Made by a program: the position numbers and the translations under genes | In this document: one piece after another, positions 1 to 64,000 of the stretch | Layout of the letters: every line of letters begins with the position of its first letter | How positions within the stretch are numbered: the stretch's first letter is position 1 | IMG/VR virus record: IMGVR_UViG_3300021961_000021 | DNA length: 64,000 nucleotides | Direction: 5' to 3' (one strand) | Source: a virus | The notes under the pieces: model-generated | The model's database searches: none | The model's input: the letters and a program-made list of their open reading frames with translations, nothing else | What the model was told of the DNA's origin: nothing

Positions 1-223
1 CATAGTGTCCGTTTTCGGTATAGTAACCGTCGCTAATATGTCCACCATTGTCTGCTGCCAGCACGGACAATTCTCGGGACTGTGACACTCTTTCAAGTCG
101 ATCCAGTTCCCAGTAGACTGCAGATAACTTCGTTTGTAGATAGTCTCTCGTCGGGAGATCGTGAATCCTTTTGCGAATTGATTCAACGTCATTCTTGAGT
201 TGTTTCAGTAGGTCAGTTTCCAT
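1..223 (-). CDS. hypothetical protein, 3' truncated by window edge (METDLLKQLKNDVESIRKRIHD...)
   Basis: Manually translated frame open to position 1; ATG overlaps the stop region of the upstream gene. Confidence 0.55.
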   Translation of the reverse strand, partial: METDLLKQLKNDVESIRKRIHDLPTRDYLQTKLSAVYWELDRLERVSQSRELSVLAADNGGHISDGYYTENGHY

Positions 224-788
224 AATAGTGCTCTATGAGTGTATAACGATTGGCATAACCTGTTGGCATTGCATTAAAACTAATTGTGCATCTATTCGAT
301 CCAGGTTCAGTATAATGCTCCAACCAAGATGGAAAGATGATTAGATCTCCTGCCTCTGGTTTATATTCCCACACATCCTCAATGTCTGATAGTACAACTA
401 CACCAGACCTGCCTAGATTAGCAGGATTGAGGAAATATGTTGGACTACAGTCAGTCAGATAATATACACCCGACAGTAGTGAGTTTGGATGATTATGTAT
501 GTGATGTTGCTCATCTGCAGTGGATTTGTTTATCCAAGACAGAGAAGGCATTATTCTATCACAACTGTAATGATATAGTTGTTGATATTCATCCAAGCAC
601 TCCTGTATTTGTGAGAACAATCGTTTGAATACTGGTTCTCTGTGTATATGGTGATTGGTAGATTGTTTCAGATCTCCCACATCATAAGCACAACTATCAG
701 CATAGTCGATTAGAGGTTGTCTATCAACATTCATTTGATGTGTGTATATGTGTGTGGGAAAGATCTCAACTATCTTGCTCATCTTCAC
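213..788 (-). CDS. putative 2OG-Fe(II) oxygenase, TIGR02466-like
   Basis: SWIN...HNHPNSLLSGVYYL...GDLIIFPSWLEHYT...RCTISFN motif set. Confidence 0.85.
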   Translation of the reverse strand: MKMSKIVEIFPTHIYTHQMNVDRQPLIDYADSCAYDVGDLKQSTNHHIHREPVFKRLFSQIQECLDEYQQLYHYSCDRIMPSLSWINKSTADEQHHIHNHPNSLLSGVYYLTDCSPTYFLNPANLGRSGVVVLSDIEDVWEYKPEAGDLIIFPSWLEHYTEPGSNRCTISFNAMPTGYANRYTLIEHYYGN

Positions 789-975
789 CCAGGACTTGAC
801 GACAATACTCCATAATCATATTGGTAAAGTCCTCCTCTTTAAAGTCGTTGAACATTGCCCATCGTGGGTCTGCTGGATCCCACTCAATCGTGAATGATCC
901 ATCCTCATTCTCAACAACACTAATACCATCATTAGGATCAGAATCCTGATCCACTGGTTTTACTTCGTTTTGCAT
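766..975 (-). CDS. hypothetical acidic protein
   Basis: ORF track; packed in operon. Confidence 0.65.
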   Translation of the reverse strand: MQNEVKPVDQDSDPNDGISVVENEDGSFTIEWDPADPRWAMFNDFKEEDFTNMIMEYCRQVLGEDEQDS

Positions 976-1132
976 CGATTACCTCAACAATGTCAATGTG
1001 TTCTTTAAAGTTCCACCAGGCGATGAGAACATCTTCATAATCTTGTAGAATTTTAACACTACCATCAACGCACCATACTTTATACCAGTTGCGTGTATAT
1101 GGTAGATCTGATGTACATTTGAATGAGTTCAT
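938..1132 (-). CDS. hypothetical protein
   Basis: ORF track; ATGA coupling with upstream gene. Confidence 0.6.
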   Translation of the reverse strand: MNSFKCTSDLPYTRNWYKVWCVDGSVKILQDYEDVLIAWWNFKEHIDIVEVIDAKRSKTSGSGF

Positions 1133-1338
1133 TTGAGTTCTTCAAGATCCCAATTAACGTCATCAGGAGGATCTACCCAGAACCAGTAATCTACGTTGTG
1201 TTCAGATGACACAATGATCCTACCATTGTCCTTCTTATGTTCAATCCTAACGTATGGATTGTTATTCATATAGTTGGCAAGGTTTGATCGTGCAAAATCA
1301 CTTTTTGCCGTCACCTTTGCTAGATTTCGTAGAGTCAT
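1129..1338 (-). CDS. hypothetical protein
   Basis: ORF track; operon packing. Confidence 0.65.
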   Translation of the reverse strand: MTLRNLAKVTAKSDFARSNLANYMNNNPYVRIEHKKDNGRIIVSSEHNVDYWFWVDPPDDVNWDLEELK

Positions 1339-1438
1339 AGATTACTGAGAGTAGGATTACTAACCACAACTCTAGCACTGCTAGAATTATGATTTCAACT
1401 GCCGCTGGGGGTAGACCAGTAGTTGCGAATAGAATCAT
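1298..1438 (-). CDS. small single-pass membrane protein (46 aa, MILFATTGLPPAAVEIIILAVLELWLVILLSVIY...)
   Basis: Manual translation; AGGTGA SD-like upstream; fills the gap between neighbouring ORFs. Confidence 0.5.
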   Translation of the reverse strand: MILFATTGLPPAAVEIIILAVLELWLVILLSVIYDSTKSSKGDGKK

Positions 1439-1583
1439 ATTCACCTTGGCGTAGTTTGTCGTATATTGTACCACAATCTACGTCGTGGACCAATTCAATA
1501 TCCCGCTGATCTTTCTTTGTAAGTAGATTCAATGCACTACAGAGTGCGTTAATCTCGTTTTGATTAAGATTCAGATTCATCAA
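1395..1583 (-). CDS. hypothetical protein
   Basis: ORF track. Confidence 0.55.
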   Translation of the reverse strand: MMNLNLNQNEINALCSALNLLTKKDQRDIELVHDVDCGTIYDKLRQGEYDSIRNYWSTPSGS

Positions 1584-1800
1584 CTTGTTCCGTGATGTTG
1601 TTTTGAATTAGATACTCAAGGTCAGAATGTCCCCAAGGTTCCATACCATCCTTTACAGTAGGTTTTACATAGCGAACATTATAGGGAGAATTGAAGAACC
1701 TGCGAAAAGCAGTAACAACAATAACAAATGCCGAAACAACACCAACCAGACCAAGGAAGGTGGTAGCATCGCCAGCGAAAGTGTAAGTGTCAGGATTCAT
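1564..1800 (-). CDS. small membrane protein, cyanophage-type hypothetical
   Basis: One hydrophobic helix FLGLVGVVSAFVIVVTAF. Confidence 0.65.
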   Translation of the reverse strand: MNPDTYTFAGDATTFLGLVGVVSAFVIVVTAFRRFFNSPYNVRYVKPTVKDGMEPWGHSDLEYLIQNNITEQVDESES

Positions 1801-2102
1801 TAGATTACGCGATAACAGACAGTAGCATTACCCTTGCGGGCAGATTCAATGTGAGAAAATGCAGCATATGATAAGTCAATGTCTGCGTGTGAGTAGGGTC
1901 CACGATCATTAACTCTCACAATTACTTGTTTGAGATTATCCTGATTGGTGACCCGTAGTTTAGTGCCCATCGGCAAATATGGGTGAGCAGCAGTCCAGCG
2001 ATACGCATCAAATCGTTCACCGTTTGCTGTACGTTGACCGTGGAAACCGTCACCCATTCCATAGAATGTGGCAATGCCACACATTAGACCAGCAACAATC
2101 AT
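1800..2102 (-). CDS. rlpA: RlpA-like (DPBB) lytic transglycosylase domain protein
   Basis: ATFYG...TANGERFD...TAAHPYLPMGTKLRVTN...VRVNDRGPY...IDLS signature. Confidence 0.9.
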   Translation of the reverse strand: MIVAGLMCGIATFYGMGDGFHGQRTANGERFDAYRWTAAHPYLPMGTKLRVTNQDNLKQVIVRVNDRGPYSHADIDLSYAAFSHIESARKGNATVCYRVI

Positions 2103-2278
2103 ACCTCTTGCAATTTACCGTTTTGAAACTTCAGAAATTCGGGGTTGAAAACATAACGACCCTCAGCAGGACTCCACACAATTTTGTTAGGAGCAGCAGC
2201 AGGAATGTCACGGATAGCGTTAGCGCATTCAGCAACAATCTGATCGAGAGTGTAACGAGCAGGAGCGATGCCGTACAT
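2099..2278 (-). CDS. hypothetical protein (likely start MYGIAP)
   Basis: ORF track; A/C-rich leader precedes the internal ATG at 2278. Confidence 0.55.
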   Translation of the reverse strand: MYGIAPARYTLDQIVAECANAIRDIPAAAPNKIVWSPAEGRYVFNPEFLKFQNGKLQEV

Positions 2279-2319
2279 AGTTTGTCGTTGTTTGTTTGAC
2301 CTTTTAAGTATTGCACCCA

Positions 2320-2463
2320 TCAGGGGAATTGTGGGTGAATAGTGGGCGGTTTGGGAACTGGCACAGTCTCGGGAGGTCGCTGTTCCATCTCTTCTATCAC
2401 GCTGAGAATGTTTGCATAATAAAAACAAATCTCACGATACAAATCGTAGTTGTAATCAGTCAT
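2320..2463 (-). CDS. hypothetical 47-aa protein with Pro-rich tail
   Basis: Manual translation; ATGA overlap with stop at 2460. Confidence 0.45.
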   Translation of the reverse strand: MTDYNYDLYREICFYYANILSVIEEMEQRPPETVPVPKPPTIHPQFP

Positions 2464-2789
2464 CGTTGATTCATAGGGGGTAGCATTTCATTGCCAGGGT
2501 GATCTGCTATCTTAGCAGTATAATGTTTGTTGTACTTAAAGTGCTCATCATTGATCTCAATGTCATCCCAATCATTAGGGTAGACTACCATACAACATTG
2601 CATCTGTTCTCTCCTAGCACCAGGATCTTGAGGATATTCTTTATAGCAAATGCTGATGTAGTCTTCAGAAACAAATGCTATGTAACCATCAAAACCATTG
2701 TATCTTGCTGGTTGCCCAACTTCAAGTGCTTTGAGTATATTTCTAACCTCAAGAGGAATGGATTCAGAGAGAAACAGAGGTGATGTCAT
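2460..2789 (-). CDS. hypothetical protein
   Basis: ORF track; coupled overlaps. Confidence 0.7.
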   Translation of the reverse strand: MTSPLFLSESIPLEVRNILKALEVGQPARYNGFDGYIAFVSEDYISICYKEYPQDPGARREQMQCCMVVYPNDWDDIEINDEHFKYNKHYTAKIADHPGNEMLPPMNQR

Positions 2790-3349
2790 TCTAGATAGAA
2801 CTCCAGTAGGTACACACTTTCATTAGTCTTATTCTCGGTAATGTTCAAACTCATTGATGATGGGTAGATTGAAAGTTGTCCCACATTTGGTTTAAATGAC
2901 CACGAGTTTGAGTTTAGCAGGTTCTCATCGGGGAACACGAACTTGGATGTGACAGTTCTCCAACTGTCATATGGTGATGTCCAGATCATATCACAATTTG
3001 GTTCTTTGAAGAAACAAACACCAGTAAATACTGATGAATATGAACCAATGATCTCAACTTTTTCGTCAGGATCAATCTTCCTGATATAACTTGTCTTGAG
3101 GTTATACTCACCAACGTCATTCTTGAGACCAATAGTTCCAGCGAATTGAGCAAATTGAGTATAAATCAGATTCTCCCAAGAACGATACTCAGTTGCAACC
3201 TGTTCATTAATAGTTCTGTGTTTATCTCGATGATAAATCAACTGGTTACAGTGATGTATAAACCCAGGAGATACATCAATCGTTGTAATGTATAAAGGAA
3301 CACCAAATGCTGGGATTACATCTAGCGAATTAAATTGTATGCGGTTCAT
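2786..3349 (-). CDS. degenerate TIGR02466-like oxygenase-fold protein lacking metal ligands
   Basis: Same layout (FTGVCFF, GQLSIYPS) but no HxH/HxD and no distal His. Confidence 0.6.
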   Translation of the reverse strand: MNRIQFNSLDVIPAFGVPLYITTIDVSPGFIHHCNQLIYHRDKHRTINEQVATEYRSWENLIYTQFAQFAGTIGLKNDVGEYNLKTSYIRKIDPDEKVEIIGSYSSVFTGVCFFKEPNCDMIWTSPYDSWRTVTSKFVFPDENLLNSNSWSFKPNVGQLSIYPSSMSLNITENKTNESVYLLEFYLE

Positions 3350-4020
3350 AACAGTGGAATAATAGAGAATTGATCGTCTGGCAATTCGGGTTCAGTAACA
3401 ATATCAAACCCAAGAGTAATACGGGGACCATCGTACTCTTTATTTACCACAACTCGATGCATACGTTTCCAACCAGGACCAAAGTAAATGTTACCTACTT
3501 CATTCTTGATCTCATATCGTAGATCATCTTCCTTAAATTGGGTAACAGAATCCTTTGGGTCAATACTAACATAACCGTGATAAGGGAAGTGATGATCGTG
3601 CCATCCCAATACCTCATTTGGTTTATGCATATTCATCCAACATTGCATCCACAGTGGTGCATCAGTCTTCAGTTCAGTTCTTACAATAAAACTGATCTCT
3701 TTTAACAGAAACCAGAATAGTGGTGATGGAGATGTGAGATTGAATACGTTATAGAATCTGTATCCAGATAAATCACCAGATCTCATCACATCTTCAAGTG
3801 CTTGCTGATCTTCTGCAGCAGTATCTCTGAACAGTTCTGGTAGTGCACTTAGGGTGAACTTATCAGATTTGAGTGAAGAATCGCAACCAGTGAAAGTATT
3901 CTTAAAGAGACGATATGCTCTTCCCAGTTGTCTCTGCATCTCTACAGATTCATTCTCAACAACTGTTGAACGATGAACTGACCAATCATCACCTCTATGG
4001 ATTTCTCTAAGTTTATACAT
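3346..4020 (-). CDS. putative 2OG-Fe(II) oxygenase
   Basis: WMN...WHDH...GYV...HRV...RITLGFD. Confidence 0.75.
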   Translation of the reverse strand: MYKLREIHRGDDWSVHRSTVVENESVEMQRQLGRAYRLFKNTFTGCDSSLKSDKFTLSALPELFRDTAAEDQQALEDVMRSGDLSGYRFYNVFNLTSPSPLFWFLLKEISFIVRTELKTDAPLWMQCWMNMHKPNEVLGWHDHHFPYHGYVSIDPKDSVTQFKEDDLRYEIKNEVGNIYFGPGWKRMHRVVVNKEYDGPRITLGFDIVTEPELPDDQFSIIPLL

Positions 4021-4651
4021 TTGAATATGCTCTATAAGGATCAGTAAGAGGATTTTTGCTGATATTGATGTTCACAACAGGTCTCCATCCTTTGCTGGGT
4101 GTAGTTGCTGTGTGGAACATATCACCCTTAAATAACACTGCACGACCCTTCTTGGGTGATACAGATTGGCACACAGTGAACTGATCTTTCTCCAGATACT
4201 TCTGGTAGTCATAATCATTTAGTGTACGTTCATTGTAAATGACCGTATCACCATCACTGTCATCCAGATAATATACCACATTCCAAGAATCTGGTACATA
4301 GGAATCAATGTGTGGTAATTGCACCACATTCTGATACATATTTGGCACACAGTTGATACGCATACGCATCAAATGATAGCACTCGATAATATCCATTGCA
4401 GCAAGTGCAAGTGGGACAAATGCATTACACAATGGTGAGATGTTTCCACCTCGATCACTCTCGTACATATAGTGAAAGTTACAGAAACCATTGCGAGGAT
4501 CTTCTTCACGACCTTCCATAATTGCACTATCTTTCCTATGCCAGGTTAGATTCTCATCTTTAACCAAGGTGAGCAACCATTCTTGATATGTACGATTAAT
4601 CAAGTCATCGACAACAACTACATCATCCCACTTACATTTCAAATGATTCAT
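4013..4651 (-). CDS. 2OG-Fe(II) oxygenase
   Basis: PHID, VYYLDDSDGDT, FHTA, distal R. Confidence 0.85.
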   Translation of the reverse strand: MNHLKCKWDDVVVVDDLINRTYQEWLLTLVKDENLTWHRKDSAIMEGREEDPRNGFCNFHYMYESDRGGNISPLCNAFVPLALAAMDIIECYHLMRMRINCVPNMYQNVVQLPHIDSYVPDSWNVVYYLDDSDGDTVIYNERTLNDYDYQKYLEKDQFTVCQSVSPKKGRAVLFKGDMFHTATTPSKGWRPVVNINISKNPLTDPYRAYSNV

Positions 4652-5355
4652 AGCAATTCCTCCATTGCCTCATCGTCTTCATCAATACCTTCACCAGTGT
4701 TTTGTTCACAAGGACCATAATACGGGTTGTGATTCTGATAACTTTGTTCATTTCTTACCAGATCAGATGCTGCTTCCCACGGTGCAGCAAGCATAGGACG
4801 ACCGTCCCACTTTCTGTCGGCATACTTACCTTCTTGCTCAACATATGACACGAAACATTGTATCTGTTCCTTGTCACCTTCGTAGTTAGGACGCCAATGC
4901 AAATCCTCGTGTCCCTTAAAGATAACTGTGTCTCCAGTTTCTAAGAACAATTCAATGGTTTTTCCTTGAACTTCTATAAAGAAGGGCCACTTATATTGCG
5001 GGTCTGCTCTTACACAAATGTTACCTACCCATTCACCACTACTACGATCACGATGTGCAAAGCACTCAGTATTCTTAACGTACAGTCTACCGTATGAGAA
5101 TGTTTGGTGCAGTTTCTTACCAATAAGTTTCTCAATCAGTGGTTGCTGATATTGTCCCAGTGCCTCAAATGGTACAGGACAGTACATACTAAATGCACCA
5201 GGCATTGTAGGATCACCAAGAGGAAGATCTGGATATTGATATTGAACAACATCCTTAATCATATGGTATTCAAGTGCAGTATGCTCACACAATGTCTTTG
5301 GTATCGCATTACGAGCAACCCAGAGTCTTCCTGGGACGAGTTCTTCAAGATTCAT
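4648..5355 (-). CDS. 2OG-Fe(II) oxygenase (prolyl-hydroxylase-like)
   Basis: YGRLY...AHRDR...GDTVIFKG..DLHWR. Confidence 0.8.
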   Translation of the reverse strand: MNLEELVPGRLWVARNAIPKTLCEHTALEYHMIKDVVQYQYPDLPLGDPTMPGAFSMYCPVPFEALGQYQQPLIEKLIGKKLHQTFSYGRLYVKNTECFAHRDRSSGEWVGNICVRADPQYKWPFFIEVQGKTIELFLETGDTVIFKGHEDLHWRPNYEGDKEQIQCFVSYVEQEGKYADRKWDGRPMLAAPWEAASDLVRNEQSYQNHNPYYGPCEQNTGEGIDEDDEAMEELL

Positions 5356-5987
5356 ACAGTTCTTCCAAAAAATAATAGCGTGAGTCTACCAGTAGCAAGA
5401 TCATTTCCGAAGAAATCACCTCCAGAATGATACTTTCTACCATCAAATATGATGCAACGATTATATCTTGCTTCAATAGTAGTGTTAGGAACGAAGTGCT
5501 TGTTACATTCGTCTCTATGCTTATTTAACCTAGATCGTAAAGTAACATCATCAGTTTGCACATTTGTTTGGAACTCTTCTTGGTAATCGACACTATCATC
5601 ATTGATTGGAACATCATACAGTGATGTACCACAACCTTGAGGATATTCTGGATTTAAATATATCAAACCACCAATACCAAAGTCATCATCATCACGGTGA
5701 ATCCACCCAGATTCATAATCACTTGTGCACAGGTGGAATGTTACATCCAGTCGTTCAAAGTGAGACTTATCTGGTAGATACTGAATTAACTTCGATGCTA
5801 AACGTTGATGGAAGTTCCAATCAAGTTCGTGCATCAAAGGTGCTGCTCTTTGCCCTGGCCAATTACCTTTATTCGGGTGATCTTTGCAGGGAAAGTAATT
5901 CAATGTGAGTGCCCAATTTCTTATCACAGACGGTGTTTCAAAGAAATTGTCAACAACTATCGTCGGAATGGGTTGATAAAGGGACAT
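5352..5987 (-). CDS. 2OG-Fe(II) oxygenase-fold protein (DUF6445-like)
   Basis: VVDNFF...WPGQR...GWIHRD...LIYLNP...GTSLY...YNRCIIFDGRKYHS...RLT. Confidence 0.75.
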   Translation of the reverse strand: MSLYQPIPTIVVDNFFETPSVIRNWALTLNYFPCKDHPNKGNWPGQRAAPLMHELDWNFHQRLASKLIQYLPDKSHFERLDVTFHLCTSDYESGWIHRDDDDFGIGGLIYLNPEYPQGCGTSLYDVPINDDSVDYQEEFQTNVQTDDVTLRSRLNKHRDECNKHFVPNTTIEARYNRCIIFDGRKYHSGGDFFGNDLATGRLTLLFFGRTV

Positions 5988-6664
5988 TTTGTAGGACGTT
6001 TTCCAAACATTAACTGCTGTGATAGATGTGGAATCAAATGTTTAAGATTCACACGTTTCTCAAATGTACTTATCTGTTCAAGTGATGGAGTCGATTTAAT
6101 CATATCGAATGACTCGGTGAGATCATTCTCCTTGTAAAATGCAAATCGATAGAGTGGATCACCACGTTTGATTATCACTGGTTTTGTCTTATCTACGACA
6201 TCAAATGCAAATGCACCGAGTCTAGACCAATCAGATAAGTTCCACCAACCACCAACAAGAGTTAGATTGTTGTTGACTGATGTAAGTCCACAGTCCTTCT
6301 GTTCAACCCAGATGTGTTTAGAATCTGTCCACAAATAGAACTTGGGAATGTGTAACTGAAATGTGCCAGTGTTCTGCCAGTTCTGAATAGGTTCAACGTA
6401 ATTGTTGATAGGTACGTTGGTGGATTCAATTCTCTCGTTCTCATAGTCTATGAACAGAGTTATATCTCTTGGAGAATATACTGTGAACTCTCGTTTAGAT
6501 TTGTGTGACCAAGCAGGACACTTATGATACATTATCTCTTTAGGGTCAAATTGTTCATAAAACCGTTTTGGTTCTATACCAATGCCATCCACATTCAGCG
6601 GTGATTGCAGCGCAGGTGGACCTGCAGCACCCTCAAATTGATAATAGTATATCTGGGTAGTCAT
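5957..6664 (-). CDS. hypothetical protein, DUF6065-like
   Basis: KCPAW...SPRD motif and IIKRGDPLY; resembles 8158-8952. Confidence 0.55.
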   Translation of the reverse strand: MTTQIYYYQFEGAAGPPALQSPLNVDGIGIEPKRFYEQFDPKEIMYHKCPAWSHKSKREFTVYSPRDITLFIDYENERIESTNVPINNYVEPIQNWQNTGTFQLHIPKFYLWTDSKHIWVEQKDCGLTSVNNNLTLVGGWWNLSDWSRLGAFAFDVVDKTKPVIIKRGDPLYRFAFYKENDLTESFDMIKSTPSLEQISTFEKRVNLKHLIPHLSQQLMFGKRPTKCPFINPFRR

Positions 6665-6744
6665 TTCTTCTTAAATAAGAATCTAAAGGGACACTTTGGT
6701 TCTGCTTTTGTACCAAAGATCTTTTCTTTAAGTTTCCTGTACAT
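6661..6744 (-). CDS. 27-aa basic micro-protein MYRKLKEKIFGTKAEPKCPFRFLFKKK
   Basis: Manual translation; ATGA-coupled to the 6664 start; fills the intergenic gap. Confidence 0.45.
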   Translation of the reverse strand: MYRKLKEKIFGTKAEPKCPFRFLFKKK

Positions 6745-7270
6745 AATTAAAGTTGATAACAAGACGGTGAGATGATGTAATTGGACAGGATGATGCGTGA
6801 TACGTTAAACCATCAAAGATAACCAATCTACCTTTCTTTGGAGTTACGGTGTCACATACATTTTCATTCTCATCGAAGAAATGTGTATCACCATCACTAT
6901 CATTCACATAATATAGTGCTGTCGTGTGTGGACACTCAGCGTCAATATGTGGCATATTATACCCCAACTTAGTGGGTAGAAGCAACCCACCTTTAGCACG
7001 GAGCAGTCTAAAGTTCCCGTTTCCTACAAAACTGAGAAAAAGGGGAAATGCAAAATCCCAAAACTGTGATTCATATTCTGTTGAAGAATCATAGAACAGA
7101 TGAGCAAACCCAGGTGTTCCACTAGCATTTGGAAACTTACTCTTTAGAGAATCGACGTTCTTGTATGTGACCTCGTTTAGAAACATCCAGGGGAACCGAA
7201 TGTTCGTCATCATTGCCTCAATCTTGTCCTGATAGAGTTCAGGTATTACGTTATCAACAATTTGTATCAT
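6728..7270 (-). CDS. 2OG-Fe(II) oxygenase
   Basis: PHID, LYYVNDSDGDT, YHAS, RLVINFN. Confidence 0.85.
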   Translation of the reverse strand: MIQIVDNVIPELYQDKIEAMMTNIRFPWMFLNEVTYKNVDSLKSKFPNASGTPGFAHLFYDSSTEYESQFWDFAFPLFLSFVGNGNFRLLRAKGGLLLPTKLGYNMPHIDAECPHTTALYYVNDSDGDTHFFDENENVCDTVTPKKGRLVIFDGLTYHASSCPITSSHRLVINFNYVQET

Positions 7271-7850
7271 AATTAATCGTCATACATACTCGATCATCAT
7301 CAATTAAGTTTGCCTGTGTTCTGTGTTTTAACCAACCAGGAAATACTAGAATGTCACCAGTTCTAACCTCTACTTCATTCCACAGATTAAGTTGTGGTTC
7401 ACCAGGAGTTCCCCAACGATGATATTCTAATGGATCTCGATATTCAAAATTACCTGTTCCAGGATTACATTTCAGATAACAAGATACCACCAATGATGTA
7501 CCATTGTGGTAATGTTCTCTCGTGGCACCACCTTTCTTGTGGACATTCACCCAAGATCTGATAGGACTTGGCATACCATTTGGATACCCCCAGTGTGACT
7601 GTATTTCAATCAATTTTGGTTGCAACCACAGTAAAAACTCTTCAAGTATTTCCCAGTGATGTGGTGCCTGATGCTGATTATATGCAGTAGAGATTGCGCT
7701 ACCAGTTTCTAATGCAGAACCAGTTGCCCAGTTGTCTCTAGTATTCTCAATTAGTTTTCCAACGTGTTCTTGTAGAGATTGATTTTCGTAATTGAAATCA
7801 TATCTCAATCTCCACAAGTATGCTGGACTAATATGTAATGGTTCCATCAA
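7254..7850 (-). CDS. putative 2OG-Fe(II) oxygenase, TIGR02466-like
   Basis: SWVN...EHYH...GDILVFPGWLKHRT...RVCMTIN. Confidence 0.85.
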   Translation of the reverse strand: MMEPLHISPAYLWRLRYDFNYENQSLQEHVGKLIENTRDNWATGSALETGSAISTAYNQHQAPHHWEILEEFLLWLQPKLIEIQSHWGYPNGMPSPIRSWVNVHKKGGATREHYHNGTSLVVSCYLKCNPGTGNFEYRDPLEYHRWGTPGEPQLNLWNEVEVRTGDILVFPGWLKHRTQANLIDDDRVCMTINYDTNC

Positions 7851-8161
7851 TCACTTCTGCCGCCGATCACCTCAATTTCTTCAGATGGAGCAACGCCAGT
7901 GACACCAATATCACTCAGAGAAGGAATAGATACATCACCAGATTGCCCAAGAACTTCACTCCTACAGATCAGAAGAGCATCAATAGCACCTTCAAGTTGA
8001 GACTTACGTCTAAATGCTTCACTACGCTTCTCAAACTCAATAGTTGTAACACCATAAGGATTCAGTTTTTTATCACTGAACTCTGTGTCGTACTTTTCAA
8101 TTTCAACTTCAATTTGTTGTTTCTGAAGATAAAAGTTTTGAATCAATTCATCAATAGTCAT
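7847..8161 (-). CDS. hypothetical coiled-coil protein
   Basis: ORF track; ATGA overlaps. Confidence 0.7.
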   Translation of the reverse strand: MTIDELIQNFYLQKQQIEVEIEKYDTEFSDKKLNPYGVTTIEFEKRSEAFRRKSQLEGAIDALLICRSEVLGQSGDVSIPSLSDIGVTGVAPSEEIEVIGGRSD

Positions 8162-8952
8162 TTGTTTTCTCCATTTGTGTGATACTTGATTGCCTGCATT
8201 GCTCGCTTAATTCTGCCCTGAACGTTATCGTGAACCATCCACTCAGAACGAATAGAATAATTAAAAGCGTGTTCTAAATCCCAATCTGCTTCAGTAGCAT
8301 TACCCACAGTAACGTCATACCAATTTCTTTCAAGAACTGAACGAGGCATAGGTATATATTGACATAGAGGAGTACCTGCTTTGATTAATGTACCCTGAGG
8401 ACCAGAATCCATAACGTGCCATAAAAGTTGCACGTTTGCTTGCATAGCAAAGCGAGGATCAAATATACCAGTTACTGCTTGGAATCTTTCCTCATTATTC
8501 CAATGAACGTGTGTCTGAAGAAGAACAAGATCATCAGAAGCACGAACTCTCCAGGGTGTTTCAACCTTCACAATGTGCTTAAGAGTATCTCTAGGACTAT
8601 CAATCAGTGGAATAACTTGCTCTGGAGCGTGATCTGAGATGTAGTTAGACTGTCGAGTGAAAGTGTTAGGTACTTCCCAGTTAAATGATACACCATCACC
8701 ATTGGTAATGATGATAAAGTCCATTGGAGCAACCATTACATAACCCATACGGGCAATCTGTTTGATTCCAGGACAATTTGAACTGTTCTGAGATCCTTGG
8801 AAAGGACAGCGCATATCTTTAACATCTGGTTGCATCCAAGACCTTTTGATCTTGGAGGTTTCCATCACTGGATAACACTCAGCAAGTCCAGGTTCAAGAC
8901 TATGAAACCTCAACCAGGACTTCTTTGGTTTAAATAAGTTCTTCACGAACAT
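8158..8952 (-). CDS. hypothetical protein, DUF6065-like (likely start MFVKN)
   Basis: NCPGI..MGYVMVAPMD and GTLIKAGTPLCQYIP motifs; GAGGA SD before ATG 8952. Confidence 0.6.
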   Translation of the reverse strand: MFVKNLFKPKKSWLRFHSLEPGLAECYPVMETSKIKRSWMQPDVKDMRCPFQGSQNSSNCPGIKQIARMGYVMVAPMDFIIITNGDGVSFNWEVPNTFTRQSNYISDHAPEQVIPLIDSPRDTLKHIVKVETPWRVRASDDLVLLQTHVHWNNEERFQAVTGIFDPRFAMQANVQLLWHVMDSGPQGTLIKAGTPLCQYIPMPRSVLERNWYDVTVGNATEADWDLEHAFNYSIRSEWMVHDNVQGRIKRAMQAIKYHTNGENK

Positions 8953-10570
8953 TGTCCTCTCCATAAATGTTTTCAAGAAGGTATTCGTAGTGAGTGGGAC
9001 ACTCACCACTCTCAACAAAATCATTCACTTCCTTCTGATACTCTAGGTGAGCATTTTCAAGAAATACTATTTCATCTGGATCTCTGGTATCAATCCAATC
9101 TGTCCCAAGCATCATACCCATACCAGCAGCAATGTAGTTCATACCATTCATATTAACATCCATCTTTTGATCCAGGTCCAGTGAAGAACCCAATCTTTCA
9201 TAGTTGTCATTGATACGAACAAAACCATCCATTTGTTCACTAACATACTCATTACGTTGAGTACACCAGCGCCAGTAGGGATTATCAGTACGCATAGACA
9301 GTGCATAGTGCATTGCCACAAACTTACTGAAACCAATTACTTCACGTTGTGCTGCATAGTTAAACCAATTACGCTCAATACGAGTTACATAACCTTTGCG
9401 TCTATTAAGGATATCTACGAGTCTAAGGATATTCTCGTGAGTTGTCAACAATCCAGTGGACTCCAATGGTTCAACAAAACCATAAGATAGACCGATACCA
9501 ACTACATTCAGGTTCCACGCTTTCTCGTGATAACCGTGCTTAATATCCAATTTACCAACAGTATATTCTCCAGGTTGAACGTTGAATTTCTTTTCAATCC
9601 ACTGCTCAAACTCTGGTTCAACTTCAGATTCCATAGCAAATCGTGAAGACCAACAGTAACCAACACCAATACGATTCCAGAGAGGAATAGTCCACATCCA
9701 ACCATTAGATGCTGCTTCACAGTCAGTGACGTTGTGCATCAGTCGCTCACGATCTTCTTGAGATTTATAGGGAATACGAGCAAACAGTGCTTTATTATTT
9801 GCCAGATCATCAAATGGAATGAATCTTGTTCCTAACTGACCTTCAAGAAGAACACTTGCAAATCCACTACAATCAATGAAAAGATCACCAATCACACCGA
9901 TTGTACGATTGTCTTCGACTAAGCGAACAGCGAGTTGTTTGATCTCACGATTAGATTCTGCAGGAGAACCACCAGCGGTTACATCCTTAACCATACCACG
10001 AACTTCACCCACAACGTGAGTAAATCGACCTTCATACTTATAGCAAACGTTATCACGCAGATACTCACCGAAGAGAGTAGCATCCATATGATACGCTACA
10101 TCAGTTTTCCAGTTAAAGTTACGCCATCTACCATCACGATTATCCCACTGCTTGTTGTGCTTCACCAGAGCACAGTTCTCTTTATTGAAGAACTCAGCAA
10201 ATGTCTCAGGGGGATACTTATCTGGATCATTCTTGGCAAGATCAAACCAATCACCAATACCCCTAAGAGTATTAGTATAGTCAAATACACCAAATGGATA
10301 TTGGAAAACGCTATCGATTTCTCGGAAATTTGTAAATTGAATGCTATTTTTATAGGTAGCATTGCAGGCAGGCATCCAGTCTTTATCTTCAAGACCAAGT
10401 GCACTCAGATAATTATTAAAATGCCCAAGTGTAGACTCACCCACACCAACTGTAGGTTTGTCACTTTCAACCAATACAACATTGATCCAAGGACATAGTT
10501 TAAGCAATGCAGCAGCGGTCATCCATCCAGATGAACCTCCACCAACAATAACAACATTTTCAACCTTCAT
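8930..10570 (-). CDS. flavin-dependent halogenase (tryptophan halogenase/PrnA family)
   Basis: GGGSSGW FAD motif, ATYK catalytic Lys, GWMWTIP, FVEPLESTG. Confidence 0.9.
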   Translation of the reverse strand: MKVENVVIVGGGSSGWMTAAALLKLCPWINVVLVESDKPTVGVGESTLGHFNNYLSALGLEDKDWMPACNATYKNSIQFTNFREIDSVFQYPFGVFDYTNTLRGIGDWFDLAKNDPDKYPPETFAEFFNKENCALVKHNKQWDNRDGRWRNFNWKTDVAYHMDATLFGEYLRDNVCYKYEGRFTHVVGEVRGMVKDVTAGGSPAESNREIKQLAVRLVEDNRTIGVIGDLFIDCSGFASVLLEGQLGTRFIPFDDLANNKALFARIPYKSQEDRERLMHNVTDCEAASNGWMWTIPLWNRIGVGYCWSSRFAMESEVEPEFEQWIEKKFNVQPGEYTVGKLDIKHGYHEKAWNLNVVGIGLSYGFVEPLESTGLLTTHENILRLVDILNRRKGYVTRIERNWFNYAAQREVIGFSKFVAMHYALSMRTDNPYWRWCTQRNEYVSEQMDGFVRINDNYERLGSSLDLDQKMDVNMNGMNYIAAGMGMMLGTDWIDTRDPDEIVFLENAHLEYQKEVNDFVESGECPTHYEYLLENIYGEDNVREELI

Positions 10571-10572
10571 AG

Positions 10573-12057
10573 TTACTCCTCTTGTCCTTTATATAGGTGG
10601 TCTTTGTAGTATTGAGTAGTTCGGGGATACGAACTTAGGTCTTTTGGTCGAAGTCTATCAGATATTTGCACTGAACAATCAGACACAGGATAACCATCCC
10701 TGAGAGACAATTCTTTATATCTCTCTGGCATCATATCATATTCATATCCACCCAGCAAGTATGCCATACCGTGTGCAATTACATCCAATCTATGCATTTC
10801 TGTCCAATCAAGAGTGAATGTATTTGGAAATTCCCCAAGGAAGTCAAGTTGGTTATATTCCTTCCAGAATGGAGTATCAGTACGATTACCCATAACATAA
10901 TGCTTCACAACAAAATCACGGAAAGAAGTGAATCTTTCTTTCACTGAATGATTAAATGCTGTCCTAAGATGCCCATTCCAGAATTTCTGACTTGTAGGAA
11001 GAACCTGAATAAGTTTAAACAAGAATTCGTGAACTGAGAACAATCCACCCGATTCAAGGGGTTCGATAAATCCTGCAGAAAGACCAATTCCTACAACGTT
11101 ATGCTTCCATACTTCCTTTCTGATGCCCGTTGGCCATTTCAACAGGCGAAAGTTCTCGTCTGGTTCATCCTCAGCACCAAGAAATGCCTTGAATTCTTTT
11201 AGTGCATCCTCATCTGAGATGTGCCTATCACAGAAGTTATATCCTGTGCCAATTCTACTGTAAGTAGGAACTGTCCACACCCAACCTGCACTCAATCCAG
11301 TACAGTTAGTGTATGCCATCAGTTCACGATCTCTATCTTTATACTGTCTGCGAATTGCCCAAGTAGAATTATTGAACAATACTTTGCTCCAGTCTTCCCA
11401 TTCTGAGTGTACTTTGTTCAACAACAAGGCACGGAATCCTGTGCAATCTATGTACAGATCAGCAGTAATGAACCTGCCACTATCCCCAAGATAAAGTCGA
11501 TCAATTCCGTCCACGCTGACATCAATATCAGTAACCGTCTCTTGAATATGTTCAATTCCTCTAGGGATGGCATAATGGTCTCTAAGATAATTTGCAAATC
11601 TAACAGCATCTAGATGATATCCACAATCCTTATCAAGGAATGGTGGATACAATCTACCACACTCAATTGGATCAATAGCGTCAGAAAAGACACGGCAAAA
11701 TGTCATACTATTCACGTCGTGATCTCTTCTCCAGTTGAAGTAATCATTCAAAGGAAGAACAACACCAGAAGGTCCAAACGGATAATGAAAAGGACCATTC
11801 TCGTTGAAGTTTACAAATCTAACGGAATGTTTGTATGTTGCATCACACGCAGGCATCCAGTCTTCATCTTTAAGACCCAGATACTTTATGAATTCGTTAA
11901 AAAACTGAGTAGTGGACTCCCCCACTCCAATGGTAGGTACATTGGGAGATTCCACTACTGTGATTTTTTTGGTATTACCAAAGTGTTTTGACAGAACAGA
12001 TGCTGTCATCCACCCTGCACTGCCACCACCGACAATGCAGATATGATCTAGTTTCAT
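10573..12057 (-). CDS. flavin-dependent halogenase (tryptophan halogenase/PrnA family)
   Basis: GGGSAGW, ATYK, GWVWTVP, FIEPLESGG. Confidence 0.9.
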   Translation of the reverse strand: MKLDHICIVGGGSAGWMTASVLSKHFGNTKKITVVESPNVPTIGVGESTTQFFNEFIKYLGLKDEDWMPACDATYKHSVRFVNFNENGPFHYPFGPSGVVLPLNDYFNWRRDHDVNSMTFCRVFSDAIDPIECGRLYPPFLDKDCGYHLDAVRFANYLRDHYAIPRGIEHIQETVTDIDVSVDGIDRLYLGDSGRFITADLYIDCTGFRALLLNKVHSEWEDWSKVLFNNSTWAIRRQYKDRDRELMAYTNCTGLSAGWVWTVPTYSRIGTGYNFCDRHISDEDALKEFKAFLGAEDEPDENFRLLKWPTGIRKEVWKHNVVGIGLSAGFIEPLESGGLFSVHEFLFKLIQVLPTSQKFWNGHLRTAFNHSVKERFTSFRDFVVKHYVMGNRTDTPFWKEYNQLDFLGEFPNTFTLDWTEMHRLDVIAHGMAYLLGGYEYDMMPERYKELSLRDGYPVSDCSVQISDRLRPKDLSSYPRTTQYYKDHLYKGQEE

Positions 12058-12060
12058 AAA

Positions 12061-12585
12061 TCAGATTTCAGGTTCTTCGTAAGTACGACCCCAGTTGCTA
12101 TAACGTTCCCAGCAAGGAAGATCTTGTTGAGACAGTTTGCAAGGACGATGTTTGCCAGGTTCAGCAGCATCAGACATAAACAAAGCAATTTCTTCCTCTG
12201 TCATTGTGGGATCCATCACTTCTTCAACTGAAGAAGGACGAACAGTATTCTCTTTTACTGCTTTGATATGATTATACCACAAAGCATCAGCAGCGCCAAG
12301 ATCTCTACCAGCAGCGATATCTTGGAACAGCATATCAAGTTGCTGACCAATTTCGCCGTATGCTACACGACGAATTGTTGCAGGATCACCATAGACATCA
12401 TCGCGCTTGATCCATACCATATCCTGAGCAGAAGGAGACCACTCAAGAGTCCAGGTTTTAGTGATATCATCGGGTGCATTTACCCACATCTGTGAGCAAC
12501 CACGTCCAAGAAATAAAGTATATTCTTCGCCAGGTTCTACGATGTCCGCAACGTAACCTGTGAAATCCATCAATGCTTTTTTCAT
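12061..12585 (-). CDS. hypothetical protein, likely tail-fibre associated
   Basis: ORF track; directly downstream of the Gly-rich fibre gene. Confidence 0.7.
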   Translation of the reverse strand: MKKALMDFTGYVADIVEPGEEYTLFLGRGCSQMWVNAPDDITKTWTLEWSPSAQDMVWIKRDDVYGDPATIRRVAYGEIGQQLDMLFQDIAAGRDLGAADALWYNHIKAVKENTVRPSSVEEVMDPTMTEEEIALFMSDAAEPGKHRPCKLSQQDLPCWERYSNWGRTYEEPEI

Positions 12586-12595
12586 TTAATTTACC

Positions 12596-13396
12596 TCACT
12601 TATAGTTGATAACACAGACCACACCATACTTGCCGTTAGAACCACGGAAAGAGTGGAAGTGACCACCAGAACCACCAGAACCATATGCCGAGTGATCTTG
12701 GTGATTGTGGGAGAAGTTGCCACCATTGGGCCAACCACCCGAAACTGCACCGCCAAAGTGAGAAGAACCACCAACACCACCGCCACCGCCGTGGTGAGAT
12801 TGTCCGCCACCACCCCATACGTTCAGGTCACCGCCAGAACCATTTCTGCCGAGACCACCAGAGTGTTGATTGTTTCTGTTAGCACCGTGTCCACCACCTG
12901 CAGACAGATAAGGACCGAAAGATGATGTACCACCATCACCACCGTGACCAAAGTACCAAGTACCACCGCCACCACCACCAACAGTGATGCTCACGGATGA
13001 GATGTTAGCAACGTTAATTACTCGTTCAGAGTAACCACCAGCAGCACCAGATTCACCGTGACCCGATGCGCCACCGCCACCACCTTGGACACGAACGTGG
13101 ATATATTTCACACCAGAAGGACGGTTCCAAGTGCCGTTACCCGTCCAAACTTGCAGAGATTGAATATTCTCAGAGGTAACCGATGCCCAAGACATCGAGG
13201 AACCATTGTTTGTGAGAAACTTACCACTTTGACCAGAAACGGACGGAACAATCTGACCCGAAGAACCAGACATCGTACCGTTAATGGTGATGTTGCTAAC
13301 AGTCAGATTCCCGTTAGCAGTAATATTGCCTGATGCAAGTGAAAAACCACCAATGCCAGACAGGTCTCTAATAGATGCAACTTTTAGTGTACTCAT
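12596..13396 (-). CDS. glycine-rich tail-fibre-like virion protein
   Basis: GKFLTNNGSSMSW linker, WNRPSGVKYIHVRVQGGGGG Gly-rich domain; late promoter upstream. Confidence 0.75.
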   Translation of the reverse strand: MSTLKVASIRDLSGIGGFSLASGNITANGNLTVSNITINGTMSGSSGQIVPSVSGQSGKFLTNNGSSMSWASVTSENIQSLQVWTGNGTWNRPSGVKYIHVRVQGGGGGASGHGESGAAGGYSERVINVANISSVSITVGGGGGGTWYFGHGGDGGTSSFGPYLSAGGGHGANRNNQHSGGLGRNGSGGDLNVWGGGGQSHHGGGGGVGGSSHFGGAVSGGWPNGGNFSHNHQDHSAYGSGGSGGHFHSFRGSNGKYGVVCVINYK

Positions 13397-13421
13397 TTTG
13401 CCTGCGAAATTTTCCTAGAGT

Positions 13422-13429
13422 TATTTATA
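13422..13429 (-). promoter_or_regulatory. T4-type late promoter TATAAATA
   Basis: Exact motif 26 nt upstream of the 13396 start. Confidence 0.75.
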
Positions 13430-13440
13430 AGTTAGAAGGA

Positions 13441-14289
13441 TCAGGAGAAGTTCTGTCTTTCAATCATCACAGTGATTGGTGCTGTTCCAAGGGTTTGGTT
13501 AACAATACTAACTTCACAACGTTGAATTAAACCACTAGCACCACTACCACCATCACGATAGTAAACATTGCAACTCTGTCCATTTACAGTCCACCCAGTA
13601 GGTGTACCAGTTCCACCATCAAATCTAGTATAAACGATAAAACGTGCTACTGAACCACCATCAAGGGGAACATTTGTTAGGTTGATTGTATAGTTACCAC
13701 CACCATCTTTGTTTACCCAAATCTGACCACCACGATTCCAGTCGTGGTTTACAGTTCCACTTGACTGATAGTAATAAATGTGTTCTTTAATACCACTATG
13801 AGCAAGCGTACCTGTAAATGTACCGTGACCAGACTCAATATCAACGAAGTGAGCATACGAAAGATCGTCGTCACCCATAATCATCCAGGTGGCATTATTC
13901 TCAATGGTAACAGTGTAACCATTTTGAATTTCCAGGGGACCAGCAGAGAAACCGTTGGTAAACTCCACACCACCATTAAATACAGGTCCAATAGTGATGT
14001 TTTCACTGATAGCAGTACCATTAGTACGAATGATAGAATCTTCGCCCAAAGAAGGACCACCGCCACCAACATCATCCCAACCAGGGTTACCCGCTTGAGC
14101 ATCTTGCAGGTAAATCTGTGCCATATCTTCAGTGGTGTTATATACCACCGTTCCATAGGCAGGTGTACCCAGAGCGTTAATCTGAGTTTGGTTCAGAGAT
14201 GGAAGATTGAGTTGTTCGGAGATAGACCAGGCAGTAACCAAACCTCTGGTCGCTGCCTGTATCTGATTACCATTAATCTTAGTTGCCAT
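13441..14289 (-). CDS. virion structural/tail-fibre-associated protein
   Basis: GTVVYNTTEDMAQIY fibre motif; CTAAATA upstream at 14312-14318. Confidence 0.7.
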   Translation of the reverse strand: MATKINGNQIQAATRGLVTAWSISEQLNLPSLNQTQINALGTPAYGTVVYNTTEDMAQIYLQDAQAGNPGWDDVGGGGPSLGEDSIIRTNGTAISENITIGPVFNGGVEFTNGFSAGPLEIQNGYTVTIENNATWMIMGDDDLSYAHFVDIESGHGTFTGTLAHSGIKEHIYYYQSSGTVNHDWNRGGQIWVNKDGGGNYTINLTNVPLDGGSVARFIVYTRFDGGTGTPTGWTVNGQSCNVYYRDGGSGASGLIQRCEVSIVNQTLGTAPITVMIERQNFS

Positions 14290-14314
14290 TTGCCCCTAGT
14301 TCCTGTACTACTAT

Positions 14315-17300
14315 TTAGATGACGAGTTCACGAATATGAATCACGTCATTAGTTGACGGAGGTGTACTAATACTGAAATCAACAGCATTACCACTTACCG
14401 TATAGTCAACTCCAGGAATTTGAGCAACACCGTTCAAGAATACCATCACAGAATATGCAGTGTGCCCAGAAGAAATAGCAAATGATGATGTAGAACCATT
14501 ACCATTATATGTTACGCCATTATTACCATTGGCAATACCCGTTGCCAATCTGTATTTATCAGCACAACCATACTTACCAGAGACATCAATATCTCCATTA
14601 AAATATGTATTACCGCTGATCTTCAGGCGATTATTGGCATCAGGTGCCATACCAATACCATAGTTGGTAGTGCCACCAAATCTACGAGAGGTAATAGAAG
14701 CAGTGTCAGTCAGACCCCACTTATACCAAGTACCTGCCTCATAAATCCAACCAAGTGCATCACCAGCAGTCCAGTCTACATTATAGATGATGTCACCATC
14801 ATTAAATGCCAGACCAGGATCAACTTGAGGTTGACCAGATCCATCGTCTTCTGCTAGGAATGTTTGTCTGAGAACTGTACCATCATCGTTAGAGTATGTA
14901 AGTCTCAGTGTCTGAATGTTCTCTTGTGAAGTGATCCTCTTCTGGAATGTAACAGGACCAGAGAATACAGATTCCAACTGGTTAGATGCACCACCGATAA
15001 CGGTCAGTTTGTCGGTAAGAACGATCTCAGAGAATGTCTGAATTGTAGTATTCTCTTCACCAATAACGTTCAGTTGTGCAATATCCTCGTTAGTGATCTG
15101 ACCAGTAATCGGGTTGATAACTTGGTTACCAACGTACAGTTCACCATCAGAGTTAACACCAGAGTAGTAAGCAACACCTGCTGCTTCTTTCAGTGACTGT
15201 GACAGTCTAACCTGATCTGGTGACAGAACTTCTACCTGAGTAGAGGGGAATGCAGTTGAGTAGTTACCAGGACCGAAACCAAGGTACTCAAATGTGTGAC
15301 CAGATGCACGAAGAATTGAATAACGTCTCAGTTCTGCAAGAATGGGTGCAACAGAGTTATCAGCATTCAGTTTCAGAGGAATCTTACGCTCTTCTTCATC
15401 ACCAAGTCTTGAAGTAACAACAATACCATTCAATGTGTTAGAGGTTGTGTTGTAACCCAGGTTATTTTCCTGCTCAAGAAGGAAGAACTGTGCAGTTTCC
15501 TTTGTGATTGAGAGTTGAGTATCCTCATTAGGTGTAGGAGATGCACCATCGGTTGTGGTTACATCACCGATGATCTCGTTAGATGCAATTGAAATTGCAG
15601 GACCAGGATCAGAATTCGGATTATCCCTATCAAATGCAGGATATACATCCACAGCATTCTGAGAGAACTCAAAGTCATTAAAGTTTGACGTTGAGGGAGA
15701 GACTGATGCGTTCAGAACTGACAGATAATAGATACCATCAGCAACACCACGCTCAAATGTCTGATACGTCTCAACTTCATAGATGTAATATGTTCTATCG
15801 TATGCAGGAGAGTTCGTTTCAGATGATCTTGGTTGAATCACGAAACCAGTAATAGGTTCACGAGGAATCGGGAATGCATCCTTATCCAGTACATAACGGA
15901 AACGATAGATTCTATCCTTCAGGTCACGAGCATCGGGCACACGACGGATAAAGGTTGTAGGTGTGAATCCAAGGTTGTTATACTGACTGTTTGCAATCAG
16001 AGTAGTATAGATATCATTATTGGCAGAATCTACCTGTAGATACCAGTTACTTCTGACAGAATCCCACTTGATCGGGCTAGCATCATCACCAGGAGATGTG
16101 CCTGTTACTTCTGGACCAGCAGGATCAATCTTAGCGGTATGAGTTGTAGGATTAGTTGCACCAGCAGCGATCAACAAAACCTGAACCTTGTCAGGAAGTG
16201 TGGGAGAATCTCTCCTTGCACCAATAGTATAACCCTGAATCTTGCTGGGAGGTTTAGCGTTCTCGTTTGTGTAACCGTACAGATACAGTTTAGTAGGATC
16301 TGATGCTGCTTTAATCTTCTGAATATCGAGTGTCACCCAGTTAATAGAAACTTCAGCGACATCAGCAAGAGATTTGGGCGGAATAACGTGAGTGATCTGA
16401 CCCGCTTTGTCTTTAGTAAATGCTGCAGACTTAAACCCTTTCGATCTTAGTGATGTATTACCGAAATTGGAGTTTGAGTTAGTAATAGATAGGTCACCAC
16501 CACTATCAGAGAAGAAGTGATCACCGAAACCCACGGCAAACACCGAAACCACCTGAATAAACGCATCATTTGATGCTTTAATGTGGACGTGACGCCACCC
16601 CTTTCTGTATTTTGCAAGACCATCGATGTGTGCTCCACTACCTGCTGCTTGTGCTTCATAGTTACCTGTTGAAGCATTATACTTTACAAATGCACGGTCA
16701 TCTTTTTGCAGTGAAATGCCAGTAAACTGTGCAACAACCATTGATTTGAAACCAGTTGATTGTGCACCATCAGCGTGCATACCGTTGATACCCCACACAG
16801 AGCGGAGTGAACAGTTGAACACATAGGGAGATGCCGAGTCAACAGTATCAATCTCAACCTTAACCAGAACGTTAGAACCAATCGCGTTTCCTGTTGGTTC
16901 AGATGACATCTGATAGGTGAACTGGTTACCCTGAGCAGATGTTACCAGGAAGGATCCGTTATATAGATTCGCATCTGCCTCAGTAGGACCCGTGACGCCT
17001 GAGATGTTGACGGCGACCCCGACAGAGAAACCGTGATTAACAGGGTTATCCTGAATATCGACAGTAAATGCTGTTGCCGTTTGTCCATTGCGAATAATTT
17101 GAGATACTCGGAATTCGTCGGAAATCGGACCAACAATACGGTTTTCTTCAACCCTTGCTTGCAGTTGGTCTTGAGCGACAGTACCAGAAGTATCGGGAAT
17201 TGTAGCGTATGCCTTTGAAATCTTCTGATAATAAAGATCTAGGTCTGTAGCATTAGCATATTCAAAACAAGTAATCTTGTGATGAGAGAAGTTTGGTGCA

Positions 17301-17890
17301 ATCGTATCTGTCAGTTCAGGGCGATAGTACACACCATTGTTGTCACCATCAAAGAATGACATCTGCCAGAAATAGCAACCACCAGTCAGTCTGAAGATTG
17401 CTGAAGTTCCAGGTTCATTAGCAGCAGTGATGCCAAGTGATGCCTGAGTTGTAGGATAAGGAACATACTTCGGAATGATCTTGGTTCTACGAAGGTCAGA
17501 ACCAACAACAGAAACACCTCTGGGGCAAATTACACCACCGTTAACAGAGTTGAATTTGTATAGAACATTATTAGCGGAAGTCAGATCGAAGTTTGTGTTT
17601 TCATCAAAAGGTGTAATTTCACCATATTCAGATGTGCCAGGTCTGTTATCAATAACATATTCTGACGGATACAAATAAATCGAGAAGGCATCAAACTCGT
17701 CGTTTGAAAGACCTACTCGATACGAAAATCTAGCAACTTCAAGAAAGGCACGTTGCAACGTCTTAAATGGACGCAACGCTGAGTTACCTCTATTATCGTA
17801 TGCGTCCGATGAATCGAAATCATCAGGGTTCACATAGATAATGCGACCCGTTCTGGACGTGATGATATTCTTAAGACGAGTTAGTGCCAT
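14315..17890 (-). CDS. large cyanomyovirus virion structural protein (1191 aa)
   Basis: IIYVNP...GNSALRPFKTLQRA N-terminus, C-terminal VFLNGVAQIPGVDYTV repeat; CTAAATA at 17917-17923. Confidence 0.8.
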   Translation of the reverse strand: MALTRLKNIITSRTGRIIYVNPDDFDSSDAYDNRGNSALRPFKTLQRAFLEVARFSYRVGLSNDEFDAFSIYLYPSEYVIDNRPGTSEYGEITPFDENTNFDLTSANNVLYKFNSVNGGVICPRGVSVVGSDLRRTKIIPKYVPYPTTQASLGITAANEPGTSAIFRLTGGCYFWQMSFFDGDNNGVYYRPELTDTIAPNFSHHKITCFEYANATDLDLYYQKISKAYATIPDTSGTVAQDQLQARVEENRIVGPISDEFRVSQIIRNGQTATAFTVDIQDNPVNHGFSVGVAVNISGVTGPTEADANLYNGSFLVTSAQGNQFTYQMSSEPTGNAIGSNVLVKVEIDTVDSASPYVFNCSLRSVWGINGMHADGAQSTGFKSMVVAQFTGISLQKDDRAFVKYNASTGNYEAQAAGSGAHIDGLAKYRKGWRHVHIKASNDAFIQVVSVFAVGFGDHFFSDSGGDLSITNSNSNFGNTSLRSKGFKSAAFTKDKAGQITHVIPPKSLADVAEVSINWVTLDIQKIKAASDPTKLYLYGYTNENAKPPSKIQGYTIGARRDSPTLPDKVQVLLIAAGATNPTTHTAKIDPAGPEVTGTSPGDDASPIKWDSVRSNWYLQVDSANNDIYTTLIANSQYNNLGFTPTTFIRRVPDARDLKDRIYRFRYVLDKDAFPIPREPITGFVIQPRSSETNSPAYDRTYYIYEVETYQTFERGVADGIYYLSVLNASVSPSTSNFNDFEFSQNAVDVYPAFDRDNPNSDPGPAISIASNEIIGDVTTTDGASPTPNEDTQLSITKETAQFFLLEQENNLGYNTTSNTLNGIVVTSRLGDEEERKIPLKLNADNSVAPILAELRRYSILRASGHTFEYLGFGPGNYSTAFPSTQVEVLSPDQVRLSQSLKEAAGVAYYSGVNSDGELYVGNQVINPITGQITNEDIAQLNVIGEENTTIQTFSEIVLTDKLTVIGGASNQLESVFSGPVTFQKRITSQENIQTLRLTYSNDDGTVLRQTFLAEDDGSGQPQVDPGLAFNDGDIIYNVDWTAGDALGWIYEAGTWYKWGLTDTASITSRRFGGTTNYGIGMAPDANNRLKISGNTYFNGDIDVSGKYGCADKYRLATGIANGNNGVTYNGNGSTSSFAISSGHTAYSVMVFLNGVAQIPGVDYTVSGNAVDFSISTPPSTNDVIHIRELVI

Positions 17891-17937
17891 TTAACTTCGG
17901 ATTCCTCTTCTATTGCTATTTAGGTATGCTGTCAGTA

Positions 17938-19842
17938 TTAGGGGTTGGGAACACCACCACCACCGCCAACTCCAGTGCCAGCAGCAAGAGCAGGTCGGTA
18001 ATCAACAAAGGTATAATCACCAACGGTGTTCTCAAATCCATTCACTTGGAATGTAACATCTGCAGTTGAAGCATAAACAACCAAGTGAGAAGCAGGACCA
18101 ACTACAATTCCACTGTGCACATTTGTAGCGCCAGCATCAAGTGCAACATCATAATAAATGTAATCATCGTTATTAAGATCCTCGGGATCTGTCACACTGC
18201 TCACTGTTGCGACTACTCTTGTGGATCCAGCAACAGGAGGACTATCGGGGAACTCATCAGTAGCGACAAATGGAATGCTACCACCAAGAGATACTTTCAG
18301 TACACCACCTGTACTATCCCAAGCACTAACATAACCAAATGCTCCAGGAGTAACAGTACCGACAGTTTGAGATGCAGTACCAATCAGGAATGTATTGGCA
18401 GTTGCAGGAGTACCGACAACATCATAAACATAAATCTGTTCAAATGTGGGGTCTGGGTTGATATCAATGGACGCTGAATATCCAGTAACACCCTCAGCAT
18501 AATAGAACAGAGGATCTGGAGTATTAGCAGTAATATCAATTTCGATATAAGCACCTGCTACACCAGGAGTACCGACTTTAGTTACACCAGTCGTAAATTC
18601 TGTACCAGGAGTGGGATTAGCACCAGTACCTTCAAGGACATCAGAGAATCTAAATGGAAGACCTGTGTTAGAGGCATCGGCAAGAAGGAAACGATAGGTT
18701 CTATCAACATCCAGAGAGAACGCTGCAGGATCTTGAACGATTTCTTCACCAATAACTGATCCCCAAATGAATCTATCGGTAAAGATTATGTCACCTGCAC
18801 CAGAAATCTGGAGGTCAACGCTAGCAGTTGCACCAGCGACAGACTCACCACTAGCAAACCAATATGCAAATGACTGAGTAGCAAGAGTCAACGGTGTAAC
18901 AGTTGAAGCATCAGCGTGTTGAGCATCAACAGTACCAAACTCACCACGAGTAACAGTCAGATCATTACCATTAACTACCGAAACCAACATAACTTCATTG
19001 TTGACTACGATATATTGACCAGAAATTACAACCGTACCATCTGTAACGGTAAGTGTTGTATCACCAGCAGCAAAGGGTGCACCTTCGTTAATTGTAGTGG
19101 TAGCAAGGGAAGGTGTATATACACCAACATATTGACCAGGAACTTGTGCCGCTGCGCTAGTTCCAAGAGAACCACGGGTTACAGTGACTGTTGCTCCACC
19201 AGTATTTGTGGGGGCATTATAGAATGCAACACTAGAAACAGTTGCGATCTCAGCATTTGCACCATTAGGGTCAAATACGACATAATCGTTCGCAGAGATA
19301 AGTTCACCGCTACTAAACGGAATTGCGGTTACACCAGCACCCATATCTGGCATTGAGATCTCAATGGAAGTATTACTAATACCACGGAATTCGCCAGAGA
19401 GCGCCGATAGCGTTGAAGTAATAGTTTCACCACCAACAAATGTGCCAGACAAAGTATTGTTATCAATACCAAGTCCACCAGTTCTTGCAACAACTACGTT
19501 GTATGTTGTAGTACCTGTGACACGATAAATGTCACCAATCTTTGCTTCAAAGTTACCCTGATCAGATGTCAATTGAAGACCAGGAGTTGCTGTTGAAGCA
19601 GTCAGACCAGGGTTAATTTCGATCAGATACTTACTGACGATGTTACCCCTTTCAAAGTCATAGGTGTTAGCATCAAGAGTCAACTCTTGAGTATAGTCCT
19701 TATGACCAATTCTGTAAGTACCAGCAGCACCACGATTTGCTACTTGCACCACAGTTGATGCAGTAGTGTCTACTGGAGTAGAGTATAAGACTGTATTTGT
19801 AGTTGCTGCTGGTGATGCAGCTGCGAGTCTACCTGCTGTCAT
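17938..19842 (-). CDS. virion structural protein (634 aa)
   Basis: Repeated LTVTRG..GT.AA motifs; Thr/Gly-rich; late gene block. Confidence 0.75.
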   Translation of the reverse strand: MTAGRLAAASPAATTNTVLYSTPVDTTASTVVQVANRGAAGTYRIGHKDYTQELTLDANTYDFERGNIVSKYLIEINPGLTASTATPGLQLTSDQGNFEAKIGDIYRVTGTTTYNVVVARTGGLGIDNNTLSGTFVGGETITSTLSALSGEFRGISNTSIEISMPDMGAGVTAIPFSSGELISANDYVVFDPNGANAEIATVSSVAFYNAPTNTGGATVTVTRGSLGTSAAAQVPGQYVGVYTPSLATTTINEGAPFAAGDTTLTVTDGTVVISGQYIVVNNEVMLVSVVNGNDLTVTRGEFGTVDAQHADASTVTPLTLATQSFAYWFASGESVAGATASVDLQISGAGDIIFTDRFIWGSVIGEEIVQDPAAFSLDVDRTYRFLLADASNTGLPFRFSDVLEGTGANPTPGTEFTTGVTKVGTPGVAGAYIEIDITANTPDPLFYYAEGVTGYSASIDINPDPTFEQIYVYDVVGTPATANTFLIGTASQTVGTVTPGAFGYVSAWDSTGGVLKVSLGGSIPFVATDEFPDSPPVAGSTRVVATVSSVTDPEDLNNDDYIYYDVALDAGATNVHSGIVVGPASHLVVYASTADVTFQVNGFENTVGDYTFVDYRPALAAGTGVGGGGGVPNP

Positions 19843-19849
19843 TTGTTAA

Positions 19850-21175
19850 TTACCATCCTGCTGCGAAGTGTTGTTGGAGTCTGAGTCTACCACCCAGATC
19901 AGGTGCCGAAATCGGACCACCGAACGACACACCCAGTGTGCCTACGTTTTCTGTTGAGAGCAGAGTTGCATCTGCATCGGGGAAACTAATTGTTCTAGTA
20001 CCAGAAAGGTTACCGAGATCAAGAACAACTTGCTTTTGATCATCAACTTCATCAATTAGTTTAAGTGCAACAATAGACTTGTTGTAAAGAACTTGTGTAG
20101 CTCTTGTTGTTACAAGTGTATTTGTTGCAAGTATACTTGTATTTAGGTTCTGCGAAGGGAACGCAAATTTCAAAGTTGATGCGCCAGGGACCAGCGACAT
20201 ATCAATGAAAACTCTTGCGGTTGTATCGTCACCATAAACAAAGTATGGATCCGCATAGTTTTTGTTGGTGAATGTCTGAGTAGAGTCAACACCAGCAACC
20301 GTCAGAGACTGGTCAGGGAAACTAACAACACGATCAGTTGTTAGTGGTGATGCATCAAGAGTTACTCTAGGAGTAGGATTGTTAGGATCACCAGAAGCAA
20401 TATCGGAAACTGTAGGATTGATCAGGTTCTTGTTGCTTACATCCTGCTCTGTAATAGTATCAATCAGAGTTGATTGTGATGCTGTAGTTCCATAGTCAGG
20501 AAGACGATAGATGTGAACTACAGGTGATTCCCAAGCGTCAGTTTCAAATCTGGCAACCTTACCGCTGTCAGAAGAACCAATGATTTGCAAGTTATTATCT
20601 TGAATGATAATAGTCTTGTTCGTGATTGTCTGAGCAGTATCGTTACCAATCAGTGTTGTAGAAGTAAACGTTCCTGTACTAGGAAGTGCGAATGTACGAA
20701 TACCAGCACCTGTAGATACACCAGAGACTTCAAACTTTGCTCGTTTGTCTGGGTTCTGGTCATCTGCAATGAAAAAGTTCGTATCAATCAGTTCTGTGGG
20801 ACCATTTACAAGGAACTTACCAGAACCTTGAGGTCTCAAATCAATGTTAACGTTTGATGATACAGTATCACCAGCAATCAATCTAATCGTAGCCGATCCG
20901 TCAGCATTGTTTTGCTTTCTATAGTACATCGATGATGTACCAAAGGCAAGACCAATTTCATTATAAGCATTCTGGTAAAGACCAGTATCTCTGTCTAGGT
21001 CAAAAGCCAGACCAGGAGCGGATTGTGACCCAGAAGCAACACCCTTAAACAGTTGGTTGATTCTTGCTTTTCTGTTAGGAATCAGTGGGTCAGAAATGAC
21101 TACAGGAAGAATTGCTTCCCCTGTTAACACTTCATCCGCCAGAGTATCTAATTGTGAAATTCTTTTTGTTCCCAC
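19850..21175 (-). CDS. virion structural protein (441 aa)
   Basis: APGLAFDLDRDTGLYQ fibre motif, repeated TQTFTNK units; TATAAATA at 21204-21211. Confidence 0.75.
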   Translation of the reverse strand: MGTKRISQLDTLADEVLTGEAILPVVISDPLIPNRKARINQLFKGVASGSQSAPGLAFDLDRDTGLYQNAYNEIGLAFGTSSMYYRKQNNADGSATIRLIAGDTVSSNVNIDLRPQGSGKFLVNGPTELIDTNFFIADDQNPDKRAKFEVSGVSTGAGIRTFALPSTGTFTSTTLIGNDTAQTITNKTIIIQDNNLQIIGSSDSGKVARFETDAWESPVVHIYRLPDYGTTASQSTLIDTITEQDVSNKNLINPTVSDIASGDPNNPTPRVTLDASPLTTDRVVSFPDQSLTVAGVDSTQTFTNKNYADPYFVYGDDTTARVFIDMSLVPGASTLKFAFPSQNLNTSILATNTLVTTRATQVLYNKSIVALKLIDEVDDQKQVVLDLGNLSGTRTISFPDADATLLSTENVGTLGVSFGGPISAPDLGGRLRLQQHFAAGW

Positions 21176-21203
21176 GTAACTCAGGCGCGTTATTCTACAA
21201 CTT

Positions 21204-21211
21204 TATTTATA
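21204..21211 (-). promoter_or_regulatory. T4-type late promoter TATAAATA
   Basis: Exact motif upstream of the structural block. Confidence 0.75.
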
Positions 21212-21368
21212 CAGTTGTGTTAGTAGGGGATGGATAATCATCATCTGGATACAGTTCGTTATACCTTAGGAATCGACGTTTGTTTGGTTCGACTCCTAAG
21301 GCAGCACAGGCATCCAAATAATCTTCCCACATTCTATCGAGATACTTTGGAATATCATCAGATGTCAA
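21207..21368 (-). CDS. hypothetical 53-aa protein (TTG start)
   Basis: Manual translation; GAGG SD; fills the gap. Confidence 0.5.
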   Translation of the reverse strand: MTSDDIPKYLDRMWEDYLDACAALGVEPNKRRFLRYNELYPDDDYPSPTNTTV

Positions 21369-21573
21369 GGTTTACCTCTCTATTTCCTTTCAAAAGTGAC
21401 ATTGTACTCACAGACTTATCACGATACTTACTAAAATAATCGACTGACTCTTGCACTGCCTTTACAATATCATCATAAAGTGCTTTACCACTGATTTCCT
21501 CATCACTGATGTAATCAAAAATCACATCATTCAGACGCTCATAACGTGCTTCATTGTATTCAGGAATTGCCAT
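21358..21573 (-). CDS. hypothetical protein
   Basis: ORF track. Confidence 0.65.
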   Translation of the reverse strand: MAIPEYNEARYERLNDVIFDYISDEEISGKALYDDIVKAVQESVDYFSKYRDKSVSTMSLLKGNREVNLDI

Positions 21574-22150
21574 AAGTACCCTCCTTGAGAAGTTGAATGT
21601 GCCTTTCTAAACCAGATTTGATCCTTTCATCTGTATTAGAATGGATAAAGGATTGGATATAATCAATTTTATATTGTCGATACACCTTACCTGCCGTATC
21701 CAAATCAGTATAACGACCCAAATAAGTATTTGTTCCGTTTACTTTACAAAAAACATTATACTTCCCCTTGCGAAAATTAACTCCAATCACACCAGTATTA
21801 GACCTATCTGCTTTACGTTGATTCAACAATGAGTTCAAACTTTTATCAACGAAAACACAAGTTTCTGGAGAGTAAACTTTATTACCAGGAAAGATGATAT
21901 CCTTATCAAGTTCTTTACCAGAAACATCACCCTGAGTATAAAACCAATCTCGGAAATTGGAATAGGTCAACCATTCATCACACACTACACATCCTTCATA
22001 AGTAGGATTTCGTTCCACCCATTCTGGAGAATAGCAACGACGTAGCATCATTTTCCAACGGTAATATGCTGGATCCACTTGACCTGGCGAGGTTCTAGTC
22101 CCACCAGTAATGTCCATTACTCCGATTCCGTATACGAGTTTGGTTTTCAT
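21560..22150 (-). CDS. free-standing HNH-type homing endonuclease-like protein with AP2-like C-terminus
   Basis: YYRWKMMLRRCY...VCDEWLTYSNFRDW...LDKDII..GNKVYSPETCVFV; GVNFRKGKY...YLGRY. Confidence 0.7.
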   Translation of the reverse strand: MKTKLVYGIGVMDITGGTRTSPGQVDPAYYRWKMMLRRCYSPEWVERNPTYEGCVVCDEWLTYSNFRDWFYTQGDVSGKELDKDIIFPGNKVYSPETCVFVDKSLNSLLNQRKADRSNTGVIGVNFRKGKYNVFCKVNGTNTYLGRYTDLDTAGKVYRQYKIDYIQSFIHSNTDERIKSGLERHIQLLKEGTYGNS

Positions 22151-22163
22151 TTCATTTAGTGTG

Positions 22164-22382
22164 TTAGTTGTTTTCGTGTTTTTGTGTCATATCATCGAGT
22201 TTATCCAGAATATCATCAAACGAGATGAGATTCTCCAACTCAAAGATCATTTTGGATATTGTGGTACATACCACAGGGCGCTCTTGGCGAGCAGCAAATG
22301 CCAGAGCATTACGAAGTGATTGACCTGCCTCATTGAGAGAAGATACAACAGACTCAGAAAGTGCCATAATGTTTGATTTCAA
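22164..22382 (-). CDS. hypothetical protein
   Basis: ORF track; sigma70-like promoters upstream. Confidence 0.65.
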   Translation of the reverse strand: MKSNIMALSESVVSSLNEAGQSLRNALAFAARQERPVVCTTISKMIFELENLISFDDILDKLDDMTQKHENN

Positions 22383-22387
22383 GGAAT

Positions 22388-22416
22388 AGTTTAGATTGGT
22401 TAGGGGGATCCGTCAA
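22388..22416 (-). promoter_or_regulatory. sigma70-like promoter TTGACG-17-TAAACT
   Basis: Motif and spacing read directly; -35 lies in the loop of a G/C inverted repeat. Confidence 0.55.
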
Positions 22417-22450
22417 GACCCCCCACGACTTCCTTCACACGGACATACTA

Positions 22451-22478
22451 ATTATAGCACATCATTCTGGGGGTGCAA
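22451..22478 (-). promoter_or_regulatory. sigma70-like promoter TTGCAC-16-TATAAT with extended -10 TG
   Basis: Motif read directly. Confidence 0.5.
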
Positions 22479-22635
22479 TCTGCATCAGATACTCAACGGT
22501 GTTAGCGACATCTTCCATTGCATCACGGAGAAAAGGTCGCTGACCAGATTCCATCCTGACTATTGGACGACTATTATCCGTGAGTGTCCACCTCCATTGC
22601 TTCATTTCAGTGCAATACCATAGGTTGATTTTCAT
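22462..22635 (-). CDS. hypothetical 57-aa protein (MKINLWYCTEMKQWRWTL...)
   Basis: Manual translation; fills the gap after rimK. Confidence 0.65.
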   Translation of the reverse strand: MKINLWYCTEMKQWRWTLTDNSRPIVRMESGQRPFLRDAMEDVANTVEYLMQIAPPE

Positions 22636-22640
22636 ATCAA

Positions 22641-23534
22641 TTAAGAATTCGTAGAACGCATTTTAGCATAAGAAAAAACTTTGCTTGGAATGTTTACCCC
22701 GAGTGCTTTTTCAAAACCTTGGAATCCAGGAGCAGAGTTCGCTTCACAGATTTTATACCCATCTGGGTGAAAAAGCAAATCGACACCAGCAATGTCAAGA
22801 TCCAAAGTGTTTGCTACTCGGATGGAAAGCATTTCCAATTCTTCATCTAGTGGGTATTCAGTGCCTTCTCCACCACGGGAGATGTTTGCCTTGAATGATC
22901 CATCGGTACTCTGGCGAAGCATAGCACCAACGACCCGCCCACCAATAACGATAACGCGAAGATCACGTCCCTCCGAATGCTGTACATACTCTTGCACGAT
23001 CATACTGTTCTTGTAGTCTAGCGAAGAAATCAATTCTGACAAGTCCTCAAATTTCTTGGCATCCTCACACAAGTAGACCCCAGCACCATAAGATCCAGTC
23101 ACAACTTTAATAACGCAGGGGAATCCAACGTTTTTTGCGACTAAATCCGACTTGCAAGGAAAACGAGTGAGCATTGTCTTGGGGATAGGAAGACCTGCCT
23201 GTGCCAAAATCTGATTTGCATACATCTTGTCTTTAGATGCAATTATCGAATCAGAATTTGGAAGAGTAGGAACATTCAATCGTTCAAATTGTCTGAGAAC
23301 AGAGAGATTAAAATGCCCAGTACCACTACCAGTACGAGCAAGTACAATGTCAGGGAGACTGACAATATCATTGCGAAAGCGAATGGATTTACGGTCATCT
23401 CTTGATACGATTAGATCGATTTCATCGGAATAAACAACTTCAAAATCTATATTATCGACTTGTGCTTCTTCACGAAATCTCGTCATCTCATAAGAATCGG
23501 CACCCCTACGATTACCGAGCATCCAAATTTTCAT
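22641..23534 (-). CDS. rimK: RimK-family ATP-grasp alpha-L-glutamate ligase
   Basis: DKMYANQILAQAGLPIPKT, VIKVVTGSYGAGV, QEYV..GRDLRVIVIGG, FKANISRGG, GVDLL, CEANSAPGF. Confidence 0.9.
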   Translation of the reverse strand: MKIWMLGNRRGADSYEMTRFREEAQVDNIDFEVVYSDEIDLIVSRDDRKSIRFRNDIVSLPDIVLARTGSGTGHFNLSVLRQFERLNVPTLPNSDSIIASKDKMYANQILAQAGLPIPKTMLTRFPCKSDLVAKNVGFPCVIKVVTGSYGAGVYLCEDAKKFEDLSELISSLDYKNSMIVQEYVQHSEGRDLRVIVIGGRVVGAMLRQSTDGSFKANISRGGEGTEYPLDEELEMLSIRVANTLDLDIAGVDLLFHPDGYKICEANSAPGFQGFEKALGVNIPSKVFSYAKMRSTNS

Positions 23535-23553
23535 ATTTTCGCCAAAATAAAAG

Positions 23554-23625
23554 TGGGAAATGGTGGATTTGAACCACCGACCTCACGATTATCAGTCGTG
23601 TGCTCTACCCCTAAGCTAATTTCCC
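23554..23625 (-). tRNA. trnI: tRNA-Ile(GAT)
   Basis: Cloverleaf GGGAAAT...CTGATAA...GGTTCAAATCC; CCA not encoded. Confidence 0.92.
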
Positions 23626-23673
23626 AATGGGGAGGGGAAGCACTTCTCTATCCACCGAGCGTTACTTCCCCAG

Positions 23674-23746
23674 TGGAGAATAGCGGACTCGAACCGCTGA
23701 CATCCTGCTTGCAAAGCAGGCGCTCTACCAACTGAGCTAATTCCCC
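23674..23746 (-). tRNA. trnA: tRNA-Ala(TGC)
   Basis: Cloverleaf, TTTGCAA loop, G3:U70 pair. Confidence 0.95.
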
Positions 23747-23885
23747 TGGCGGCCCTTTTGTTAAAGGGGTAGAGCCGAACCCCTGTCGGGACTAGAGTGT
23801 GGACCCCTCTTCCCTTACGACGCTACGGACGACACCCGTAGTAGAAGTTGATCTCCTTCTATGCTATCTGCATAACGAGTATCAA
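23747..23885 (-). ncRNA. candidate structured RNA between tRNA-Thr and tRNA-Ala (four hairpins, H-type pseudoknot, 3' GCCA)
   Basis: Stems read by eye: TATGC/GCATA, TAGAAG/CTTCTA, CTACGG/CCGTAG, GGGA-AGAG/CTCT-TCCC, AGGGGT/ACCCCT with GGCTCT/AGGGCC. Confidence 0.55.
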
Positions 23886-23959
23886 AGCCCACGGTCGGAC
23901 TTGAACCGACGACCTACGGTTTACAAAACCGTTGCTCTATCCAGCTGAGCTACGGAGGC
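23886..23959 (-). tRNA. trnT: tRNA-Thr(TGT)
   Basis: Cloverleaf, TTTGTAA loop. Confidence 0.95.
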
Positions 23960-24140
23960 GTTCTTCTTTGGACAACTTGAAGTATAAAGTATAATACCGT
24001 TTCTTCATTTCGTCAATAGTATTCATATCTTCCTCAAATCCTAAGTATTTAAGAAATGAATATGATCCTTCCAATTCACTTAGAAGTCGGCATACGTTTA
24101 TGGATGATAATTCGTGACCACCAAAAATGTATTTATTCAA
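23937..24140 (-). CDS. hypothetical protein; stop lies inside tRNA-Thr
   Basis: ORF track. Confidence 0.65.
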   Translation of the reverse strand: MNKYIFGGHELSSINVCRLLSELEGSYSFLKYLGFEEDMNTIDEMKKRYYTLYFKLSKEERLRSSAG

Positions 24141-24391
24141 AACGGTAGTTCCTCATCACAGGTCACTTCTTCAAGTTCAAAGATTATAGGATGACATTGC
24201 TCAGAAATCAAATATGAACTAGATCTGAGCAAGTCTTCAATTGAAAGATAGTCTTGAGACATAGCATATTCTACCATATCTTGAGTATACTCTTCAATCT
24301 CATCAAAAGTAAATGGCAGACCATTTAAGTAATAAATCCTTGCAAGACCTACTTTGGTAAGATAACGGAACTCGGAATAGATTCTGTACAT
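24137..24391 (-). CDS. hypothetical protein
   Basis: ORF track. Confidence 0.7.
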   Translation of the reverse strand: MYRIYSEFRYLTKVGLARIYYLNGLPFTFDEIEEYTQDMVEYAMSQDYLSIEDLLRSSSYLISEQCHPIIFELEEVTCDEELPF

Positions 24392-24822
24392 CGAATAAAA
24401 CTGAATGGTCCTTTCTTTGATCCCCAGAGCAAGGTTCCGTCTTTATCCCATCCCTTGTCACTGGTTTCAAATAATTCCTCAGTAAGTTTAAATGTACCTT
24501 CTACTCGTCTACCTTTATGATCAATCCATCCTTTTTCGGTTTCACCAGTGAAACCAAATTCCGACTCTGTAAAGATTGAGTCTCCCATCCTTGTTTCACC
24601 ATCATAAGTCTCTAGAAGAATCTTTCCAGATTCCGATCTAACTTTATGCTGACGATGACGATAGACTTCCTTGTTCCAGTCATACCATTGTCTAGACTTT
24701 AGAACACCATCTTCCCAATACCAATGGTAATGAACATAAGCAAAGGAAGATGGGTACATTTGTGCTTGTTTTAAATTGTGCCAGTGATGTACTAAAAGGT
24801 TGAGAAAACGTTCCTGATCCAT
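24349..24822 (-). CDS. cpeT: CpeT/CpcT-like (T-type) phycobiliprotein lyase
   Basis: HWHNLKQAQMYPSSFAYV...YRHR...SDKGWD..GTLLWGSKKGPFSF pattern. Confidence 0.75.
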   Translation of the reverse strand: MDQERFLNLLVHHWHNLKQAQMYPSSFAYVHYHWYWEDGVLKSRQWYDWNKEVYRHRQHKVRSESGKILLETYDGETRMGDSIFTESEFGFTGETEKGWIDHKGRRVEGTFKLTEELFETSDKGWDKDGTLLWGSKKGPFSFIRCTESIPSSVILPK

Positions 24823-24837
24823 AGATGTAATTATATA

Positions 24838-25152
24838 TCAGAAATCCTTGGTCAGTTCTTCCAGTGTATCATTGACGTAACCCTGAACTTCTCGATCAGA
24901 AGGCAACGTGACTCCAGGAATAGGCGGGGGTGGTTGCATAGGAGCATACTGTGCTGCTTTCTGTGATTCAAGCAGTTCAAGATCTGCCTGATCAATTCCT
25001 GCAGGTTTACCAACTGGTGCCATAATCACATTACCATTCTCGCTTTGAATCAAGAATGTGTAACCACGTTCAACCAGATCCAAACAGAAGTCAAAGTTCT
25101 TTTCGACTTCCTCTACTGTAACTTTAATAAATGTATTCATAGTAAGTAACAA
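24838..25152 (-). CDS. hypothetical protein with Phd/YefM-like N-terminus
   Basis: VTVEEVEKNFDFCLDLVERGYTFLI..GNVIMAP pattern. Confidence 0.55.
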   Translation of the reverse strand: MLLTMNTFIKVTVEEVEKNFDFCLDLVERGYTFLIQSENGNVIMAPVGKPAGIDQADLELLESQKAAQYAPMQPPPPIPGVTLPSDREVQGYVNDTLEELTKDF

Positions 25153-25352
25153 CGTTGTTCAGCGGGAACAGATTCCTGAATAAGTTCCACAGTCTCGTGA
25201 AACCCTTCAGCACCCTCTTCATCCCATTTCCATTGAACGGTTTCAATCCGTCCCTCATTATCTTGAATTTTTACGGTACGCTTGGGGAAATCGATCCAGA
25301 CGTAATCCAGGTAGGTATCCATTGGGGACAGTGGTGTGTACCCCAGAATCAT
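25137..25352 (-). CDS. hypothetical protein
   Basis: ORF track. Confidence 0.7.
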   Translation of the reverse strand: MILGYTPLSPMDTYLDYVWIDFPKRTVKIQDNEGRIETVQWKWDEEGAEGFHETVELIQESVPAEQRCYLL

Positions 25353-25361
25353 AGCACAGGA

Positions 25362-27794
25362 TCAGTTCAGCAGCAAGGGCAGACCATAGATTTGGCAAGG
25401 ACCGACAGAGCATCCCATCGACATAATACCAGTACCAACTGAGTATGATGCTGCACCAGAGGTAACTTGGTTAACGATAGCACCGCCACCACCTGTTACA
25501 AACTCACCAATACCACCAGATGCACAAGTAACCAGTGTACCGTGACCACCAGTTGCACCAGTAACAATATCAACAATACCGCCAGGTTGAGCAGCGGAAA
25601 CTGTCATACGAACCTGAGTAGCAGGAAGGGCAGAACCAAGACCTTCGGAGGTAAGAGTGACATCTGCACCTTTAATGATTGACAGACGACCAGAAATACC
25701 AGGAAGAGGATTCAGCATACCAATCATATTAAACACTACGTTGTTTACCAGATTGGTTTGCCAGGCACACTCATTCACAATCTCACCAGAAATTGAATTC
25801 ATCAGAGACGTTGCCTTGACGGACATTGAACTTGCGTTCAGGTCAAGTGAGTTGATCGCAGAAAGAGTAACGTTTGCTGCTTGAATACCCCAGTTACCTT
25901 GATAGTTGATCTCGTGGTCTGCTGCAATTGTTTGTGCAGACTTTGCCTGCTTATCTCCAGGTTGTGTACCATCCTTACCCTGTACACCAACACCATTGGA
26001 GCAATGCTCATTTTTTGCCCCAAGAACTTCCAGGTTAAAGTCACCCATAACCTTGAGAGTATAATCACCCTCAATAGTTACGCAATGATTACCTTTAACT
26101 GTGGTGCACTTATCACCACCAACGATCTTGGTCTCATTCCCAGGTTGGTTATAATGGGTATCACCTTGTGCTGTTGAAATCTTCGTCTGCCCACCAGCAT
26201 CTGTAACAATGGTCTTCTCTTTACCAGGATTATTATCCTGAATAACTGAAGCACCATTCATAAATGTGGTAACTTGCATCATACTCGGCAGCAAGTTCTG
26301 ATACAGAGATGATATGTAATCACCTTGTGGAATTACATTCCCAGCATTAATCTCAATCTTCCTCTGCATAAACTCTGGCACTGTGGCACAGTCAGATGCC
26401 CCTAGAAGTGGTAACCAGAATGTTAGTTTTGGTCCTCGTATTTTCCTTCCACAATCCTTCTTCGGTAAGAGTGCCTTGAGAAGGTTGATGATCAAGGTAA
26501 CAAGATTACCCCAATTAATCTTAGAGAAATCAAATTGGAAAAGGGTATCCATTGCCTTACCCATTTCCTTGAACTGCCCTGCTACATTCTTAACGACCTT
26601 GATAGCAGCAAGCAGTGTGCGACCCAGTTGCATTACCTGCTGAATACCCTTCTGCACTTTCTGGACAATAGCAGCAGTGGTTGTTTTTACCTGGGCGGGA
26701 ATAGCATCATATACTTTTTGTACGATGAAACTAGACATTTGCTGAGCAAATGCTGCTGTACTATTAAATGCATCTCGTACAAGACTAATAATCCACTGTC
26801 CCTCAAAACCACAGAACAAACTGAAGATGAAATCTGCCAATTGAAGAATGGCATTGATAATCCCCAGAGGAATGATATTAGTGATGAACTTTGTGATCGC
26901 AGAAATGATCTTCTCAATCTGTTTTGCAAGAACTTCCTTCATCCAGGACATAATGCCCGAAATACCATTCGCAATGAACAGGTTGATACCTTTGATCGCA
27001 TTCTTCAACAGTTTATTACTTACTTTCTTACCAGTGATCAGAGATACTAAATTTCCTGCAGGATCGGATCCAAGTCCAGCAGCAAACGTACCAACCTCAG
27101 TGAGCATTCTCTCCAGATCACGTTCAAATCCCTCTGCAGCAGGTCCCTGTGACCCGTCAGCGATGCCCTGTGCCTCTGTAGGGGGCACTTGAGGGTTTGA
27201 CGCATAGTTGCCAGGAACTGCCTGTGCAGCGGCAGGTAGAGCACCCCTATCAGTCGCCTCACCGCCTGATGGGTTTGCGGGAGCAGAACCAGTCTTATTA
27301 AATGGTGCTCCTCCAGGAACTTCTTTACCTGCAGCATCTTGTGCCTGTGTAGGAAGTTTCGGTGCTTCTGCAGCATCAGCAACAGTTGTCTTAGGAACAT
27401 CACTGTCGTTAGCATCACCACTGCCAGTCTTTTTGTCAGCAGCATTTCTAAATCCACGGAATGAACCAAGAACACAAGGAAGTTGTGCTTCTTCACCATC
27501 AAGGAAGAATCCAAGAACTTGTGCACCTACTTGAAGTTCGGTTGTAGTTCCAGTATTCTTAATTCCAGGTTGATCCGTAGGAAGTATGCAGATTGCCCAC
27601 GGAAGAGATTCTGTCGGAAGAGATGTTGTATATGCCTCTTTACCTCCAGCACCAGTATACCAACCGATGATTCGTACTTTTACTCTACCCAGTTGCTGAG
27701 GATCTTCGATCGATTCAACTTCACCTACCCACCAAGTGAAGCCATCACGACCCATTACATCAGATCTGCCAATAGTATTGATGGTCTCGGACAT
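25362..27794 (-). CDS. gp5: baseplate hub / cell-puncturing protein gp5
   Basis: GRDGFTWWVGEVE..DPQQLGRVKVRIIG OB-fold; C-terminal beta-helix repeats; late promoter upstream. Confidence 0.9.
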   Translation of the reverse strand: MSETINTIGRSDVMGRDGFTWWVGEVESIEDPQQLGRVKVRIIGWYTGAGGKEAYTTSLPTESLPWAICILPTDQPGIKNTGTTTELQVGAQVLGFFLDGEEAQLPCVLGSFRGFRNAADKKTGSGDANDSDVPKTTVADAAEAPKLPTQAQDAAGKEVPGGAPFNKTGSAPANPSGGEATDRGALPAAAQAVPGNYASNPQVPPTEAQGIADGSQGPAAEGFERDLERMLTEVGTFAAGLGSDPAGNLVSLITGKKVSNKLLKNAIKGINLFIANGISGIMSWMKEVLAKQIEKIISAITKFITNIIPLGIINAILQLADFIFSLFCGFEGQWIISLVRDAFNSTAAFAQQMSSFIVQKVYDAIPAQVKTTTAAIVQKVQKGIQQVMQLGRTLLAAIKVVKNVAGQFKEMGKAMDTLFQFDFSKINWGNLVTLIINLLKALLPKKDCGRKIRGPKLTFWLPLLGASDCATVPEFMQRKIEINAGNVIPQGDYISSLYQNLLPSMMQVTTFMNGASVIQDNNPGKEKTIVTDAGGQTKISTAQGDTHYNQPGNETKIVGGDKCTTVKGNHCVTIEGDYTLKVMGDFNLEVLGAKNEHCSNGVGVQGKDGTQPGDKQAKSAQTIAADHEINYQGNWGIQAANVTLSAINSLDLNASSMSVKATSLMNSISGEIVNECAWQTNLVNNVVFNMIGMLNPLPGISGRLSIIKGADVTLTSEGLGSALPATQVRMTVSAAQPGGIVDIVTGATGGHGTLVTCASGGIGEFVTGGGGAIVNQVTSGAASYSVGTGIMSMGCSVGPCQIYGLPLLLN

Positions 27795-27819
27795 TAATCA
27801 CGATAAAATCTAACAAATT

Positions 27820-27827
27820 TATTTATA
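27820..27827 (-). promoter_or_regulatory. T4-type late promoter TATAAATA
   Basis: Exact motif between tRNA-Val and gp5. Confidence 0.75.
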
Positions 27828-27899
27828 TGGGAGATACTGGGATCGAACCAGTGACTTATTGCTTGTAAGGCAATCGCTCTACCGCTGAGCTAATCTCCC
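27828..27899 (-). tRNA. trnV: tRNA-Val(TAC)
   Basis: Cloverleaf, CTTACAA loop. Confidence 0.95.
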
Positions 27900-28165
27900 G
27901 AATGTAAGATGCGATGGCAATTAGAACAAAGGCATACACATTTCTCAATCTCTTCGACTATACGCTGTGTAGCATAACCGTTTCTGACTAATTCAGATAC
28001 ACCTTTGTCCTTGGTAGAAGGATCGCTATGGTGAAAGTCCATAGCAGCAGGATGAAAGAAACCACACTTTACACAGGGAGTCATTTTACTCAGCATATAC
28101 TCCTTGTTTCGTGCTCTGCGTTTAGCAGAAGCTTCTTTATCCCTGATCTTTCTATCTGTTGCCAT
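27890..28165 (-). CDS. small HNH endonuclease
   Basis: CVKC...DFHH..P...CVCLCSNCHRILH. Confidence 0.85.
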   Translation of the reverse strand: MATDRKIRDKEASAKRRARNKEYMLSKMTPCVKCGFFHPAAMDFHHSDPSTKDKGVSELVRNGYATQRIVEEIEKCVCLCSNCHRILHSGD

Positions 28166-28170
28166 TGTTA

Positions 28171-28198
28171 ACTCAGCATATACACTGAGTTATTTATA
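28171..28198 (-). promoter_or_regulatory. late promoter TATAAATA followed by hairpin ACTCAG/CTGAGT over the HNH ribosome-binding region
   Basis: Motif and inverted repeat read directly. Confidence 0.6.
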
Positions 28199-28215
28199 AT
28201 GGAAAACCATTGAGT

Positions 28216-28290
<75 letters not shown>

Positions 28291-28773
28291 TCAAAAGTAA
28301 TTGATGTTGATAACACACCGTACACTCTCATCAGTACAAGTATAACCTGTATGATTTGTTAGAGTGTCGAATATCACCAACCTGTTGGCGACAGATTCAA
28401 TTTTATCACCATTTTCAAATTCTGTCCACCCATTGTTAGTATTGACGTAATACAGGGCGGTCTTACATTGAAATGTTTGATCAGTATGCATACCAGTGCA
28501 ATAATGATCAGGTGTAATCGTGGTGAGGTTTGCTTTCACCCTAATCAGTGCCTTATAGTCTAGATCATTGAGTAGGGGCAAAAGCATATTGTAGTAATTT
28601 GAAATTACTGTATCCTCATAGAACCTATGAGTAAACTGAAAATCGTATTTTGTATTTTCAGTTGTCTTGTCAACAATGCCATTATTATAATACCAAGGAA
28701 ACTCAGCATATAGCATTGTGTCCTTAATTATACCATAATTTACTGGATTGAGGAAATTGTCACGGATTAGCAT
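28291..28773 (-). CDS. 2OG-Fe(II) oxygenase (likely start MLIRDNFL)
   Basis: MHTD, LYYVNTNNGWT, NRLVIFD..HTG, RVCININ. Confidence 0.85.
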   Translation of the reverse strand: MLIRDNFLNPVNYGIIKDTMLYAEFPWYYNNGIVDKTTENTKYDFQFTHRFYEDTVISNYYNMLLPLLNDLDYKALIRVKANLTTITPDHYCTGMHTDQTFQCKTALYYVNTNNGWTEFENGDKIESVANRLVIFDTLTNHTGYTCTDESVRCVININYF

Positions 28774-28972
28774 TTGTTTCAAGACATTCCATAGTACCGT
28801 GGTAGAAGTTTGGTTTACACACAAACTTTTTGGGTTCTGCCAACTTACCAAGACTATTCATCACAATAATGAACTGCCCCACCAAAATGATCCAGGTTGC
28901 TCTTTTACGAACCCCCTCAAAGTATCTATTAGGTGTATGAGATCCACCCTGTTGCGATGATCTTCTCTTCAT
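28760..28972 (-). CDS. hypothetical small membrane protein; start uncertain
   Basis: ORF track; one hydrophobic stretch. Confidence 0.4.
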   Translation of the reverse strand: MKRRSSQQGGSHTPNRYFEGVRKRATWIILVGQFIIVMNSLGKLAEPKKFVCKPNFYHGTMECLETNANP

Positions 28973-29537
28973 TTGGTGCTGGTAATCCGTGGTGTACGTG
29001 GGTCCAGTCCACTGGCCAAATCAAGGTTTTCCCTTTAACTGGAGCACACTTATAGTCCTGATGAACCCAATAAGTTTCCCCACCCACATTGACAGTATTT
29101 AGATAGGTCATCCAAGCAAGGTGACGAAATGATGTCACCTTATGAGTCCCTGTTCGTTCACAGTGTGGACGATGATATCCTCCTACTGCTTTCGGATACC
29201 ATTGGATGTTGAATGGTTCTGATATTTCCATTGGAGCCATTCTAGCATATGGAAATACTTCTAGATACTCACTCAGAACTCTATTGAGTTCATCCATAAA
29301 GTTAGTTACCCGTTTATCTGATAAGAACGGTGGAATGGGCAGGTCTACAGAGTTCTTAATAGACTTGTTGACACCACTACCAAACTCACCGCTTACTTTT
29401 CTAATATAATCACAGGTCTCCCAAAAGTCAAGTAGACCGTCAATAACACTATCCGAGATCTGTCCTTCGGATATGAAATTAGTCGTCGTAGACTTTACAT
29501 TCTGAGGCATCGGGGTTTTCATCACAATAAAGTTCAA
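28929..29537 (-). CDS. 2OG-Fe(II) oxygenase, prolyl-4-hydroxylase-like; start uncertain
   Basis: FNIQWY...HCE...RHLAWMTYLN...GGET...THVHHG...KIIATGW. Confidence 0.85.
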   Translation of the reverse strand: MNFIVMKTPMPQNVKSTTTNFISEGQISDSVIDGLLDFWETCDYIRKVSGEFGSGVNKSIKNSVDLPIPPFLSDKRVTNFMDELNRVLSEYLEVFPYARMAPMEISEPFNIQWYPKAVGGYHRPHCERTGTHKVTSFRHLAWMTYLNTVNVGGETYWVHQDYKCAPVKGKTLIWPVDWTHVHHGLPAPNEEKIIATGWISYT

Positions 29538-29688
29538 GAGGAGTAGGATCGTGACTATCTTCGGGGTGATTCTCTTCGTACTTCTTGAGAGAATTTAGTT
29601 CCCCTTCAATATGTCTCCTCATTTGGGGAGAAATTGTAGCGTCATCGAGTATTTTTTTATCCTGTTCAATATGCTGTTTGATATCCAT
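29479..29688 (-). CDS. cp12: CP12 Calvin-cycle inhibitor
   Basis: C-terminal LELYCDENPDASECKVYDD CP12 motif. Confidence 0.9.
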   Translation of the reverse strand: MDIKQHIEQDKKILDDATISPQMRRHIEGELNSLKKYEENHPEDSHDPTPLELYCDENPDASECKVYDD

Positions 29689-29723
29689 AGGAATAGGTAA
29701 CAGTATTATACTATATATGGGTG

Positions 29724-31118
29724 CTAAGAAGCGAGCACACTATCCTTAGAGAGTGTGAGATGCGTCTCCAACTTATCTGGAGAGTATGAATGCATAAGAC
29801 CAATCACCAAATATTTGCCAGAGTACATATTATCAAGTTCCAATCTTTCTGTCTGTGTACCTGCTGAAGTGGATGATGGAATGGCAATATGTATAACATC
29901 TCCTGCAGTAATTCCTGTATTACCAGCAATAGTGATTGATAGTTTATGCAGATTCAGTAATTGCCAGCGTGAAGTTGAATATGCCGATGCAGTAACTGTG
30001 TCAAAATCCATATTAGCAGCAGATCCAGCAGCATTAGCTGTAGCACTGGAATCCTTCATACCAGGAAGTGCACGAATCTTGATTCTGGTAGGTCTGGATT
30101 CGCTAAAATACTCTTTATCAACTCTCAATAATGGATTGATTGGGTTGAGTGTATTTGCAAAACTAAAGACCGTGTTGACTCCCATATTTACAGGAGGTTT
30201 GATAGATCCTGAAGAATTGTTAGCTGCACCCTGCTGATTTGTTTCACCATTCTGGGGAAGGTTACCATTCGTCAGTGCTGGCATAAGAATGCCATAGACA
30301 ACATTACTATAAAGACCAGATCTCATCTTTTCCAAATGATTGGATCTATCTGGATAGTTGATATGCTCAATGTTGTATGCATTAGGGGTACTTCCACCAA
30401 CGTTTGCTTGAGTATAAGTAAATTTCTTCGGATTACTAAATGATGGATTACTTGATGAGCACAGATAATCCATAGTACAGAAATTCTTCCCTCTATAGGT
30501 TTCCCAATAAAGATATCCAGGACGGTTTGTAGTGCCACCTAAGATCTTATCCTGAATATATGAGATACAATCAAATGCCCTCCAAGACGGAGACACAAAA
30601 TTAAAGTTGCCCCTGGCAGGTTCCCATCGATCAATCTTAAGCGAAGAAGTTTTCAGGAACTTTGTCTGTATTTCTTTAACGATCTCATCTCCAGGTTTGT
30701 CCTTAAACCCAGCAAAAACGCGGTTGCTTTCATTATTTGTAGCATCAGGAGACACAGTGTAGAGAATGTATGTCTGTGCTCTTTCCGATTTAGTAACCTC
30801 ACCAATCTTAAATACCTTCTGAATAACCTCCAATTCAGAATCTGGAGCCGAATCAGAAGTCATTCTGATCTTAATATATTCATTACCAACAATATACTTG
30901 GCAAGATCAAGTGTATCATAAACGACAAACTCCATTCTAATTGACGGAGACTCTACAGACTCATAATAATTAAATGCAGAGCACATTGTTCTCATATCAT
31001 ATGCATTATTTCCTGAGAATTTCAAGGTGCTAACATCCTGATTGGGAGGAACATCTTTCCCAAGCAATAGTGTGAATTCGGATAATCTATATCCTTTAGG
31101 TTGAGACGTTTGTGCCAT
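29724..31118 (-). CDS. putative baseplate hub protein (gp27/phage late control D-like)
   Basis: FNYYES...YDT..L N-terminus, GDVIHIAIP...MYSGKYLVIGLMHSY C-terminus; position in baseplate module. Confidence 0.55.
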   Translation of the reverse strand: MAQTSQPKGYRLSEFTLLLGKDVPPNQDVSTLKFSGNNAYDMRTMCSAFNYYESVESPSIRMEFVVYDTLDLAKYIVGNEYIKIRMTSDSAPDSELEVIQKVFKIGEVTKSERAQTYILYTVSPDATNNESNRVFAGFKDKPGDEIVKEIQTKFLKTSSLKIDRWEPARGNFNFVSPSWRAFDCISYIQDKILGGTTNRPGYLYWETYRGKNFCTMDYLCSSSNPSFSNPKKFTYTQANVGGSTPNAYNIEHINYPDRSNHLEKMRSGLYSNVVYGILMPALTNGNLPQNGETNQQGAANNSSGSIKPPVNMGVNTVFSFANTLNPINPLLRVDKEYFSESRPTRIKIRALPGMKDSSATANAAGSAANMDFDTVTASAYSTSRWQLLNLHKLSITIAGNTGITAGDVIHIAIPSSTSAGTQTERLELDNMYSGKYLVIGLMHSYSPDKLETHLTLSKDSVLAS

Positions 31119-33562
31119 CAGAAGAAGTTACTTAAGATTGTAGATGCTTCACCCATAAAACCAAATCTGCTCTGCAGGAACTTGTTAGCTGGATTCTGCT
31201 TTTGAGGCATTACCATAGGAGGAGTGGCAGAATCACCACCACCGCCAACTCCAGGTGCTTCGATCACATCAAGAACAATCATTTTAACTGCTCCCTCAAG
31301 ATTTGCAGACTCAACTTGTGCTGTTGCTTCCTGTACTTTTTGTACCATATCTATAATTTTTTGTCCAGCAAGCAATCCAGGTGCAGCACCAGGAACAATC
31401 GCTGATGCAACAGGAGTAATTGCCTTCACAACTGGTGCCATCTTATTCATAGCACCACCGATCATATTACCAATACTCTTGACAAATCCACCGAAACTCA
31501 TCTCAGGAATAGGACCACCAGCAGACTTCAGATAACCACCGCTTCGTGCCTCCTGCATTCGTTTTGCAGTAAGACCAGGATTCTTACGAGTGTCTGGAGT
31601 ATCAAATGGAATAACAAATCCACCAGCAGATCTCTTAGCAACGTACTCAGTACCGTGACCGATAAAGTCAACTGTCTTACCCGTAAGTGATACAGGATAC
31701 CCAGACATAGGACCAGAGATCCAACCACCCTTACTTGCAGATCTGCCCTGCCTTCTAAATGCTGCAGCAATAGCATCGGTGTACTTGGTGCCTTTGGTGC
31801 CAAATCCGTCAGAACCAACTTGCCCAGTTCTCATCCAGTTTTCTGCACCACCCATACCCTGATTATGGGCATAACCAAGAATCTGCAGTTTTCTTTCTGG
31901 AGTTGCACTCTTGTACTTAGCATTGCCCATCAAGTAGTTATGATTTGCCTTAGTGAATGCAGCAAAGAATGCTTCCTGCATCTCAGGATTCTTCCTGAAC
32001 TTCTCCCTGGCAGCAGCAGTGTGTCCAGGGTTCTTTACCCCAAGTTGCTTAGCAGCATCAGTTTTAGCGTCAGCACCCAACTGATACCTACCATCATAAT
32101 GTCCCCCAGAACCACCAGCTTTATCATATACACCACCAGATTCAATTGCACCAACGGTTTCTCTAAAGGTTGCCCACTGATCAGCGGAGAATCCCATCGA
32201 TTGAACCATTCTGTTGGCATCGGCAGAACCAACAGGTGCTTCTGCTGCCTGAGCAGGTGGTGCAAATGTATTTCCAAGTGCATCTAGACCAGCACCTGCA
32301 GCATCTTTTGCACCTTTAACACTCGCTTTGACCCCCTTGATGAGATCTTCAGGTCCAGTACCAGTGATCCATTTAAGAATGTTGGTAACCGCCTTCAGCA
32401 TCATAATCAGTGGTCCAAATACCACATTACCCATAAACTCAGCAACTTTTAGCAGTGCTGGCATATGTGGTTTAATCCAATCAACCATTTTATTGATCGC
32501 TGGACCAAGTGCTTTGAAGAAGTCCCTGATGGCATCAGTTAATGGTTTCAGGAATGAATTAATAAACTGCCCAATCTTATTGAAGATCTTCCCAATTGCA
32601 TTGAAGAAGTCTCCAACAATAGGACCAAAAAACTTACCTGCTTCTTTACCAAGAAATCCGCCAAGGGCATTGCCGATCATACCACCAATGGGACCAGCAA
32701 CAGCGTTGCCAATAGCACCAAGGGCAGTGCCACCAATCGTAGCACCAGCACCAGCACCTATGGCAGCAGCCTGTCTCTTTTCCTGAGGAATTGACTCATC
32801 CTTCATCACATCCTGATATGCCATCACCCCTTGGACAGCACTCTGGATTGCTCTACCAATTACATTACCACCTAGGAACTTGCCTAGGTTCATTACCCCA
32901 CCACCAACAAGTCTTAAGACACTGCCAAATGCCTTTATGGTTCCCAGTGGATTTTTGAGGAAACCTAGTCCAAGAAGTGCTGCACCAGCAACACCTAGAA
33001 GTTTCGCTGCACCCTTAATTCGGGTTAACCAGTCGCTACCATCACCAAATGCCTGTTTCCAGGCACCACCTATAAAGTTTATTGTTTTGTTGAAAAACTC
33101 CCAAGCTCCCTTAAAGAACGCACCAATGCGTTCAAACATCACTTGTATTTTTTTGGTATTCTCGGGTTTGCTCAACCAGTCAAGGACACCATAAATCAAC
33201 AGAGTCTTCAAAAGTCTACTCAGATATTCTAAGAATGATGGAGCAACTGATTGTATGAGTCCACCAATCTTTTCACCAATATTGCTTTTCTGGGTCTCTA
33301 CTTGCTGTTCGGATTGCTGATCCTTTACAAACTGGCTCTGCCGTGCAACTTCTGCTGCTTGCGCCTGCTGTGCTTTCAGTTGATTCTGAAGCAAAACACC
33401 GATACTATTAACAGTTGCTCCCAGGGAATTAATTGCATTTAATGTCTGCGAGAAATCTGCACCAGCAACTTGCTTATCGCCAATGACAATCGTCGCACCA
33501 GTATTCTTAGGACCAGTAACAAACTTATAAAATCTTAGTTTGGGGCTAGTGATGGGTGCCAT
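31118..33562 (-). CDS. tape-measure-like tail protein with lysozyme-like domain
   Basis: Gly/Ala-rich amphipathic repeats; ETVGAIESGG...GRYQLG lysozyme-fold motif. Confidence 0.7.
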   Translation of the reverse strand: MAPITSPKLRFYKFVTGPKNTGATIVIGDKQVAGADFSQTLNAINSLGATVNSIGVLLQNQLKAQQAQAAEVARQSQFVKDQQSEQQVETQKSNIGEKIGGLIQSVAPSFLEYLSRLLKTLLIYGVLDWLSKPENTKKIQVMFERIGAFFKGAWEFFNKTINFIGGAWKQAFGDGSDWLTRIKGAAKLLGVAGAALLGLGFLKNPLGTIKAFGSVLRLVGGGVMNLGKFLGGNVIGRAIQSAVQGVMAYQDVMKDESIPQEKRQAAAIGAGAGATIGGTALGAIGNAVAGPIGGMIGNALGGFLGKEAGKFFGPIVGDFFNAIGKIFNKIGQFINSFLKPLTDAIRDFFKALGPAINKMVDWIKPHMPALLKVAEFMGNVVFGPLIMMLKAVTNILKWITGTGPEDLIKGVKASVKGAKDAAGAGLDALGNTFAPPAQAAEAPVGSADANRMVQSMGFSADQWATFRETVGAIESGGVYDKAGGSGGHYDGRYQLGADAKTDAAKQLGVKNPGHTAAAREKFRKNPEMQEAFFAAFTKANHNYLMGNAKYKSATPERKLQILGYAHNQGMGGAENWMRTGQVGSDGFGTKGTKYTDAIAAAFRRQGRSASKGGWISGPMSGYPVSLTGKTVDFIGHGTEYVAKRSAGGFVIPFDTPDTRKNPGLTAKRMQEARSGGYLKSAGGPIPEMSFGGFVKSIGNMIGGAMNKMAPVVKAITPVASAIVPGAAPGLLAGQKIIDMVQKVQEATAQVESANLEGAVKMIVLDVIEAPGVGGGGDSATPPMVMPQKQNPANKFLQSRFGFMGEASTILSNFF

Positions 33563-33566
33563 TTAC

Positions 33567-36008
33567 TCAAACTCCTCTAATCCCTGTTGCTGCTACTGGG
33601 TCAATAACCTCTGTTCCACCACCTCTGGTATTCGATCTTCTAATAACTGGTTGCACCACAACAGGTGCTACCGCTGCTCCAGTAGGTGCAGGTCTTGTTC
33701 CTCTGGCTGTCTCTTTCAATTTTTCGGTGGTCTCTGCTGCAGTTCTTCCATTATTTATTTCAGGTGTAGCAGCAGGTGCTGGTTTCGTCTGAGGTTTTAC
33801 TATATTTCTATGTTGATTGGGTCTATTAAACAGAGTTGGATAAACCTTACGGGGATCTAGATACTTACTTTTTCCACTCTTATAGACCTCAAAGTGTAAG
33901 TGGGTAGCACCAGTGCCATATCCAACTCTGCCAAGGTCGAGCAATTTACCAATTCTCTGACCAGCATAAACTTTATCTCCAGGTTTTACACTTGGTAGCA
34001 TATGGAGATATCTTTGATCATAACCATCTTCACCCTTGATCATCATACCAGCAAGGTAGTTAACGCTGCTGTTAAATTTTTCCTTTAAAACTGTACCACC
34101 AATAGCAGCAACAACAGGAATCTGAGCATCTTTACCAAAAGGAGGAGTTTCCGTCAGGTCAAGACCAGCGTGACCACCATAGGATCTACTGTCACCGAAT
34201 TTCTGTCCAGCACCACCAGCATATCTACCTTTAGGCAGGGGGAAAATGACTGATCCAGCAGTAGTAGGACCAAGTTGACCTGCAGTTGCTTCCTCGTAAG
34301 ATTTTACAAGTGCCTTTGCAGATGCGAGTTCCTTTGTTTTGATACCAATATTTGTTTTTGCGTCAGTAACTCGCTTACTGATGTTTGATATATTTTGCTC
34401 TTCAATCTTAATCCTCTCACCAACTGTGTGGAAGGGATCTTGATGTGGTGGGAGCATAATACGGTGTTCTGGTCCCTTTTCTTTTTGGACCTTCTTAAGG
34501 TATGCCAGTTTATCCTTAGCATACTTAAGATCACTCTCATCCTTCACAAGTTCACTCTTCATATTAGCGAGTTGAGTTGCTTTTTCTCGTTCTTTCTTCT
34601 TCGCCTCTGTCAAACCAGCATTAATGCCAAGGGCAGTCTGAATACCAGCAGTGAGATCGGAACCAACATCTTGTGCCTTGTCCCCAATATTTCTCAGAAC
34701 ATCACCAAAATACTTCGTTGGATTGTTGACCATATCCATAAATCTGGCGGTCCAATCCTGCACCTTCTTAAATAGACTAGGAATGATTGGTGAGTTAAGG
34801 AACTCAAACATCTTCTGCAGAGCAGTATCTGCCAGAGGTTTGAGGAAGTCGCCAATTATGCCAAATACCTTTTGTATTTCCCGAAACAGTTCAATGAATG
34901 GTTCAACAACTGGTTTCAGGAATGCATTGAACAAAGGCAGTGCAAGTTCGGTGAAATATCTCTTCAGTGGTTCAATAATAGGAGTAATCGCATCTCCCAT
35001 AAAGGCACCAATCTTTTCACCAATAAATGATCCAACCAATTGCCCCACAATAGGACCAAAAGGACCAAGAATCGGTGTCAGCAGTGCTGACATTGCAAGA
35101 CCACCAAGAGTAGCACCAACGCCAGCACCTACAGCAACCTGAACTGAAGATCCAGATGCCATATGTCCTGCTGCTGCTCCAACTCCAGCAAGTGCAGATA
35201 AACCACCACCCTTAAGGAACCTACCAGCACCACGCATAGCAGATCCGCCAAATGCCTTGAGTTTTCGCATCTGACGAATCCGAGCAATGTTCTTTGCTCT
35301 CTGTCTTACAATATCCGCTCTCGTTTTTGCAACCGCAGATCCCTTCGCACCTTTCTTAATTGAACCACTGACAAAGTTACCTAATTTTTGAACATCACCA
35401 ATCAATTTCCACGGTTTCAGTATCCTATCTGCAAGCATCAATGCACCGATACCAGCAACCAATTTGAGTGCACCAATAACGGGATTCTTTTCCCCAAAGG
35501 CACTCATTATAAGATCAACCGCAGCAAAAGTAACCTTCGCTAGGGTTTTAAACCAAACCTCCACAACCCTGAAAAAAACCTTGATGGTTTGTGTGTTCTC
35601 AGGTTTACTTAACCAATCGAGTACGAACCAAGTTAGTGCAGTCTTTGCCAACCAAACAAATGGTTGCAACAGTCTGTCCAACCATCCCATCTTGGGTTTT
35701 TCAATCTTACTTTCGTCTATACCTTTCTCAACGTCCTTACCATCAGCACCCAGTTCAATATCTTTCTCTGCTTTCTTGTCTCGTTCCAACTGCGCTGCTT
35801 GCATTGCCTGAAAGTCAGGCATCACTTGAGTCGCTGTAATACTTGTTATCAGTTTACCAATATCTTCTACGATAAACCCCATCCTGTTGATGGCAGTTGT
35901 CATCGACTTTATAGGGTCAGCACCAATCCCTCCTGTCGATGCTTTATCTTGAATCGCCAGGAAGGATCTAATTTTTACCTGTTTAGGTGGTGCCTGTGTA
36001 TCTGCCAT
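33567..36008 (-). CDS. tape-measure-like tail protein with M23 peptidase domain
   Basis: HAGLDL and HLHFEV zinc motifs; paralogous N-terminus to 31118-33562. Confidence 0.8.
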   Translation of the reverse strand: MADTQAPPKQVKIRSFLAIQDKASTGGIGADPIKSMTTAINRMGFIVEDIGKLITSITATQVMPDFQAMQAAQLERDKKAEKDIELGADGKDVEKGIDESKIEKPKMGWLDRLLQPFVWLAKTALTWFVLDWLSKPENTQTIKVFFRVVEVWFKTLAKVTFAAVDLIMSAFGEKNPVIGALKLVAGIGALMLADRILKPWKLIGDVQKLGNFVSGSIKKGAKGSAVAKTRADIVRQRAKNIARIRQMRKLKAFGGSAMRGAGRFLKGGGLSALAGVGAAAGHMASGSSVQVAVGAGVGATLGGLAMSALLTPILGPFGPIVGQLVGSFIGEKIGAFMGDAITPIIEPLKRYFTELALPLFNAFLKPVVEPFIELFREIQKVFGIIGDFLKPLADTALQKMFEFLNSPIIPSLFKKVQDWTARFMDMVNNPTKYFGDVLRNIGDKAQDVGSDLTAGIQTALGINAGLTEAKKKEREKATQLANMKSELVKDESDLKYAKDKLAYLKKVQKEKGPEHRIMLPPHQDPFHTVGERIKIEEQNISNISKRVTDAKTNIGIKTKELASAKALVKSYEEATAGQLGPTTAGSVIFPLPKGRYAGGAGQKFGDSRSYGGHAGLDLTETPPFGKDAQIPVVAAIGGTVLKEKFNSSVNYLAGMMIKGEDGYDQRYLHMLPSVKPGDKVYAGQRIGKLLDLGRVGYGTGATHLHFEVYKSGKSKYLDPRKVYPTLFNRPNQHRNIVKPQTKPAPAATPEINNGRTAAETTEKLKETARGTRPAPTGAAVAPVVVQPVIRRSNTRGGGTEVIDPVAATGIRGV

Positions 36009-36175
36009 TAAAGTGACGACCTTTGTTGTTGCTTTTGTCGAGCTTCTTCTTCTCTAAGATATCGAATCAGCATATTCACATACACATCCCTTTCCCACGG
36101 CATCATATTTTCTAGTTCTGTGAGACTGTACTTGTGATACTGCATCATTGCAAAGTTCACTTCATAGATATTCAT
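36008..36175 (-). CDS. gp51: baseplate hub assembly catalyst gp51
   Basis: Manual translation NFAMMQYHKYSLTELENMMPWERDVYV; directly after gp26. Confidence 0.85.
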   Translation of the reverse strand: MNIYEVNFAMMQYHKYSLTELENMMPWERDVYVNMLIRYLREEEARQKQQQRSSL

Positions 36176-36195
36176 CAACGAATTGTGGGCAAGGG

Positions 36196-36900
36196 CTATG
36201 CGAAAAAAGCAGCCATACCCTCAAGGACAACCTCACTCTTCACTTCAGTCTTGGGATTGTATACCTCAATAGTGTGGGAAAGTTTAGGCATAGTCTCAAA
36301 GAACTGCTGAACCTTTCTGAACTGTCCAGAGTTCATACCTTCAAAGAATTCAAGGAGTTCCGACTTCTTGTAGTTCTTTGCTTCTTCAATGTCTTCACCT
36401 GTTGCAATAGATTCAATACAATCTGCAGCAAGAGTAAAGATGTCGTCCAGTCCAGGATTATCGGAAAGGTTGTTCTTCACAAATGTATCGATTGAAGGAT
36501 ATTTCATAGTCAGAGTCACATCATCGGTAATTCTAATTACCTTAGAATGATTATCTGGCACCGAGATTTGAACTTCTTCAAGGTTAAGTTCAACATCAAT
36601 TGCAGTCTCATTATCATCTGGTGCAGTGATTCTAAACTCACTGATCTCACCCACGGACTTTGCACGAATACGAAGGAAGAGATACTCGATTTCAAAGGTT
36701 GCCAGTGTGTCAACTTTCTTGACACTGGTGCAATTTTTGATGATCTCTTTAACCGCTTTGATCATCTCCTTCTGATCGCCAGATTCCATTGCAATATAAA
36801 GCAACTTCTCTTCACGAACCAGGAAGGGTCTATATTTTACGATCTGTCCGCTGGGAAGGTTGCACTCATATTCTGGCACAACCAGTGTAGGCAATGGCAT
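36196..36900 (-). CDS. gp26: baseplate hub subunit gp26
   Basis: MPLP...VKYRPFLVREEKLL...EYLFLRIRAKSVGE; CTAAATA at 36927-36933. Confidence 0.9.
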   Translation of the reverse strand: MPLPTLVVPEYECNLPSGQIVKYRPFLVREEKLLYIAMESGDQKEMIKAVKEIIKNCTSVKKVDTLATFEIEYLFLRIRAKSVGEISEFRITAPDDNETAIDVELNLEEVQISVPDNHSKVIRITDDVTLTMKYPSIDTFVKNNLSDNPGLDDIFTLAADCIESIATGEDIEEAKNYKKSELLEFFEGMNSGQFRKVQQFFETMPKLSHTIEVYNPKTEVKSEVVLEGMAAFFA

Positions 36901-36940
36901 AGTTTAAAAAACCAATTCAGTGTAAGTATTTAGACACCAA

Positions 36941-37774
36941 TCAGATACCATCCCACCTTGCCAGTGGTCCAACGTTTCTTCCGACGTATGGTAATCCAGC
37001 TTCAACCATACGACTTACACCACTAGCAGCATCAATAACTGCTGCAGATCCAGCTCTGCCATCATTAGAACTTGGAGACGATGCAACTGGTCCAGGACTT
37101 GCCGATTGTGTTACCCTTGGTGCTCCACCAGAAGTAAGTTCCGTTACAACTTCATTAGTCCAATCACCATTGTACTTAACGGTGGTTCCCATACGAATTC
37201 TTTCAATGTAGAACTGAACATCCAGTTTCATCAGTTGAGTCTGATCATTACTGAATGTCAAGGTACTAACATTATATGGGAAGCAACCCACTGCTCTCCA
37301 TTGAGCAGTAATTTTATTCAGTCTAACCTTTCCTTCTCTAGTTTTTACTACAGTGTTACCGCCAGGTTCCCACTTGGTAATGATAATATCTGAGACGTAG
37401 TTATCGTAAAACTGTGTTCTATTCTCACTATCTCTAGATACCCCATTGATCCAACGATCAAACAAGTATCTATGGAACATATTCTTTGTTACGATGAACT
37501 GAATGTTCAGATCTTGTGGTGTCTGCTGTGTACCATATCTCCTCATCGTACCAAAGTTAGTAACCTCACCAGTCATCAGGTTTCGTGATGGGATGGTTAC
37601 CTGATCAGCAAAATAATCAATTGCTTCATAGTATTGTTGGTATCCACCAAAATCCATCATTGAATCGCGCAAAAATGGCGGCAACTCAATGGTGACAGTG
37701 AACATATTAGAACGTGCTGGTTCTAATGCTCCTGTCGCTACAAGTTCTTTAAATCTGGTGAATGAAACTGACAT
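36941..37774 (-). CDS. gp54: baseplate-tail tube initiator (gp54, gp19 superfamily)
   Basis: ARSNMFTV...ADQVTIPSR...CFPYNVSTLTFS; synteny with gp2/gp4/gp26. Confidence 0.65.
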   Translation of the reverse strand: MSVSFTRFKELVATGALEPARSNMFTVTIELPPFLRDSMMDFGGYQQYYEAIDYFADQVTIPSRNLMTGEVTNFGTMRRYGTQQTPQDLNIQFIVTKNMFHRYLFDRWINGVSRDSENRTQFYDNYVSDIIITKWEPGGNTVVKTREGKVRLNKITAQWRAVGCFPYNVSTLTFSNDQTQLMKLDVQFYIERIRMGTTVKYNGDWTNEVVTELTSGGAPRVTQSASPGPVASSPSSNDGRAGSAAVIDAASGVSRMVEAGLPYVGRNVGPLARWDGI

Positions 37775-38229
37775 CAGTAAACGATTCTCGATGGTACTTC
37801 TATGTGTCTACCATTTACAGTCGTCACAAATTGCTCACAGGGTATTAAACCTACATCATTCCACTCAGAATTTGGGACTACAAATGTTGGAGATAATATA
37901 TTTGATCGTAAATATTTATGGAGAGTTTGAGGAGGAACGTTAATGTTCCCACCGAACAACTGTTCGCCTAGTGCAGCACGGGATCCAGGTTCCAGATAAT
38001 GTAAATTGGAACCCCAAAAATGAGTCCCATCCTCACCTAAGATATAGACCAGAGGATACTTGTCCCAATACTGCATCTTCTCACCAAAGGATGCCTTGTA
38101 TCTAAAGAACACCATCGTTCCAATCTGAGGTACACCTGCTTCCAAGGCATAGGTTAACTGACTACGCCACCAACTTTTCTTCTGGGACCTAGTACCCGCA
38201 AGAGATTTTATGTCTTCAAACAAACTCAT
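37774..38229 (-). CDS. gp2: DNA end protector gp2
   Basis: FFRYKA...YWDKYPLV...GSNLHYL. Confidence 0.85.
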   Translation of the reverse strand: MSLFEDIKSLAGTRSQKKSWWRSQLTYALEAGVPQIGTMVFFRYKASFGEKMQYWDKYPLVYILGEDGTHFWGSNLHYLEPGSRAALGEQLFGGNINVPPQTLHKYLRSNILSPTFVVPNSEWNDVGLIPCEQFVTTVNGRHIEVPSRIVY

Positions 38230-38669
38230 ACCTTGAGTTCCTTCTCTGTAAGAACGATGAACTTCATTCTTCTGTCATCACAATATTCCTTTGCAGACTT
38301 CCACTTCGCTTGATTTACCGCATAGGTAGAGACTTCTGTGAGATAACGTTTAGTAATCTTTTTCTGTCTTTTGGGTTCTGCACATTGCTTACTTGGTTTA
38401 ACCTCAACAATATACTTCGCGTTCCCCCCTTCGCGGGTTCTAACCCTAACATAAAAATCAGGGAAATACCGATGAATTTTATTATCGACTGGACTGATAT
38501 AAGGGATGACAATTTCTTCACTACCCCACTCCAAAACATTTTGATTTAGATCACACCACACCATAAATTTTCTTTCCCACAAACTACGATAAATAATGTT
38601 TGTAGGATCCCCTTTGTATTTACCTGGGTTGCTGGGTTTGAATCGTCCCGAATAACTTTTCTGTGTCAT
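38226..38669 (-). CDS. gp4: head completion nuclease gp4
   Basis: YSGRFKPSNPGKYKGDPTNIIYRSLWE...RYFPDF...EVKP. Confidence 0.92.
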   Translation of the reverse strand: MTQKSYSGRFKPSNPGKYKGDPTNIIYRSLWERKFMVWCDLNQNVLEWGSEEIVIPYISPVDNKIHRYFPDFYVRVRTREGGNAKYIVEVKPSKQCAEPKRQKKITKRYLTEVSTYAVNQAKWKSAKEYCDDRRMKFIVLTEKELKV

Positions 38670-39734
38670 ATGGCAACTCTAGTTTTCCCAAGATCATTAC
38701 CAATCGCTGTTCCTGGTGGTTCAGGTAATAGTGAATCCATATCAAGTTCCGATACATATCAAACAACAGTTGTAGATTACCTACAATTAAAAATATACGA
38801 TAGCTCTCAAGGCAATCAGTATACAAATCTTGGATCCAGCGGTACTGGATCCCTGTTACAAACTATTTATTTATATCTTCCTCAAGGATTGAAGGAAGAG
38901 TATGGTGCTGAGTATGCACGAGCAACTCTTGGTGCTGCTGGATTAGGTGCAGTCCAAGGATTCAATCAGGTATCTAGTGGAGCCAATATCAATAGATTAG
39001 TGTCCACCTTACAGCAAACCGCTGGTGCCGCAAAACCAGAATTTATTATGAATGCTGTTGGAGCTGCTATCGGTACTGTAAACAGTGCTCTTGGTATTGC
39101 AGCAGATAACTTAGATGCCAACACAATCGCTGCCCTAACAACCAATAAGATCTTCAACCCATATACAGAGACAACATTTAGAGGAGCAGCATTTAGATCA
39201 CACCAATTTAATTTCAAGTGTGCTCCAAGAAATGTCAAAGAATCAAACGAACTTTTTAATATCATTAATGCACTAAGAACTGCAATGCTTCCAGGAACAG
39301 CTGGTGACAAAGATCCTAGCGTTGCTGGAATTGGTTCCGATGCATCATTTAAAGTAACACTTGGAGAATCCACAGAACCGCCAATTGATACTTCAGCATT
39401 TGGTGGTGGTTACATAACGTCAGATAGATGGTTATCTGTTCCAAGTTATTTCCGAGCATCTATTGTCCGTGTAGAGGGTAAGGTAAACGAGACTGGTGAC
39501 ATCGAATTAACTACTGCTCAACCACAGGGGTTGAGAAGAATTATGCAGTTCCCTGTGAATATGGTTCTTACGAATATGTCTATCGATCTCACACCAGATG
39601 GTCCATATAACTCACTGAAAGATGCTCAAGATAGTGTCAAGGATTATGGTCCAGCATCTATGAATATCAGTCTTTCATTTGATGAAACGGCATTCCTCAC
39701 AAAAAATCTTGTTAATGGTGGAGTACAAAACTGA
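38670..39734 (+). CDS. gp48: baseplate tail tube cap gp48
   Basis: IYLYLP, NPYTETTFRG..FRSHQFNFKCAPRN..ES, FDET. Confidence 0.85.
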   Translation: MATLVFPRSLPIAVPGGSGNSESISSSDTYQTTVVDYLQLKIYDSSQGNQYTNLGSSGTGSLLQTIYLYLPQGLKEEYGAEYARATLGAAGLGAVQGFNQVSSGANINRLVSTLQQTAGAAKPEFIMNAVGAAIGTVNSALGIAADNLDANTIAALTTNKIFNPYTETTFRGAAFRSHQFNFKCAPRNVKESNELFNIINALRTAMLPGTAGDKDPSVAGIGSDASFKVTLGESTEPPIDTSAFGGGYITSDRWLSVPSYFRASIVRVEGKVNETGDIELTTAQPQGLRRIMQFPVNMVLTNMSIDLTPDGPYNSLKDAQDSVKDYGPASMNISLSFDETAFLTKNLVNGGVQN

Positions 39735-40474
39735 TGGCATATTTTAAATACTTACCTAAGGTTTACATCAGAAGCAAGACTAGAGTTGATGGCAATCAAC
39801 CATACCAACTTGCAGTAAATATCTTTAGAAGAATCAAGATTCGTGACGATCTTCAGGGTGCTTTGCTCGGTTTCACGCAGTATGAAATTGGAGAAGGTGA
39901 GAGACCAGATCAAGTTGCGTATCGAATTTATGGTGACTCCGATCTTGATTGGGTAGTCCTTATCATCAACAACATTATCAATGTATACAATGATTGGCCA
40001 TTAAATCGTGAAGATCTCCACCAGTATGTCTACGATAAGTATGAATCGGTTGAAGGTATACATCATTATGAAACTCTAGAATATAAAGATCCCTCAACTG
40101 GTTTAATTCTTCTCCCCAGTGGTCTTGTTGTTGACGAATCATTCCAATACACCAAACCAGATGGATCAATTGTTCCAAAGAATCTATCAAGATTTCCGAT
40201 CTCATATTTTGATTATGAGTATGAACTCAATGAGGCAAAGAGAAACATATACCTGCTAAGGAATGTTTATCTTCAAGATTTCATCTCAGAATTCAAAACT
40301 ATGGCAGAGTATCTTCCGAATGCAGAACTCGATGAGAATGGATACAAAAAAACTCCTGGCACACTTGCCGAGGAGTTTATCGGTCTGCCTCGTTACATCA
40401 AACCGAGACAATCTACTGCTTCTACTGGTTCTGCTTCTGGTTCAGGTTCATCTAATGCATTGATTAGTAGTTGA
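39734..40474 (+). CDS. gp53: baseplate wedge subunit gp53
   Basis: MAYFKYLP...GERPDQVAYRIYGDSDLDWVVLIINNI..WPL. Confidence 0.9.
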   Translation: MAYFKYLPKVYIRSKTRVDGNQPYQLAVNIFRRIKIRDDLQGALLGFTQYEIGEGERPDQVAYRIYGDSDLDWVVLIINNIINVYNDWPLNREDLHQYVYDKYESVEGIHHYETLEYKDPSTGLILLPSGLVVDESFQYTKPDGSIVPKNLSRFPISYFDYEYELNEAKRNIYLLRNVYLQDFISEFKTMAEYLPNAELDENGYKKTPGTLAEEFIGLPRYIKPRQSTASTGSASGSGSSNALISS

Positions 40475-40682
40475 GAATATGATCCAGGATGGTGTGATGA
40501 TGGTGGTGATGGTGATGGTGTCTCCGTCGAGGAACTGGTGTGTACCAGCAATTCCATCCAAACTGAGCATCGTGCACACAATGTGATGGTGTAATCTCCC
40601 TGCGCTCAGCATCTACAGGATACTGATGTGCTGATGCAGCAGGGGGTATTAAAAGTAGTAGTAGCAGCAGAGAAAGTTTCAT
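40464..40682 (-). CDS. small exported protein with His9 tract
   Basis: Signal-peptide-like N-terminus; CAC/CAT x9. Confidence 0.6.
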   Translation of the reverse strand: MKLSLLLLLLLIPPAASAHQYPVDAERREITPSHCVHDAQFGWNCWYTPVPRRRHHHHHHHHHTILDHILNY

Positions 40683-41290
40683 AGCGTTACTTCATTTCCG
40701 TGTCTCGTACCAATTGTACCACGGATGAACACGTCAAAGGCAATACAGTAGCGACAGTTTTCAGACTGGTTCTGATCTGCCTTGTGCATCAGTTGAGATG
40801 GGAAGACGAATAGACTTCCAGGTTCAGGTTGAAACCTGTGATGCTTTGCAGTGGCATTGACAAATCCCAGAGTATCTGGCTCAAGGATTGGGAGGAAACA
40901 GTTTGGATATGTCCCCGTCTTATCAAAGATCAAATCGCCACTGGTGGGATTGCATTCTATGTAATAAACTCCACTCCAAATAGAATTGGTATGTGTGTGG
41001 AAGTCAGAATAGTCTCCAGGGAAATGAAGAACAATCCAAGAACGTACAATCTCAATCTCAACGTGAGGTGATACGAGAAGGATGTTGTGTGCGTAACTTT
41101 TTACGTTGGAAAGGATGTGTTCTTTAAGGGCAGGATTCTTTTCAAGGATCTGTTTATCTTCAGAAATGCTTTTGGTGTTACCCCAAGCACCCATCCTTTC
41201 GTAATACTGGTTCTCTACAAACTGAAGGGTGCCCTCAGGCACCCCAATATTTTCCTCCCAGACAGGTACAGGGAAGAGTTCGTGAAGCAT
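40679..41290 (-). CDS. putative 2OG-Fe(II) oxygenase, TIGR02466-like
   Basis: SW...FHTHTNSIWSGVYY...FPSQLMHK..RYCIAFD. Confidence 0.85.
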   Translation of the reverse strand: MLHELFPVPVWEENIGVPEGTLQFVENQYYERMGAWGNTKSISEDKQILEKNPALKEHILSNVKSYAHNILLVSPHVEIEIVRSWIVLHFPGDYSDFHTHTNSIWSGVYYIECNPTSGDLIFDKTGTYPNCFLPILEPDTLGFVNATAKHHRFQPEPGSLFVFPSQLMHKADQNQSENCRYCIAFDVFIRGTIGTRHGNEVTL

Positions 41291-42237
41291 CAGTCCTCTT
41301 CAGCGAGACGAGCAAAGTAACTCAGTGCATCTTCCTCATCAGATGATGCAGTTGCTGCAGTTTTTGCAACTGAGAAACTGTCAACGTCGGATGCCCAGGA
41401 ACGTTCTTCTGATTGTTCAGAAGTTGTACCAGAGTAATCTCCGAATCCAGATTCTTCGTCTTCGTAGGTCTCTCGATCAACGGTGGGACGAACGCTCTTA
41501 CCCAGTACAGTCTGAAGACGTACATCAAGTTCTTCGTAACTCTTGAAGTTTGAGTCATCGGTGAACTCCGAAAGAGAATAGATCTTGTCGTAGATCTCTT
41601 CCAGACGATCGTCATCGTAACCACCAAGAACACCAGGAGTGCTAAAGGAGGAATCGTCGTAGTTCCAGTAACCAGCGACCTGTTTGATCTTCAGTTTGAA
41701 GTCTGCACCACCCCAAAGATCGAAAGGATTGATCGCAGGTTGCGGATCATAGTCGTTCTCGTCGGGTTTCATCCTTGCAGTAACCTTGTCAAAGATGCGC
41801 TTGCCGAACTTGTAGAGAAAGACTTGCCCTTCGTTTTCGGGATTCAAAGGATCCTTGATAACATAAATGTTAGCGTAGTAGGACAGTTTGCGTTTCTGTT
41901 TTCGGGCAACATCCTTATCCGATTCACGACCCGAACTCCAGAGAGTAGAATTATGTGCACACACAGGGCATTTCTCGCCCTTAGTGGTGGGGCAGTTTTC
42001 GATCAACCAACCGCCAGGACCTTGGAATGCGTGACTCCATACCTGTGCCCAAGGAAGTTCGCCTTCAGTCGTCTGAGGGAGAAAGCGAATGATCGCAAAA
42101 CCATTACCAGATTTGTCAACTCCAGGTTTCCACAGGCGATCATCCGCCTGCTTACCACTACCATTAAGTTTCTCAATCTCTTTAGTCAGAGAGGAGAAAG
42201 AAGAACCAGAAGTTTTCTTCAGTGAAGCAAATGACAT
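41290..42237 (-). CDS. gp32: single-stranded DNA binding protein gp32
   Basis: DKSGNGFAIIRFLP, GGWLIENC..T.G.KCPVC, acidic C-terminus LSYFARLAEED. Confidence 0.95.
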   Translation of the reverse strand: MSFASLKKTSGSSFSSLTKEIEKLNGSGKQADDRLWKPGVDKSGNGFAIIRFLPQTTEGELPWAQVWSHAFQGPGGWLIENCPTTKGEKCPVCAHNSTLWSSGRESDKDVARKQKRKLSYYANIYVIKDPLNPENEGQVFLYKFGKRIFDKVTARMKPDENDYDPQPAINPFDLWGGADFKLKIKQVAGYWNYDDSSFSTPGVLGGYDDDRLEEIYDKIYSLSEFTDDSNFKSYEELDVRLQTVLGKSVRPTVDRETYEDEESGFGDYSGTTSEQSEERSWASDVDSFSVAKTAATASSDEEDALSYFARLAEED

Positions 42238-42307
42238 TTAGTGTGTCTCCGTATTGTTGTGTGTTGTGTGTTGTGTACTACCCCGTTAAGGGTAACATAC
42301 TATTTAG
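42238..42307 (-). promoter_or_regulatory. gp32 leader: late promoter CTAAATA, small hairpin, three ACAACAC repeats
   Basis: Read directly upstream of the gp32 ATG. Confidence 0.55.
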
Positions 42308-42657
42308 TCCTGGTCAACCTGATCATCAATCTGTTTTCTCCAGTTCTTAAGTTTTGTTTCCATATCATCAAGAACTTGATTGATGGTCTTACCACCGCTG
42401 TATAAGTCGGTGATCTGATCGATGCGTATTTTTACATCGGATGCCTCGGGGTCCTCCAGTGCCAACAGAGCAATTCTAGCATAGAAAATCTTCTGTTTGG
42501 CGATCAGGGTCATCGTTTTGTCCAGATGATCGATACGTTCCTCCCGATCCATCATCGGGAAGCGCATTGAGATATCATACAAATCTTTGTATAGGGACTG
42601 CATATCAATCAGTTCTTGCTGAACGATTGATGAGTCATAAAAGTTATCGCCACTCAT
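42304..42657 (-). CDS. conserved cyanophage protein (DUF1825-like)
   Basis: FYDSSIVQQEL...LIAKQKIFYARIAL..DPEA pattern; synteny between gp33 and gp32. Confidence 0.7.
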   Translation of the reverse strand: MSGDNFYDSSIVQQELIDMQSLYKDLYDISMRFPMMDREERIDHLDKTMTLIAKQKIFYARIALLALEDPEASDVKIRIDQITDLYSGGKTINQVLDDMETKLKNWRKQIDDQVDQD

Positions 42658-42899
42658 AGTGGTAGCACTCCTCTTGAAGTTTTCTTCACATAATTAAGTT
42701 GCTGAGCAGTGTATTTGATTTTATCTTTCAGTGGTCTAGAGATAAGTTTCCCTACGGTTTCGACCTCGATATCAAACTCGTCACAGACAACTACGACGGC
42801 ATCAATATAGTTCGTCAGACCATTACTATTCTTCACCACCTCTTCAACAAGTGAAGAGAATTTTGTTTGCGTCATAAATTTGTCCTGGTATTCTTTCAT
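42654..42899 (-). CDS. gp33: late promoter transcription co-activator gp33
   Basis: KFSSLVEE...YIDAVV..C...EVETVGKLIS.PLKDKI. Confidence 0.88.
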   Translation of the reverse strand: MKEYQDKFMTQTKFSSLVEEVVKNSNGLTNYIDAVVVVCDEFDIEVETVGKLISRPLKDKIKYTAQQLNYVKKTSRGVLPL

Positions 42900-43567
42900 T
42901 TGATAGTCGATTCCATAAAATCATTAACGTATTCGCAAAGCAATTTGTAATAGTAATCCAAGTTACGTTTTTCGATTACTTGAACACTACCGTCTTCAAC
43001 CGCAATTATAGTTACGATTTTATCTACTTGTACACCACAACGTTCATAATACATCACAGCATATGCTGTTTCCTGTACAAAATAATTTTCGATCCAGGAT
43101 TCAGTCTTGGGTTTAGTTGATGTCTTGAAGTCAATGACAGCAAGTTCAGAATCAAACTCAGCAATACAATCTACACGTCCAGCAATCCGAAAGTGATCGC
43201 TATACAGAGGACTTTCAAGTAGATGTATGTTGTTGATTCTATCAAGTGTCTTTTGAGAAGACTGAAACATAAACTTAGGTAGTGGATGACTGTCGTCAAA
43301 CACCACTGGTTCGTTTCTTAGATATGATTCGGTATAAGAATGATAGCGATTACCTCGTGCAGTTGCCTGACCTGAGATCTTATTCGCTTGTTCATCACCG
43401 ACTCGTTTTCTCCACTTGATAATGGAATCCTTTTTGCGATGCCCTGTTACGGTGGTCACCGAAGGATACCATTTGCCCTCACCAACTTCATAAAGACGAA
43501 GACCGTTACCTTTGGTAACGGCATTCATTTCAGTCAGTGGAACTGGAGGTCCCACCATATTAAACAT
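42896..43567 (-). CDS. PD-(D/E)XK exonuclease (Cas4-like)
   Basis: YPSVTT, AGRVDCI, IDFKTS, QETAY. Confidence 0.85.
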   Translation of the reverse strand: MFNMVGPPVPLTEMNAVTKGNGLRLYEVGEGKWYPSVTTVTGHRKKDSIIKWRKRVGDEQANKISGQATARGNRYHSYTESYLRNEPVVFDDSHPLPKFMFQSSQKTLDRINNIHLLESPLYSDHFRIAGRVDCIAEFDSELAVIDFKTSTKPKTESWIENYFVQETAYAVMYYERCGVQVDKIVTIIAVEDGSVQVIEKRNLDYYYKLLCEYVNDFMESTIK

Positions 43568-43569
43568 AA

Positions 43570-44319
43570 TTAAAACCCAAGATTAATTTTGCTGATCAGA
43601 TACTCACGGACAAGACCAGAGCGAACGATGTCTTCGATACCAAACTCAACACAATCAAACGACTTCATCGTTTGAAGGATTCTCATAAAGTCAAGTACAC
43701 CATTCTTTTCATTACTCTTAACCAAATCAGACTGAGTGTAATCGCCAGAGAAAATGATCTTACAATTTTCACCAACACGAGTAATCATACTATCAAGTTC
43801 GTGAAAATTCAAGTTACTAAATTCATCTACGATGACAACGCAGTTATCCATAGTCACACCGCGAATGAAACTGGTGGACCAGAATGAAATGGTTTCTTGA
43901 GCACGAAGATTATCGTAGAGCATTTCAAATGCAGGATCATCAGGCATTTGGAACATATACTTTACCATATTCTTATACGGAATTTGGTAAAGGTTTGATT
44001 TGTCTTCGTGATCTCCAGGAAGGAATCCAATCTCTCTCGTAGGAACAAGAGAACGAACCATATAAACCTTCTCATAGGGAGAAGATGGTTCCAGCACATC
44101 CTTGAGTGCTAGATACAGACTGATAAATGTTTTACCTGTACCTGCAGCACCGTGAAGAACTAGATTCTTTCCTTCAGCATACGAATTGAATACACGTTCT
44201 TGATTATCTGTAAGTGGTTCAATCACTTTAAGATGATCAAGATTGATTGGTTTCTTTCGTCTCATTTGTTTTGCACTCATACCAGACGGTGAAGGAGTTT
44301 TTCTCTTTCTTACAGGCAT
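43570..44319 (-). CDS. phoH: PhoH family ATPase
   Basis: GAAGTGKT, REIGFLPG, SFIRG, VDEFSN, GDYTQSD. Confidence 0.95.
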   Translation of the reverse strand: MPVRKRKTPSPSGMSAKQMRRKKPINLDHLKVIEPLTDNQERVFNSYAEGKNLVLHGAAGTGKTFISLYLALKDVLEPSSPYEKVYMVRSLVPTREIGFLPGDHEDKSNLYQIPYKNMVKYMFQMPDDPAFEMLYDNLRAQETISFWSTSFIRGVTMDNCVVIVDEFSNLNFHELDSMITRVGENCKIIFSGDYTQSDLVKSNEKNGVLDFMRILQTMKSFDCVEFGIEDIVRSGLVREYLISKINLGF

Positions 44320-44320
44320 A

Positions 44321-44551
44321 CTAAGTAAATCTCGATAGGTTAGCACCAGGGTGAGCCTTTTGGATCTTCTGCATTACAGATTTAAATCCGTCTGACTGCT
44401 TTGGTTTACCATAGATGGCACTGTTGTTTTGATTTCCAAAGTACCGTTCTAATTCTGGGTGCTCTTCTTTGTATTTATCAAGGTCTTTGATAGACATTAC
44501 TTCAGTAATTATCTCTCCAGTTTCCTTGTTTCTAAAATCATAGGTTGGCAT
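44321..44551 (-). CDS. FmdB-like small regulatory protein
   Basis: MPTYDFRNKETGE N-terminus. Confidence 0.7.
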   Translation of the reverse strand: MPTYDFRNKETGEIITEVMSIKDLDKYKEEHPELERYFGNQNNSAIYGKPKQSDGFKSVMQKIQKAHPGANLSRFT

Positions 44552-44766
44552 TAGAGTTTGTCCTTATCAAATTGTTTGATCATTTTTTTCATCTCTCGTT
44601 TCATTCGTCTAGCCATAAAAAACATTTGCAGTCGTATTCGGAGGTACTTTATGTTCAATTCAATATAGTATATCAGTTCTTCAAGAGACTGGTATCCGTA
44701 TATTGCCACAAAGATAACGACAATAATTATTGTTAGGTATAGACCTAGAAGATGAGATGGTATCAT
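44551..44766 (-). CDS. hypothetical membrane protein
   Basis: N-terminal hydrophobic helix. Confidence 0.65.
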   Translation of the reverse strand: MIPSHLLGLYLTIIIVVIFVAIYGYQSLEELIYYIELNIKYLRIRLQMFFMARRMKREMKKMIKQFDKDKL

Positions 44767-45470
44767 TCGATTTTCAGGCAGGGTTGTAGCGAACTACCAT
44801 AATCATCATCACAATCACAATCATTACACCACTCAAGTGCTTTGGAAGTAATTGGAAACTGGCAAATGAAATGCTTTCGGCAAGCTTCTGCAATCATCAT
44901 ATGCTCTTTCTGAGTTCCGTGTGCAGATCTCAGATTGATATAATGGATCCACGAGCGAACTGATCCCGTCATATAGATTTTGGTTGGTGTGGCGAGAGGG
45001 AGCACCATCCTTGCACATTCCTTTGCGACTCCGTGAGAAATCAGTTGACGATAAAGATTTCGTGCCTCCTCAAAGTGCTGTGCAATCTTTCCTTGGAGTT
45101 GGAGTTTTTCATATTCTCCCATATCATCGATACTATTTTGCCTGTTCTTAGTATCTTGCCGACGCAAGTCGGGAATGGGAATGTATTCATCAAGCAACAG
45201 ATCGGTATCAGCATACCGCTGCGAGAACTCTTGATATGTGAACGACCTATGACGCAAAATTTGAGCCGCGATTGCCCGTGTAGTGTTGATTTCTAGGGTC
45301 ATATGTGCTTGCTCAAACACAGACCAATGCCCGTGCTTAATACAATAACTCAGCAGACCTTCAACCTTTGGGTTATCTTGATTGGCAGGATTGCTCACAC
45401 GAGCAATGTAACCCATCGTTGCCTCAGCATCAGGTGTTACAGTGATCAAACATACCGATTCTTTATTCAT
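44763..45470 (-). CDS. thyX: flavin-dependent thymidylate synthase ThyX
   Basis: HWSVFE, QILRHRSFTYQEFSQRY, AKECARMVLP, AHGTQKEH. Confidence 0.97.
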   Translation of the reverse strand: MNKESVCLITVTPDAEATMGYIARVSNPANQDNPKVEGLLSYCIKHGHWSVFEQAHMTLEINTTRAIAAQILRHRSFTYQEFSQRYADTDLLLDEYIPIPDLRRQDTKNRQNSIDDMGEYEKLQLQGKIAQHFEEARNLYRQLISHGVAKECARMVLPLATPTKIYMTGSVRSWIHYINLRSAHGTQKEHMMIAEACRKHFICQFPITSKALEWCNDCDCDDDYGSSLQPCLKIE

Positions 45471-45700
45471 TTTAGCAGCATACGAGAGAGTACAAGAAGG
45501 CACAGTGCCTGAAAATAATTAATGGTCTTGAGTCCAAAGATAACTGGAAGACTCCAGTTCCACGAGAACATTATAATGGCAGGACCAAAGATTGCAATAC
45601 TTAGAAATTTTACCACATCTTCCGAAGAAACAACTTCATCCTTTGGTTGTTCCTCAGGTACATCCTCTGGTGTTGTTACTTTATTAAACGTGTAAATCAT
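45467..45700 (-). CDS. hypothetical membrane protein
   Basis: WNWSLPVIFGLKTINYFQALCLL pattern. Confidence 0.65.
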   Translation of the reverse strand: MIYTFNKVTTPEDVPEEQPKDEVVSSEDVVKFLSIAIFGPAIIMFSWNWSLPVIFGLKTINYFQALCLLVLSRMLLK

Positions 45701-45948
45701 TTTTTCTTTTTGTCCGTTACTTGGTATTCCCATAATTTAGGATTGAGCCTCCCCTCAGATTGTTTAAATCCAATAAAGTCTTCACGATATCGATCCCAGT
45801 ACCAGTCAAACATTTCAGATTGATTTCTTGGAATCACAAGATCATAACAGACTGCACCATCTATTTGATATTCTACAAGATAGCAGGTGTATGGGAGCTG
45901 TCGATTGTTTGCTTCACTCGGATCACAATTCTGTTTTAATATCTTCAT
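45697..45948 (-). CDS. hypothetical protein
   Basis: ORF track; coupled overlaps. Confidence 0.7.
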   Translation of the reverse strand: MKILKQNCDPSEANNRQLPYTCYLVEYQIDGAVCYDLVIPRNQSEMFDWYWDRYREDFIGFKQSEGRLNPKLWEYQVTDKKKK

Positions 45949-46379
45949 CAGCCACGATTTCCCCAAGTAATTTGTGGAAATGCTTCAGATACAACTGACT
46001 TAGTGATTCGATATTTGTCCTGAAGTTTCTTGTCTTTAACAAGAACAACGACATTTGCTTCTTCAGGATGCAAACCTTCCAGCAACTGAATGAACATTGC
46101 TTCTCTACGAAGTGCGGGGATATCACTACCACCTTTCACAAAGTAGAACAGTTTACGTCCTTCAGTTTCTAGACGAGTGTGTTGAGTGCCTACAGGTGCA
46201 GGGTTGGGAGTGAAAGGAACCTCACCCTCAGGAAGAAGAGAAACAACACTCTCATCAAAGTTCCAGATGAAAAGAGATCTGAGAGTTTGACTGTTGTTCT
46301 CCCTAAGAATTTTAATCTTTTCTACTTTGGTCTTTGCATTAGATGCCTTCTGTAGAATTTCGGAAATGAGCAGTTTCAT
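45948..46379 (-). CDS. conserved T4-like hypothetical protein
   Basis: LPEGEVPF...RREAMFIQLLEGLHPEEA pattern. Confidence 0.75.
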   Translation of the reverse strand: MKLLISEILQKASNAKTKVEKIKILRENNSQTLRSLFIWNFDESVVSLLPEGEVPFTPNPAPVGTQHTRLETEGRKLFYFVKGGSDIPALRREAMFIQLLEGLHPEEANVVVLVKDKKLQDKYRITKSVVSEAFPQITWGNRG

Positions 46380-46381
46380 AA

Positions 46382-47260
46382 TTAGAATTCACTTATGTTT
46401 TGCATTAGATCATTCAGTTGATACTTAACGAAGTAGTCAATTACCGTAGATCTATTAGGTGGAATTAAAGATTCATAGTTATCTATAATCTTTTCCTCAA
46501 GGTCTTCTGGGATGTATGCGAAATCGATGAGCATTTGATTGCGTCGATATTGCTCCAATGTCTGTGCATCATAACAGAAATCTTCTGGAGACATCGTAGA
46601 CCATTGAGCAAGTTTAATTTTTGATAATGGTTTTTGTCTACGACCTTCAACCAAACATCTATCATCAGATAGAAAATTTGGAATCCCATCACTACGATCA
46701 CCCTTCAGTACGTGCTCTGAGATATACAGATTGGGATCAATATTCTCAACATACTTTTTAAGCATCGGATTGAATTGGGTTACATACCCATACCTCTTAA
46801 GTTGAATGAAGTCTTTATCACCCGAGATAATCAAAGTCTTCACTGGTGGTTGCATATTATTTTGCAGTCTGATGTTTGCCAGACCTTGCTGCTTACACAA
46901 AATAGCAATCACATCATCTGCTTCTGCACCATCAACCTCAACAACTTTATAAGGAAGATTGGAACGAAACTCATCCTTCAACTTATTCAGAACATCGAAG
47001 ATGTTATCCCAGTTATGCTTCGATACCTCACGGTCTTTCTTTCGTGTTCCTTTGTAGCAAGGAAACACTTTACGTCGCCAGTAGTGGCGACTGTCGTAAC
47101 ATAAAACAAGTTCGCCATACATCTTGTAGAACTGCGATCGATATTTACGCAGTGAGTTCAAGATCATATGACGAACTAGGTCTTCTTTCAACTCATCAGA
47201 TTGATTGAGCGAAACCATAAGGTTTGCGATCATCACCTGATTCATATCAATGAGAATCAT
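46382..47260 (-). CDS. rnh: T4-type RNase H / 5'-3' exonuclease
   Basis: IDMNQ, YKGTR, EADDVIA, SGDKDFIQL, KGDRSDGIPN. Confidence 0.95.
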   Translation of the reverse strand: MILIDMNQVMIANLMVSLNQSDELKEDLVRHMILNSLRKYRSQFYKMYGELVLCYDSRHYWRRKVFPCYKGTRKKDREVSKHNWDNIFDVLNKLKDEFRSNLPYKVVEVDGAEADDVIAILCKQQGLANIRLQNNMQPPVKTLIISGDKDFIQLKRYGYVTQFNPMLKKYVENIDPNLYISEHVLKGDRSDGIPNFLSDDRCLVEGRRQKPLSKIKLAQWSTMSPEDFCYDAQTLEQYRRNQMLIDFAYIPEDLEEKIIDNYESLIPPNRSTVIDYFVKYQLNDLMQNISEF

Positions 47261-47262
47261 AG

Positions 47263-47505
47263 TCAGTCGTCGTCTTCGTCATCAATCATATCATCTTCAT
47301 CCGCAATACGCAAGTAGAGAAGTTCTGACGGGTCAACAAATTCACCATCCATCTGCATCTCTGGATGCATTACCACAGCAGCATACTCAGCTCGCTCTTT
47401 CCATTGATCGAATACATCTTTGAGATTCCAGGAGGAAATAAATCCCAACAGAAAACTCCCAATGGTTAGGAAGAAAGCGATGTAAAGGAAAGTTAAATCT
47501 GCCAT
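47263..47505 (-). CDS. hypothetical membrane protein
   Basis: N-terminal TM, acidic tail. Confidence 0.7.
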   Translation of the reverse strand: MADLTFLYIAFFLTIGSFLLGFISSWNLKDVFDQWKERAEYAAVVMHPEMQMDGEFVDPSELLYLRIADEDDMIDDEDDD

Positions 47506-47526
47506 TGCAATCCCCCAATTTTTTAA

Positions 47527-47883
47527 TTATTTAGTTGCCTTTTTACGACCAGGGCGGCGGTCTTTTTCATACTGCCAGGCATCCTCAAGAATACCAGTCA
47601 GAAACTTGAGCACCTTCCTTGCTACTGGTTTTGGAATGTGTCCATATGCTTCACGCAAAACTGGACTACCACCTTTGATGTAGTCTTCCAGATCCATACA
47701 AGTAGAAGACAGATTTGCTGCTGTAGTGCTCTCAATAAATTGAGTGCATTCACGACGAGTAAACTTCTGGGTCTTCAGAATAGGATACAGTTTCATAAGA
47801 AACTTTTGTTCTGTTACAGCAGCATCAAGTGCTCTCTCAACAAGGGCACAAAGTTCTTCAACTTTTCCAATGTCAGTTTTCAA
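47527..47883 (-). CDS. hypothetical protein
   Basis: ORF track. Confidence 0.7.
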   Translation of the reverse strand: MKTDIGKVEELCALVERALDAAVTEQKFLMKLYPILKTQKFTRRECTQFIESTTAANLSSTCMDLEDYIKGGSPVLREAYGHIPKPVARKVLKFLTGILEDAWQYEKDRRPGRKKATK

Positions 47884-48125
47884 ATCAGTCCTCGCTTTTT
47901 CAGATAAGAAACAGTTTCATTACACCCACCAGTTTTCTCACCATCGATAATGACTTGTGGGAAAGTAGATCCGTGACCAAATTCAGAATAGAATTGTTCA
48001 CGGGTAAAGTTTACATCAAGAACGTATTCTCGGAAAGTCCATCCCTTCAATGTAAAGACTTGTTTAATCTTTGTACAAAAAGGGCAGCCAGGTTTTGTAT
48101 AAATTGCGGAGTTCTTAGGGGTCAT
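47880..48125 (-). CDS. grx: glutaredoxin
   Basis: CPFC active site, TFPQV, GGC. Confidence 0.92.
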   Translation of the reverse strand: MTPKNSAIYTKPGCPFCTKIKQVFTLKGWTFREYVLDVNFTREQFYSEFGHGSTFPQVIIDGEKTGGCNETVSYLKKRGLI

Positions 48126-48129
48126 AGCA

Positions 48130-48750
48130 CTAATTTAAATGGACGTTAAATGCAATAGAATAACGTGGTCGTTCGATTTGATTTGCTTCGGTAGAATGTT
48201 CTAACCAAGAAGGAAATAAAACTAAAGATTCTGGTGTCGGATCAAAATAGATCCCTTCCTCAGTACCAAACATACACATCTTAGCATATGGATTTGGATT
48301 GTAAAAAAGGATTCCACCTTGTTCAGGAACAGTTCTGTGATAGTACACACCAGATATAATATGTCCAGCGTGAGTGTGTCTGACCTGTGCTTTGCCCTTT
48401 GGGCACACATTAATCCACGACTGACTGATCAACCAACCACCCTTCAATGGTTCTATATATGCGTGTGCACTATCAGGAACAGAAATTTTTGTCTGAGACA
48501 AATAACATTCAACCTGTTCCCCAATAAATGCTTCCAACTTTGGCATCGGATGTTCCTTAAACAACTGGAGTAAATGTTGTTTTGCGTGTGTACCGTGCAA
48601 AGTTTCTTGCATAGCATAAGGTGACAAATAAGAACTGTTCTTCCAGTTCCCAGTTGTCTCCAGGGTATCAATCACTTGATCTATCTCAGCAATAATTTCA
48701 GGATCAGAATGATTTGCTGGATGGATTCGTGTGGGAAATAGATCAATCAT
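48130..48750 (-). CDS. putative 2OG-Fe(II) oxygenase, TIGR02466-like (likely start MIDLFP)
   Basis: SWIN...RHTHAGHIISGVYY...FPSWLEHS...RYSIAFN. Confidence 0.85.
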   Translation of the reverse strand: MIDLFPTRIHPANHSDPEIIAEIDQVIDTLETTGNWKNSSYLSPYAMQETLHGTHAKQHLLQLFKEHPMPKLEAFIGEQVECYLSQTKISVPDSAHAYIEPLKGGWLISQSWINVCPKGKAQVRHTHAGHIISGVYYHRTVPEQGGILFYNPNPYAKMCMFGTEEGIYFDPTPESLVLFPSWLEHSTEANQIERPRYSIAFNVHLN

Positions 48751-49003
48751 AAACGGAAGGAGGGGGAGTCGAACCCCCAAGGCTGTTACACTCAACTGTT
48801 TTCAAGACAGGTTCCGTCGCCAATCGGATTGCCCTTCCATCTGTATTACCATCGTTCCAATGCCTAACCGCGTTAGCAACAATAGCAATGTTTGTGATCA
48901 GATAGGTAGCAAAGATTACTGTACGAATCAATGCTACTCTATCAGATTCTTGGTCGCAATTACTTGCTTTCTGCCCTAATGCTTTGCACCACAGGTTCCA
49001 CAT
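48743..49003 (-). CDS. small membrane protein whose 3' end reads through tRNA-Ser
   Basis: WCKALGQKAS...D..ALIRT...TN pattern; frame open across the tRNA. Confidence 0.65.
   Translation of the reverse strand: MWNLWCKALGQKASNCDQESDRVALIRTVIFATYLITNIAIVANAVRHWNDGNTDGRAIRLATEPVLKTVECNSLGGSTPPPSVYD
48754..48838 (-). tRNA. trnS: tRNA-Ser(TGA)
   Basis: Cloverleaf with long variable arm, CTTGAAA loop. Confidence 0.92.
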
Positions 49004-49196
49004 TACGTTGTTCTACTTTAATCAAACGTTCGTTAAGATCATAGTGTAAAATGTGGTTTTCTGTCAAGACGTAGTGCCCAATAATCTTGGTTCCATCGTC
49101 GTCCCACCCATAAGCGAGGATGTGTTCGTTAACATCATCGTGCTTCAAGTAATCATTATTTAGATAGTGGTTGTAACGTTGATGGAGATTAAGCAT
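48960..49196 (-). CDS. hypothetical protein
   Basis: ORF track. Confidence 0.65.
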   Translation of the reverse strand: MLNLHQRYNHYLNNDYLKHDDVNEHILAYGWDDDGTKIIGHYVLTENHILHYDLNERLIKVEQRNVEPVVQSIRAESK

Positions 49197-49410
49197 TTAC
49201 CAGTTCCTCCTGCTTAAGTGCGGTGAGTTGTTCCTGGCATAGTCTAATACATTCGTCTCGGTAAAACATTAAATCATCATAACAGTTTTCGTCGTGGGCA
49301 GTCGTTCTCAATTCAATATCAGGTTTGTACAGACTCTCGATCAGAAGGGTCAATGCCGTCCGTCTCGTCTCGATCTCTAACTGCTTCATCAAGAAGACCC
49401 TCCGTGACAA
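49189..49410 (-). CDS. hypothetical protein; start uncertain
   Basis: ORF track. Confidence 0.6.
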   Translation of the reverse strand: MSRRVFLMKQLEIETRRTALTLLIESLYKPDIELRTTAHDENCYDDLMFYRDECIRLCQEQLTALKQEELVNA

Positions 49411-49606
49411 TTTCGCTCACATTATATAGTGTATCATCGATCCGATTGATCTCACCCAGAACAGATCGATAATATTTCTTAGTCTTTTTAAGATGACGTT
49501 TCATTGCCTGAGGATCCTTTTGATGTTTCCTAAGACCTTGAGTGATACTCTTCAACTCATCGTGGGATTTTTTCAATCGCCTATCCCAATAAGATTCATT
49601 CTTCAT
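49319..49606 (-). CDS. hypothetical coiled-coil protein
   Basis: ORF track; ATGA coupling. Confidence 0.65.
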   Translation of the reverse strand: MKNESYWDRRLKKSHDELKSITQGLRKHQKDPQAMKRHLKKTKKYYRSVLGEINRIDDTLYNVSEIVTEGLLDEAVRDRDETDGIDPSDRESVQT

Positions 49607-52600
49607 TGTGCATCCTTAATAATAATTCGGTAGTCTCTAAACTGTGATGTCTTAGCCCGTGACGCATTACTATACCATATCGTAGAAGTTTTGTCGTGGG
49701 ATTTCTGATAGATTGCCCACTTAGCACTTCTGGTAAGAATGCCCAGGTGGAAGTTCTTAATCTTGATTTTCTTAGGTAGATTTCTATTGTCTGGATAGTA
49801 AGGAGACTCAATGTTTGATCCATTATTGTCAATAACATTTGGATCTGGCCAAGTATATGTGTACTCCTGATCATCAGAATACCCTGTGCCAGCAGATACT
49901 ACACTATCGATTCTCCAGCGAATATTATATCCTGCTTTTGATTCGTTGACACCTTCGACAAGATCGTATGCCTCTTTAATGTACACCGTTCCCTTCATCC
50001 TGACCTTGAAAGCATTACCACCATCGGGAACAATCACATCGTGATAGAAATTAACATCCTCATTGGCACCTAGTTTTCTAGTCAAATACTGAACAAATGT
50101 AACTGGTTCATTGTAAAGATCGGAAATCGAACTTGAGTTATCCTTCAACTTATCAGTGAACAAAACCTCTGCCAGTTCATTAACTGCTGAGTCATAGTAT
50201 GCTCCAGTATTTACAGAGCCGACAAGCATCAGAGCAGGGTCAGGAACACCGAAATTACCTTGCTCAGCATCTTCGGTACTCGCACCGAAACTCATCCCCA
50301 CTACAGCGCCACTGGAGGGGCACTCAGAACCGTTTATGCTATCGATCCTGACGCCAAGGAACCACTTCTTACCATTCGTCTTGTTCTTGCCAAGGAAGAC
50401 TCGTTCAAGTTGATTGGCGCGGAATCCACCATTACCAGTGTCAAGGACTCCGAGAACTTTAAATCTCATACGACCACCACTGATGGACTCATACTGAATG
50501 GATACGGTGAACCCCTTATCTCCACCAACTTCCCTCATCATAATACCAAGACTGTTATCGCTAGTCTTCTTACTGCCATCAACGTATGTCGGTCTCGGAT
50601 CAACTATCAGATAATTATTAGTGACACTACCGTTCCAAGCAACCGTACTGTTTGAAGAGTTATCAAGATCATACAAACTAATTTGTCCTGGGATGCCACA
50701 CTTAGCAACAGCAGCAGAACTGACATACCCAGCCTCAATCTCTTCCAGGGTCTGTGAAGTAGTAGTTATATTAACCGTCCAATTCATTTCAATCGATTGA
50801 GAATCTTCATTCCAAATAGCCCAGGCTGGGGAGCAAGTTCCATTGTAATGCCCATTATCGACACTTACAATTTGGAATGTTATATCATCGCCTTCAACTA
50901 CACTGAATGAATGTAGAAGATGACCAATCTCTCTCCACTCAGATACTGTCACACTATCAGTAAAGATTTGTGATCCGTTCTTCAATAACTTATAGGTGAA
51001 TTGGGTACATTCCCCAAACCCACCAGTAATACCACCGTGGGATCTCAAGGAGAGATTACCACTCTTAGTGATACCAATCGTTTGGGTGATGTTGTTCTTG
51101 GTACTGTACTCACCATCACAAGCACTACACCCAGAAGCACCACTATCATCCCATTCATCTACGCCACCACATCCGTGACGCATAATGAAAGCATCTTTGA
51201 ATGTGTTAACCGCTACAGAACCATCACATCCATCACTATAGTTCAGATCCCTATAGACAGGAGCCTTAAGTTCTGTGAAAACATAGCACTGCACACCTTC
51301 AAAATACCAATTGCTATTCTCATAACCCAATCTAAATGAGATCTTAACATCATCATAATCATCATCACCAGAGATAAGATCTTCCCACCACTGCCACCAA
51401 GTAGATGTCCAGCGAGTAAATCTTTTATTATTAACGTTCAGTCTCTTCTCACTGAATAACGTATAGTTGGATTCGGCAGATGCAAGATTAGATTTCCAAC
51501 CATTTCCAGTGTCAGTAAACGTTACGGATTGACCCACAGATAGACTGTTCCTTCTATTGCCATCAGGAACAAGAAAAAATCCAAGTCTACAGGGAGCATA
51601 CTGATTGATTATGGATGCGGGAATTGTGTATGACTTTTTTCCAGATGCATCTGTAGCATTCTTGAAAATAACTTCTCCGTATACTGGATTCTTATTGCTA
51701 TCGGTGAGATAATAACCGAAAGTATTTTCGTAACCAGCACTACCTTTCTTGGAATTGAATTTAATTTTCAATCCAGACTCAACTTTATCGGTCAGCCTAT
51801 AGTATCCCTTCTCCAGCACAGGCACTAGAAGAGGTCCACCAATAGGAGACAATGTATATCTGTGATCCTTTCTGTTTGGATTGTAGTAACGATACAATGG
51901 TGCTGCCTGTTCAGCATCAACCAATGCACCAACTGCATCTGAAGATTCATTAAATGCATAGAACATAACCGTGTTTCTGGATCCATAGTTTCCAGCATCC
52001 ATTGTTGCCTTCTCTGCACCAGGCTGAGTTGTCAGGAAGGTATCAGTATCTTGAGCAGAGTATGAGACATACACGGGAACAGAGTTGCGTACCTCTTCAG
52101 TCTCTAATCCATAGAATGCGATTCTTGTATCAGAATATCCAGCGGGAGTTGCTGAGGTAAGGGTATAGGCATAGTCAGTTGAACTAACGTGTTCATAAAT
52201 CGGAATTCTTGGAGCAACACAATTTTCTACACAAATTTTCTTTGTGTATCCAAACTGTTTCTTAGGAACATAGGTATCGCAGTCTGCCTGTGGCGGTTTC
52301 CAAGTTCCACCAGAATACGGTTTAAAGATGCAATCAATATGATCTTTGATGCATTGTTCGTAGTCGTAATTCTTACTGCAATCAACCAGTCCACCATCAG
52401 GACCATTCAAACATAAGTCTCCAGATGTGGGGTCTGCTGGATCTGGATTGGTGAACCTAATTTTTGATGGGGAATTCAGTGGTAAAGGCATACCAACTGA
52501 TTGCATCCAATCAAACAGAAACCCAAGATCAACATCAATTGGACTTACTTTATTTGCAGCAGGGTCTGCTGCAGGCACAAAGTTCCTGATTGATTGCGGT

Positions 52601-52779
52601 GCTTGCGAAGGATAGCACTGCCCAATCAAATTCTCAATGACACTATTGACCGTCTTCTGAGCTGGTTCCCCAGTAGAAGTTTTATTAACTGCTCCACCAC
52701 CAGATGCTACGGGTTCAGCAGCCCCAGTAGGTTCTGATGGATCACAGTTCTGTTCAAACCAACCGTTATCACCCGACAT
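49603..52779 (-). CDS. large modular protein (1058 aa) with DUF4114-like domain; probable virion/receptor-binding
   Basis: AGYENTFGYY...LGFFLVPDG...WEDL..GDDDYDD; PLYRYYNP..DHRYT repeat; Cys-rich N-terminus. Confidence 0.7.
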   Translation of the reverse strand: MSGDNGWFEQNCDPSEPTGAAEPVASGGGAVNKTSTGEPAQKTVNSVIENLIGQCYPSQAPQSIRNFVPAADPAANKVSPIDVDLGFLFDWMQSVGMPLPLNSPSKIRFTNPDPADPTSGDLCLNGPDGGLVDCSKNYDYEQCIKDHIDCIFKPYSGGTWKPPQADCDTYVPKKQFGYTKKICVENCVAPRIPIYEHVSSTDYAYTLTSATPAGYSDTRIAFYGLETEEVRNSVPVYVSYSAQDTDTFLTTQPGAEKATMDAGNYGSRNTVMFYAFNESSDAVGALVDAEQAAPLYRYYNPNRKDHRYTLSPIGGPLLVPVLEKGYYRLTDKVESGLKIKFNSKKGSAGYENTFGYYLTDSNKNPVYGEVIFKNATDASGKKSYTIPASIINQYAPCRLGFFLVPDGNRRNSLSVGQSVTFTDTGNGWKSNLASAESNYTLFSEKRLNVNNKRFTRWTSTWWQWWEDLISGDDDYDDVKISFRLGYENSNWYFEGVQCYVFTELKAPVYRDLNYSDGCDGSVAVNTFKDAFIMRHGCGGVDEWDDSGASGCSACDGEYSTKNNITQTIGITKSGNLSLRSHGGITGGFGECTQFTYKLLKNGSQIFTDSVTVSEWREIGHLLHSFSVVEGDDITFQIVSVDNGHYNGTCSPAWAIWNEDSQSIEMNWTVNITTTSQTLEEIEAGYVSSAAVAKCGIPGQISLYDLDNSSNSTVAWNGSVTNNYLIVDPRPTYVDGSKKTSDNSLGIMMREVGGDKGFTVSIQYESISGGRMRFKVLGVLDTGNGGFRANQLERVFLGKNKTNGKKWFLGVRIDSINGSECPSSGAVVGMSFGASTEDAEQGNFGVPDPALMLVGSVNTGAYYDSAVNELAEVLFTDKLKDNSSSISDLYNEPVTFVQYLTRKLGANEDVNFYHDVIVPDGGNAFKVRMKGTVYIKEAYDLVEGVNESKAGYNIRWRIDSVVSAGTGYSDDQEYTYTWPDPNVIDNNGSNIESPYYPDNRNLPKKIKIKNFHLGILTRSAKWAIYQKSHDKTSTIWYSNASRAKTSQFRDYRIIIKDAQ

Positions 52780-52781
52780 AA

Positions 52782-52961
52782 TTAAATTTCTTCAACGATA
52801 ATTTCATACAGACCTGTAATATTAGATTCATTCAATGCGGTATCTTCATCCACAAATCTTCGTGCTCGTCTTCTATCCTTTGTCCACTTGGGGGAATCGC
52901 CAACTCTATCCTGAAAATAATCCCACCCGCCGACGAGTCCTGCTCTCTTAGCGATGTACAT
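52782..52961 (-). CDS. hypothetical 59-aa protein
   Basis: Manual translation; downstream of CTAAATA at 52983-52989. Confidence 0.6.
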   Translation of the reverse strand: MYIAKRAGLVGGWDYFQDRVGDSPKWTKDRRRARRFVDEDTALNESNITGLYEIIVEEI

Positions 52962-52993
52962 ATACCTGTTATGGAGATACTTTATTTAGATAG

Positions 52994-53022
52994 AAAAAAA
53001 GGACCTTCTTAGAGAAGGTCCT
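52994..53022 (-). terminator. intrinsic terminator
   Basis: AGGACCTTCT/AGAAGGTCCT stem followed by T7. Confidence 0.85.
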
Positions 53023-53326
53023 CAGAAAGTTTTTCAAGTTCTTCAAGAGTCATAGGTTTAGTTTCAACTCTACCGTTCAGAACATCATCAGCAAGTTGTG
53101 TCAGATACTCCAGGAATTCTTTAGGAAGAGTTTCGTCTTCACCAAGGGACTGCCAGAACCAAGATAGACATTCTTCATACGGATCGTCATACCACATCAA
53201 AGCATAGTCTTTGTAGTTGCCAGTCATTAGATCACACCAGTTTCTGAATGATCCTCGGATAGACTGCCAACCAGTCATCCAACAATGCCCAAAGTAATAC
53301 TCAACCCAGGTCAGTTTCTTCTGCAT
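53009..53326 (-). CDS. hypothetical protein
   Basis: ORF track. Confidence 0.7.
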   Translation of the reverse strand: MQKKLTWVEYYFGHCWMTGWQSIRGSFRNWCDLMTGNYKDYALMWYDDPYEECLSWFWQSLGEDETLPKEFLEYLTQLADDVLNGRVETKPMTLEELEKLSEDLL

Positions 53327-53591
53327 CTTGTAGATAGTTATAGTTCCAGGTGTGGGCGATTAAATCAAAGGACAACGAGAAACGATGGACTGCTAACAAC
53401 ATTCCCAGTAAACCGTTGCTCCCTGCAGTCAACTGAATGTATGGCCAACTAGCATAGTCATCAAAAGAAACTGCGATTTGAAAAACAGATTTATCTTTTA
53501 GTGGACGTGGGTAATGTTTACCGAATTGAATAAGTTGCAGGTAGTATTCGGTCCCGAAATCTTTTCGGCAATTGAAGTTAATTAGATTCAT
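53301..53591 (-). CDS. hypothetical protein
   Basis: ORF track. Confidence 0.7.
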   Translation of the reverse strand: MNLINFNCRKDFGTEYYLQLIQFGKHYPRPLKDKSVFQIAVSFDDYASWPYIQLTAGSNGLLGMLLAVHRFSLSFDLIAHTWNYNYLQDAEETDLG

Positions 53592-54123
53592 CGGAGTTCA
53601 CAGCAGGTTTGTTACGATCTTTGTCCCAATAATAATTGGAATGTTCAGCATCTAATTTAGCACGTTTGTCGTAGTATTCAGACTCACGCAGATTGTACTC
53701 ACGGCACTGGTCTTTGTCATCTAGAGCACAATCATCTTCCAATGCTGTTCCCATCGGACCTTTCTTGAGTTTTGCCCATTCTTCTTCTGCTTTCTTCCAG
53801 TCCTCAAACTTACTACGGAGGTCTTCATCCATAGTCAGTTCATACTCAGCACATACCTTACGCTGATCTTCTTCTTTAGTCCAATCATTGAAGACAAGGG
53901 ACATTGCACCTGATCTGATAGATTCGGGTGCCATACCCACACACAGCATAAACTTCTCAAACAGTTTGAAATACTGTTTGGCATTCAGGTCTGCCGCTGG
54001 AGCAGTGATTACATAATGCTCTTCGGGGAGCATATCATCGTCAACAGTAGATCCAAACCCACCAGTATAAGTGCGGGTCCAGGTAGCATCAAATTTGAAT
54101 TGAACTTCAGCAGTGTAGGTCAT
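53578..54123 (-). CDS. hypothetical protein
   Basis: ORF track. Confidence 0.75.
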   Translation of the reverse strand: MTYTAEVQFKFDATWTRTYTGGFGSTVDDDMLPEEHYVITAPAADLNAKQYFKLFEKFMLCVGMAPESIRSGAMSLVFNDWTKEEDQRKVCAEYELTMDEDLRSKFEDWKKAEEEWAKLKKGPMGTALEDDCALDDKDQCREYNLRESEYYDKRAKLDAEHSNYYWDKDRNKPAVNSDESN

Positions 54124-54359
54124 TTAGGGCAGTGCAGGAAATACTTGTATTCAGCGAGAGCACCGTAGTGCCATTGAATTATATCACAGTCTTTGTAGGT
54201 GCCAACCACCTTGGTGGACTGTTCTTCATCTGTCACAGTCTTAGTGCCCGACATCGAGATAATGATGAGACAAAAAACAATAAAAACAATAAAAAACATA
54301 CTAGCACCAGCAACTCCACGCAGAAATTCTTTCAGAAATTCTTTATCAGATTCATTCAT
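54120..54359 (-). CDS. hypothetical single-pass membrane protein
   Basis: Hydrophobic helix MFFIVFIVFCLIII. Confidence 0.7.
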   Translation of the reverse strand: MNESDKEFLKEFLRGVAGASMFFIVFIVFCLIIISMSGTKTVTDEEQSTKVVGTYKDCDIIQWHYGALAEYKYFLHCPK

Positions 54360-54576
54360 TTGCTAATTGCTCCATACCTTTGTCATTCTCTTGATAGAGT
54401 TTGTCTAGAGCATTGAGTGCTTGTTGTTCATTGAAACTCTCCCTGAATAGTTTCCAACCTTCTTCTAGTTGTTTGTCTGCCCATCCCCAGGCACCGTGCT
54501 CCATACCATCAATCTGGGCAGCATCAATCTCTTGTTTGATGAGATGACGTAGCATATCAATTTGTTCTTCAGTCAT
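54352..54576 (-). CDS. hypothetical protein
   Basis: ORF track; ATGA coupling at 54573-54576. Confidence 0.65.
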   Translation of the reverse strand: MTEEQIDMLRHLIKQEIDAAQIDGMEHGAWGWADKQLEEGWKLFRESFNEQQALNALDKLYQENDKGMEQLANE

Positions 54577-54788
54577 TTGAGTTTTGCCCATTCAGTAATG
54601 TTTGGATCATTACCCTCGTAAGAGTAATTCACATACAGATTATCACCACCGATATTCATATGATACATCTTACCATCATTCATATAGATGCCAATCCATA
54701 CAGCACGTCCTTCTTCCATCGTTTCGTAGTGTACCATCCTCACATCTTCAAGGACGATTTCATCAGGGTTCTTCACAAAGTGGCTCAT
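54573..54788 (-). CDS. hypothetical protein
   Basis: ORF track. Confidence 0.7.
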   Translation of the reverse strand: MSHFVKNPDEIVLEDVRMVHYETMEEGRAVWIGIYMNDGKMYHMNIGGDNLYVNYSYEGNDPNITEWAKLK

Positions 54789-54934
54789 TTACGTTTGATA
54801 ACAGAGATTACTTTTTGGTCTGGATACTGAGACTGTACTACCTGCAGAGCATCCTCATAGTCGATTGCATCTGAAACTAAATGATAATTCACACAATACT
54901 CTTCATTATCCCAGGTTTGAACTTCATAGGGCAT
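54785..54934 (-). CDS. hypothetical 49-aa protein
   Basis: Manual translation MPYEVQTWDNEEY...; fills the gap. Confidence 0.6.
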   Translation of the reverse strand: MPYEVQTWDNEEYCVNYHLVSDAIDYEDALQVVQSQYPDQKVISVIKRK

Positions 54935-54935
54935 A

Positions 54936-55127
54936 TCAATCGTCAGTAAGATGGTCGGCACACATCAGTGTATCACATACGGGACAAGATTCTTCCTTCA
55001 ATTTAAGCAATACATCACGGATGTACGTTGTAGATTCAAGAAATTCTTTTGCATTTTGTCCACCCAATCGAACAAAATACAATTCTTCAATTGCTTGATT
55101 AATCATTTCGTCTCTCGTTTGTTCCAT
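54936..55127 (-). CDS. hypothetical protein
   Basis: ORF track. Confidence 0.6.
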   Translation of the reverse strand: MEQTRDEMINQAIEELYFVRLGGQNAKEFLESTTYIRDVLLKLKEESCPVCDTLMCADHLTDD

Positions 55128-55179
55128 AAGAATGGGGGGTCATTGGGACCCCCCTAGTTTAACAGATTTTAGTCACCTG

Positions 55180-55401
55180 TCAATCGCTGAGCAGACTTCG
55201 GCAAACCCTCTTACAGGTCTGCTGATCATCATCACATTCGATGAGGCAGTTAAAGTAATCGTTAATCAACTCAAGTTCATCAGTGCATCGGTCGATAGTT
55301 TCCTCAAAGTGATTCCATTCCGCTAACTGATTATAAGAAACAAGGTTGTGCATAATGTCCTCCACAGAAATGTATTGCCCATAATGTAGTTGGGTTTTCA
55401 T
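55180..55401 (-). CDS. hypothetical protein with C-x3-C...C-x3-C motif
   Basis: YFNCLIECDDDQQTCKRVC; strong SD upstream. Confidence 0.7.
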   Translation of the reverse strand: MKTQLHYGQYISVEDIMHNLVSYNQLAEWNHFEETIDRCTDELELINDYFNCLIECDDDQQTCKRVCRSLLSD

Positions 55402-55496
55402 CTCACCTTTCCTACCTCCATATTCTACCAATATCTAGTCTCACTTGATACAAATACTACACAAAAATTTATGCCTACGAGTTTATACTTAGACAC

Positions 55497-55520
55497 AAAA
55501 AAAGGACCCCGTAGGGTCCT
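55497..55520 (-). terminator. intrinsic terminator after psbA
   Basis: AGGACCC-TACG-GGGTCCT plus T7. Confidence 0.9.
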
Positions 55521-55544
55521 AGTTGGATTCTTAGATTCCTAATA

Positions 55545-56624
55545 TCAACCGATGGAAGGAGCAGTCAGAGCAACAGGAGTTGCTTCAACGCTTGCCAGGT
55601 CCAGAGGGAAGTTGTGAGCGTTACGCTCGTGCATCACTTCCATACCGAGACCAGCACGGTTCAGGATGTCTGCCCAGGTGTTGATCACACGACCTTGACT
55701 ATCTTGAATGGACTGGTTGAAGTTGAAACCGTTGAGGTTGAATGCCATTGTGCTAACGCCCAGGGCAGTAAACCAGATACCGACAACAGGCCAAGCAGCA
55801 AGGAAAAAGTGTAGCGAACGAGAGTTGTTGAACGAAGCATATTGGAAGATAAGACGACCGAAATAACCGTGAGCGGCTACAATGTTGTAGGTCTCTTCTT
55901 CTTGTCCGAACTTATAACCGTAGTTCTGTGACTCGTTTTCGGTTGTTTCGCGGACAAGGGAAGACGTAACCAGACTTCCGTGCATAGCACTAAAGAGACT
56001 GCCACCAAATACCCCAGCCACGCCAAGCATATGGAACGGATGCATAAGAATATTGTGTTCTGCTTGGAAGACGAGCATATAGTTAAACGTGCCCGAGATT
56101 CCAAGAGGCATTGCATCGGAGAAGGAACCTTGACCGAAGGGATAAACCAGGAACACAGCAGATGCAGCAGCCACGGGAGCAGAATAAGCAACGCAAATCC
56201 AAGGACGCATCCCCAGACGATAAGAGAGTTCCCATTCACGACCCATATAAGCATAGATACCAATCAGGAAGTGGAAGACAACGAGTTGGAAAGGACCACC
56301 GTTGTAGAGCCATTCGTCTAGCGATGCTGCTTCCCAGATGGGATAGAGGTGCAGACCGATAGCATTAGAGGAAGGAACAACAGCACCAGAGATGATGTTA
56401 TTGCCCCACATAAGGGAACCAGCGACGGGTTCACGGATGCCGTCGATGTCCACAGGGGGAGCACCAATGAAGGCGATGATGAAACAAGTAGTAGCAGCAA
56501 GGAGACAGGGAATCATCAGGACACCAAACCAACCGACATAGAGACGGTTATCGGTAGAAGTGACCCAATTACAAAACTGATCCCACTGTGACTCTTGCCG
56601 TTGACGAGTAAGAGTAGCAGTCAT
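55545..56624 (-). CDS. psbA: photosystem II D1 protein (E130, high-light type)
   Basis: Full D1 with Y161, D170, E189, H190, H198, H215, H272, H332, E333, D342, A344. Confidence 0.99.
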
Positions 56625-56655
56625 AGTTTTATTAGAGCGGGTGTTAACGTTAGTT

Positions 56656-56705
56656 AAGTAAACAAAAAGTAACGAGATGAAACATTTCGTAACCTTTGTT
56701 TACTT
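56656..56705 (-). ncRNA. psbA 5' leader hairpin (PhotoRC-II-like) containing HLR1-like repeats
   Basis: 11-bp perfect inverted repeat AAGTAAACAAA/TTTGTTTACTT; GTTAC repeats at 10-nt period. Confidence 0.6.
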
Positions 56706-56738
56706 ATTTATAATAGTACGGTTTTCACCCACTGTCAA
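56705..56738 (-). promoter_or_regulatory. psbA dual promoter: sigma70 TTGACA-17-TATTAT with overlapping late TATAAATA
   Basis: Motifs and spacing read directly. Confidence 0.85.
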
Positions 56739-56751
56739 GCCCCTAGTCCAC

Positions 56752-56982
56752 TTAATCAACTGGTCCAATGTCGGAGTGCCACTCCAGATAATGCTCCATC
56801 AATTCCTGATCAAACCTTTCATTATCAAATGAGCGATAGATACCCTGCGACAAAATGTAATCTAAAAACTCGTAAGTGTAACTGGTGATACCACCATTAC
56901 AACAAAAAGACCGAAGGAGCCGCAAACGCCACTCCATTCGGTCATCGGTATATCGCCAGTCACTTTGATAGTTACTGTTCAT
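56752..56982 (-). CDS. hypothetical protein
   Basis: ORF track. Confidence 0.65.
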   Translation of the reverse strand: MNSNYQSDWRYTDDRMEWRLRLLRSFCCNGGITSYTYEFLDYILSQGIYRSFDNERFDQELMEHYLEWHSDIGPVD

Positions 56983-57265
56983 TCGGAATCATCCTAATCT
57001 TTCTCGGATTATAGACACAGTTCTCTCCTAGTTCGCACAATTTAATATAATATTCAGCTTTGACCTGGGAGAGATCCATATATTGTTTGAGATCTCTCCA
57101 CTCATTACCTGTCTGAACTTGAAGTCTGTATCGTATCCGTGTCACATTAGGAAACCATCTCAATTGATATTTATGCGACGGATACCTCTTCAAATCTAGA
57201 AAGATAATTGTAAGCGTAGTGTGTACGAGCACCGTGGATACCCCATCCAATCCAAGAATAGGCAT
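56972..57265 (-). CDS. hypothetical protein; true start probably near 57160
   Basis: ORF track; 5' part overlaps the upstream gene. Confidence 0.45.
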   Translation of the reverse strand: MPILGLDGVSTVLVHTTLTIIFLDLKRYPSHKYQLRWFPNVTRIRYRLQVQTGNEWRDLKQYMDLSQVKAEYYIKLCELGENCVYNPRKIRMIPNEQ

Positions 57266-57791
57266 AATTCATATACCTTTCGATGGATTTTCCAGGAACA
57301 CGCATCGCTGATTCAATTCGCTTCCACTGAGTTTCATTAGTTAAGTAACGAAGCTGGGTATGAAGTGATGAAGGATCACCACCATAACGGTTAGCGAAAG
57401 AACCAAGACCAATGTACCTGTTAGTTGAGGTCCATTGAATCAAACCATAACCACCATATCTACAAGCATTATACGAGACTCTACTACCACCCTCACAAAT
57501 GTTTGCGTGGAAGTTAGACTCCTGTTTAATGTTGCCCATAATGGCAGCCAACGAGTTTCGATCTCGGATCCCAACTTCTTGGAAATACGCGAGAGCGAGA
57601 CTTTCATTGTGGTTACACCCTTTACAAATTAGTCTTGTCTCTTTGGGTTCTGGAGCAACCTCTCTGGTCGCTGTCTTCTCAGGTACTGATGGAGGTGGAC
57701 CATCCATTTTGTAATTAGAGAATGGCAGTGTTGCCGTACTGGTTGTAACCGTTACCGCAAGGGGCAGGGCTACTGAAAGGAATTGTTGCAC
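57171..57791 (-). CDS. exported lysozyme-like protein (phage tail-tip lysozyme family)
   Basis: Signal-like N-terminus; AAIMGNIKQESNF...GYGLIQWT. Confidence 0.8.
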   Translation of the reverse strand: MQQFLSVALPLAVTVTTSTATLPFSNYKMDGPPPSVPEKTATREVAPEPKETRLICKGCNHNESLALAYFQEVGIRDRNSLAAIMGNIKQESNFHANICEGGSRVSYNACRYGGYGLIQWTSTNRYIGLGSFANRYGGDPSSLHTQLRYLTNETQWKRIESAMRVPGKSIERYMNYAYSWIGWGIHGARTHYAYNYLSRFEEVSVA

Positions 57792-57800
57792 TAAAAATAA

Positions 57801-57916
57801 TAGAACTCTACATCCGAATAGAAGGGGGGTACACCTAACCTCTCAGCAGGCACCTTCCTCGGCTCTAAATCAAATCACATTCTCATAGTAAAAACCCGCC
57901 ACATTGTGACGGGTTT
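57801..57916 (-). ncRNA. candidate structured 5' leader: terminator-like hairpin plus nested multi-stem
   Basis: AAACCCGTCAC/GTGGCGGGTTT; TAGAGC/GTTCTA; CCGAG-GAAGG/CCTTC-TTCGG; GAGA-capped hairpin. Confidence 0.5.
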
Positions 57917-57918
57917 AC

Positions 57919-57947
57919 ATAGTATCAATTATTTAGGTGTTTGTCAA
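57919..57947 (-). promoter_or_regulatory. sigma70-like promoter TTGACA-17-TACTAT with nested CTAAATA
   Basis: Motifs and spacing read directly. Confidence 0.75.
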
Positions 57948-58477
57948 CCCTTCTTCCACGCTTCGCCTTCTGCCTTACGGCGGCGAGCAAGACCTGCTTC
58001 TACGTTGGAACCAGGGTTGCGGTACATATAAAGAGCATCAGGAACTAAGTCCCATTCCTTATTTTTAAGTCGCTTAGTAATGGTATTAAAATCACCACTA
58101 CCGTAGAACCCAGCACCCAAATTATAAGCGAAAGAAAGAAGAGCACCTCTCTTACCATCACTCATTTCATTCCAATGAGGAATCTTTTGAAGTGCAGGAA
58201 TGAATTGCTTCTTGCACTGATCAATGAGAAGTTCATCTGCTTCTGCTTGAGTGAGAGTATCTCCCATTTGGAATGCAGAACCATCTTTCTTACGGGTTGA
58301 ACCCCAACCAATAGTGATTGGAAGTCCACCACTCAGAGGATCGGGATATGCATTTAAATGACATCCTTCAAATTCTTTGATCAATTTGATTCCCATCATA
58401 GGAACCTCACCACTTGCGGCAGCAGGAGCACTACTGCCGCTGGTTACTTTCCCAGAGGTTTGCCACAATGAGGACAT
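57944..58477 (-). CDS. GH24 lysozyme (endolysin); probably C-terminal part of a -1 frameshift fusion
   Basis: LIKEFEG..L.AYPD...TIGWGST catalytic motif; ALLSFAYNLG; GLARRRKAE. Confidence 0.92.
   Translation of the reverse strand: MSSLWQTSGKVTSGSSAPAAASGEVPMMGIKLIKEFEGCHLNAYPDPLSGGLPITIGWGSTRKKDGSAFQMGDTLTQAEADELLIDQCKKQFIPALQKIPHWNEMSDGKRGALLSFAYNLGAGFYGSGDFNTITKRLKNKEWDLVPDALYMYRNPGSNVEAGLARRRKAEGEAWKKG
58416..58453 (-). promoter_or_regulatory. candidate -1 programmed ribosomal frameshift signal
   Basis: In-frame G GGA AAG (58453-58447), spacer TAACCA, stem GCGGCAGTAG/CTGCTGCCGC. Confidence 0.75.
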
Positions 58478-58677
58478 ACATCTCCCGTTGGAGCGGCAGC
58501 AGCAGGTGCTGCAGGTGCTGCTGCACCTTTCTTACCTCTGTAGATTTCTGCCCAATCAATGTTATCTTCCAGATACTTGATAGGGAGATTATCTTCTAAC
58601 CATTGTACTGCTTTGACGTGGTTAGGGTTCTTCTCATCATAGAATTGAAAGAAGTTGTGTAAATCGATACGTGCCAT
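58444..58677 (-). CDS. 77-aa module protein ending in CPHC; N-terminal part of the lysozyme fusion
   Basis: LHNFFQFYDEKNPNHVKAVQWLEDNLP shared with 58689-59360; Ala/Pro linker; GAGGAG SD. Confidence 0.8.
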   Translation of the reverse strand: MARIDLHNFFQFYDEKNPNHVKAVQWLEDNLPIKYLEDNIDWAEIYRGKKGAAAPAAPAAAAPTGDVCPHCGKPLGK

Positions 58678-58688
58678 TTTAGTTCTCC

Positions 58689-59360
58689 TCAATCAAAGAT
58701 GCGACCCCAACCATCGTTGCCACCTGGGCACCAACGATGCTTAAGAACTGCTTTTGTGTAAACGGTTTTCTTACCGTTCTCAACAGGACCACTGTAGTTA
58801 TCATTCAATGAACCATACGGATCATTAACGTAATAACCTTTACCATCAGGTGTCTTACCGATAACAACACACATATGACCACCTGTAGGGTTGGTCAGAG
58901 AACCACGATGTAGGATACCAATAACAACTGGTTTACCTGCATCAAGACTCTTGTCGATATCGGAGAAAGACAAGTTGTAACTAAAATGGGACTTGACACC
59001 ATACGCTTGCAGAACCTTAGTCTGTACAGCGTGGTCAGTTGTGTCACCAATTTCAAATACTTTCTTGACATATTCATCATCGCCTTTAATAGATCCAGGC
59101 TTGAGGAATGCAAGACACATTGCACAGGACGAACTGTTACAAGTTCTATGTGCGTCTCTATAGTTATCTACTTGATTGAAGTAGGGCACATCCAGCACTG
59201 CTGGTGTGGGAGGTTTGGTACGGAAGATAGAAACCCATTCGGTTTCAGAATCATCCATAAACGCTTCTGGAAGATTATCCTCCAACCACTGCACTGCGGC
59301 AACGTGATTGGGGTTCTTCTCATCATAATACTTAAAAAAGTTATGAAGATCTAAAGTCAT
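58689..59360 (-). CDS. C39-like cysteine peptidase with shared N-terminal module
   Basis: LDVPYFNQ...CNSSSCAM catalytic Cys, GGHMCVVIG His, VNDPYG Asp. Confidence 0.85.
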   Translation of the reverse strand: MTLDLHNFFKYYDEKNPNHVAAVQWLEDNLPEAFMDDSETEWVSIFRTKPPTPAVLDVPYFNQVDNYRDAHRTCNSSSCAMCLAFLKPGSIKGDDEYVKKVFEIGDTTDHAVQTKVLQAYGVKSHFSYNLSFSDIDKSLDAGKPVVIGILHRGSLTNPTGGHMCVVIGKTPDGKGYYVNDPYGSLNDNYSGPVENGKKTVYTKAVLKHRWCPGGNDGWGRIFD

Positions 59361-59396
59361 CGTATGCCGTGATGAGAGGCAAATGTATTTATGTAA

Positions 59397-59421
59397 ATAA
59401 AAAATGCCCCTTTCGGGGCAT
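59397..59421 (-). terminator. intrinsic terminator
   Basis: ATGCCCC-GAAA-GGGGCAT plus T run. Confidence 0.9.
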
Positions 59422-59427
59422 CACCTA

Positions 59428-59535
59428 TCACCAAATTCCAGGAATGATCTGACCTGTTGCGGCATAGGAACCAATTGCGGCAACGATACCGATCATTGCT
59501 GCCCAACCATTAATACGTTCTGCATTTTCGTTCAT
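59428..59535 (-). CDS. hli: high-light inducible protein (35 aa)
   Basis: Manual translation AERINGWAAMIG, the chlorophyll-binding ExxNGxxAM motif. Confidence 0.92.
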   Translation of the reverse strand: MNENAERINGWAAMIGIVAAIGSYAATGQIIPGIW

Positions 59536-59627
59536 TGTTTTTCTCCTTTTTTAGTGTAATAGATTCCGCCACCAACAGTAATGGCAGTAGTGAGTGCAAA
59601 GAATACTACAATAAGTGCTGTTGTCAT
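59532..59627 (-). CDS. 31-aa single-pass membrane peptide
   Basis: Manual translation MTTALIVVFFALTTAITVGGGIYYTKKGEKQ; ATGA coupling at both ends. Confidence 0.55.
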   Translation of the reverse strand: MTTALIVVFFALTTAITVGGGIYYTKKGEKQ

Positions 59628-59773
59628 TTATTTTTTTCTTTTGATTTGTTGTAGATAATGATTTCTTCACCATTGTGGGTGAATACTAATTCGTCATCGT
59701 GCCCCCAGCAGAGTTCTCCATATAGGGCATTTAGTTTTGCCATATCCTCATATAACTGATCAGGATTTGGCAT
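59624..59773 (-). CDS. hypothetical 49-aa protein (MPNPDQLYEDM...)
   Basis: Manual translation; operon packing. Confidence 0.65.
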   Translation of the reverse strand: MPNPDQLYEDMAKLNALYGELCWGHDDELVFTHNGEEIIIYNKSKEKNK

Positions 59774-60284
59774 AACCAGTCTTTAGATAATCAAGGACTG
59801 TCATAGGATCACTAACCTCGTAAGGATCTGAGGGGCAGTTGCCAACCTTGCCAGGTTCAACAAACATTTGTTCGATCTCACCATTGTTCACAACCATTGC
59901 ATATCGCCAAGAACGATACCCAAATCCAAGATTAACCTTGGCAACTGACATACCCATAGAGTAAGTAAAGTCACCGCTGCCATCAGGCAATGCCTTAACC
60001 TTTTCAATACCTTGATCTTTGAACCAGGCATTCATAACAAAGCTGTCGTTAACAGACAGGCAATAAATATCGTCAATGCCCAGTGAAATGAAGTCATCGT
60101 AATACTCCTCGTATCCAGGGAGTTGAAATGAACTACAGGTGGGAGTGAAAGCACCAGGAAGTGCAAACACAACTACTCGTTTGTTATCAAAAATCTCAGA
60201 CGTAGTGAGATCTTTCCAATAATACGATCCAATAACTTCGTCGTGTTGACGAGTCTTAAAAGTAACTTCAGGAACTCTGGTCAT
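59760..60284 (-). CDS. peroxiredoxin (Prx5/PGdx type)
   Basis: FALPGAFTPTCS, SVNDSFVMNAW, DGSGDF, RSWRY. Confidence 0.93.
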   Translation of the reverse strand: MTRVPEVTFKTRQHDEVIGSYYWKDLTTSEIFDNKRVVVFALPGAFTPTCSSFQLPGYEEYYDDFISLGIDDIYCLSVNDSFVMNAWFKDQGIEKVKALPDGSGDFTYSMGMSVAKVNLGFGYRSWRYAMVVNNGEIEQMFVEPGKVGNCPSDPYEVSDPMTVLDYLKTGYAKS

Positions 60285-60510
60285 TAGTAGCTTGAGATGG
60301 AATAACAGGGTTGCGAGAGCGATTCTTAATTACGATGAACGCATCGTTCTGATATCGAATCTCGCCAAATGGAGGTGCCCATTTAGGGTTTGCCCCCTCA
60401 GTTTGGTGGATGCCACTTGTAGAGACTCCACCAATTTCAACTCGGATGTCATCATCTTTTGTCCATCCGAGATTCATCATTGTTTTTACAATCTGATCTT
60501 CAATTGTCAC
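60268..60510 (-). CDS. hypothetical protein
   Basis: ORF track. Confidence 0.7.
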
Positions 60511-60797
60511 AGGTTCTCTTCCTGCTCAGTCAGAATCACCACATCGCTAGTGGGATAAGCAACACAGGTGAGGAGATATCCATCAGCAATTTGCTCATCA
60601 TCAAGGAAGGATTGTTCTTCATTGTCCACAGTGCCGCTGATCAATCGACCAGCACAAGTTGAGCAAGCACCTGCACGGCAGGAGTAGGGGAGATCCACTC
60701 CTGCTTCTTCTGCTGCTTCCAGAATATACTGATCAGGAGCACACACAAAGGTGGTCTCGGTGCCGTCAGTTAGTTGAAGCGTAACGTTGTATGCCAT
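60507..60797 (-). CDS. petF: plant-type [2Fe-2S] ferredoxin
   Basis: [13 protein letters not shown]...LTCVAYP. Confidence 0.97.
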
Positions 60798-60883
60798 TAA
60801 TAAGTCTCACAAACTTTTTCTACTGATGCTGCCAACAAAACGAAGAAGGCAACAGATGTGATTGTAAAGATAATCGAAGTCAT
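60797..60883 (-). CDS. 28-aa single-pass membrane peptide
   Basis: Manual translation [28 protein letters not shown]. Confidence 0.6.
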
Positions 60884-60896
60884 TGTCAACTATTTG

Positions 60897-61106
60897 TCAG
60901 AGGATCCCGAAGAAGAGTTTGCCAGTGAGAGCATAAGAAAGAGCCCCAGCAATAATACCGACCATTGCCCAGCGCCCATTTGCTTTCTCCGCTTTTACAG
61001 CATAAGGTTCAATGCCATAGCGTTCCAAATCTTCAGCAGTCATATACATCGAAGGTTCTTTAGCAAACATATTCATTTGCCCGAACTCATTTTTTGTAAC
61101 AGTCAT
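60897..61106 (-). CDS. hli: high-light inducible protein (69 aa)
   Basis: AEKANGRWAMVG motif; promoter fixes the start at 61106. Confidence 0.93.
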   Translation of the reverse strand: MTVTKNEFGQMNMFAKEPSMYMTAEDLERYGIEPYAVKAEKANGRWAMVGIIAGALSYALTGKLFFGIL

Positions 61107-61110
61107 TGTC

Positions 61111-61160
61111 TTTGTAACGAATTGCAACATAAGTATATATACTTTGTTAAGAAATGTCAA
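61111..61160 (-). promoter_or_regulatory. sigma70 promoter TTGACA-17-TATACT plus HLR1-like direct repeat GTTGCAAT-TC-GTTACAAA
   Basis: Motifs read directly upstream of hli. Confidence 0.75.
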
Positions 61161-61183
61161 GACCTTTTGTTTTGAAATCCTGA

Positions 61184-61420
61184 TCAATTGTAGTGGCGAT
61201 AGGCACCTACTTCAGGATCAGGGTCCAACCATTTTGCATACTCGGGGTCCTCAATCGCAGTCTGCAACTGCATTTCATTGTCGCAAAGGTACATATCAGC
61301 ATACCGTTTTGTCCATTCATTAAATTTTTGAATCCGACAATCGGGTTTGCCGTTAATCTCCAGGGTTCCACACGTCACAAAACGGTAGGGATACCGCTCT
61401 AGAAGGACAACTGGTTTCAT
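61184..61420 (-). CDS. hypothetical protein
   Basis: ORF track; GAGGA SD before ATG 61420. Confidence 0.7.
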   Translation of the reverse strand: MKPVVLLERYPYRFVTCGTLEINGKPDCRIQKFNEWTKRYADMYLCDNEMQLQTAIEDPEYAKWLDPDPEVGAYRHYN

Positions 61421-61452
61421 AGAATCCTCAATCACTCTTAAACTATAGCATT

Positions 61453-61477
61453 AAAAAAGGACCCACATAGGGTCCTT
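61453..61477 (-). terminator. intrinsic terminator
   Basis: AAGGACCC/GGGTCCTT plus T run. Confidence 0.8.
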
Positions 61478-61510
61478 GTGACAGTTCAAGGTTTGGCTCC
61501 ACCAGGAGTA

Positions 61511-61711
61511 TTAAACTCCATATCCAATATCAGAAGCGAGGTGGTCGAGGAAGATTTCGTAATCTTCATCTGGGTCTCCAAAGAATTGGACCCCTACGGA
61601 TTCATAAAAACGAAATAGTTTCTTGAACAGGGATGGGTTTTCCTGATCAAGTGGAATGTCACCGTGGACGACCTGTTTAAGGTAACCGTAATCTGTTTGA
61701 CTGATAGGCAT
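61511..61711 (-). CDS. hypothetical protein
   Basis: ORF track; GAGG SD. Confidence 0.7.
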   Translation of the reverse strand: MPISQTDYGYLKQVVHGDIPLDQENPSLFKKLFRFYESVGVQFFGDPDEDYEIFLDHLASDIGYGV

Positions 61712-61757
61712 AAGAATACCTCACTTCTATAGACTAGACGTATATCCCCTAAGGGAA

Positions 61758-61830
61758 CGGGTCAGGTAGGGATCGAACCTACGACCGACTGCTTAGAAGG
61801 CAGTTGCTCTATCCACTGAGCTACTGACCC
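61758..61830 (-). tRNA. trnR: tRNA-Arg(TCT)
   Basis: Cloverleaf, CTTCTAA loop. Confidence 0.95.
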
Positions 61831-61836
61831 AAGTAG

Positions 61837-61986
61837 TCACGTCATATCTACCATATATTGACGGATGGTTTCTGCTAGTTCTTCGGCACGATAATGTTCG
61901 TTATCGTTTACATAGTCGTGTAGTTGATCAATCATAATTTCAAGTGCTTGGTTAATGTCTTCAATGAATTCATTGTCCCAATCCAT
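61837..61986 (-). CDS. hypothetical acidic protein (likely start MDWDNEF)
   Basis: ORF track; internal ATG. Confidence 0.55.
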   Translation of the reverse strand: MDWDNEFIEDINQALEIMIDQLHDYVNDNEHYRAEELAETIRQYMVDMT

Positions 61987-62038
61987 TTTGGTCACCCATC
62001 GATTACTTGTTAAGTATATAGCAACTGTTAAGGTGATG

Positions 62039-62482
62039 TCAAGTGTTCGGGTAGTAGTCTTTTCTATAATACCTGCCAAGAATATTACTGTTGTAATAGG
62101 CAGGAGCACCATTCAAAGATTCAGTGAGTACATTGTTGAGAAACAATTGCCGTGTCTCTTCATAATTGGTTTTGCCAGGTGTGAGGTGGAGGGAAAGAAT
62201 CTCCCTCCTAAAGTTTTCTTTACCAAATAATTTGATGTCGTCTTTTAGTTCTGGGCAAGATCCATAATACTTTTTCCAATCAGACTCTAGTGTTTTCCGT
62301 CGCTTTTCCCCTTTAGGTTTTCGATGAGACCAGAAATACTTTCTGCCAATGTACGATTTTCCTGTTGTGATATTGGTAATCTTATAAACAAACCCATAGT
62401 GATTCCCAATACACTCGCTAGTAAAATTCTGGTCATTATATAACCAAGGGTTTTCATAATCAGTCTGCCTCTCCATCGTCAT
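62039..62482 (-). CDS. GIY-YIG-like endonuclease
   Basis: GFVYKITNITTGKSYIGRK...YYGS...F.REIL. Confidence 0.8.
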   Translation of the reverse strand: MTMERQTDYENPWLYNDQNFTSECIGNHYGFVYKITNITTGKSYIGRKYFWSHRKPKGEKRRKTLESDWKKYYGSCPELKDDIKLFGKENFRREILSLHLTPGKTNYEETRQLFLNNVLTESLNGAPAYYNSNILGRYYRKDYYPNT

Positions 62483-62609
62483 CTTCTACCTGAATACCAC
62501 TCACAATGTCTTGAAGGTATTTAGATGGATCGGAATATACTTCCGATTCCAGTTCATCCACGATACGACGAAGATCTGCAATCAATAATCTCAGTTTAAA
62601 GTGATCCAT
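62460..62609 (-). CDS. hypothetical 49-aa protein
   Basis: Manual translation MDHFKLRLLIADLRRIVDELESEVYSDP... Confidence 0.65.
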   Translation of the reverse strand: MDHFKLRLLIADLRRIVDELESEVYSDPSKYLQDIVSGIQVEDDDGEAD

Positions 62610-63267
62610 CGTTTAACTCCAGATTAAGAGATTCCCAGTCACGCTGAAACAACTGGAGTCCACTATCGGTCAACGTGTGATCATACATCTTCCAGAAGAC
62701 ATCAAGAGGTACAGTGCATATATCAGCACCTGCTCCAAATGCTTTAACGACATCAGGGGCAGACCGTATAGAGGCAGCAAGAATCTCTGTCTGTACATCG
62801 TGCATCTCGTAGATAGTGTTAATCTCTCGTACCAAACCGATACCGTCCCAATACTGATCGTGTAGACGACCAACAAACGGACTAACGTAGGTAGCACCAG
62901 CCTTAGCAGCAAGAATCGCCTGAGCTGCTGAAAAAATAAGCGTGACATTGGTTTTGATTCCATCCTGTGCTAAGTCTGCACAAGCCAATAGTCCTTGTCT
63001 AGTGCAAGGTAATTTAATTGTAACATTTGGGGCAATCTGATAATAATCGACTGCCATATCCAACATTTCTTCTGCAGTATCTCCCATAACTTCGGCAGAT
63101 ACTGATGCGGTCCAAGAAAATAGTTCGGAAATTCTGTAAATAACGTCTATAGGATCCTGTCCCTGTCTTGCCATCAGTGTTGGGTTTGTGGTAACACCGT
63201 CAACAAGACCAGTTTCTATAGCGGATTTAATTACGTCAGGATCGGAACTATCGAGAAACAGTTTCAT
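62596..63267 (-). CDS. talC: transaldolase (TalC/FSA family)
   Basis: MKLFLDS..GVTTNPTL, IKLPCT..GL, NVTLIFS..QA, YVSPFVGR, ILAASIR. Confidence 0.97.
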   Translation of the reverse strand: MKLFLDSSDPDVIKSAIETGLVDGVTTNPTLMARQGQDPIDVIYRISELFSWTASVSAEVMGDTAEEMLDMAVDYYQIAPNVTIKLPCTRQGLLACADLAQDGIKTNVTLIFSAAQAILAAKAGATYVSPFVGRLHDQYWDGIGLVREINTIYEMHDVQTEILAASIRSAPDVVKAFGAGADICTVPLDVFWKMYDHTLTDSGLQLFQRDWESLNLELNDGSL

Positions 63268-63305
63268 CGGTCTTTGTCCTACTGATCTACGAGTATTTAT
63301 CCGCA

Positions 63306-63338
63306 CAAAAAAAGAGACTCACTTATGTGTGAGTCTCA
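63306..63338 (-). terminator. intrinsic terminator
   Basis: GAGACTCAC/GTGAGTCTC plus T7. Confidence 0.88.
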
Positions 63339-63344
63339 TAACGT

Positions 63345-63494
63345 TCATTTAACTTGCTTACTGGGTTCGTAATGCCTTACATACTTAATGCCACGATAAA
63401 TTTCTTCGCGCCATTGTTCTTGCATTGTTTCAAACTTCGCTTTACGAAGTTCTTCGGTGTCATATTGAGCACCACGATAAACTACCTTAGACAT
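63345..63494 (-). CDS. DUF4278-family peptide (49 aa, two YRG motifs)
   Basis: Manual translation MSKVVYRGAQYD...IYRGIKY; AGGAG SD. Confidence 0.85.
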   Translation of the reverse strand: MSKVVYRGAQYDTEELRKAKFETMQEQWREEIYRGIKYVRHYEPSKQVK

Positions 63495-63526
63495 AAGATT
63501 AACTCCTAAAGAAATGAGATGGTTAG

Positions 63527-63701
63527 TCCCGTTCCTTCAGTCGGCTTTTGCGTCTACGAAACAACTTTTCTTTGTGACTTGCTTAACCTCCCACACAAGA
63601 TCATTCTTTTGTTGGTCGGTGACAATTTGACTGGCATTGATTCTACTAATGAGAAGTTGTGCCTGTAAGCAAGTTAAGAAAATCTGTTCCATAGATGAAC
63701 G
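63527..63701 (-). ncRNA. second glutamine-riboswitch-like aptamer whose P2 stem encloses a small ORF
   Basis: CGTTCA...CGCAAAAGCCGACTGAAGGAACGGGA; P2 = TCTATGGAAC/GTTTCGTAGA. Confidence 0.65.
63537..63692 (-). CDS. 51-aa peptide MEQIFLTCLQAQLL...SCFVDAKAD
   Basis: Manual translation; start and stop both lie inside aptamer copy 2. Confidence 0.7.
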   Translation of the reverse strand: MEQIFLTCLQAQLLISRINASQIVTDQQKNDLVWEVKQVTKKSCFVDAKAD

Positions 63702-63755
63702 TCCCGTTCCGAGTCGGCTTACTTGCGTTCGCTATTTGGAAATAGCGAATGAACG
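63702..63755 (-). ncRNA. glutamine riboswitch (Downstream-peptide/glnA-like) aptamer
   Basis: CGTTCA-[9-bp hairpin]-CGCAAGTAAGCCGACTCGGAACG; upstream of a DUF4278/YRG peptide; CTAAATA at 63763-63769. Confidence 0.8.
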
Positions 63756-63761
63756 ATAATA

Positions 63762-63890
63762 CTATTTAGTTTTTCTCTTTTTGTTTTTGTGTTTTCTCCT
63801 TTGACAGGGTTTAGTTTTATTAAGATCATTCTTGAGTTGCCTCAAGAATCTGATGTGTTTACGAGTCTCTTTTGGATCTAGCATAATCAT
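63762..63890 (-). CDS. 42-aa highly basic peptide
   Basis: Manual translation MIMLDPKETRKHIRFLRQLK...RRKHKNKKRKTK. Confidence 0.5.
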   Translation of the reverse strand: MIMLDPKETRKHIRFLRQLKNDLNKTKPCQRRKHKNKKRKTK

Positions 63891-64000
63891 TTTTCATTGC
63901 AGACAATGCCCAGGCATCAGTCAGTTTCTTCGGTCCTTCGTTCAACAACTGGATTTGAAATGCTGATAGACCAGCCTTCCTCTCCAAATACTCCTGTCTC
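63859..64000 (-). CDS. hypothetical protein, 5' truncated by window edge
   Basis: Open frame ...LSAFQIQLLNEGPKKLTDAWALSAM... Confidence 0.55.
   Translation of the reverse strand, partial: RQEYLERKAGLSAFQIQLLNEGPKKLTDAWALSAMKNDYARSKRDS

Follow-up and report, generated by a model that had tools for sequence, protein, structure and literature searches.

The tRNA arrays of T4-like cyanophages (Kyanoviridae and uncultured relatives) harbor a structured element that is best explained as a small RNA of a new family, tRNA-like and the size of a tRNA. In the cyanophage sequence analyzed here (hereafter the window, the whole 64-kb stretch of DNA), the element lies in the 139-nt spacer between the tRNA-Thr and tRNA-Ala genes (minus strand, 23885–23747). 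Its conserved core of 67 nt (minus strand, 23747–23813) consists of a hairpin arm, a linker, an H-type pseudoknot and a terminal GCCA. The core matched its covariance model with 81.4 bits (E = 2e-23), and this was the only copy in the window. The spacer region carries no annotation in current records of these phages. A literature search returned no paper on the element.

The upstream tRNA-Thr(UGU) gene occupies positions 23886–23959 and the downstream tRNA-Ala(UGC) gene positions 23673–23746, both on the minus strand. An encoded CCA is absent from six of the seven tRNA genes in the window, including all three in the cluster of the element, while the element itself encodes CCA. About 28 nt upstream of tRNA-Thr there is a sigma-70-like promoter match (TTGACG-17-TATACT, minus strand, 23988–24016). 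It agrees with the consensus at 10 of 12 positions and, as a consensus match only, marks a possible start of a Thr-element-Ala-Ile transcript. No minus-strand ORF of at least 40 aa was found in the spacer. The sole ORF overlapping it encodes 49 aa on the plus strand and runs antisense into tRNA-Thr.

When folded as a single sequence, the whole 139 nt had a z-score of -1.64, which is not significant by itself, and the case for more than chance therefore rests on homologues. The initial annotation, made from the sequence alone, treated the 139 nt as one structured unit. All the complementary segments that it listed are present on the minus strand of 23747–23885, but the spacer is a composite, in which a lineage-specific hairpin adds to at least two modules that occur independently of each other, one a hairpin of 38 nt and the other the 67-nt core. 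The 38-nt module, here called module X (minus strand, 23848–23885), starts directly after the tRNA-Thr discriminator and folds into a rod hairpin with an outer stem UUGAU-A-CUC/GAG-AUCAA, an inner stem UUAUGC/GCAUAG and the loop AGAUA (z = -3.97). Across eight contigs, module X was 95.5% paired with both sides changed in eight pairs, the copy in S-SZBM1 had the same folded shape, and further copies were found without the core after other tRNAs. The helix TATGC/GCATA of the initial annotation is supported and corresponds to the inner stem of module X, whereas the TAGAAG/CTTCTA helix is contradicted, since the bases assigned to it belong to the covarying outer stem. Next to module X, the predicted CTACGG/CCGTAG helix does fold (CUACGGG-UGUCG-UCCGUAG, minus strand, 23823–23841, -8.3 kcal/mol, z = -1.2), but the only copies outside the window were in the near-identical contigs L008–L010, so that, being confined to one lineage, it has no covariation support. 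Module X and this hairpin are distinct pieces of cargo that lie together in the spacer of this lineage by happenstance.

The core module was present in 45 distinct contexts, comprising four cyanomyovirus isolates (S-RIM50, the S-RIM8 isolate RW_03_0807, S-SZBM1 and DSL-LC03) and viral and metagenome contigs, dozens of them from IMG/VR and JGI. Covariance model scores ranged from 64 to 90 bits over 55 full-length copies. The core length was steady among homologues (67–71 nt), and in the shortest forms the entire gap between two tRNAs was 67–73 nt, which is tRNA-sized. Conservation was extreme, extending from marine to freshwater phages. An alignment was made of 37 distinct homologous cores. The proposed fold was 90% paired compared to 75.5% in shuffles, and none of 500 shuffles reached as high a value. 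The invariant positions were UCCA, the GGCU of pseudoknot strand S2a, AACAAAA and GCCA, with a UUC that was nearly invariant, while the stems varied. Such fixed single-stranded motifs with varying stems argue for sequence-specific recognition and not for a plain spacer. A strict-pattern scan of 185,579 species-representative prokaryotic genomes (GTDB) found no copy, and a host origin was rejected because only two chance matches of 21–23 bits were obtained, although the strict pattern leaves room for diverged host relatives.

The hairpin arm (minus strand, 23785–23821) has a family-wide part, formed by the inner 4–5 bp and GGGA/UCCC, and an outer GUC/GAC that is lineage-specific. All nine loop-flanking pairs showed compensatory (double) changes, and the inner 5 bp were predicted independently by RNAalifold, which bears out the GGGA-AGAG/CTCT-TCCC arm proposed initially. 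The 7-nt loop of this arm, GUCCACA (minus strand, 23798–23804), follows the family consensus xUCCAxx with UCCA invariant and is similar to CUCCAAA, the anticodon loop of tRNA-Trp. Related contigs contain true phage tRNA-Trp genes with the loop CUCCAAA and the 3' end GCCA, and one variant of the element (L020) has exactly CUCCAAA as its hairpin loop. A role as a tRNA-Trp replacement was ruled out because true tRNA-Trp genes co-occur in arrays with the element. In the element, the sixth and seventh loop positions varied (A/C/U and A/U, respectively), unlike a decoding anticodon loop, in which base 37 would be expected to stay a purine; we counted this against the tRNA-mimic reading set out below.

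The 3' half of the core holds the pseudoknot, all on the minus strand. Helix S1 (23765–23784) is formed by AGGGGU (23784–23779) and ACCCCU (23770–23765) and encloses loop L1 (UC, 23778–23777) and strand S2a (GGCUCU, 23776–23771). S2a is predicted to pair with S2b (AGGGCC, 23756–23751) across loop L3 (UUAACAAA, 23764–23757), whose AACAAAA is invariant in the family. The knot in the window thus has an S1 of 6 bp, an S2 of 6 bp, and loops L1, L2 and L3 of 2, 0 and 8 nt, respectively. S1 was 94% paired and had double changes in four of its six pairs (GC to CG, GC to AU, CG to AU and UA to AU), and RNAalifold again predicted it independently, in agreement with the S1 of the initial annotation. The S2 helix named there was 95% paired and compatible with the alignment but unproven: the only changes were G-C to G-U and C-G to U-G, there were no double changes, and a scan with S2a and S2b left free recovered no further S2 variants. 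Since S2 lacks compensatory change, the pseudoknot rests on two complementary, near-invariant strands and on wobble-compatible C to U changes, from which we infer the S2 pairing. An alternative 3' hairpin, CCCUUU/AAAGGG, which came from the minimum-free-energy structure of the single sequence, was rejected because other lineages do not keep it and RNAalifold does not predict it.

The core ends in GCCA (minus strand, 23747–23750), a G73-like discriminator followed by CCA, which was invariant in all copies. As first noted in the initial annotation, GCCA (23750–23747) directly precedes G1 of tRNA-Ala (23746), and this arrangement is a property of the family. A tRNA followed the element in 45 of 45 contexts, and the gap to the next tRNA called by ARAGORN was 0 in 37 contexts, +1 in six and -1 in one, while the remaining context had an uncalled odd tRNA in between. 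The tRNAs after the element were Ala, Val, Pro, Gly or an odd tRNA-like gene. Since GCCA abuts the next tRNA in 44 of the 45 contexts, cleavage by RNase P would expose a free CCA-3'OH. The initial annotation is thus supported in describing a structured RNA with a pseudoknotted 3' arm, which proved conserved and covarying and carries an invariant encoded GCCA at the predicted RNase P site.

Judging from these sequence features, we give an even chance to the reading that the core is a mimic of the tRNA acceptor arm, processed out of a tRNA precursor and acting on a factor that recognizes acceptor ends. The element would be transcribed within a Thr-element-Ala-Ile precursor. The boundary on its 5' side would come from 3' maturation of the upstream tRNA; as this tRNA lacks an encoded CCA, it should be an RNase Z-type substrate. 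The RNase P cut at G1 of the next tRNA would then create the 3' end, leaving ...GGGCC-G-CCA-3'OH, so that the predicted released RNA ends in ...GGGCCGCCA-OH. In its H-type pseudoknot, S1 and S2 are predicted to stack into a helix of 9–12 bp, and the 12 stacked pairs in the window would equal the length of a tRNA acceptor/T arm. The end of this helix, with G-C, G-C, C-G and U-G pairs followed by an unpaired G-CCA, would copy an acceptor/T-arm minihelix, and the hairpin arm of 7–12 bp with its invariant UCCA loop would sit at the opposite end, in the position of the anticodon/D arm. The RNA may then engage a protein or RNP that recognizes tRNA acceptor ends, as a mimic, competitor or decoy during infection. 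Candidate partners include an aminoacyl-tRNA synthetase, the CCA-adding enzyme, EF-Tu, RNase P and a tRNA-targeting host nuclease. The UCCA loop together with G73 suggests TrpRS as the first synthetase candidate. A more specific version, which we consider rather unlikely, is that the element works as a minimal tRNA-like RNA, excised from a tRNA precursor with its CCA end in place, and may be aminoacylated (Trp being the best guess, given the UCCA loop and the G73-like base) or may serve as an acceptor-arm decoy shielding phage translation from a host factor that attacks tRNA ends.

The same tRNA abutment could have a different meaning. The element may act in cis on the processing or stability of the polycistronic tRNA transcript, with a functionless excised piece, for example as a self-folding leader that keeps neighboring tRNAs from misfolding, offers the next tRNA to RNase P or stops exonucleases working from 3' to 5'. 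This is a tentative possibility that falls well short of an even chance. It fits the observation that the element was always inside tRNA arrays and joined to a tRNA 5' end, and that these arrays are rich in many other structured spacers. It also fits a variant contig (L265) that has only the pseudoknot and GCCA between two tRNAs, a unit of ~37 nt without the UCCA hairpin, and the existence of close relatives that do without the element; both observations also weigh against the mimic reading. On the other hand, a plain spacer needs no invariant UCCA, AACAAAA and GCCA, yet in the element the stems drift while the loops are fixed. Most tRNAs of the same arrays are processed without the element and have different leaders, and the tRNAs downstream of it are of five different types. 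In addition, Pascual and Vioque are said to have found in 1999 that cyanobacterial RNase P is independent of the 3' CCA, which we also counted against a cis-acting role.

Presence of the element varied between close relatives. In the other S-RIM8 isolates, Syn9 and S-SM1, the tRNA-Thr and tRNA-Ala genes are 3 nt apart and the element is absent. S-RIM8 therefore includes presence and absence variants within one phage species, and the element is dispensable in nature. The cassette, 328 nt long in S-RIM8, was gained or lost between tRNA-Thr and tRNA-Ala genes that are 100% identical. Such turnover would fit an element that is a decayed tRNA gene or a scar of recombination or homing, functionless and kept between conserved tRNA genes acting as recombination anchors near homing-endonuclease genes. 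Further features in line with this are the T-arm-like start of S1 (GGGGUUCG), the resemblance of the 3' strand and GCCA to a tRNA 3' acceptor strand, a gene annotated as HNH endonuclease directly upstream of the DSL-LC03 array, and, in another part of the window, an HNH-like ORF flanked by two tRNA genes. However, two helices with compensatory changes and invariant loops were kept in at least nine divergent lineages, which shows purifying selection on the RNA fold. A core of 67–71 nt that abuts a tRNA in 44 of 45 contexts is also unexpected for a remnant. A functionless remnant is thus strongly disfavored and, in our estimate, very improbable, while a tRNA origin is possible as the history of the element.

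Presence and absence among isolates of one species also fits accessory cargo. The element might be an anti-defense RNA that neutralizes a host toxin or nuclease, either resembling a type III antitoxin pseudoknot or a pseudo-ToxI, or serving as decoy for a nuclease that attacks tRNAs at their acceptor ends or in their anticodon loops, with tRNA processing used for delivery only. The pseudoknot-only unit has the size of type III antitoxin repeats, and the S-SZBM1 array contains an abiF antitoxin-type RNA (RF03085, 55.7 bits) that likewise lies just upstream of a tRNA, 4 nt from tRNA-Ala. As an example of further released-RNA cargo in such arrays, the abiF RNA also fits the mimic reading. We nevertheless consider an anti-defense role distinctly unlikely, because the Rfam antitoxin families had no match on the element, the element is single-copy and not tandem, the strict-pattern scan of the 185,579 prokaryotic genomes revealed no host copy, and conservation from marine to freshwater phages suggests a universal partner and not a strain-specific toxin.

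The element matched no catalogued RNA family. Nothing in Rfam overlapped it in the 64-kb window at gathering thresholds, in the region 23500–24050 at E ≤ 10, or in five homologous loci at E ≤ 1. The models of manA (RF01745) and wcaG (RF01761) had no match to the element in any of these searches, which removes the manA motif that the initial annotation had offered as an alternative. Both motifs are orphan structured RNAs from the same virus group, and wcaG has pseudoknot-type hairpin units, but the true wcaG of DSL-LC03 (103.7 bits), with the consensus GUUUC-stem-CUCUAAA-stem-GUGG, has no motif in common with the element. ARAGORN and the tRNA model RF00005 called the flanking tRNAs only, and the element has neither a 5' acceptor strand nor a D arm. 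The Tymo_tRNA-like model (RF00233) matched only true tRNAs, at 22 bits. As a T-loop/D-loop elbow is also absent from the element, an L-shape is not assured.

In its layout, the element resembles plant-virus tRNA-like structures with their pseudoknotted acceptor arm; the initial annotation had likened it to viral tRNA-like structures. With structures of the TYMV type it shares an upstream hairpin arm with an anticodon-like loop, and it is predicted to share a CCA end and an acceptor-like helix built by an H-type pseudoknot without a 5' strand. They differ in that the element is encoded by a DNA phage and would be excised from a tRNA precursor instead of forming the end of a genomic RNA, that its discriminator is G and not A, and that it has no mimic of the T arm or D-loop. 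Pseudoknotted plant-virus tRNA-like structures are cleaved by bacterial RNase P (PMC11143913), and pseudoknots ending in a 3' RCCA can likewise serve as its substrates (Kosek et al. 2025, PMC12710915). The substrate in the latter study was an artificial biotin aptamer, cut in loop 1 by E. coli-type RNase P in an RCCA-dependent manner. Like that aptamer, the phage-encoded element would form a small H-type pseudoknot ending in RCCA, and bacterial RNase P might cut the element itself in L1.

The closest analogues of the element are RNAs C and D of phage T4. Phage tRNA clusters have contained unexplained non-tRNA RNAs since these T4 RNAs, known as species 1 and 2, were sequenced in the 1970s. Host tRNA and RNA processing enzymes mature RNAs C and D from a joint precursor. 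Like the element, rnaC (139 nt) and rnaD (119 nt) are non-tRNA genes that a T4-like phage carries within its tRNA cluster, where they adjoin tRNA genes and lie on the same strand. The sequence of rnaD has CACCA at its end, and rnaC contains the T-arm-like CCGGGUUCGAAUCCCGG. The element differs in being 67 nt long and pseudoknotted and in always abutting the next tRNA, while rnaC and rnaD lie at the cluster end. The covariance model had no match in the T4 tRNA region (68000–75000) at E ≤ 1, and homology to rnaC and rnaD was rejected given the lack of a sequence or structure match.

The element offers a compact handle on this old problem of non-tRNA RNAs in phage tRNA clusters, and it occurs in cultured phage–host pairs (S-RIM50, S-SZBM1 and DSL-LC03). 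Charging of the element, or titration of a tRNA-binding factor by it, would mean that DNA phages, too, use tRNA mimicry of the kind known from plant viruses, and tRNA arrays could be viewed as delivery cassettes for regulatory or anti-defense RNAs. If it does function as a minimal tRNA-like RNA, pseudoknotted tRNA-like structures would for the first time be found beyond RNA viruses, and the element would offer a clue to the role of T4 RNAs C and D. A covariance model of the family would improve the annotation of cyanophage genomes. In the array of S-SM1, which is without the element, doubtful hypothetical ORFs overlap the tRNA genes. The genes near the element in the window encode a RimK-like ATP-grasp protein, a DUF7212 protein, CpeT and gp5, none of which hints at a tRNA role.

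The virus carrying the window is a T4-like cyanomyovirus whose tRNA cluster matches those of the Synechococcus phages S-RIM8, S-RIM50, Syn9 and others; outside the tRNA genes, no isolate was close to the window at the DNA level. ARAGORN and Rfam both placed tRNA-Thr at 23959..23886, tRNA-Ala at 23746..23673 and tRNA-Ile at 23625..23553, all on the minus strand, and a sigma-70-like promoter match (to the consensus only) lies ~28 nt upstream of tRNA-Thr. No ORF of at least 40 aa was present on the minus strand of the 139-nt spacer between tRNA-Thr and tRNA-Ala (23885..23747). All of the complementary segments listed in the initial annotation were present in this spacer, and, as described there, its 3' end is GCCA, immediately 5' of G1 of tRNA-Ala.

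Using blastn and pattern scans, we found the 3' half of this spacer in S-RIM50, one S-RIM8 isolate (KX349286), S-SZBM1 and DSL-LC03, and in many IMG/VR and JGI metagenome contigs. The conserved core (23813..23747 in the window) comprises a hairpin arm, a linker, an H-type pseudoknot (helices S1 and S2, loops L1 to L3) and the 3' GCCA. From 9 nt 5' of the hairpin loop through the CCA, its length was 67–71 nt in every copy, and in the shortest forms it was the entire inter-tRNA gap of 67–73 nt. A covariance model of the core, built from 21 variants, scored 81.4 bits on its single copy in the window and 64–90 bits on 55 full-length copies in the retrieved loci.

In an alignment of 37 distinct cores, the proposed structure was 90.0% paired versus 75.5% in column shuffles (0 of 500 reached it), and pairing fell to 37–56% when partners were slid by 1–3 columns. 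Compensatory changes occurred in all nine pairs of the hairpin arm and in four of the six S1 pairs (GC to CG, GC to AU, CG to AU, and UA to AU), and both helices were independently predicted by RNAalifold, so that S1 and the hairpin are established. An alternative CCCUUU/AAAGGG hairpin preferred by single-sequence folding was not predicted by RNAalifold. The covariation of the core contradicts the idea that the element is a dead tRNA or a scar, which we consider scarcely credible. S2 was 95% paired, its sole variation being C to U on the 3' or 5' strand with wobble pairs kept. No S2 pair in the alignment was changed on both sides, and a scan with both S2 strands free returned true copies only, all with the same S2. 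With an L1 of 2–3 nt, an L2 of 0–1 nt and an A-rich L3 of 8–11 nt, closure of the pseudoknot is sterically ordinary and fully compatible with the data, while unproven by covariation. The unpaired invariants were the hairpin loop xUCCAxx, AACAAAA in L3 and the 3' GCCA, with UUC in L1 nearly invariant; GGCU of S2a was likewise invariant.

The initial annotation had treated the 139-nt spacer as one unit. It is instead a composite, and the core is the part that bears the annotation's main point. The window core has 72 additional nt on its 5' side, the first 38 of which (23885..23848) form a separate module, X, a rod hairpin with an AGAUA loop. Module X was found alone directly 3' of tRNAs in S-SZBM1, DSL-LC03 and five other contigs. 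It takes the same shape in the window (z = -4.0) and S-SZBM1 (z = -4.4), and it covaries, being 95.5% paired with both sides changed in 8 pairs and none of 500 shuffles as good. The TAGAAG/CTTCTA helix proposed earlier is unsupported, because its bases form the outer stem of module X, and the CUACGG/CCGUAG hairpin was restricted to the window and its near-identical relatives (L008–L010). In S-RIM50 and S-RIM8, a different conserved module, GCGCUGGAAAGAUAAACCAGAAUGCCG, which forms a CUGG/CCAG hairpin, stands 5' of the core, and elsewhere it follows tRNA-Ala or an odd tRNA-like gene; copies lie at L001:681-707, L002:688-714 and L006:1177-1203, after tRNA-Ala in L008 and L009, and in L012. It is another shuffled cargo module. 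Taken together, these data make the spacer a string of shuffled RNA modules.

Rfam 15 at gathering scores returned only tRNAs from the window, and no match overlapped the spacer at E ≤ 10 or five homologous copies at E ≤ 1. These searches ruled out manA, the known motif suggested initially, as well as wcaG, the tymovirus tRNA-like element, riboswitch pseudoknots, small ribozymes and tmRNA. Identity with wcaG building blocks was also rejected, as the consensus of the true DSL-LC03 wcaG copy (103.7 bits) has nothing in common with the element. The covariance model had no match in the T4 tRNA region, Syn9 or S-SM1, and no real copy emerged when 185,579 species-representative prokaryotic genomes were scanned with a strict pattern. 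No paper describing the element was found in a literature search, the 10,006-candidate catalogue of PMC10690425 being outside the comparison. The core element is a real, conserved and new RNA family. By context it comes closest to T4 RNA C (139 nt) and RNA D (119 nt, with a CACCA end), and by architecture to pseudoknotted plant-virus tRNA-like structures; it is a member of neither group.

A tRNA gene lay 3' of the element in all 45 distinct sequence contexts. The gap according to ARAGORN was 0 in 37 contexts, +1 in six and -1 in one, and in the remaining context the odd tRNA-like gene, uncalled by ARAGORN, sits between. The downstream gene was tRNA-Ala(UGC) in 20 contexts, tRNA-Val(UAC) in another 20, and Pro, Gly, Val(GAC) or the odd tRNA-like gene in the others. 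The main rival explanation, a purely cis-acting leader or insulator, seems rather unlikely to us; the variety of downstream tRNAs, the invariant loops and the GCCA speak against it. The leader released by RNase P ends in a 3'-OH, so that a cut at the 5' end of the tRNA would yield ...GGGCC-G-CCA-3'OH, a ready CCA end, without trimming or CCA addition. An encoded CCA is absent from six of the seven window tRNA genes, including all three of the Thr/Ala/Ile cluster, and thus array style does not account here for the invariant CCA that the element encodes. The sole CCA-encoding gene is tRNA-Asn (28216-28290; …GAGCA-G-CCA). Some freshwater-type arrays have CCA-encoding tRNAs packed head to tail.

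In the window, S1 and S2 (6 bp each) would stack into a 12-bp helix, as long as the tRNA acceptor and T stems together; their sum in other lineages is 9–11 bp. The predicted helix end reads G-C, G-C, C-G, U-G, followed by G at the discriminator position and CCA, and the hairpin arm (7–12 bp with internal loops and a 7-nt loop) would depart from the opposite end. Tymovirus tRNA-like structures follow the same design logic in their pseudoknotted acceptor arm. Bacterial RNase P accepts pseudoknotted plant-virus tRNA-like structures (PMC11143913) and an artificial pseudoknot with a 3' RCCA (PMC12710915) as substrates. The start of S1, GGGGUUCG, resembles a T arm, making descent from the 3' three-quarters of a tRNA plausible. 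The UCCA loop and G discriminator also match the two chief identity elements that Himeno et al. (1991) reportedly described for bacterial tRNA-Trp. The loop CUCCAAA and a terminal G-CCA are found in genuine phage tRNA-Trp genes of related contigs, and the hairpin loop of the L020 variant is exactly CUCCAAA. Against a strict tRNA reading, a T/D elbow is missing from the element, bases at loop positions 6 and 7 are unconstrained, true tRNA-Trp genes are found alongside it, and contig L265 retains the pseudoknot and GCCA only. A processed mimic of the tRNA acceptor arm, which would engage a factor recognising tRNA ends, is a reasonable interpretation and our best one, held with middling confidence.

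An anti-defence role appears decidedly unlikely. It is suggested by a bona fide abiF RNA (RF03085; 55.7 bits vs a gathering score of 37) at L006:1053-1089 in S-SZBM1, an antitoxin-type RNA without a toxin gene, which lies 4 nt upstream of tRNA-Ala in an array also holding the core and appears positioned for release by RNase P. The element itself matched no antitoxin family and, in the strict pattern scan, no host homologue.

The element-bearing isolates are marine (Narragansett Bay), estuarine (Shenzhen Bay) and freshwater (Dishui Lake). The distance from tRNA-Thr to tRNA-Ala is 3 nt in other S-RIM8 isolates, Syn9 and S-SM1, and at this site S-RIM8 KX349286 carries a 328-nt cassette consisting of the core, the odd tRNA and another module. 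Between phages, the flanking tRNA genes show 100% identity, and cassette exchange by recombination between them would be the simplest explanation. Immediately upstream of the DSL-LC03 array there is an annotated gene for an HNH endonuclease, and the T4 tRNA cluster contains segB. In the window, a 91-aa ORF (27890-28165, minus strand) between tRNA-Asn and tRNA-Val extends into the latter. It has CxxC ... CxxCH motifs, HNH-like by eye, without a Pfam match, and may be a small homing endonuclease, comparable to T4 segB and the DSL-LC03 HNH gene.

The odd tRNA-like gene often adjoins the core and is absent from the window (L002:793-866; L005, about 765-838; L006, about 918-990; also L019, L026 and L049). 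Its acceptor, D and T arms are normal, and it cannot decode because its 'anticodon' arm is a covarying 3-bp stem (CCC/GGG, GUG/CAC, GUA/UAC) with a conserved 5-nt loop, GACAA or GAUAA; ARAGORN called it tRNA-??? or missed it. On its 3' side, S-RIM8 KX349286 and S-SZBM1 share a conserved stretch, ...AGAGGG(U/C)AAG(C/U)CUCUGUUAUAUCC...GAGGUAUAU(U/C)ACGCUU... (L002:867-1002 and L006:990-1052). The 47-nt spacer between tRNA-Ala and tRNA-Ile in the window (23626-23672, minus strand) forms a strong hairpin, GGGGAAGUA...UGCUUCCCC (-20.2 kcal/mol, z = -3.2), with no copies in the other retrieved loci. Permuted, two-piece tmRNA genes (Rfam cyano_tmRNA and tmRNA_permuted; ARAGORN tmRNA*) occur within the tRNA arrays of several core-bearing contigs (L265:1-240, L020:2462-2692 and L267:6265-6582). 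In S-SM1 (L003:529-927), the GenBank 'hypothetical protein' CDSs SSM1_028 and SSM1_030 overlie tRNA-Thr and tRNA-Ala and are probably false gene calls within the array.

Follow-up and report, generated by a model that had tools for sequence, protein, structure and literature searches.

A likely programmed -1 ribosomal frameshift site in a two-part lysozyme gene of a T4-like cyanophage

Among the closest described counterparts of the arrangement reported here is the G/G-T gene pair of phage lambda (Levin et al., 1993; Xu et al., 2004), which uses the slippery heptamer G_GGA_AAG (PMC5009743): translation that keeps to the 0 frame ends in a short protein, and a shift to the -1 frame leads to a longer fusion with the same N-terminus. 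The cyanophage lysozyme gene described in this study has the same heptamer and the same predicted relation between a short and a longer product, likely with the same fixed-ratio logic, but lambda makes a tail chaperone where the cyanophage makes a cell-wall hydrolase, and the proteins are unrelated. The signals differ as well: in lambda the G stop lies further on and there is no strong stimulator, whereas in the cyanophage gene the stop adjoins the heptamer and a conserved stem follows 6 nt on. Heptamers ending in A_AAG with a downstream stem-loop are likewise found in dnaX (tau/gamma) of E. coli and in orfA-orfB of the IS3 family. The dnaX shift yields the short product, whereas here it would yield the long one, and no upstream Shine-Dalgarno-like stimulator is evident in our sequence, where the sole GGAG lies 28 nt 5' and is too distant. 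Single lysis genes giving two proteins that share a non-catalytic module are known from the endolysins CTP1L, CD27L and Lys170, and from Ms6 LysA (PMC3111421). In these CTP1L-type endolysins the second protein comes from a second in-frame start and the shared module is C-terminal, whereas in the gene studied here the module is N-terminal and the choice would lie between termination and frameshift. Assembly of the two forms with each other is suggested only by analogy with the CTP1L type and is not shown for our locus.

Tail chaperones, with some capsid proteins, make up most of the known frameshifting cases in tailed phages, and the present case would place a known mechanism in a new setting. 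The full-text literature that we searched held tail-chaperone and capsid cases only, with none in endolysin or lysin, cyanophage or S-PM2 lysis genes, and the searched sections of a recoding review (PMC5009743) mention neither endolysin nor lysozyme. Because these searches, within their limits, gave no case, we regard frameshifting of a phage lysis enzyme as undescribed. The PRFect paper names "lysins" among cases of frameshifting, citing phi-vML3 (Shearman, 1994). The phi-vML3 lysin was considered as a precedent and set aside, as a later paper describes two overlapping genes and not frameshifting.

The window analysed here, a stretch of 64,000 nucleotides (IMG/VR record IMGVR_UViG_3300021961_000021), belongs to a T4-like cyanophage and carries psbA at 55545-56624. 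Among isolates, the Kyanoviridae phages DSL-LC02 and DSL-LC03 come nearest (~79% DNA identity); in both, the counterpart of the gene is a single continuous ORF of 222-223 aa consisting of a module, an Ala/Pro linker and a lysozyme. In the window the locus is flanked by a C39-like peptidase gene (58689-59360), which opens with the ~47-residue module that also heads the 77-aa ORF, and, past the lysozyme gene, by a third hydrolase gene at 57171-57791. We conclude that the two-part lysozyme gene probably contains a programmed -1 ribosomal frameshift site, a reading with strong comparative support and no protein, ribosome-profiling or reporter evidence. Its parts are the following:

58689..59360, minus strand: upstream ORF of 223 aa, a ~47-aa N-terminal module followed by a C39-like cysteine peptidase (Pfam PF13529, E 6.2e-15; PHROG 3617 and 10051).
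58444..58677, minus strand: 0-frame ORF of 77 aa plus stop (ORF list), with the module (residues 1-47), an Ala/Pro linker and CPHCGKPLGK; the predicted short product.
58537..58677, minus strand: residues 1-47, the shared N-terminal module, for which a small domain of three helices is predicted (alignment; AlphaFold2).
58447..58453, minus strand: slippery heptamer G_GGA_AAG in the X_XXY_YYZ phase of the 77-aa ORF (read from the window; conservation).
58444..58446, minus strand: 0-frame stop TAA adjoining the heptamer (a "shifty stop"); TAA or TAG in all split relatives.
58416..58440, minus strand: putative stimulatory stem-loop of 10 bp with a 5-nt loop, 6 nt past the heptamer (fold, covariance model, RNAalifold).
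57944..58447, minus strand: -1-frame part of the predicted long product, with linker VTSGSS...GEVP, GH24 lysozyme and stop at 57946-57944; 244 aa when joined to residues 1-77.
58394..58399, minus strand: ATG ATG (Met-Met), where the rival reading places an internal start; continuous-ORF homologues have these residues in their interior.
58475..58477, minus strand: -1-frame ATG 5' of the heptamer, the source of a 177-aa ORF call; not conserved (4 of 27 distinct sequences).
57890..57913, minus strand: terminator-like hairpin CCCGTCAC-AAT-GTGGCGGG then TTTTT, 3' of the lysozyme stop, read directly from the sequence; not reported by a scan.

Read from the window, the minus-strand 77-codon ORF (58677-58444) ends ...CCT CTG GGA AAG TAA, and the spacer between heptamer and stem is TAACCA, 6 nt with the stop included. 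The stem joins GCGGCAGTAG (58440-58431) to CTGCTGCCGC (58425-58416) through 10 pairs, one of them G-U, around the loop TGCTC. With a folding energy of -24.9 kcal/mol for the hairpin region (z = -2.76 relative to dinucleotide-shuffled sequences), and with its recurrence in every split homologue, the arrangement exceeds chance. Read in -1, the heptamer gives GGG AAA GTA ACC... and leads through the linker VTSGSSAPAAASGEVPMM into the GH24 domain; the residues run G K V T S G S S A P A A A S G E V P M M, the linker stretch 5' of Met-Met being VTSGSSAPAAASGEVPMMGIK, and the predicted trans-frame product has 75 + 169 = 244 aa. The enzyme matches Pfam PF00959 at profile positions 1-125 (E 9.6e-23, 81.3 bits against a cut-off of 22.3) and contains KEFEGC, the EFEG motif region with the catalytic Glu. 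Searched against Pfam, the 77-aa ORF gave a sub-threshold zinc-ribbon-like match on CPHCG and nothing else. The ATG ATG of the window is preceded, 5 nt 5', by GAGG. An earlier note, made from the sequence alone, had described the end of the 77-aa ORF, the heptamer at 58453-58447, the 10-bp stem at 58440-58416 and the GH24 lysozyme in the -1 frame, and every coordinate held; its central claim, a product of two forms made by -1 frameshifting, is supported by the comparisons below and appears likely, with no experiment behind it.

When the short ORF and the lysozyme served as queries, protein-guided searches of IMG/VR gave 160 loci, from which duplicates were then removed. None of the 90 distinct continuous plain-linker junction regions contained GGGAAAG, and in all 25 distinct split junction regions the lysozyme lay in -1 and the heptamer was present with a stop directly behind it (the count omits a 26th table row, a regex artefact). 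Neither a split locus without the heptamer nor one in the +1 frame occurred in this deduplicated IMG/VR set. The heptamer, the stop, the -1 relation and the stem are kept together in 27 of 27 distinct split genes from IMG/VR and in 62 of 62 cyanophage loci on metagenome contigs. Altogether the split site was seen on 37 IMG/VR contigs from ~30 data sets and on the 62 metagenome contigs, in 58 distinct local sequences, and short ORFs of 72-80 aa that end as the 77-aa ORF of the window does occur in relatives. The exact 20-nt pattern of the window had no match in IMG/VR, and no split form was found among the isolates of the phage collection. The signal and its strict conservation are direct observations from these comparisons.

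These data bear on a first rival reading, namely that the gene is decayed or mis-assembled, with a one-base indel in the linker caused by mutation or sequencing error and no programmed shift. In its favor, the close isolates DSL-LC02 and DSL-LC03 are continuous, and GGGAAAG holds two short homopolymers. Against it stand some 100 independent contigs that share the site (37 IMG/VR, 62 metagenome), a lysozyme that is intact 3' of the split site, its protein 89-93% identical to the continuous forms, and the scatter of the split state over nine or more separate branches of a tree of flanking sequence. Four contigs (L016, L017, L098 and L101) have the heptamer, stop and stem of the window, with one base differing in the 57 nt past the stop, and since these independent contigs are identical in all three elements an assembly indel is excluded. 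We consider this rival all but ruled out. The tree was inferred from module and enzyme DNA with the linker excluded (121 rows, quick IQ-TREE); it requires at least nine changes of the split state and pairs the window with a continuous-ORF sequence, L151, with a support of 99. It follows from this tree that a homologous cassette was either moved between genetic backgrounds by recombination or lost many times, alternatives between which the tree cannot choose. On either history the split cassette has persisted with all of its parts, unlike a harmful mutation.

The use of codons around the heptamer was compared in 28 distinct complete split genes. Each of the nine codons 5' of the heptamer is drawn from 2-6 synonymous codons: among them Gly is encoded by GGT 15 times, GGC 6, GGA 6 and GGG once, Lys by AAA 26 times and AAG twice, Cys by both TGT and TGC, and Pro by four codons. 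At the heptamer itself all 28 genes have YTG for Leu, GGA for Gly and AAG for Lys. A search pattern left degenerate at the heptamer positions returned exact G GGA AAG with TAA or TAG alone, in 37 IMG/VR and 62 metagenome cyanophage loci. In 20 unrelated zinc-ribbon genes for the same peptide, CPHCGKx[L/F]GK, the codons are assorted, and neither the heptamer nor the stop occurs in any of them. The codon usage in the 28 split genes shows that the constraint on the heptamer acts on the nucleotides and not on the peptide.

For the stem, a covariance model was built from six sequences and applied to 24 and to 57 loci. It matches every split locus and none of the continuous-ORF loci; paired cells amount to 99.5% (24 loci) and 99.0% (57 loci), against 24-87% in controls with slid partners, and RNAalifold gives the same helix. 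Compensatory changes on both sides occur in two of the ten pairs, CG<->GC (8 and 18 cells) and GC->AU, and several other pairs switch via G-U. The stem sequences fall into the classes GCGGCAG.., GGGGTAG.., GGACAGCA.. and GGGCAGC.., with loops of 5 to 16 nt, and whatever the class or loop length the stem starts 6 nt past the heptamer. Plain MAFFT mis-aligned the 3' stem arms on account of the unequal loops, and the covariance-model alignment, used in its place, still mis-places four long-loop sequences. It counts against the reading that double changes are confined to two of ten pairs and that the sequences are related. The Ala/Pro linkers are moreover GCN-rich and self-complementary in continuous ORFs too, where the best 36-nt window averages -15.0 kcal/mol as compared with -19.5 kcal/mol at the fixed site in split genes; because the GCN-rich linkers of continuous ORFs also fold, part of the stability of the stem may be inherited from the linker or a by-product of it.

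A second rival assigns the stem and stop a role in the RNA (processing, stability or attenuation), or has slippage of RNA polymerase change the frame. A conserved stem does not by itself reveal its function, and the A6 and T8 runs of the S-PM2-type and S-CAM7-type loci described below could in principle permit polymerase slippage. Against this, no T run follows the stem of the window, an Rfam search found nothing relevant, and the stem always stands at shift-stimulating spacing beside a heptamer in the correct phase. Known polymerase slippage needs runs far longer than G3 and A3. We hold this rival to be very improbable.

The sequence between the heptamer and the enzyme bears on where translation of the lysozyme begins. 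The distance from heptamer to KEFEG takes six values (69, 72, 75, 81, 84 and 87 nt), each divisible by 3. A TAA two codons 5' of the heptamer closes the -1 frame in 13 of 27 distinct sequences, and in those 13 no upstream start can therefore reach the enzyme; a counterpart of ATG 58477 exists in only four of the 27 distinct split sequences. Two lineages, L109 (4 contigs) and L020, have no ATG between heptamer and enzyme. The residues 5' of Met-Met, (G/S)(G/S) D D V P, are conserved as protein, with changes mostly at third positions: the Pro is present in 27 of 27 sequences through four different codons, and the entropies summed by codon position are 1.33, 1.87 and 5.01. These residues, and Met-Met itself, recur inside the continuous ORFs. 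Sequence comparison shows, then, that the junction evolves as coding sequence in the lysozyme frame, which is expected of a frameshift and not of a start at Met-Met.

Independent initiation at Met-Met is the only serious rival to frameshifting. It supposes two separate genes, one for the 77-aa protein and one for a 151-aa lysozyme translated from ATG ATG (58399-58394) or by re-initiation after the stop, with the heptamer and stem serving some other end or none. In its support, ATG ATG is present in 25 of the 27 distinct split sequences, GAGG lies 5 nt 5' of it in the window, and module-free lysozymes of 154 aa exist alone, for example in S-SRM01. Opposed to it are the internal position of Met-Met in the continuous ORFs together with the protein-level constraint on the five preceding codons in split genes, the retention of the -1 relation in all six linker lengths, the two lineages without any ATG, and the absence of an ATG in the lysozyme frame from all 32 S-PM2-type loci. 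It also gives no account of an invariant GGA/AAG when the same residues 2-3 codons 5' vary freely. We judge separate genes unlikely. Most cases nevertheless keep ATG ATG near the enzyme domain, and an own start is not excluded in every one of them; because most split genes retain it, and the window has the GAGG 5' of it, some independent initiation cannot be excluded.

The earlier note had proposed a check of whether homologues are either continuous or equipped with heptamer plus stem, and this held (90 of 90 continuous regions without the heptamer; 27 of 27 and 62 of 62 split loci with both elements). It had also named observations that would refute frameshifting, and the data speak against each: a single-base error, in view of the independent contigs sharing the site; a start only at ATG 58477, with that ATG in 4 of 27 sequences and the frame closed in 13 of 27, or only at the Met-Met codons, which are internal in continuous ORFs and preceded by constrained codons; and a heptamer and stem not conserved in split homologues, which have both throughout.

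Frameshifting would yield a protein for which in-frame forms exist in nature. Four continuous ORFs of 241-244 aa (L048, L064, L171 and L182) have a linker with V-C-x-K-C-G-K/R-G-L/V, homologous to the V-C-P-H-C-G-K of the split genes, and through this homologous CxxCGK linker the long product has natural in-frame counterparts. More widely, continuous homologues (those of DSL-LC02/LC03 with 222-223 aa; L048/L064 with the CxxC linker and 241-244 aa; and the module-C39-lysozyme of ACG-2014f, 405 aa, PHROG 3617) are collinear with the trans-frame proteins, the junction K-V-T / K-V-E included. They differ in having no heptamer, stop or frameshift, and so give a single product. The existence of these equivalents is established by sequence comparison.

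In the model phage S-PM2 and many uncultured relatives, the same device with other heptamers would fuse the lysozyme to the ORF of a C39 peptidase. The C39 gene of S-PM2, p153, ends GCA AAA AAG TAA, and its heptamer A_AAA_AAG (116220-116226 of AJ630128; 2013-2019 of our locus L006) is followed by the lysozyme in -1 and, 5 nt on, by the start of an 11-bp stem. This heptamer is that of dnaX and IS911. The lysozyme frame of S-PM2 has no start before the catalytic motif, and GenBank annotates the lysozyme as a 72-aa "putative lysin" and nothing longer. The host of S-PM2 is Synechococcus WH7803, and the two form a laboratory system. A search with the S-PM2 lysozyme found 31 distinct A_AAA_AAG loci (S-PM2 and 30 uncultured) and one with C_CCA_AAG (L347). 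The stop directly follows the heptamer in 30 of the 32 and comes one codon later in two; no locus has an ATG in the lysozyme frame, and GTG/TTG are also missing in 17. In these stems the linker is paired with the first enzyme codons, and the arms co-vary between classes (CTCTACTCC/GGAGTAGAG; TTCTACTCC/GGAGTAGAA; CCAACTAAC/GTTAGTTGG; CCAACCAAC/GTTGGTTGG; AATCAACACCACA/TGTGGTGTTGATT). The stem and linker of L347 (GCGGCAGTAGTGC.., VSGSSAPAAA) are similar to those of the window. S-CAM7 and two contigs have T_TTT_TTT with a 13-bp stem, a weaker case on account of the few examples.

Here too the predicted trans-frame protein has an in-frame equivalent: the S-PM2 junction DAKK-VT matches the in-frame QAK-VT of ACG-2014f, and, more generally, the ..F D A K V E/T.. 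of ACG-2014f (405 aa) and many contigs matches the predicted ..D A K K V T/E... At the DNA level, "AAA GTA R" and "A AAA AAG TAR" differ by two A's. We infer that a single two-base expansion could produce slippery run, frame change and stop at once, which would show how such a signal may arise in one step. It is likely, as inferred from sequence comparison, that T4-like cyanophages widely carry frameshift signals in their cell-wall hydrolase cassette, and the initial view that frameshift control would be unusual in T4-like lysis genes is amended in this respect. The arrangement would account for faulty annotation, the lysozyme genes of S-PM2 and S-CAM7 being listed as start-less fragments of 72-90 aa, and also for two PHROG "endolysin" families only ~95 aa long.

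The mechanism that we propose for the window is inferred, and no experiment supports the slippage itself, its frequency or its purpose. Translation would begin at ATG 58677 and run through module and linker, and most ribosomes would probably terminate at TAA 58446-58444, giving the 77-aa protein of module, linker and CPHC knuckle. A fraction would slip by -1 on G_GGA_AAG, or alternatively the P-site Lys-tRNA would move from AAG to AAA with the stop waiting in the A site. What would hold the ribosome on the slippery site is the stop together with the stem that begins 6 nt downstream, and shifted ribosomes would read on through GTA ACC... to make the 244-aa protein of module, linker and GH24 muramidase. 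A review describes the heptamers G_GGA_AAG and C_CCA_AAG as highly prone to shifting in E. coli (PMC5009743), and -1 shifting is reported to increase where a stop adjoins a slippery run or a stem lies 5-9 nt downstream (Weiss et al., 1987, and later work). Some caution is needed, given that the slipperiness of G_GGA_AAG in Synechococcus depends on the host's set of Lys and Gly tRNAs; a sole Lys-tRNA(UUU) would favor slippage on A_AAG. The earlier proposal of an abundant short form and a minority long form at a fixed ratio stands only as an analogy with lambda G/G-T. As to the purpose, our best guess is that the device would supply lysozyme at a fixed low level, always tethered to the module, and free module besides; the latter may partner or compete with module-bearing enzymes, like the free wall-binding domains of some Gram-positive endolysins.

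A bolder reading, which we offer as a possibility, is that throughout the T4-like cyanophages the amount of GH24 lysozyme is set by -1 frameshifting out of the ORF ahead of it, be that a small module or a C39 peptidase, by way of G_GGA_AAG, A_AAA_AAG, C_CCA_AAG and T_TTT_TTT, with the short product acting as a working partner or regulator of lysis instead of being waste. Within this reading it is conceivable, with no data to support it, that the CPHC knuckle of the short form pairs with the CPHC of the long form via zinc or a disulfide in the oxidising periplasm. If true, it would amount to an undescribed translational timer or stoichiometry device for phage lysis. Cyanophage lysis is poorly understood, and here two wall-degrading activities, or an enzyme and a module, would be linked in translation in phages that are abundant in lakes, estuaries and the sea.

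As to the module, AlphaFold2 with a shallow alignment of the whole 77-aa product gave a pLDDT of 52, and that model was discarded as unusable. Foldseek returned no structural match for the module, and the best Z in a wide VIA search was 2.8, which is uninformative. A role in targeting, docking or oligomerising is possible and no more than a guess, in the absence of binding or assembly data. Modelled alone with a more diverse alignment of 37 sequences, the module is predicted to be a compact three-helix domain (mean pLDDT 88.5), and it stands at the N-terminus of proteins of three kinds, with a C39 peptidase, a GH24 lysozyme or, in L085, an unidentified domain behind it.

In the cyanophage S-PM2, a heptamer followed by a stem lies at the junction of a C39 peptidase gene and a lysozyme frame. 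The C39 gene p153 ends in A_AAA_AAG TAA (L006, the S-PM2 locus, 2013-2022; AJ630128 116220-116229), an 11-bp stem starts 5 nt downstream, and the lysozyme lies in the -1 frame relative to p153 with no start ahead of its catalytic EFEG, being annotated as p154, a 72-aa "putative lysin". A frameshift would here be predicted to yield a p153-lysozyme fusion of ~394 aa. In S-CAM7 the C39 ORF ends in GT T_TTT_TTT CCA CAG TAG (L007, the locus of this phage, 1357-1372; KU686212), the T run being the exact point where the -1 lysozyme frame opens, and a 13-bp stem begins 5 nt on. This arrangement is shared by only two IMG/VR contigs, and most relatives carry one continuous ORF. At a further related locus (L347, 207-1462), a 234-aa C39 ORF has C_CCA_AAG TAG at its end. 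Next come a stem and a linker (GCGGCAGTAGTGC.., VSGSSAPAAA), both closely resembling those of the window, and then a lysozyme in the -1 frame; this locus could represent a link between the C39-to-lysozyme and module-to-lysozyme arrangements.

The "endolysin" families PHROG 10457 and 7910 have profiles of only ~95 residues each, and only the C-terminal half of the window's lysozyme (residues ~76-149) matches them. Both look like sets of ORF calls cut short, made on lysozyme genes that lack a start and depend on frameshifting.

Seven tRNA genes are present in the window (23553-61831: Ile-GAT, Ala-TGC, Thr-TGT, Val-TAC, Asn-GTT, Ser-TGA, Arg-TCT). Neither Lys nor Gly is represented among them, and the slipping tRNAs would therefore be those of the host.

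The window also holds a third wall-hydrolase gene:

57171-57791, minus strand, phage tail lysozyme (PF18013)

Its product has a hydrophobic, signal-like N-terminus and a CKGC motif of its own, whose relation to the CPHC of the 77-aa short product is unknown.

The N-terminal module of the window's split gene recurs in other contexts. At the related locus L085 (2001-2714) it is joined to a different C-terminal part of 190 aa, which has no match in Pfam and constitutes a third kind of partner. S-CREM1 (L005, 1473-2654) encodes a single 393-aa ORF in the order lysozyme-module-C39 peptidase; the domain order is reversed, and the cassette is therefore freely shuffled among cyanophages.

What the first reader, a model, noticed from the sequence alone, without database searches (positions are those of the whole stretch)
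63527..63769. Tandem glutamine-riboswitch-like aptamers; the second wraps a whole 51-codon gene inside its P2 stem
Seen in sequence (minus strand): copy 1 = CGTTCA-[TTCGCTATT-TCCA-AATAGCGAA]-CGCAAGTAAGCCGACTCGGAACG-GGA. Copy 2 follows immediately: CGTTCA-[TCTATGGAAC ... GTTTCGTAGA]-CGCAAAAGCCGACTGAAGGAACG-GGA. In copy 2 the P2 arms pair over 10 bp or more (two G-U), but its loop is a complete ORF (63692-63537). The ATG sits in the 5' arm and the TGA in the 3' aptamer core. A YRG/DUF4278 peptide follows, and a late-type CTAAATA places +1 right at copy 1. Established: glnA/Downstream-peptide RNAs are glutamine riboswitches, found in cyanobacteria and their phages upstream of YRG peptides. Inference: aptamer 2 folding buries the inner start codon, and translating the inner ORF unfolds it, so glutamine sensing and uORF translation would jointly control the DUF4278 peptide. 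I do not know of an ORF-in-aptamer architecture being described.
Basis: partly seen in the sequence, partly recalled or inferred. Interest (0 to 1): 0.85.

Follow-up and report, generated by a model that had tools for sequence, protein, structure and literature searches.

The report
Gene nested inside cyanophage glutamine riboswitch
In this T4-like cyanophage, one hairpin of a tandem glutamine-sensing RNA switch closes around a real 51-codon gene, so sensor folding and translation of that gene must compete on one mRNA; over a hundred related phage contigs share the layout and I found no paper describing it.

Summary
On the minus strand, 63757-63701 is a glnA-type glutamine aptamer (Rfam RF01739, 30.8 bits, E 1e-4). 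The stretch 63701-63530 is a second aptamer whose variable hairpin holds ORF 63692-63537. A covariance model trained without the window's subfamily finds this split aptamer as the only hit in 64 kb (52.6 bits, E 1e-13). Compact orthologues with the same core pass Rfam's gathering score.

In 91 IMG/VR loci the insert is always an ORF. Its ATG lies 3-5 nt into the 5' arm, and its stop lies in the aptamer core or the 3' arm. The ORF is a real gene (dN/dS 0.12-0.27, two invariant cysteines, phrog_504). The closing stem covaries, and the two ends of the ORF form a long helix.

A two-YRG, DUF4278-like (IF17-like) peptide and a terminator follow. Its Shine-Dalgarno sequence pairs with a core segment that contains the inner stop codon.

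How the switch works is inferred. The inner AUG is paired in every predicted conformer, so a kinetic competition between ribosome and aptamer is the most likely mechanism.

The scan has noted this same layout before on other DNA, in at least 86 genomes. None of the papers I could search describes it.

The parts
63763..63769 (-). CTAAATA, a late-promoter-like motif; by T4 geometry (-13 to -6) it would place +1 at about 63757
   Evidence: Sequence. 12 of 12 copies in the window are on the minus strand. T4-type late promoter geometry from PMC1524935. This is an inference only; no sigma-70-type promoter was found here.
63701..63757 (-). Aptamer 1, compact glnA-type glutamine aptamer: P1 63755-63751 with 63709-63705; hairpin 63749-63728; core 63727-63710
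   Evidence: RF01739, 30.8 bits (gathering 35), E 1.3e-4, model positions 1-53. Aptamer 1 is present upstream in essentially all homologous loci.
63702..63704 (-). GGA linker between the aptamers. GAACG-GGA-CGUUC can form an inter-aptamer hairpin that excludes both P1 helices
   Evidence: The linker is 3-4 nt in most loci. The hairpin appears in the MFE of the full leader.
63530..63701 (-). Aptamer 2, split glnA-type aptamer: P1 63701-63697 with 63534-63530; 5' arm 63695-63686; 3' arm 63562-63553; core 63552-63535
   Evidence: Custom covariance model R1: 52.6 bits, E 1.3e-13, the only hit in the window. Compact orthologues with an identical core score 35.4-39.4 bits against RF01739. The MFE forms P1 plus the closing helix, z = -3.3.
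63537..63692 (-). Nested gene, 51 aa, a two-cysteine helical-hairpin microprotein (phrog_504 family). Its last five codons and stop (DAKAD*) are the aptamer core
   Evidence: ORF list. 85 unique homologues, all with open frames. dN/dS 0.12-0.27. C8 and C44 are invariant. phrog_504, E 5.7e-6. AF2 pLDDT 85.
63532..63540 (-). CUGAAGGAA, a core segment containing the inner stop codon UGA; predicted anti-SD partner of UUUCUUUAG (63514-63506)
   Evidence: MFE of the leader. Core-type SD sequestration is predicted for 66 of 115 loci.
63503..63507 (-). Shine-Dalgarno AGGAG of the downstream gene
   Evidence: Sequence. It is paired to the aptamer cores in the MFE and released from them when both P1 helices are enforced.
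63345..63494 (-). DUF4278-like (IF17-like) peptide gene, 49 aa, with two YRG motifs
   Evidence: Pfam DUF4278, E 1.1e-4, 22.9 bits (cut-off 25.3). phrog_5049, E 2.2e-10. 108 of 115 homologous loci have two YRG motifs.
63314..63337 (-). Intrinsic terminator closing the two-gene unit
   Evidence: 9-bp GC-rich stem followed by a T run.

Best explanation
SHOWN. The leader of a small two-gene unit carries two glnA-type glutamine aptamers in tandem. The variable hairpin of the second aptamer is built from the two ends of a real, conserved 51-codon gene. Its AUG lies 3 nt into the 5' arm, and its UGA lies inside the conserved 3' core. An IF17-like (DUF4278-like) peptide gene and a terminator follow.

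INFERRED MECHANISM.
1. A ribosome reading the nested gene must melt the hairpin, P1 and the 3' core. So translation of that gene and a folded aptamer 2 cannot coexist on one RNA.
2. The AUG is paired once the 3' arm exists. Initiation is therefore most likely co-transcriptional, in the roughly 130 nt before the 3' arm is made. After the ribosomes leave, the long helix zips up, the AUG is shut, and the RNA becomes an ordinary glutamine ON-switch.
3. As in the gifB riboswitch, the Shine-Dalgarno sequence of the downstream gene is sequestered without ligand. Here it pairs with aptamer-core segments, and P1 closure releases it.
4. The inner stop codon lies inside that anti-SD segment. A terminating ribosome should therefore also unmask the downstream start, giving a second route to DUF4278 expression that does not depend on glutamine.
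For: Aptamer identity:
- RF01739 hit on copy 1.
- Compact orthologues of copy 2 with an identical core pass the gathering score, 35.4-39.4 bits.
- Model R1 finds a single hit in the window, 52.6 bits, E 1.3e-13.

Real gene:
- 91 of 91 inserts are ORFs, with the ATG 3-5 nt after CGTTCA. The stop is in the core in 86 and in the 3' arm in 3; 2 read on past the core.
- dN/dS is 0.12-0.27 and variability runs codon position 3 > 1 > 2.
- Two cysteines are invariant at 30% mean identity.
- About 970 relatives exist.
- The fold is a confident helical hairpin.

Stem:
- 43 arm combinations; mean contiguous stem 6.7 bp against 3.9 +/- 0.29 shuffled (0 of 2000). Positions 3-5 pair in 93-100% of cases, using four or more pair types.
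- P1 plus a helix between the ORF ends forms in 83 of 86 MFE folds; median 18.5 bp, median z -2.1.
- 82.6% of cells are paired, against 41-51% when the partners are slid.

Expression platform:
- 115 of 116 loci have the downstream ORF, and its SD is sequestered by the core (66) or the spacer (46).
- For the window, the MFE is -78.0 kcal/mol with the SD paired; with both P1 closed it is -68.3 with the SD freed from the cores; the AUG is paired in all conformers.
- ON-switch logic and DUF4278 = IF17-like come from PMC6212724.
Against: - There is no expression, probing or binding data.
- Copy 1 scores below Rfam's gathering score (30.8 vs 35). Copy 2 lacks the GU of the consensus AAGUA junction, so glutamine binding by either aptamer is unproven.
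- RNAalifold recovers only P1, not the long helix. Beyond about 5-9 bp the helix is not conserved position by position.
- When the ORF sits in aptamer 1 (9 loci), its stop codon is far from the downstream SD. Stop-codon unmasking therefore cannot be universal.
- The closed-aptamer fold is about 10 kcal/mol above the MFE in nearest-neighbour terms.
- The locus set was collected by exact match to the aptamer-2 3' core, so invariance of that core is by construction.
Confidence: 0.72

Rival explanations
1. Passive cargo. The variable hairpin loop is simply the one place in the leader that tolerates an insertion. A small gene landed there, and its ends pair only to keep the aptamer intact. Any effect of its translation on the switch is incidental rather than a selected regulatory function.
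For: All four layouts exist: neither aptamer, aptamer 1 only, aptamer 2 only, or both carry an ORF. The ORF is therefore optional. Homologous proteins occur in either aptamer (L006/L011 versus L071), which suggests shuffling by recombination.
Against: In 100 of 100 cases the ATG lies 3-6 nt from the junction, and the stop lies in the 3' arm or core. This holds although the proteins have diverged to 30% identity. The top 120 family members all fit an aptamer context. A free-riding gene would be expected to carry its own RBS and drift within the loop.
Confidence: 0.2
2. Strand-swapped (nested) double core. The two 'tandem' aptamers are really one RNA. In it, the 5' P1 strand of unit 1 pairs with the 3' strand of unit 2, and the inner strands form the GAACG-NNN-CGUUC hairpin. 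This would be either the functional fold or the ligand-free state.
For: All four P1 strands are identical, so both pairings are possible. The inter-aptamer hairpin appears in the MFE. The linker is held at 3-5 nt. The swapped fold (-70.6 kcal/mol) is slightly more stable than the tandem fold (-68.3). Earlier scan notes favour this reading.
Against: Each unit on its own matches the single-aptamer Rfam model, and compact second units pass the gathering score. The flanking bases show no complementarity for either scheme. A swapped P1 would not enclose a canonical three-way junction.
Confidence: 0.25
3. Relic aptamer. In ORF-bearing loci aptamer 2 no longer senses glutamine. Its halves persist only because they encode the C-terminus (DAKAD*) and the start context of the nested gene, plus the SD-sequestering element.
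For: No binding data exist. Copy 2 is invisible to Rfam as a contiguous hit, and its 3' half alone scores only 9.3 bits.
Against: The non-coding 5' half (CGUUCA), which was not part of the search pattern, is present in all loci that are not cut off by a contig end. It is followed by a stem that covaries with the codon preceding DAKAD. P1 forms in 83 of 86 MFE folds. The core is identical to that of compact aptamers that pass Rfam.
Confidence: 0.06
4. The ORF is not translated, and its conservation reflects RNA structure only.
For: The region is strongly structured, and the AUG is paired in predicted folds.
Against: dN/dS is 0.12-0.27 with third-position variability highest. 91 of 91 frames are open despite length variation of 49-66 codons. 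Two cysteines are invariant. The fold prediction is confident. Three GenBank genomes annotate it as a CDS.
Confidence: 0.03

Closest known systems
Type 1 glutamine riboswitch (glnA RNA, Rfam RF01739), e.g. the Synechocystis gifB/IF17 leader (PMC6212724)
   Same: Same P1 (CGUUC/GAACG), the same variable hairpin followed by the ACGNAAG junction, the same small second hairpin, and the same GAAGGAACG 3' strand. It sits in the 5' leader of a DUF4278 (IF17-like) gene. The SD is sequestered by a short helix next to P1, which is consistent with an ON switch.
   Different: Here the variable hairpin is not a short stem-loop. It is a roughly 130-nt helix made from a conserved protein-coding gene, and the conserved core supplies that gene's last five codons and its stop. 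Both phage cores deviate slightly from the consensus: copy 1 lacks GAAG and copy 2 lacks GU. This core variant is essentially phage-specific, with 3 hits in about 185,000 cellular genomes.
Tandem riboswitches (tandem glnA RNAs noted by Weinberg 2010, PMC2864571; glycine riboswitch)
   Same: Two aptamers of one class lie head to tail in one leader, separated by a very short linker.
   Different: A gene is threaded through one aptamer, and in related phages through either or both. The identical P1 strands allow an inter-aptamer hairpin. Cooperativity has not been tested.
uORF-containing ligand-responsive leaders (Salmonella/E. coli mgtA-mgtL, corA-corL; PMC11552253)
   Same: An ORF lies inside a sensing leader. 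Its translation selects between mutually exclusive RNA folds that control the downstream gene.
   Different: mgtL is a regulatory leader peptide of about 17 codons whose product has no known function. Here the nested ORF is a protein under purifying selection, with a predicted fold. It lies inside the aptamer itself, not in the expression platform.
Genes carried in loops of structured RNAs (homing-endonuclease or maturase ORFs in group I/II intron loops; peptide-coding dual-function sRNAs such as RNAIII/hld) - from general knowledge, not tested here
   Same: A peripheral loop of a functional RNA fold hosts a translated ORF, while the two halves of the fold still assemble.
   Different: Those RNAs are ribozymes or trans-acting sRNAs, not metabolite sensors. 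In them the start and stop codons are not built into the conserved catalytic or sensing core.

Membership tests
Glutamine riboswitch type 1 (glnA RNA, RF01739) | Match to the Rfam covariance model at or above the gathering score (35 bits) | tested here: not met
   Copy 1 scores 30.8 bits, E 1.3e-4, over the full model. Copy 2 gives no contiguous hit, and its 3' half alone scores 9.3 bits. Compact orthologues of copy 2 with an identical core do pass: 39.4, 38.9, 36.9 and 35.4 bits.
Glutamine riboswitch type 1 (glnA RNA, RF01739) | P1 helix closing a junction that holds a variable hairpin, the ACGNAAG junction strand, a short second hairpin and GAAGGAACG | tested here: met
   Visible in the sequence for both copies. 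The split-aptamer model R1 aligns copy 2 over all 52 positions, 52.6 bits, E 1.3e-13. Copy 1 lacks GAAG and copy 2 lacks GU of AAGUA.
Glutamine riboswitch type 1 (glnA RNA, RF01739) | The variable hairpin is supported by covariation | tested here: met
   43 arm combinations, four or more pair types at positions 3-5, and 0 of 2000 shuffles reach the observed stem length. The first pair of aptamer 1's hairpin covaries U-A / A-U / C-G.
Glutamine riboswitch type 1 (glnA RNA, RF01739) | Selective binding of L-glutamine | not testable with these tools
   Needs in-line probing or ITC.
Glutamine riboswitch type 1 (glnA RNA, RF01739) | Location in the 5' leader of a nitrogen-related or DUF4278 gene, with the SD masked next to P1 | tested here: met
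   The DUF4278-like ORF starts 35 nt after P1. The SD is paired to core segments in the MFE and freed from them when P1 is closed. The same holds in 112 of 115 loci. The model is from PMC6212724.
Glutamine-II riboswitch (Downstream-peptide motif, RF01704) | Match to the Rfam model | tested here: not met
   No hit in the window at E up to 10. Related loci give only sub-threshold overlaps of 24.6-28.3 bits against a cut-off of 33.
DUF4278 / IF17-like peptides (PF14105) | Pfam match at the gathering score; repeated YRG motif | tested here: inconclusive
   22.9 bits against a cut-off of 25.3, E 1.1e-4. Two YRG motifs are present. phrog_5049, E 2.2e-10.
phrog_504 (phage proteins of unknown function) | Profile match | tested here: met
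   Window protein E 5.7e-6; homologues from P-HM2 and others E 1e-10 to 1e-13. There is no Pfam family.
Leader-peptide (uORF) attenuators of the mgtL type | A short ORF whose act of translation matters, not its product | tested here: not met
   The nested ORF is under purifying selection on its protein sequence (dN/dS 0.12-0.27). It also has invariant cysteines and a predicted fold.

The most novel reading that the evidence does not exclude
Cyanophages have turned a riboswitch hairpin into a gene. The nested two-cysteine microprotein is made only in a brief co-transcriptional burst. After that, its own mRNA zips into the aptamer and the transcript becomes a glutamine-gated message for an IF17-like peptide. 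One short RNA would thus deliver two nitrogen-metabolism effectors under a time gate and a metabolite gate. Phages would tune the logic by placing a gene in neither, either or both aptamers.
Probability: 0.3. Interest if true: 0.9.

Novelty: new variant of a known kind. Interest (0 to 1): 0.8.

Why it matters
Riboswitch aptamers are treated as non-coding, and phages are thought to use riboswitches rarely. A 2017 census found only two glutamine aptamers in cyanophage genomes (PMC5473149).

This finding runs against both views. A conserved protein gene is threaded through a metabolite-sensing aptamer. The aptamer's conserved core doubles as the gene's last codons and stop. The layout recurs in over a hundred cyanophage contigs, and standard Rfam scans miss it.

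It offers a natural system for studying how ribosomes and ligand-induced RNA folding compete. It also points to two uncharacterised phage microproteins, one of them IF17-like, that probably act on host nitrogen assimilation during infection. Cultured phage-host pairs such as P-HM2 on Prochlorococcus MED4 make this directly testable.

Tried and rejected
- **Rfam scans.** The whole-window scan at gathering scores found only six tRNAs. The 3' half of copy 2 alone gave an insignificant truncated RF01739 match.
- **First covariance model.** I rebuilt it with shorter inserts.
- **Structure and atlas searches.** Foldseek against the PDB gave no match at E <= 0.001. The protein atlas gave no usable hit.
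- **RNAalifold.** On the window's subfamily it recovered only P1, not the long helix.
- **Tandem versus strand-swapped P1 pairing.** Flank and linker tabulation gave no signal either way.
- **Ames & Breaker 2011.** The paper could not be read.
- **Closest relative.** No close sequenced relative of the window exists in the phage collection.
- **Complex prediction.** Not used, because this report makes no binding claim.
- **'ORF is chance or untranslated'.** Considered and rejected on the codon statistics.

Full report
**1. Observation.**
- Copy 1 has P1 (CGTTC 63755-63751 with GAACG 63709-63705) around a 9-bp hairpin and the core CGCAAGTAAGCCGACTCG.
- After a GGA linker, copy 2 starts with CGTTCA (63701-63696).
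- Its 5' arm TCTATGGAAC (63695-63686) pairs with GTTTCGTAGA (63562-63553).
- It ends with the core CGCAAAAGCCGACTGAAG and GAACG (63534-63530).
- The 51-codon ORF 63692-63537 starts in the 5' arm and stops at the TGA inside the core.

**2. Are these glutamine aptamers?**
- Rfam's Glutamine riboswitch model (RF01739) matches copy 1 over its full length at 30.8 bits, E 1.3e-4. That is just under the gathering score of 35.
- Copy 2 cannot be found as a contiguous match. Its 3' half alone scores an insignificant 9.3 bits.
- Related phages carry a compact second aptamer with the identical 5' strand and 3' core. These pass the gathering score: 39.4, 38.9, 36.9 and 35.4 bits, with S-PM2 at 33.3.
- I built a covariance model of the split aptamer from 22 compact and 7 ORF-bearing examples, excluding the window's protein subfamily. 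It finds one hit in the 64-kb window on either strand: 63703-63526, 52.6 bits, E about 1e-13, all 52 model positions, with the ORF interior as a loop insertion.
- There is no match to Glutamine-II / Downstream-peptide (RF01704) in the window.

**3. Comparative survey.**
- GenBank phages DSL-LC03, DSL-LC02, S-SRM01 and P-HM2 share the layout. In three of them the inner ORF is an annotated hypothetical CDS. S-PM2 has two compact aptamers.
- Of the 121 loci with a CGTTCA within 260 nt, 91 have a long insert in aptamer 2 and 30 are compact.
- Every one of the 91 inserts is an ORF of 49-66 codons whose ATG lies 3-5 nt after CGTTCA. The stop is the core TGA in 86, lies in the 3' arm in 3, and is read through in 2.
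- Among the compact-aptamer-2 loci, 9 carry an ORF in aptamer 1 instead, built by the same rules. Five of these end at the TAA of that aptamer's AAGUAAG core, giving proteins that end ...GRK*.
- Of the 91, 31 carry ORFs in both aptamers, P-HM2 among them. 56 have a compact aptamer 1, as in this window.
- The core variant is essentially phage-specific. It gives 3 hits in about 185,000 cellular genomes. Two are Prochlorococcus single-cell assemblies, and one of those (contig of 189,106 bp) also appears in IMG/VR as a phage contig, L050.

**4. The nested ORF is a real gene.**
- Within subfamilies, dN/dS is 0.12-0.27 and variability runs codon position 3 > 1 > 2.
- Across 48 diverse members (mean column identity 30%) only two columns are invariant, both cysteines: C8 and C44 in the window protein.
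- The family is phrog_504, or phrog_6471 for the aptamer-1 type. Its function is unknown, it has no Pfam family, and it has about 970 relatives in metagenomes.
- AlphaFold2 predicts a helical hairpin (helices 8-20 and 26-38, pLDDT 85). No solved structure gives an informative match.
- Of the top 120 database relatives, 50 end in DAKAD or DAKVD and 38 end in GRK. Of the other 32, four are single-substitution variants of DAKAD. The remaining 28 belong to the HEPVHWTIxC subfamily and end a few residues after the second Cys, like L006, whose stop lies in the 3' arm. I did not fetch the DNA around these 28.
- Over-long gene calls begin with aptamer 1 translated (...TQVSRLGTDRSS-ME...). I therefore saw no family member that is evidently outside an aptamer.

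**5. The closing helix.**
- Across 43 distinct arm combinations, the mean contiguous stem from the junction is 6.7 bp, against 3.9 +/- 0.29 when arms are shuffled between loci (0 of 2000). Positions 3-5 pair in 93-100% of cases, using four or more pair types. For example, TCTAT/ATAGA, TCCTTA/TAAGGA, TCCCA/TGGGA and TCTTAT/ATAAGA all occur. The codon preceding DAKAD therefore covaries with the bases preceding the ATG.
- Beyond this base, the two ends of the coding sequence pair extensively. In the window there are about 28 bp, MFE -49.5 kcal/mol, z -3.3.
- In 86 unique loci, 83 MFE folds form P1 closing such a helix (median 18.5 bp). The median z is -2.1 against shuffles of the insert alone.
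- In the window's 16-member subfamily the helix is 82.6% paired, against 41-51% when partners are slid. Double changes exceed every shuffle.
- RNAalifold recovers only P1. So the outer part of the helix is not conserved position by position.

**6. Downstream platform.**
- 115 of 116 loci have a 30-59 codon ORF starting 30-40 nt after aptamer 2, and 108 of them have two YRG motifs.
- The window's copy (63494-63345) matches DUF4278 just under the Pfam cut-off and matches phrog_5049. An intrinsic terminator follows it.
- Klähn et al. 2018 showed that DUF4278 is part of the glutamine-synthetase inactivating factor IF17. They also showed that the gifB glutamine riboswitch turns expression on, and postulated that it does so by melting a short helix next to P1 that masks the RBS.
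- Here the SD is masked in one of two ways. In 46 loci a CUCUUUA attached to P1 masks it. In 66 loci, including the window, the core's own C-UGA-AG segment does.
- For the window's leader, the MFE (-78.0 kcal/mol) has the inter-aptamer hairpin GAACG-GGA-CGUUC, and the SD is paired to both cores. Enforcing both P1 helices (-68.3) frees the SD from the cores. The inner AUG stays paired in every conformer.

**7. Mechanism.**
- Shown: the anatomy, the coding status of the ORF, and the conserved closure of the hairpin.
- Inferred: a ribosome on the nested gene and a folded aptamer 2 are mutually exclusive. The AUG is buried once the 3' arm exists, so initiation is probably co-transcriptional, and the transcript later matures into a glutamine ON-switch for the IF17-like gene. 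A ribosome terminating on the core UGA would occupy the anti-SD and could transiently unmask the downstream start.
- Limit: the last point cannot hold for ORFs in aptamer 1.
- Whether the two units fold as independent tandem aptamers or swap P1 strands cannot be decided. All four strands are invariant, and the flanks carry no signal.

**8. Promoter.**
- CTAAATA (63769-63763) would place +1 at about 63757 by T4 late-promoter geometry. All 12 copies in the window lie on the coding strand.
- No sigma-70-type promoter is found there. Most homologous loci have TTGAC-17-TATAAT ending a few bases before CGTTCA.

**9. Literature.**
- Weinberg 2010 noted tandem glnA RNAs.
- McCown 2017 found only two glutamine aptamers in cyanophages and concluded that phages rarely use riboswitches.
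- Other cyanophage and methylophage papers merely list the riboswitch.
- Eight full-text searches found no description of an ORF inside a glutamine aptamer. Ames & Breaker 2011 could not be read.
- The nearest functional precedent is the mgtL uORF in the mgtA leader.
- Earlier notes of this scan report the same layout on other DNA, in at least 86 genomes, with the same conclusion.

**10. Caveats.**
- The locus set was gathered by exact match to the aptamer-2 core, so that core's invariance and the layout frequencies are conditioned on it.
- There are no experimental data on binding, transcription or translation.

Noticed in passing
L005 (P-HM2), L015, L018, L021, L022, L026, L035, L037, L039, L042 and about 20 more loci: 31 of the 91 loci with an ORF in aptamer 2 also carry a second, paralogous two-Cys ORF (about 62-70 codons) inside aptamer 1. 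Both hairpins of the tandem switch therefore hold genes. In P-HM2 these are PHM2_179 and PHM2_180.
   Followed up: partly
L004, L001, L009, L050, L099, L114 and others, about 10-45 nt upstream of aptamer 1: Most homologous loci have a sigma-70-like TTGAC-17-TATAAT promoter whose -10 box sits inside a perfect palindrome, such as GGTCTATAATAGACC, GTGTTAATATTAACAC or GGTATGCTAACATACC. The last one fits the GTA-N8-TAC form of NtcA sites (from general knowledge). It may be an operator that links the cassette to host nitrogen control. The window lacks it.
   Followed up: no
L044:1071-1268(-), L080:1674-1875(-): A strong manA RNA (RF01745, about 175 bits) lies a few hundred bases downstream of the glutamine-riboswitch cassette in two marine phage contigs.
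   Followed up: no
L090:3808-3885(+): One locus has a 48-nt AT-rich insert in the aptamer-2 hairpin. It contains a direct repeat (TTAGGATTCTTAATA twice) and no ORF, so this is a different kind of occupant of the same loop.
   Followed up: no
P0001 (106 aa; second half identical to the L042/L049 protein): One database gene call fuses the N-terminal part of an aptamer-1-type protein (MTKALLLLAWVPLL...) to an aptamer-2-type protein through a short translated piece of the aptamer-1 core and linker (LGTDRSS). The L042 DNA shown has an intact aptamer-1 ORF, so the fusion sits on another contig. It looks like a deletion or recombination between the two nested genes.
   Followed up: no
window 23554-23959, 27828-28290, 61758-61830 (minus strand): Six tRNA genes lie in the window. 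The transaldolase gene talC (62596-63267, minus strand) lies directly downstream of the cassette's terminator. This is typical T4-like cyanomyovirus content.
   Followed up: partly
window, 12 sites including 62518-62524 and 63763-63769: All 12 copies of CTAAATA are on the minus strand. The total count is not enriched (12 against 8.6 expected). The pattern is consistent with a late-promoter-like motif on the coding strand.
   Followed up: partly
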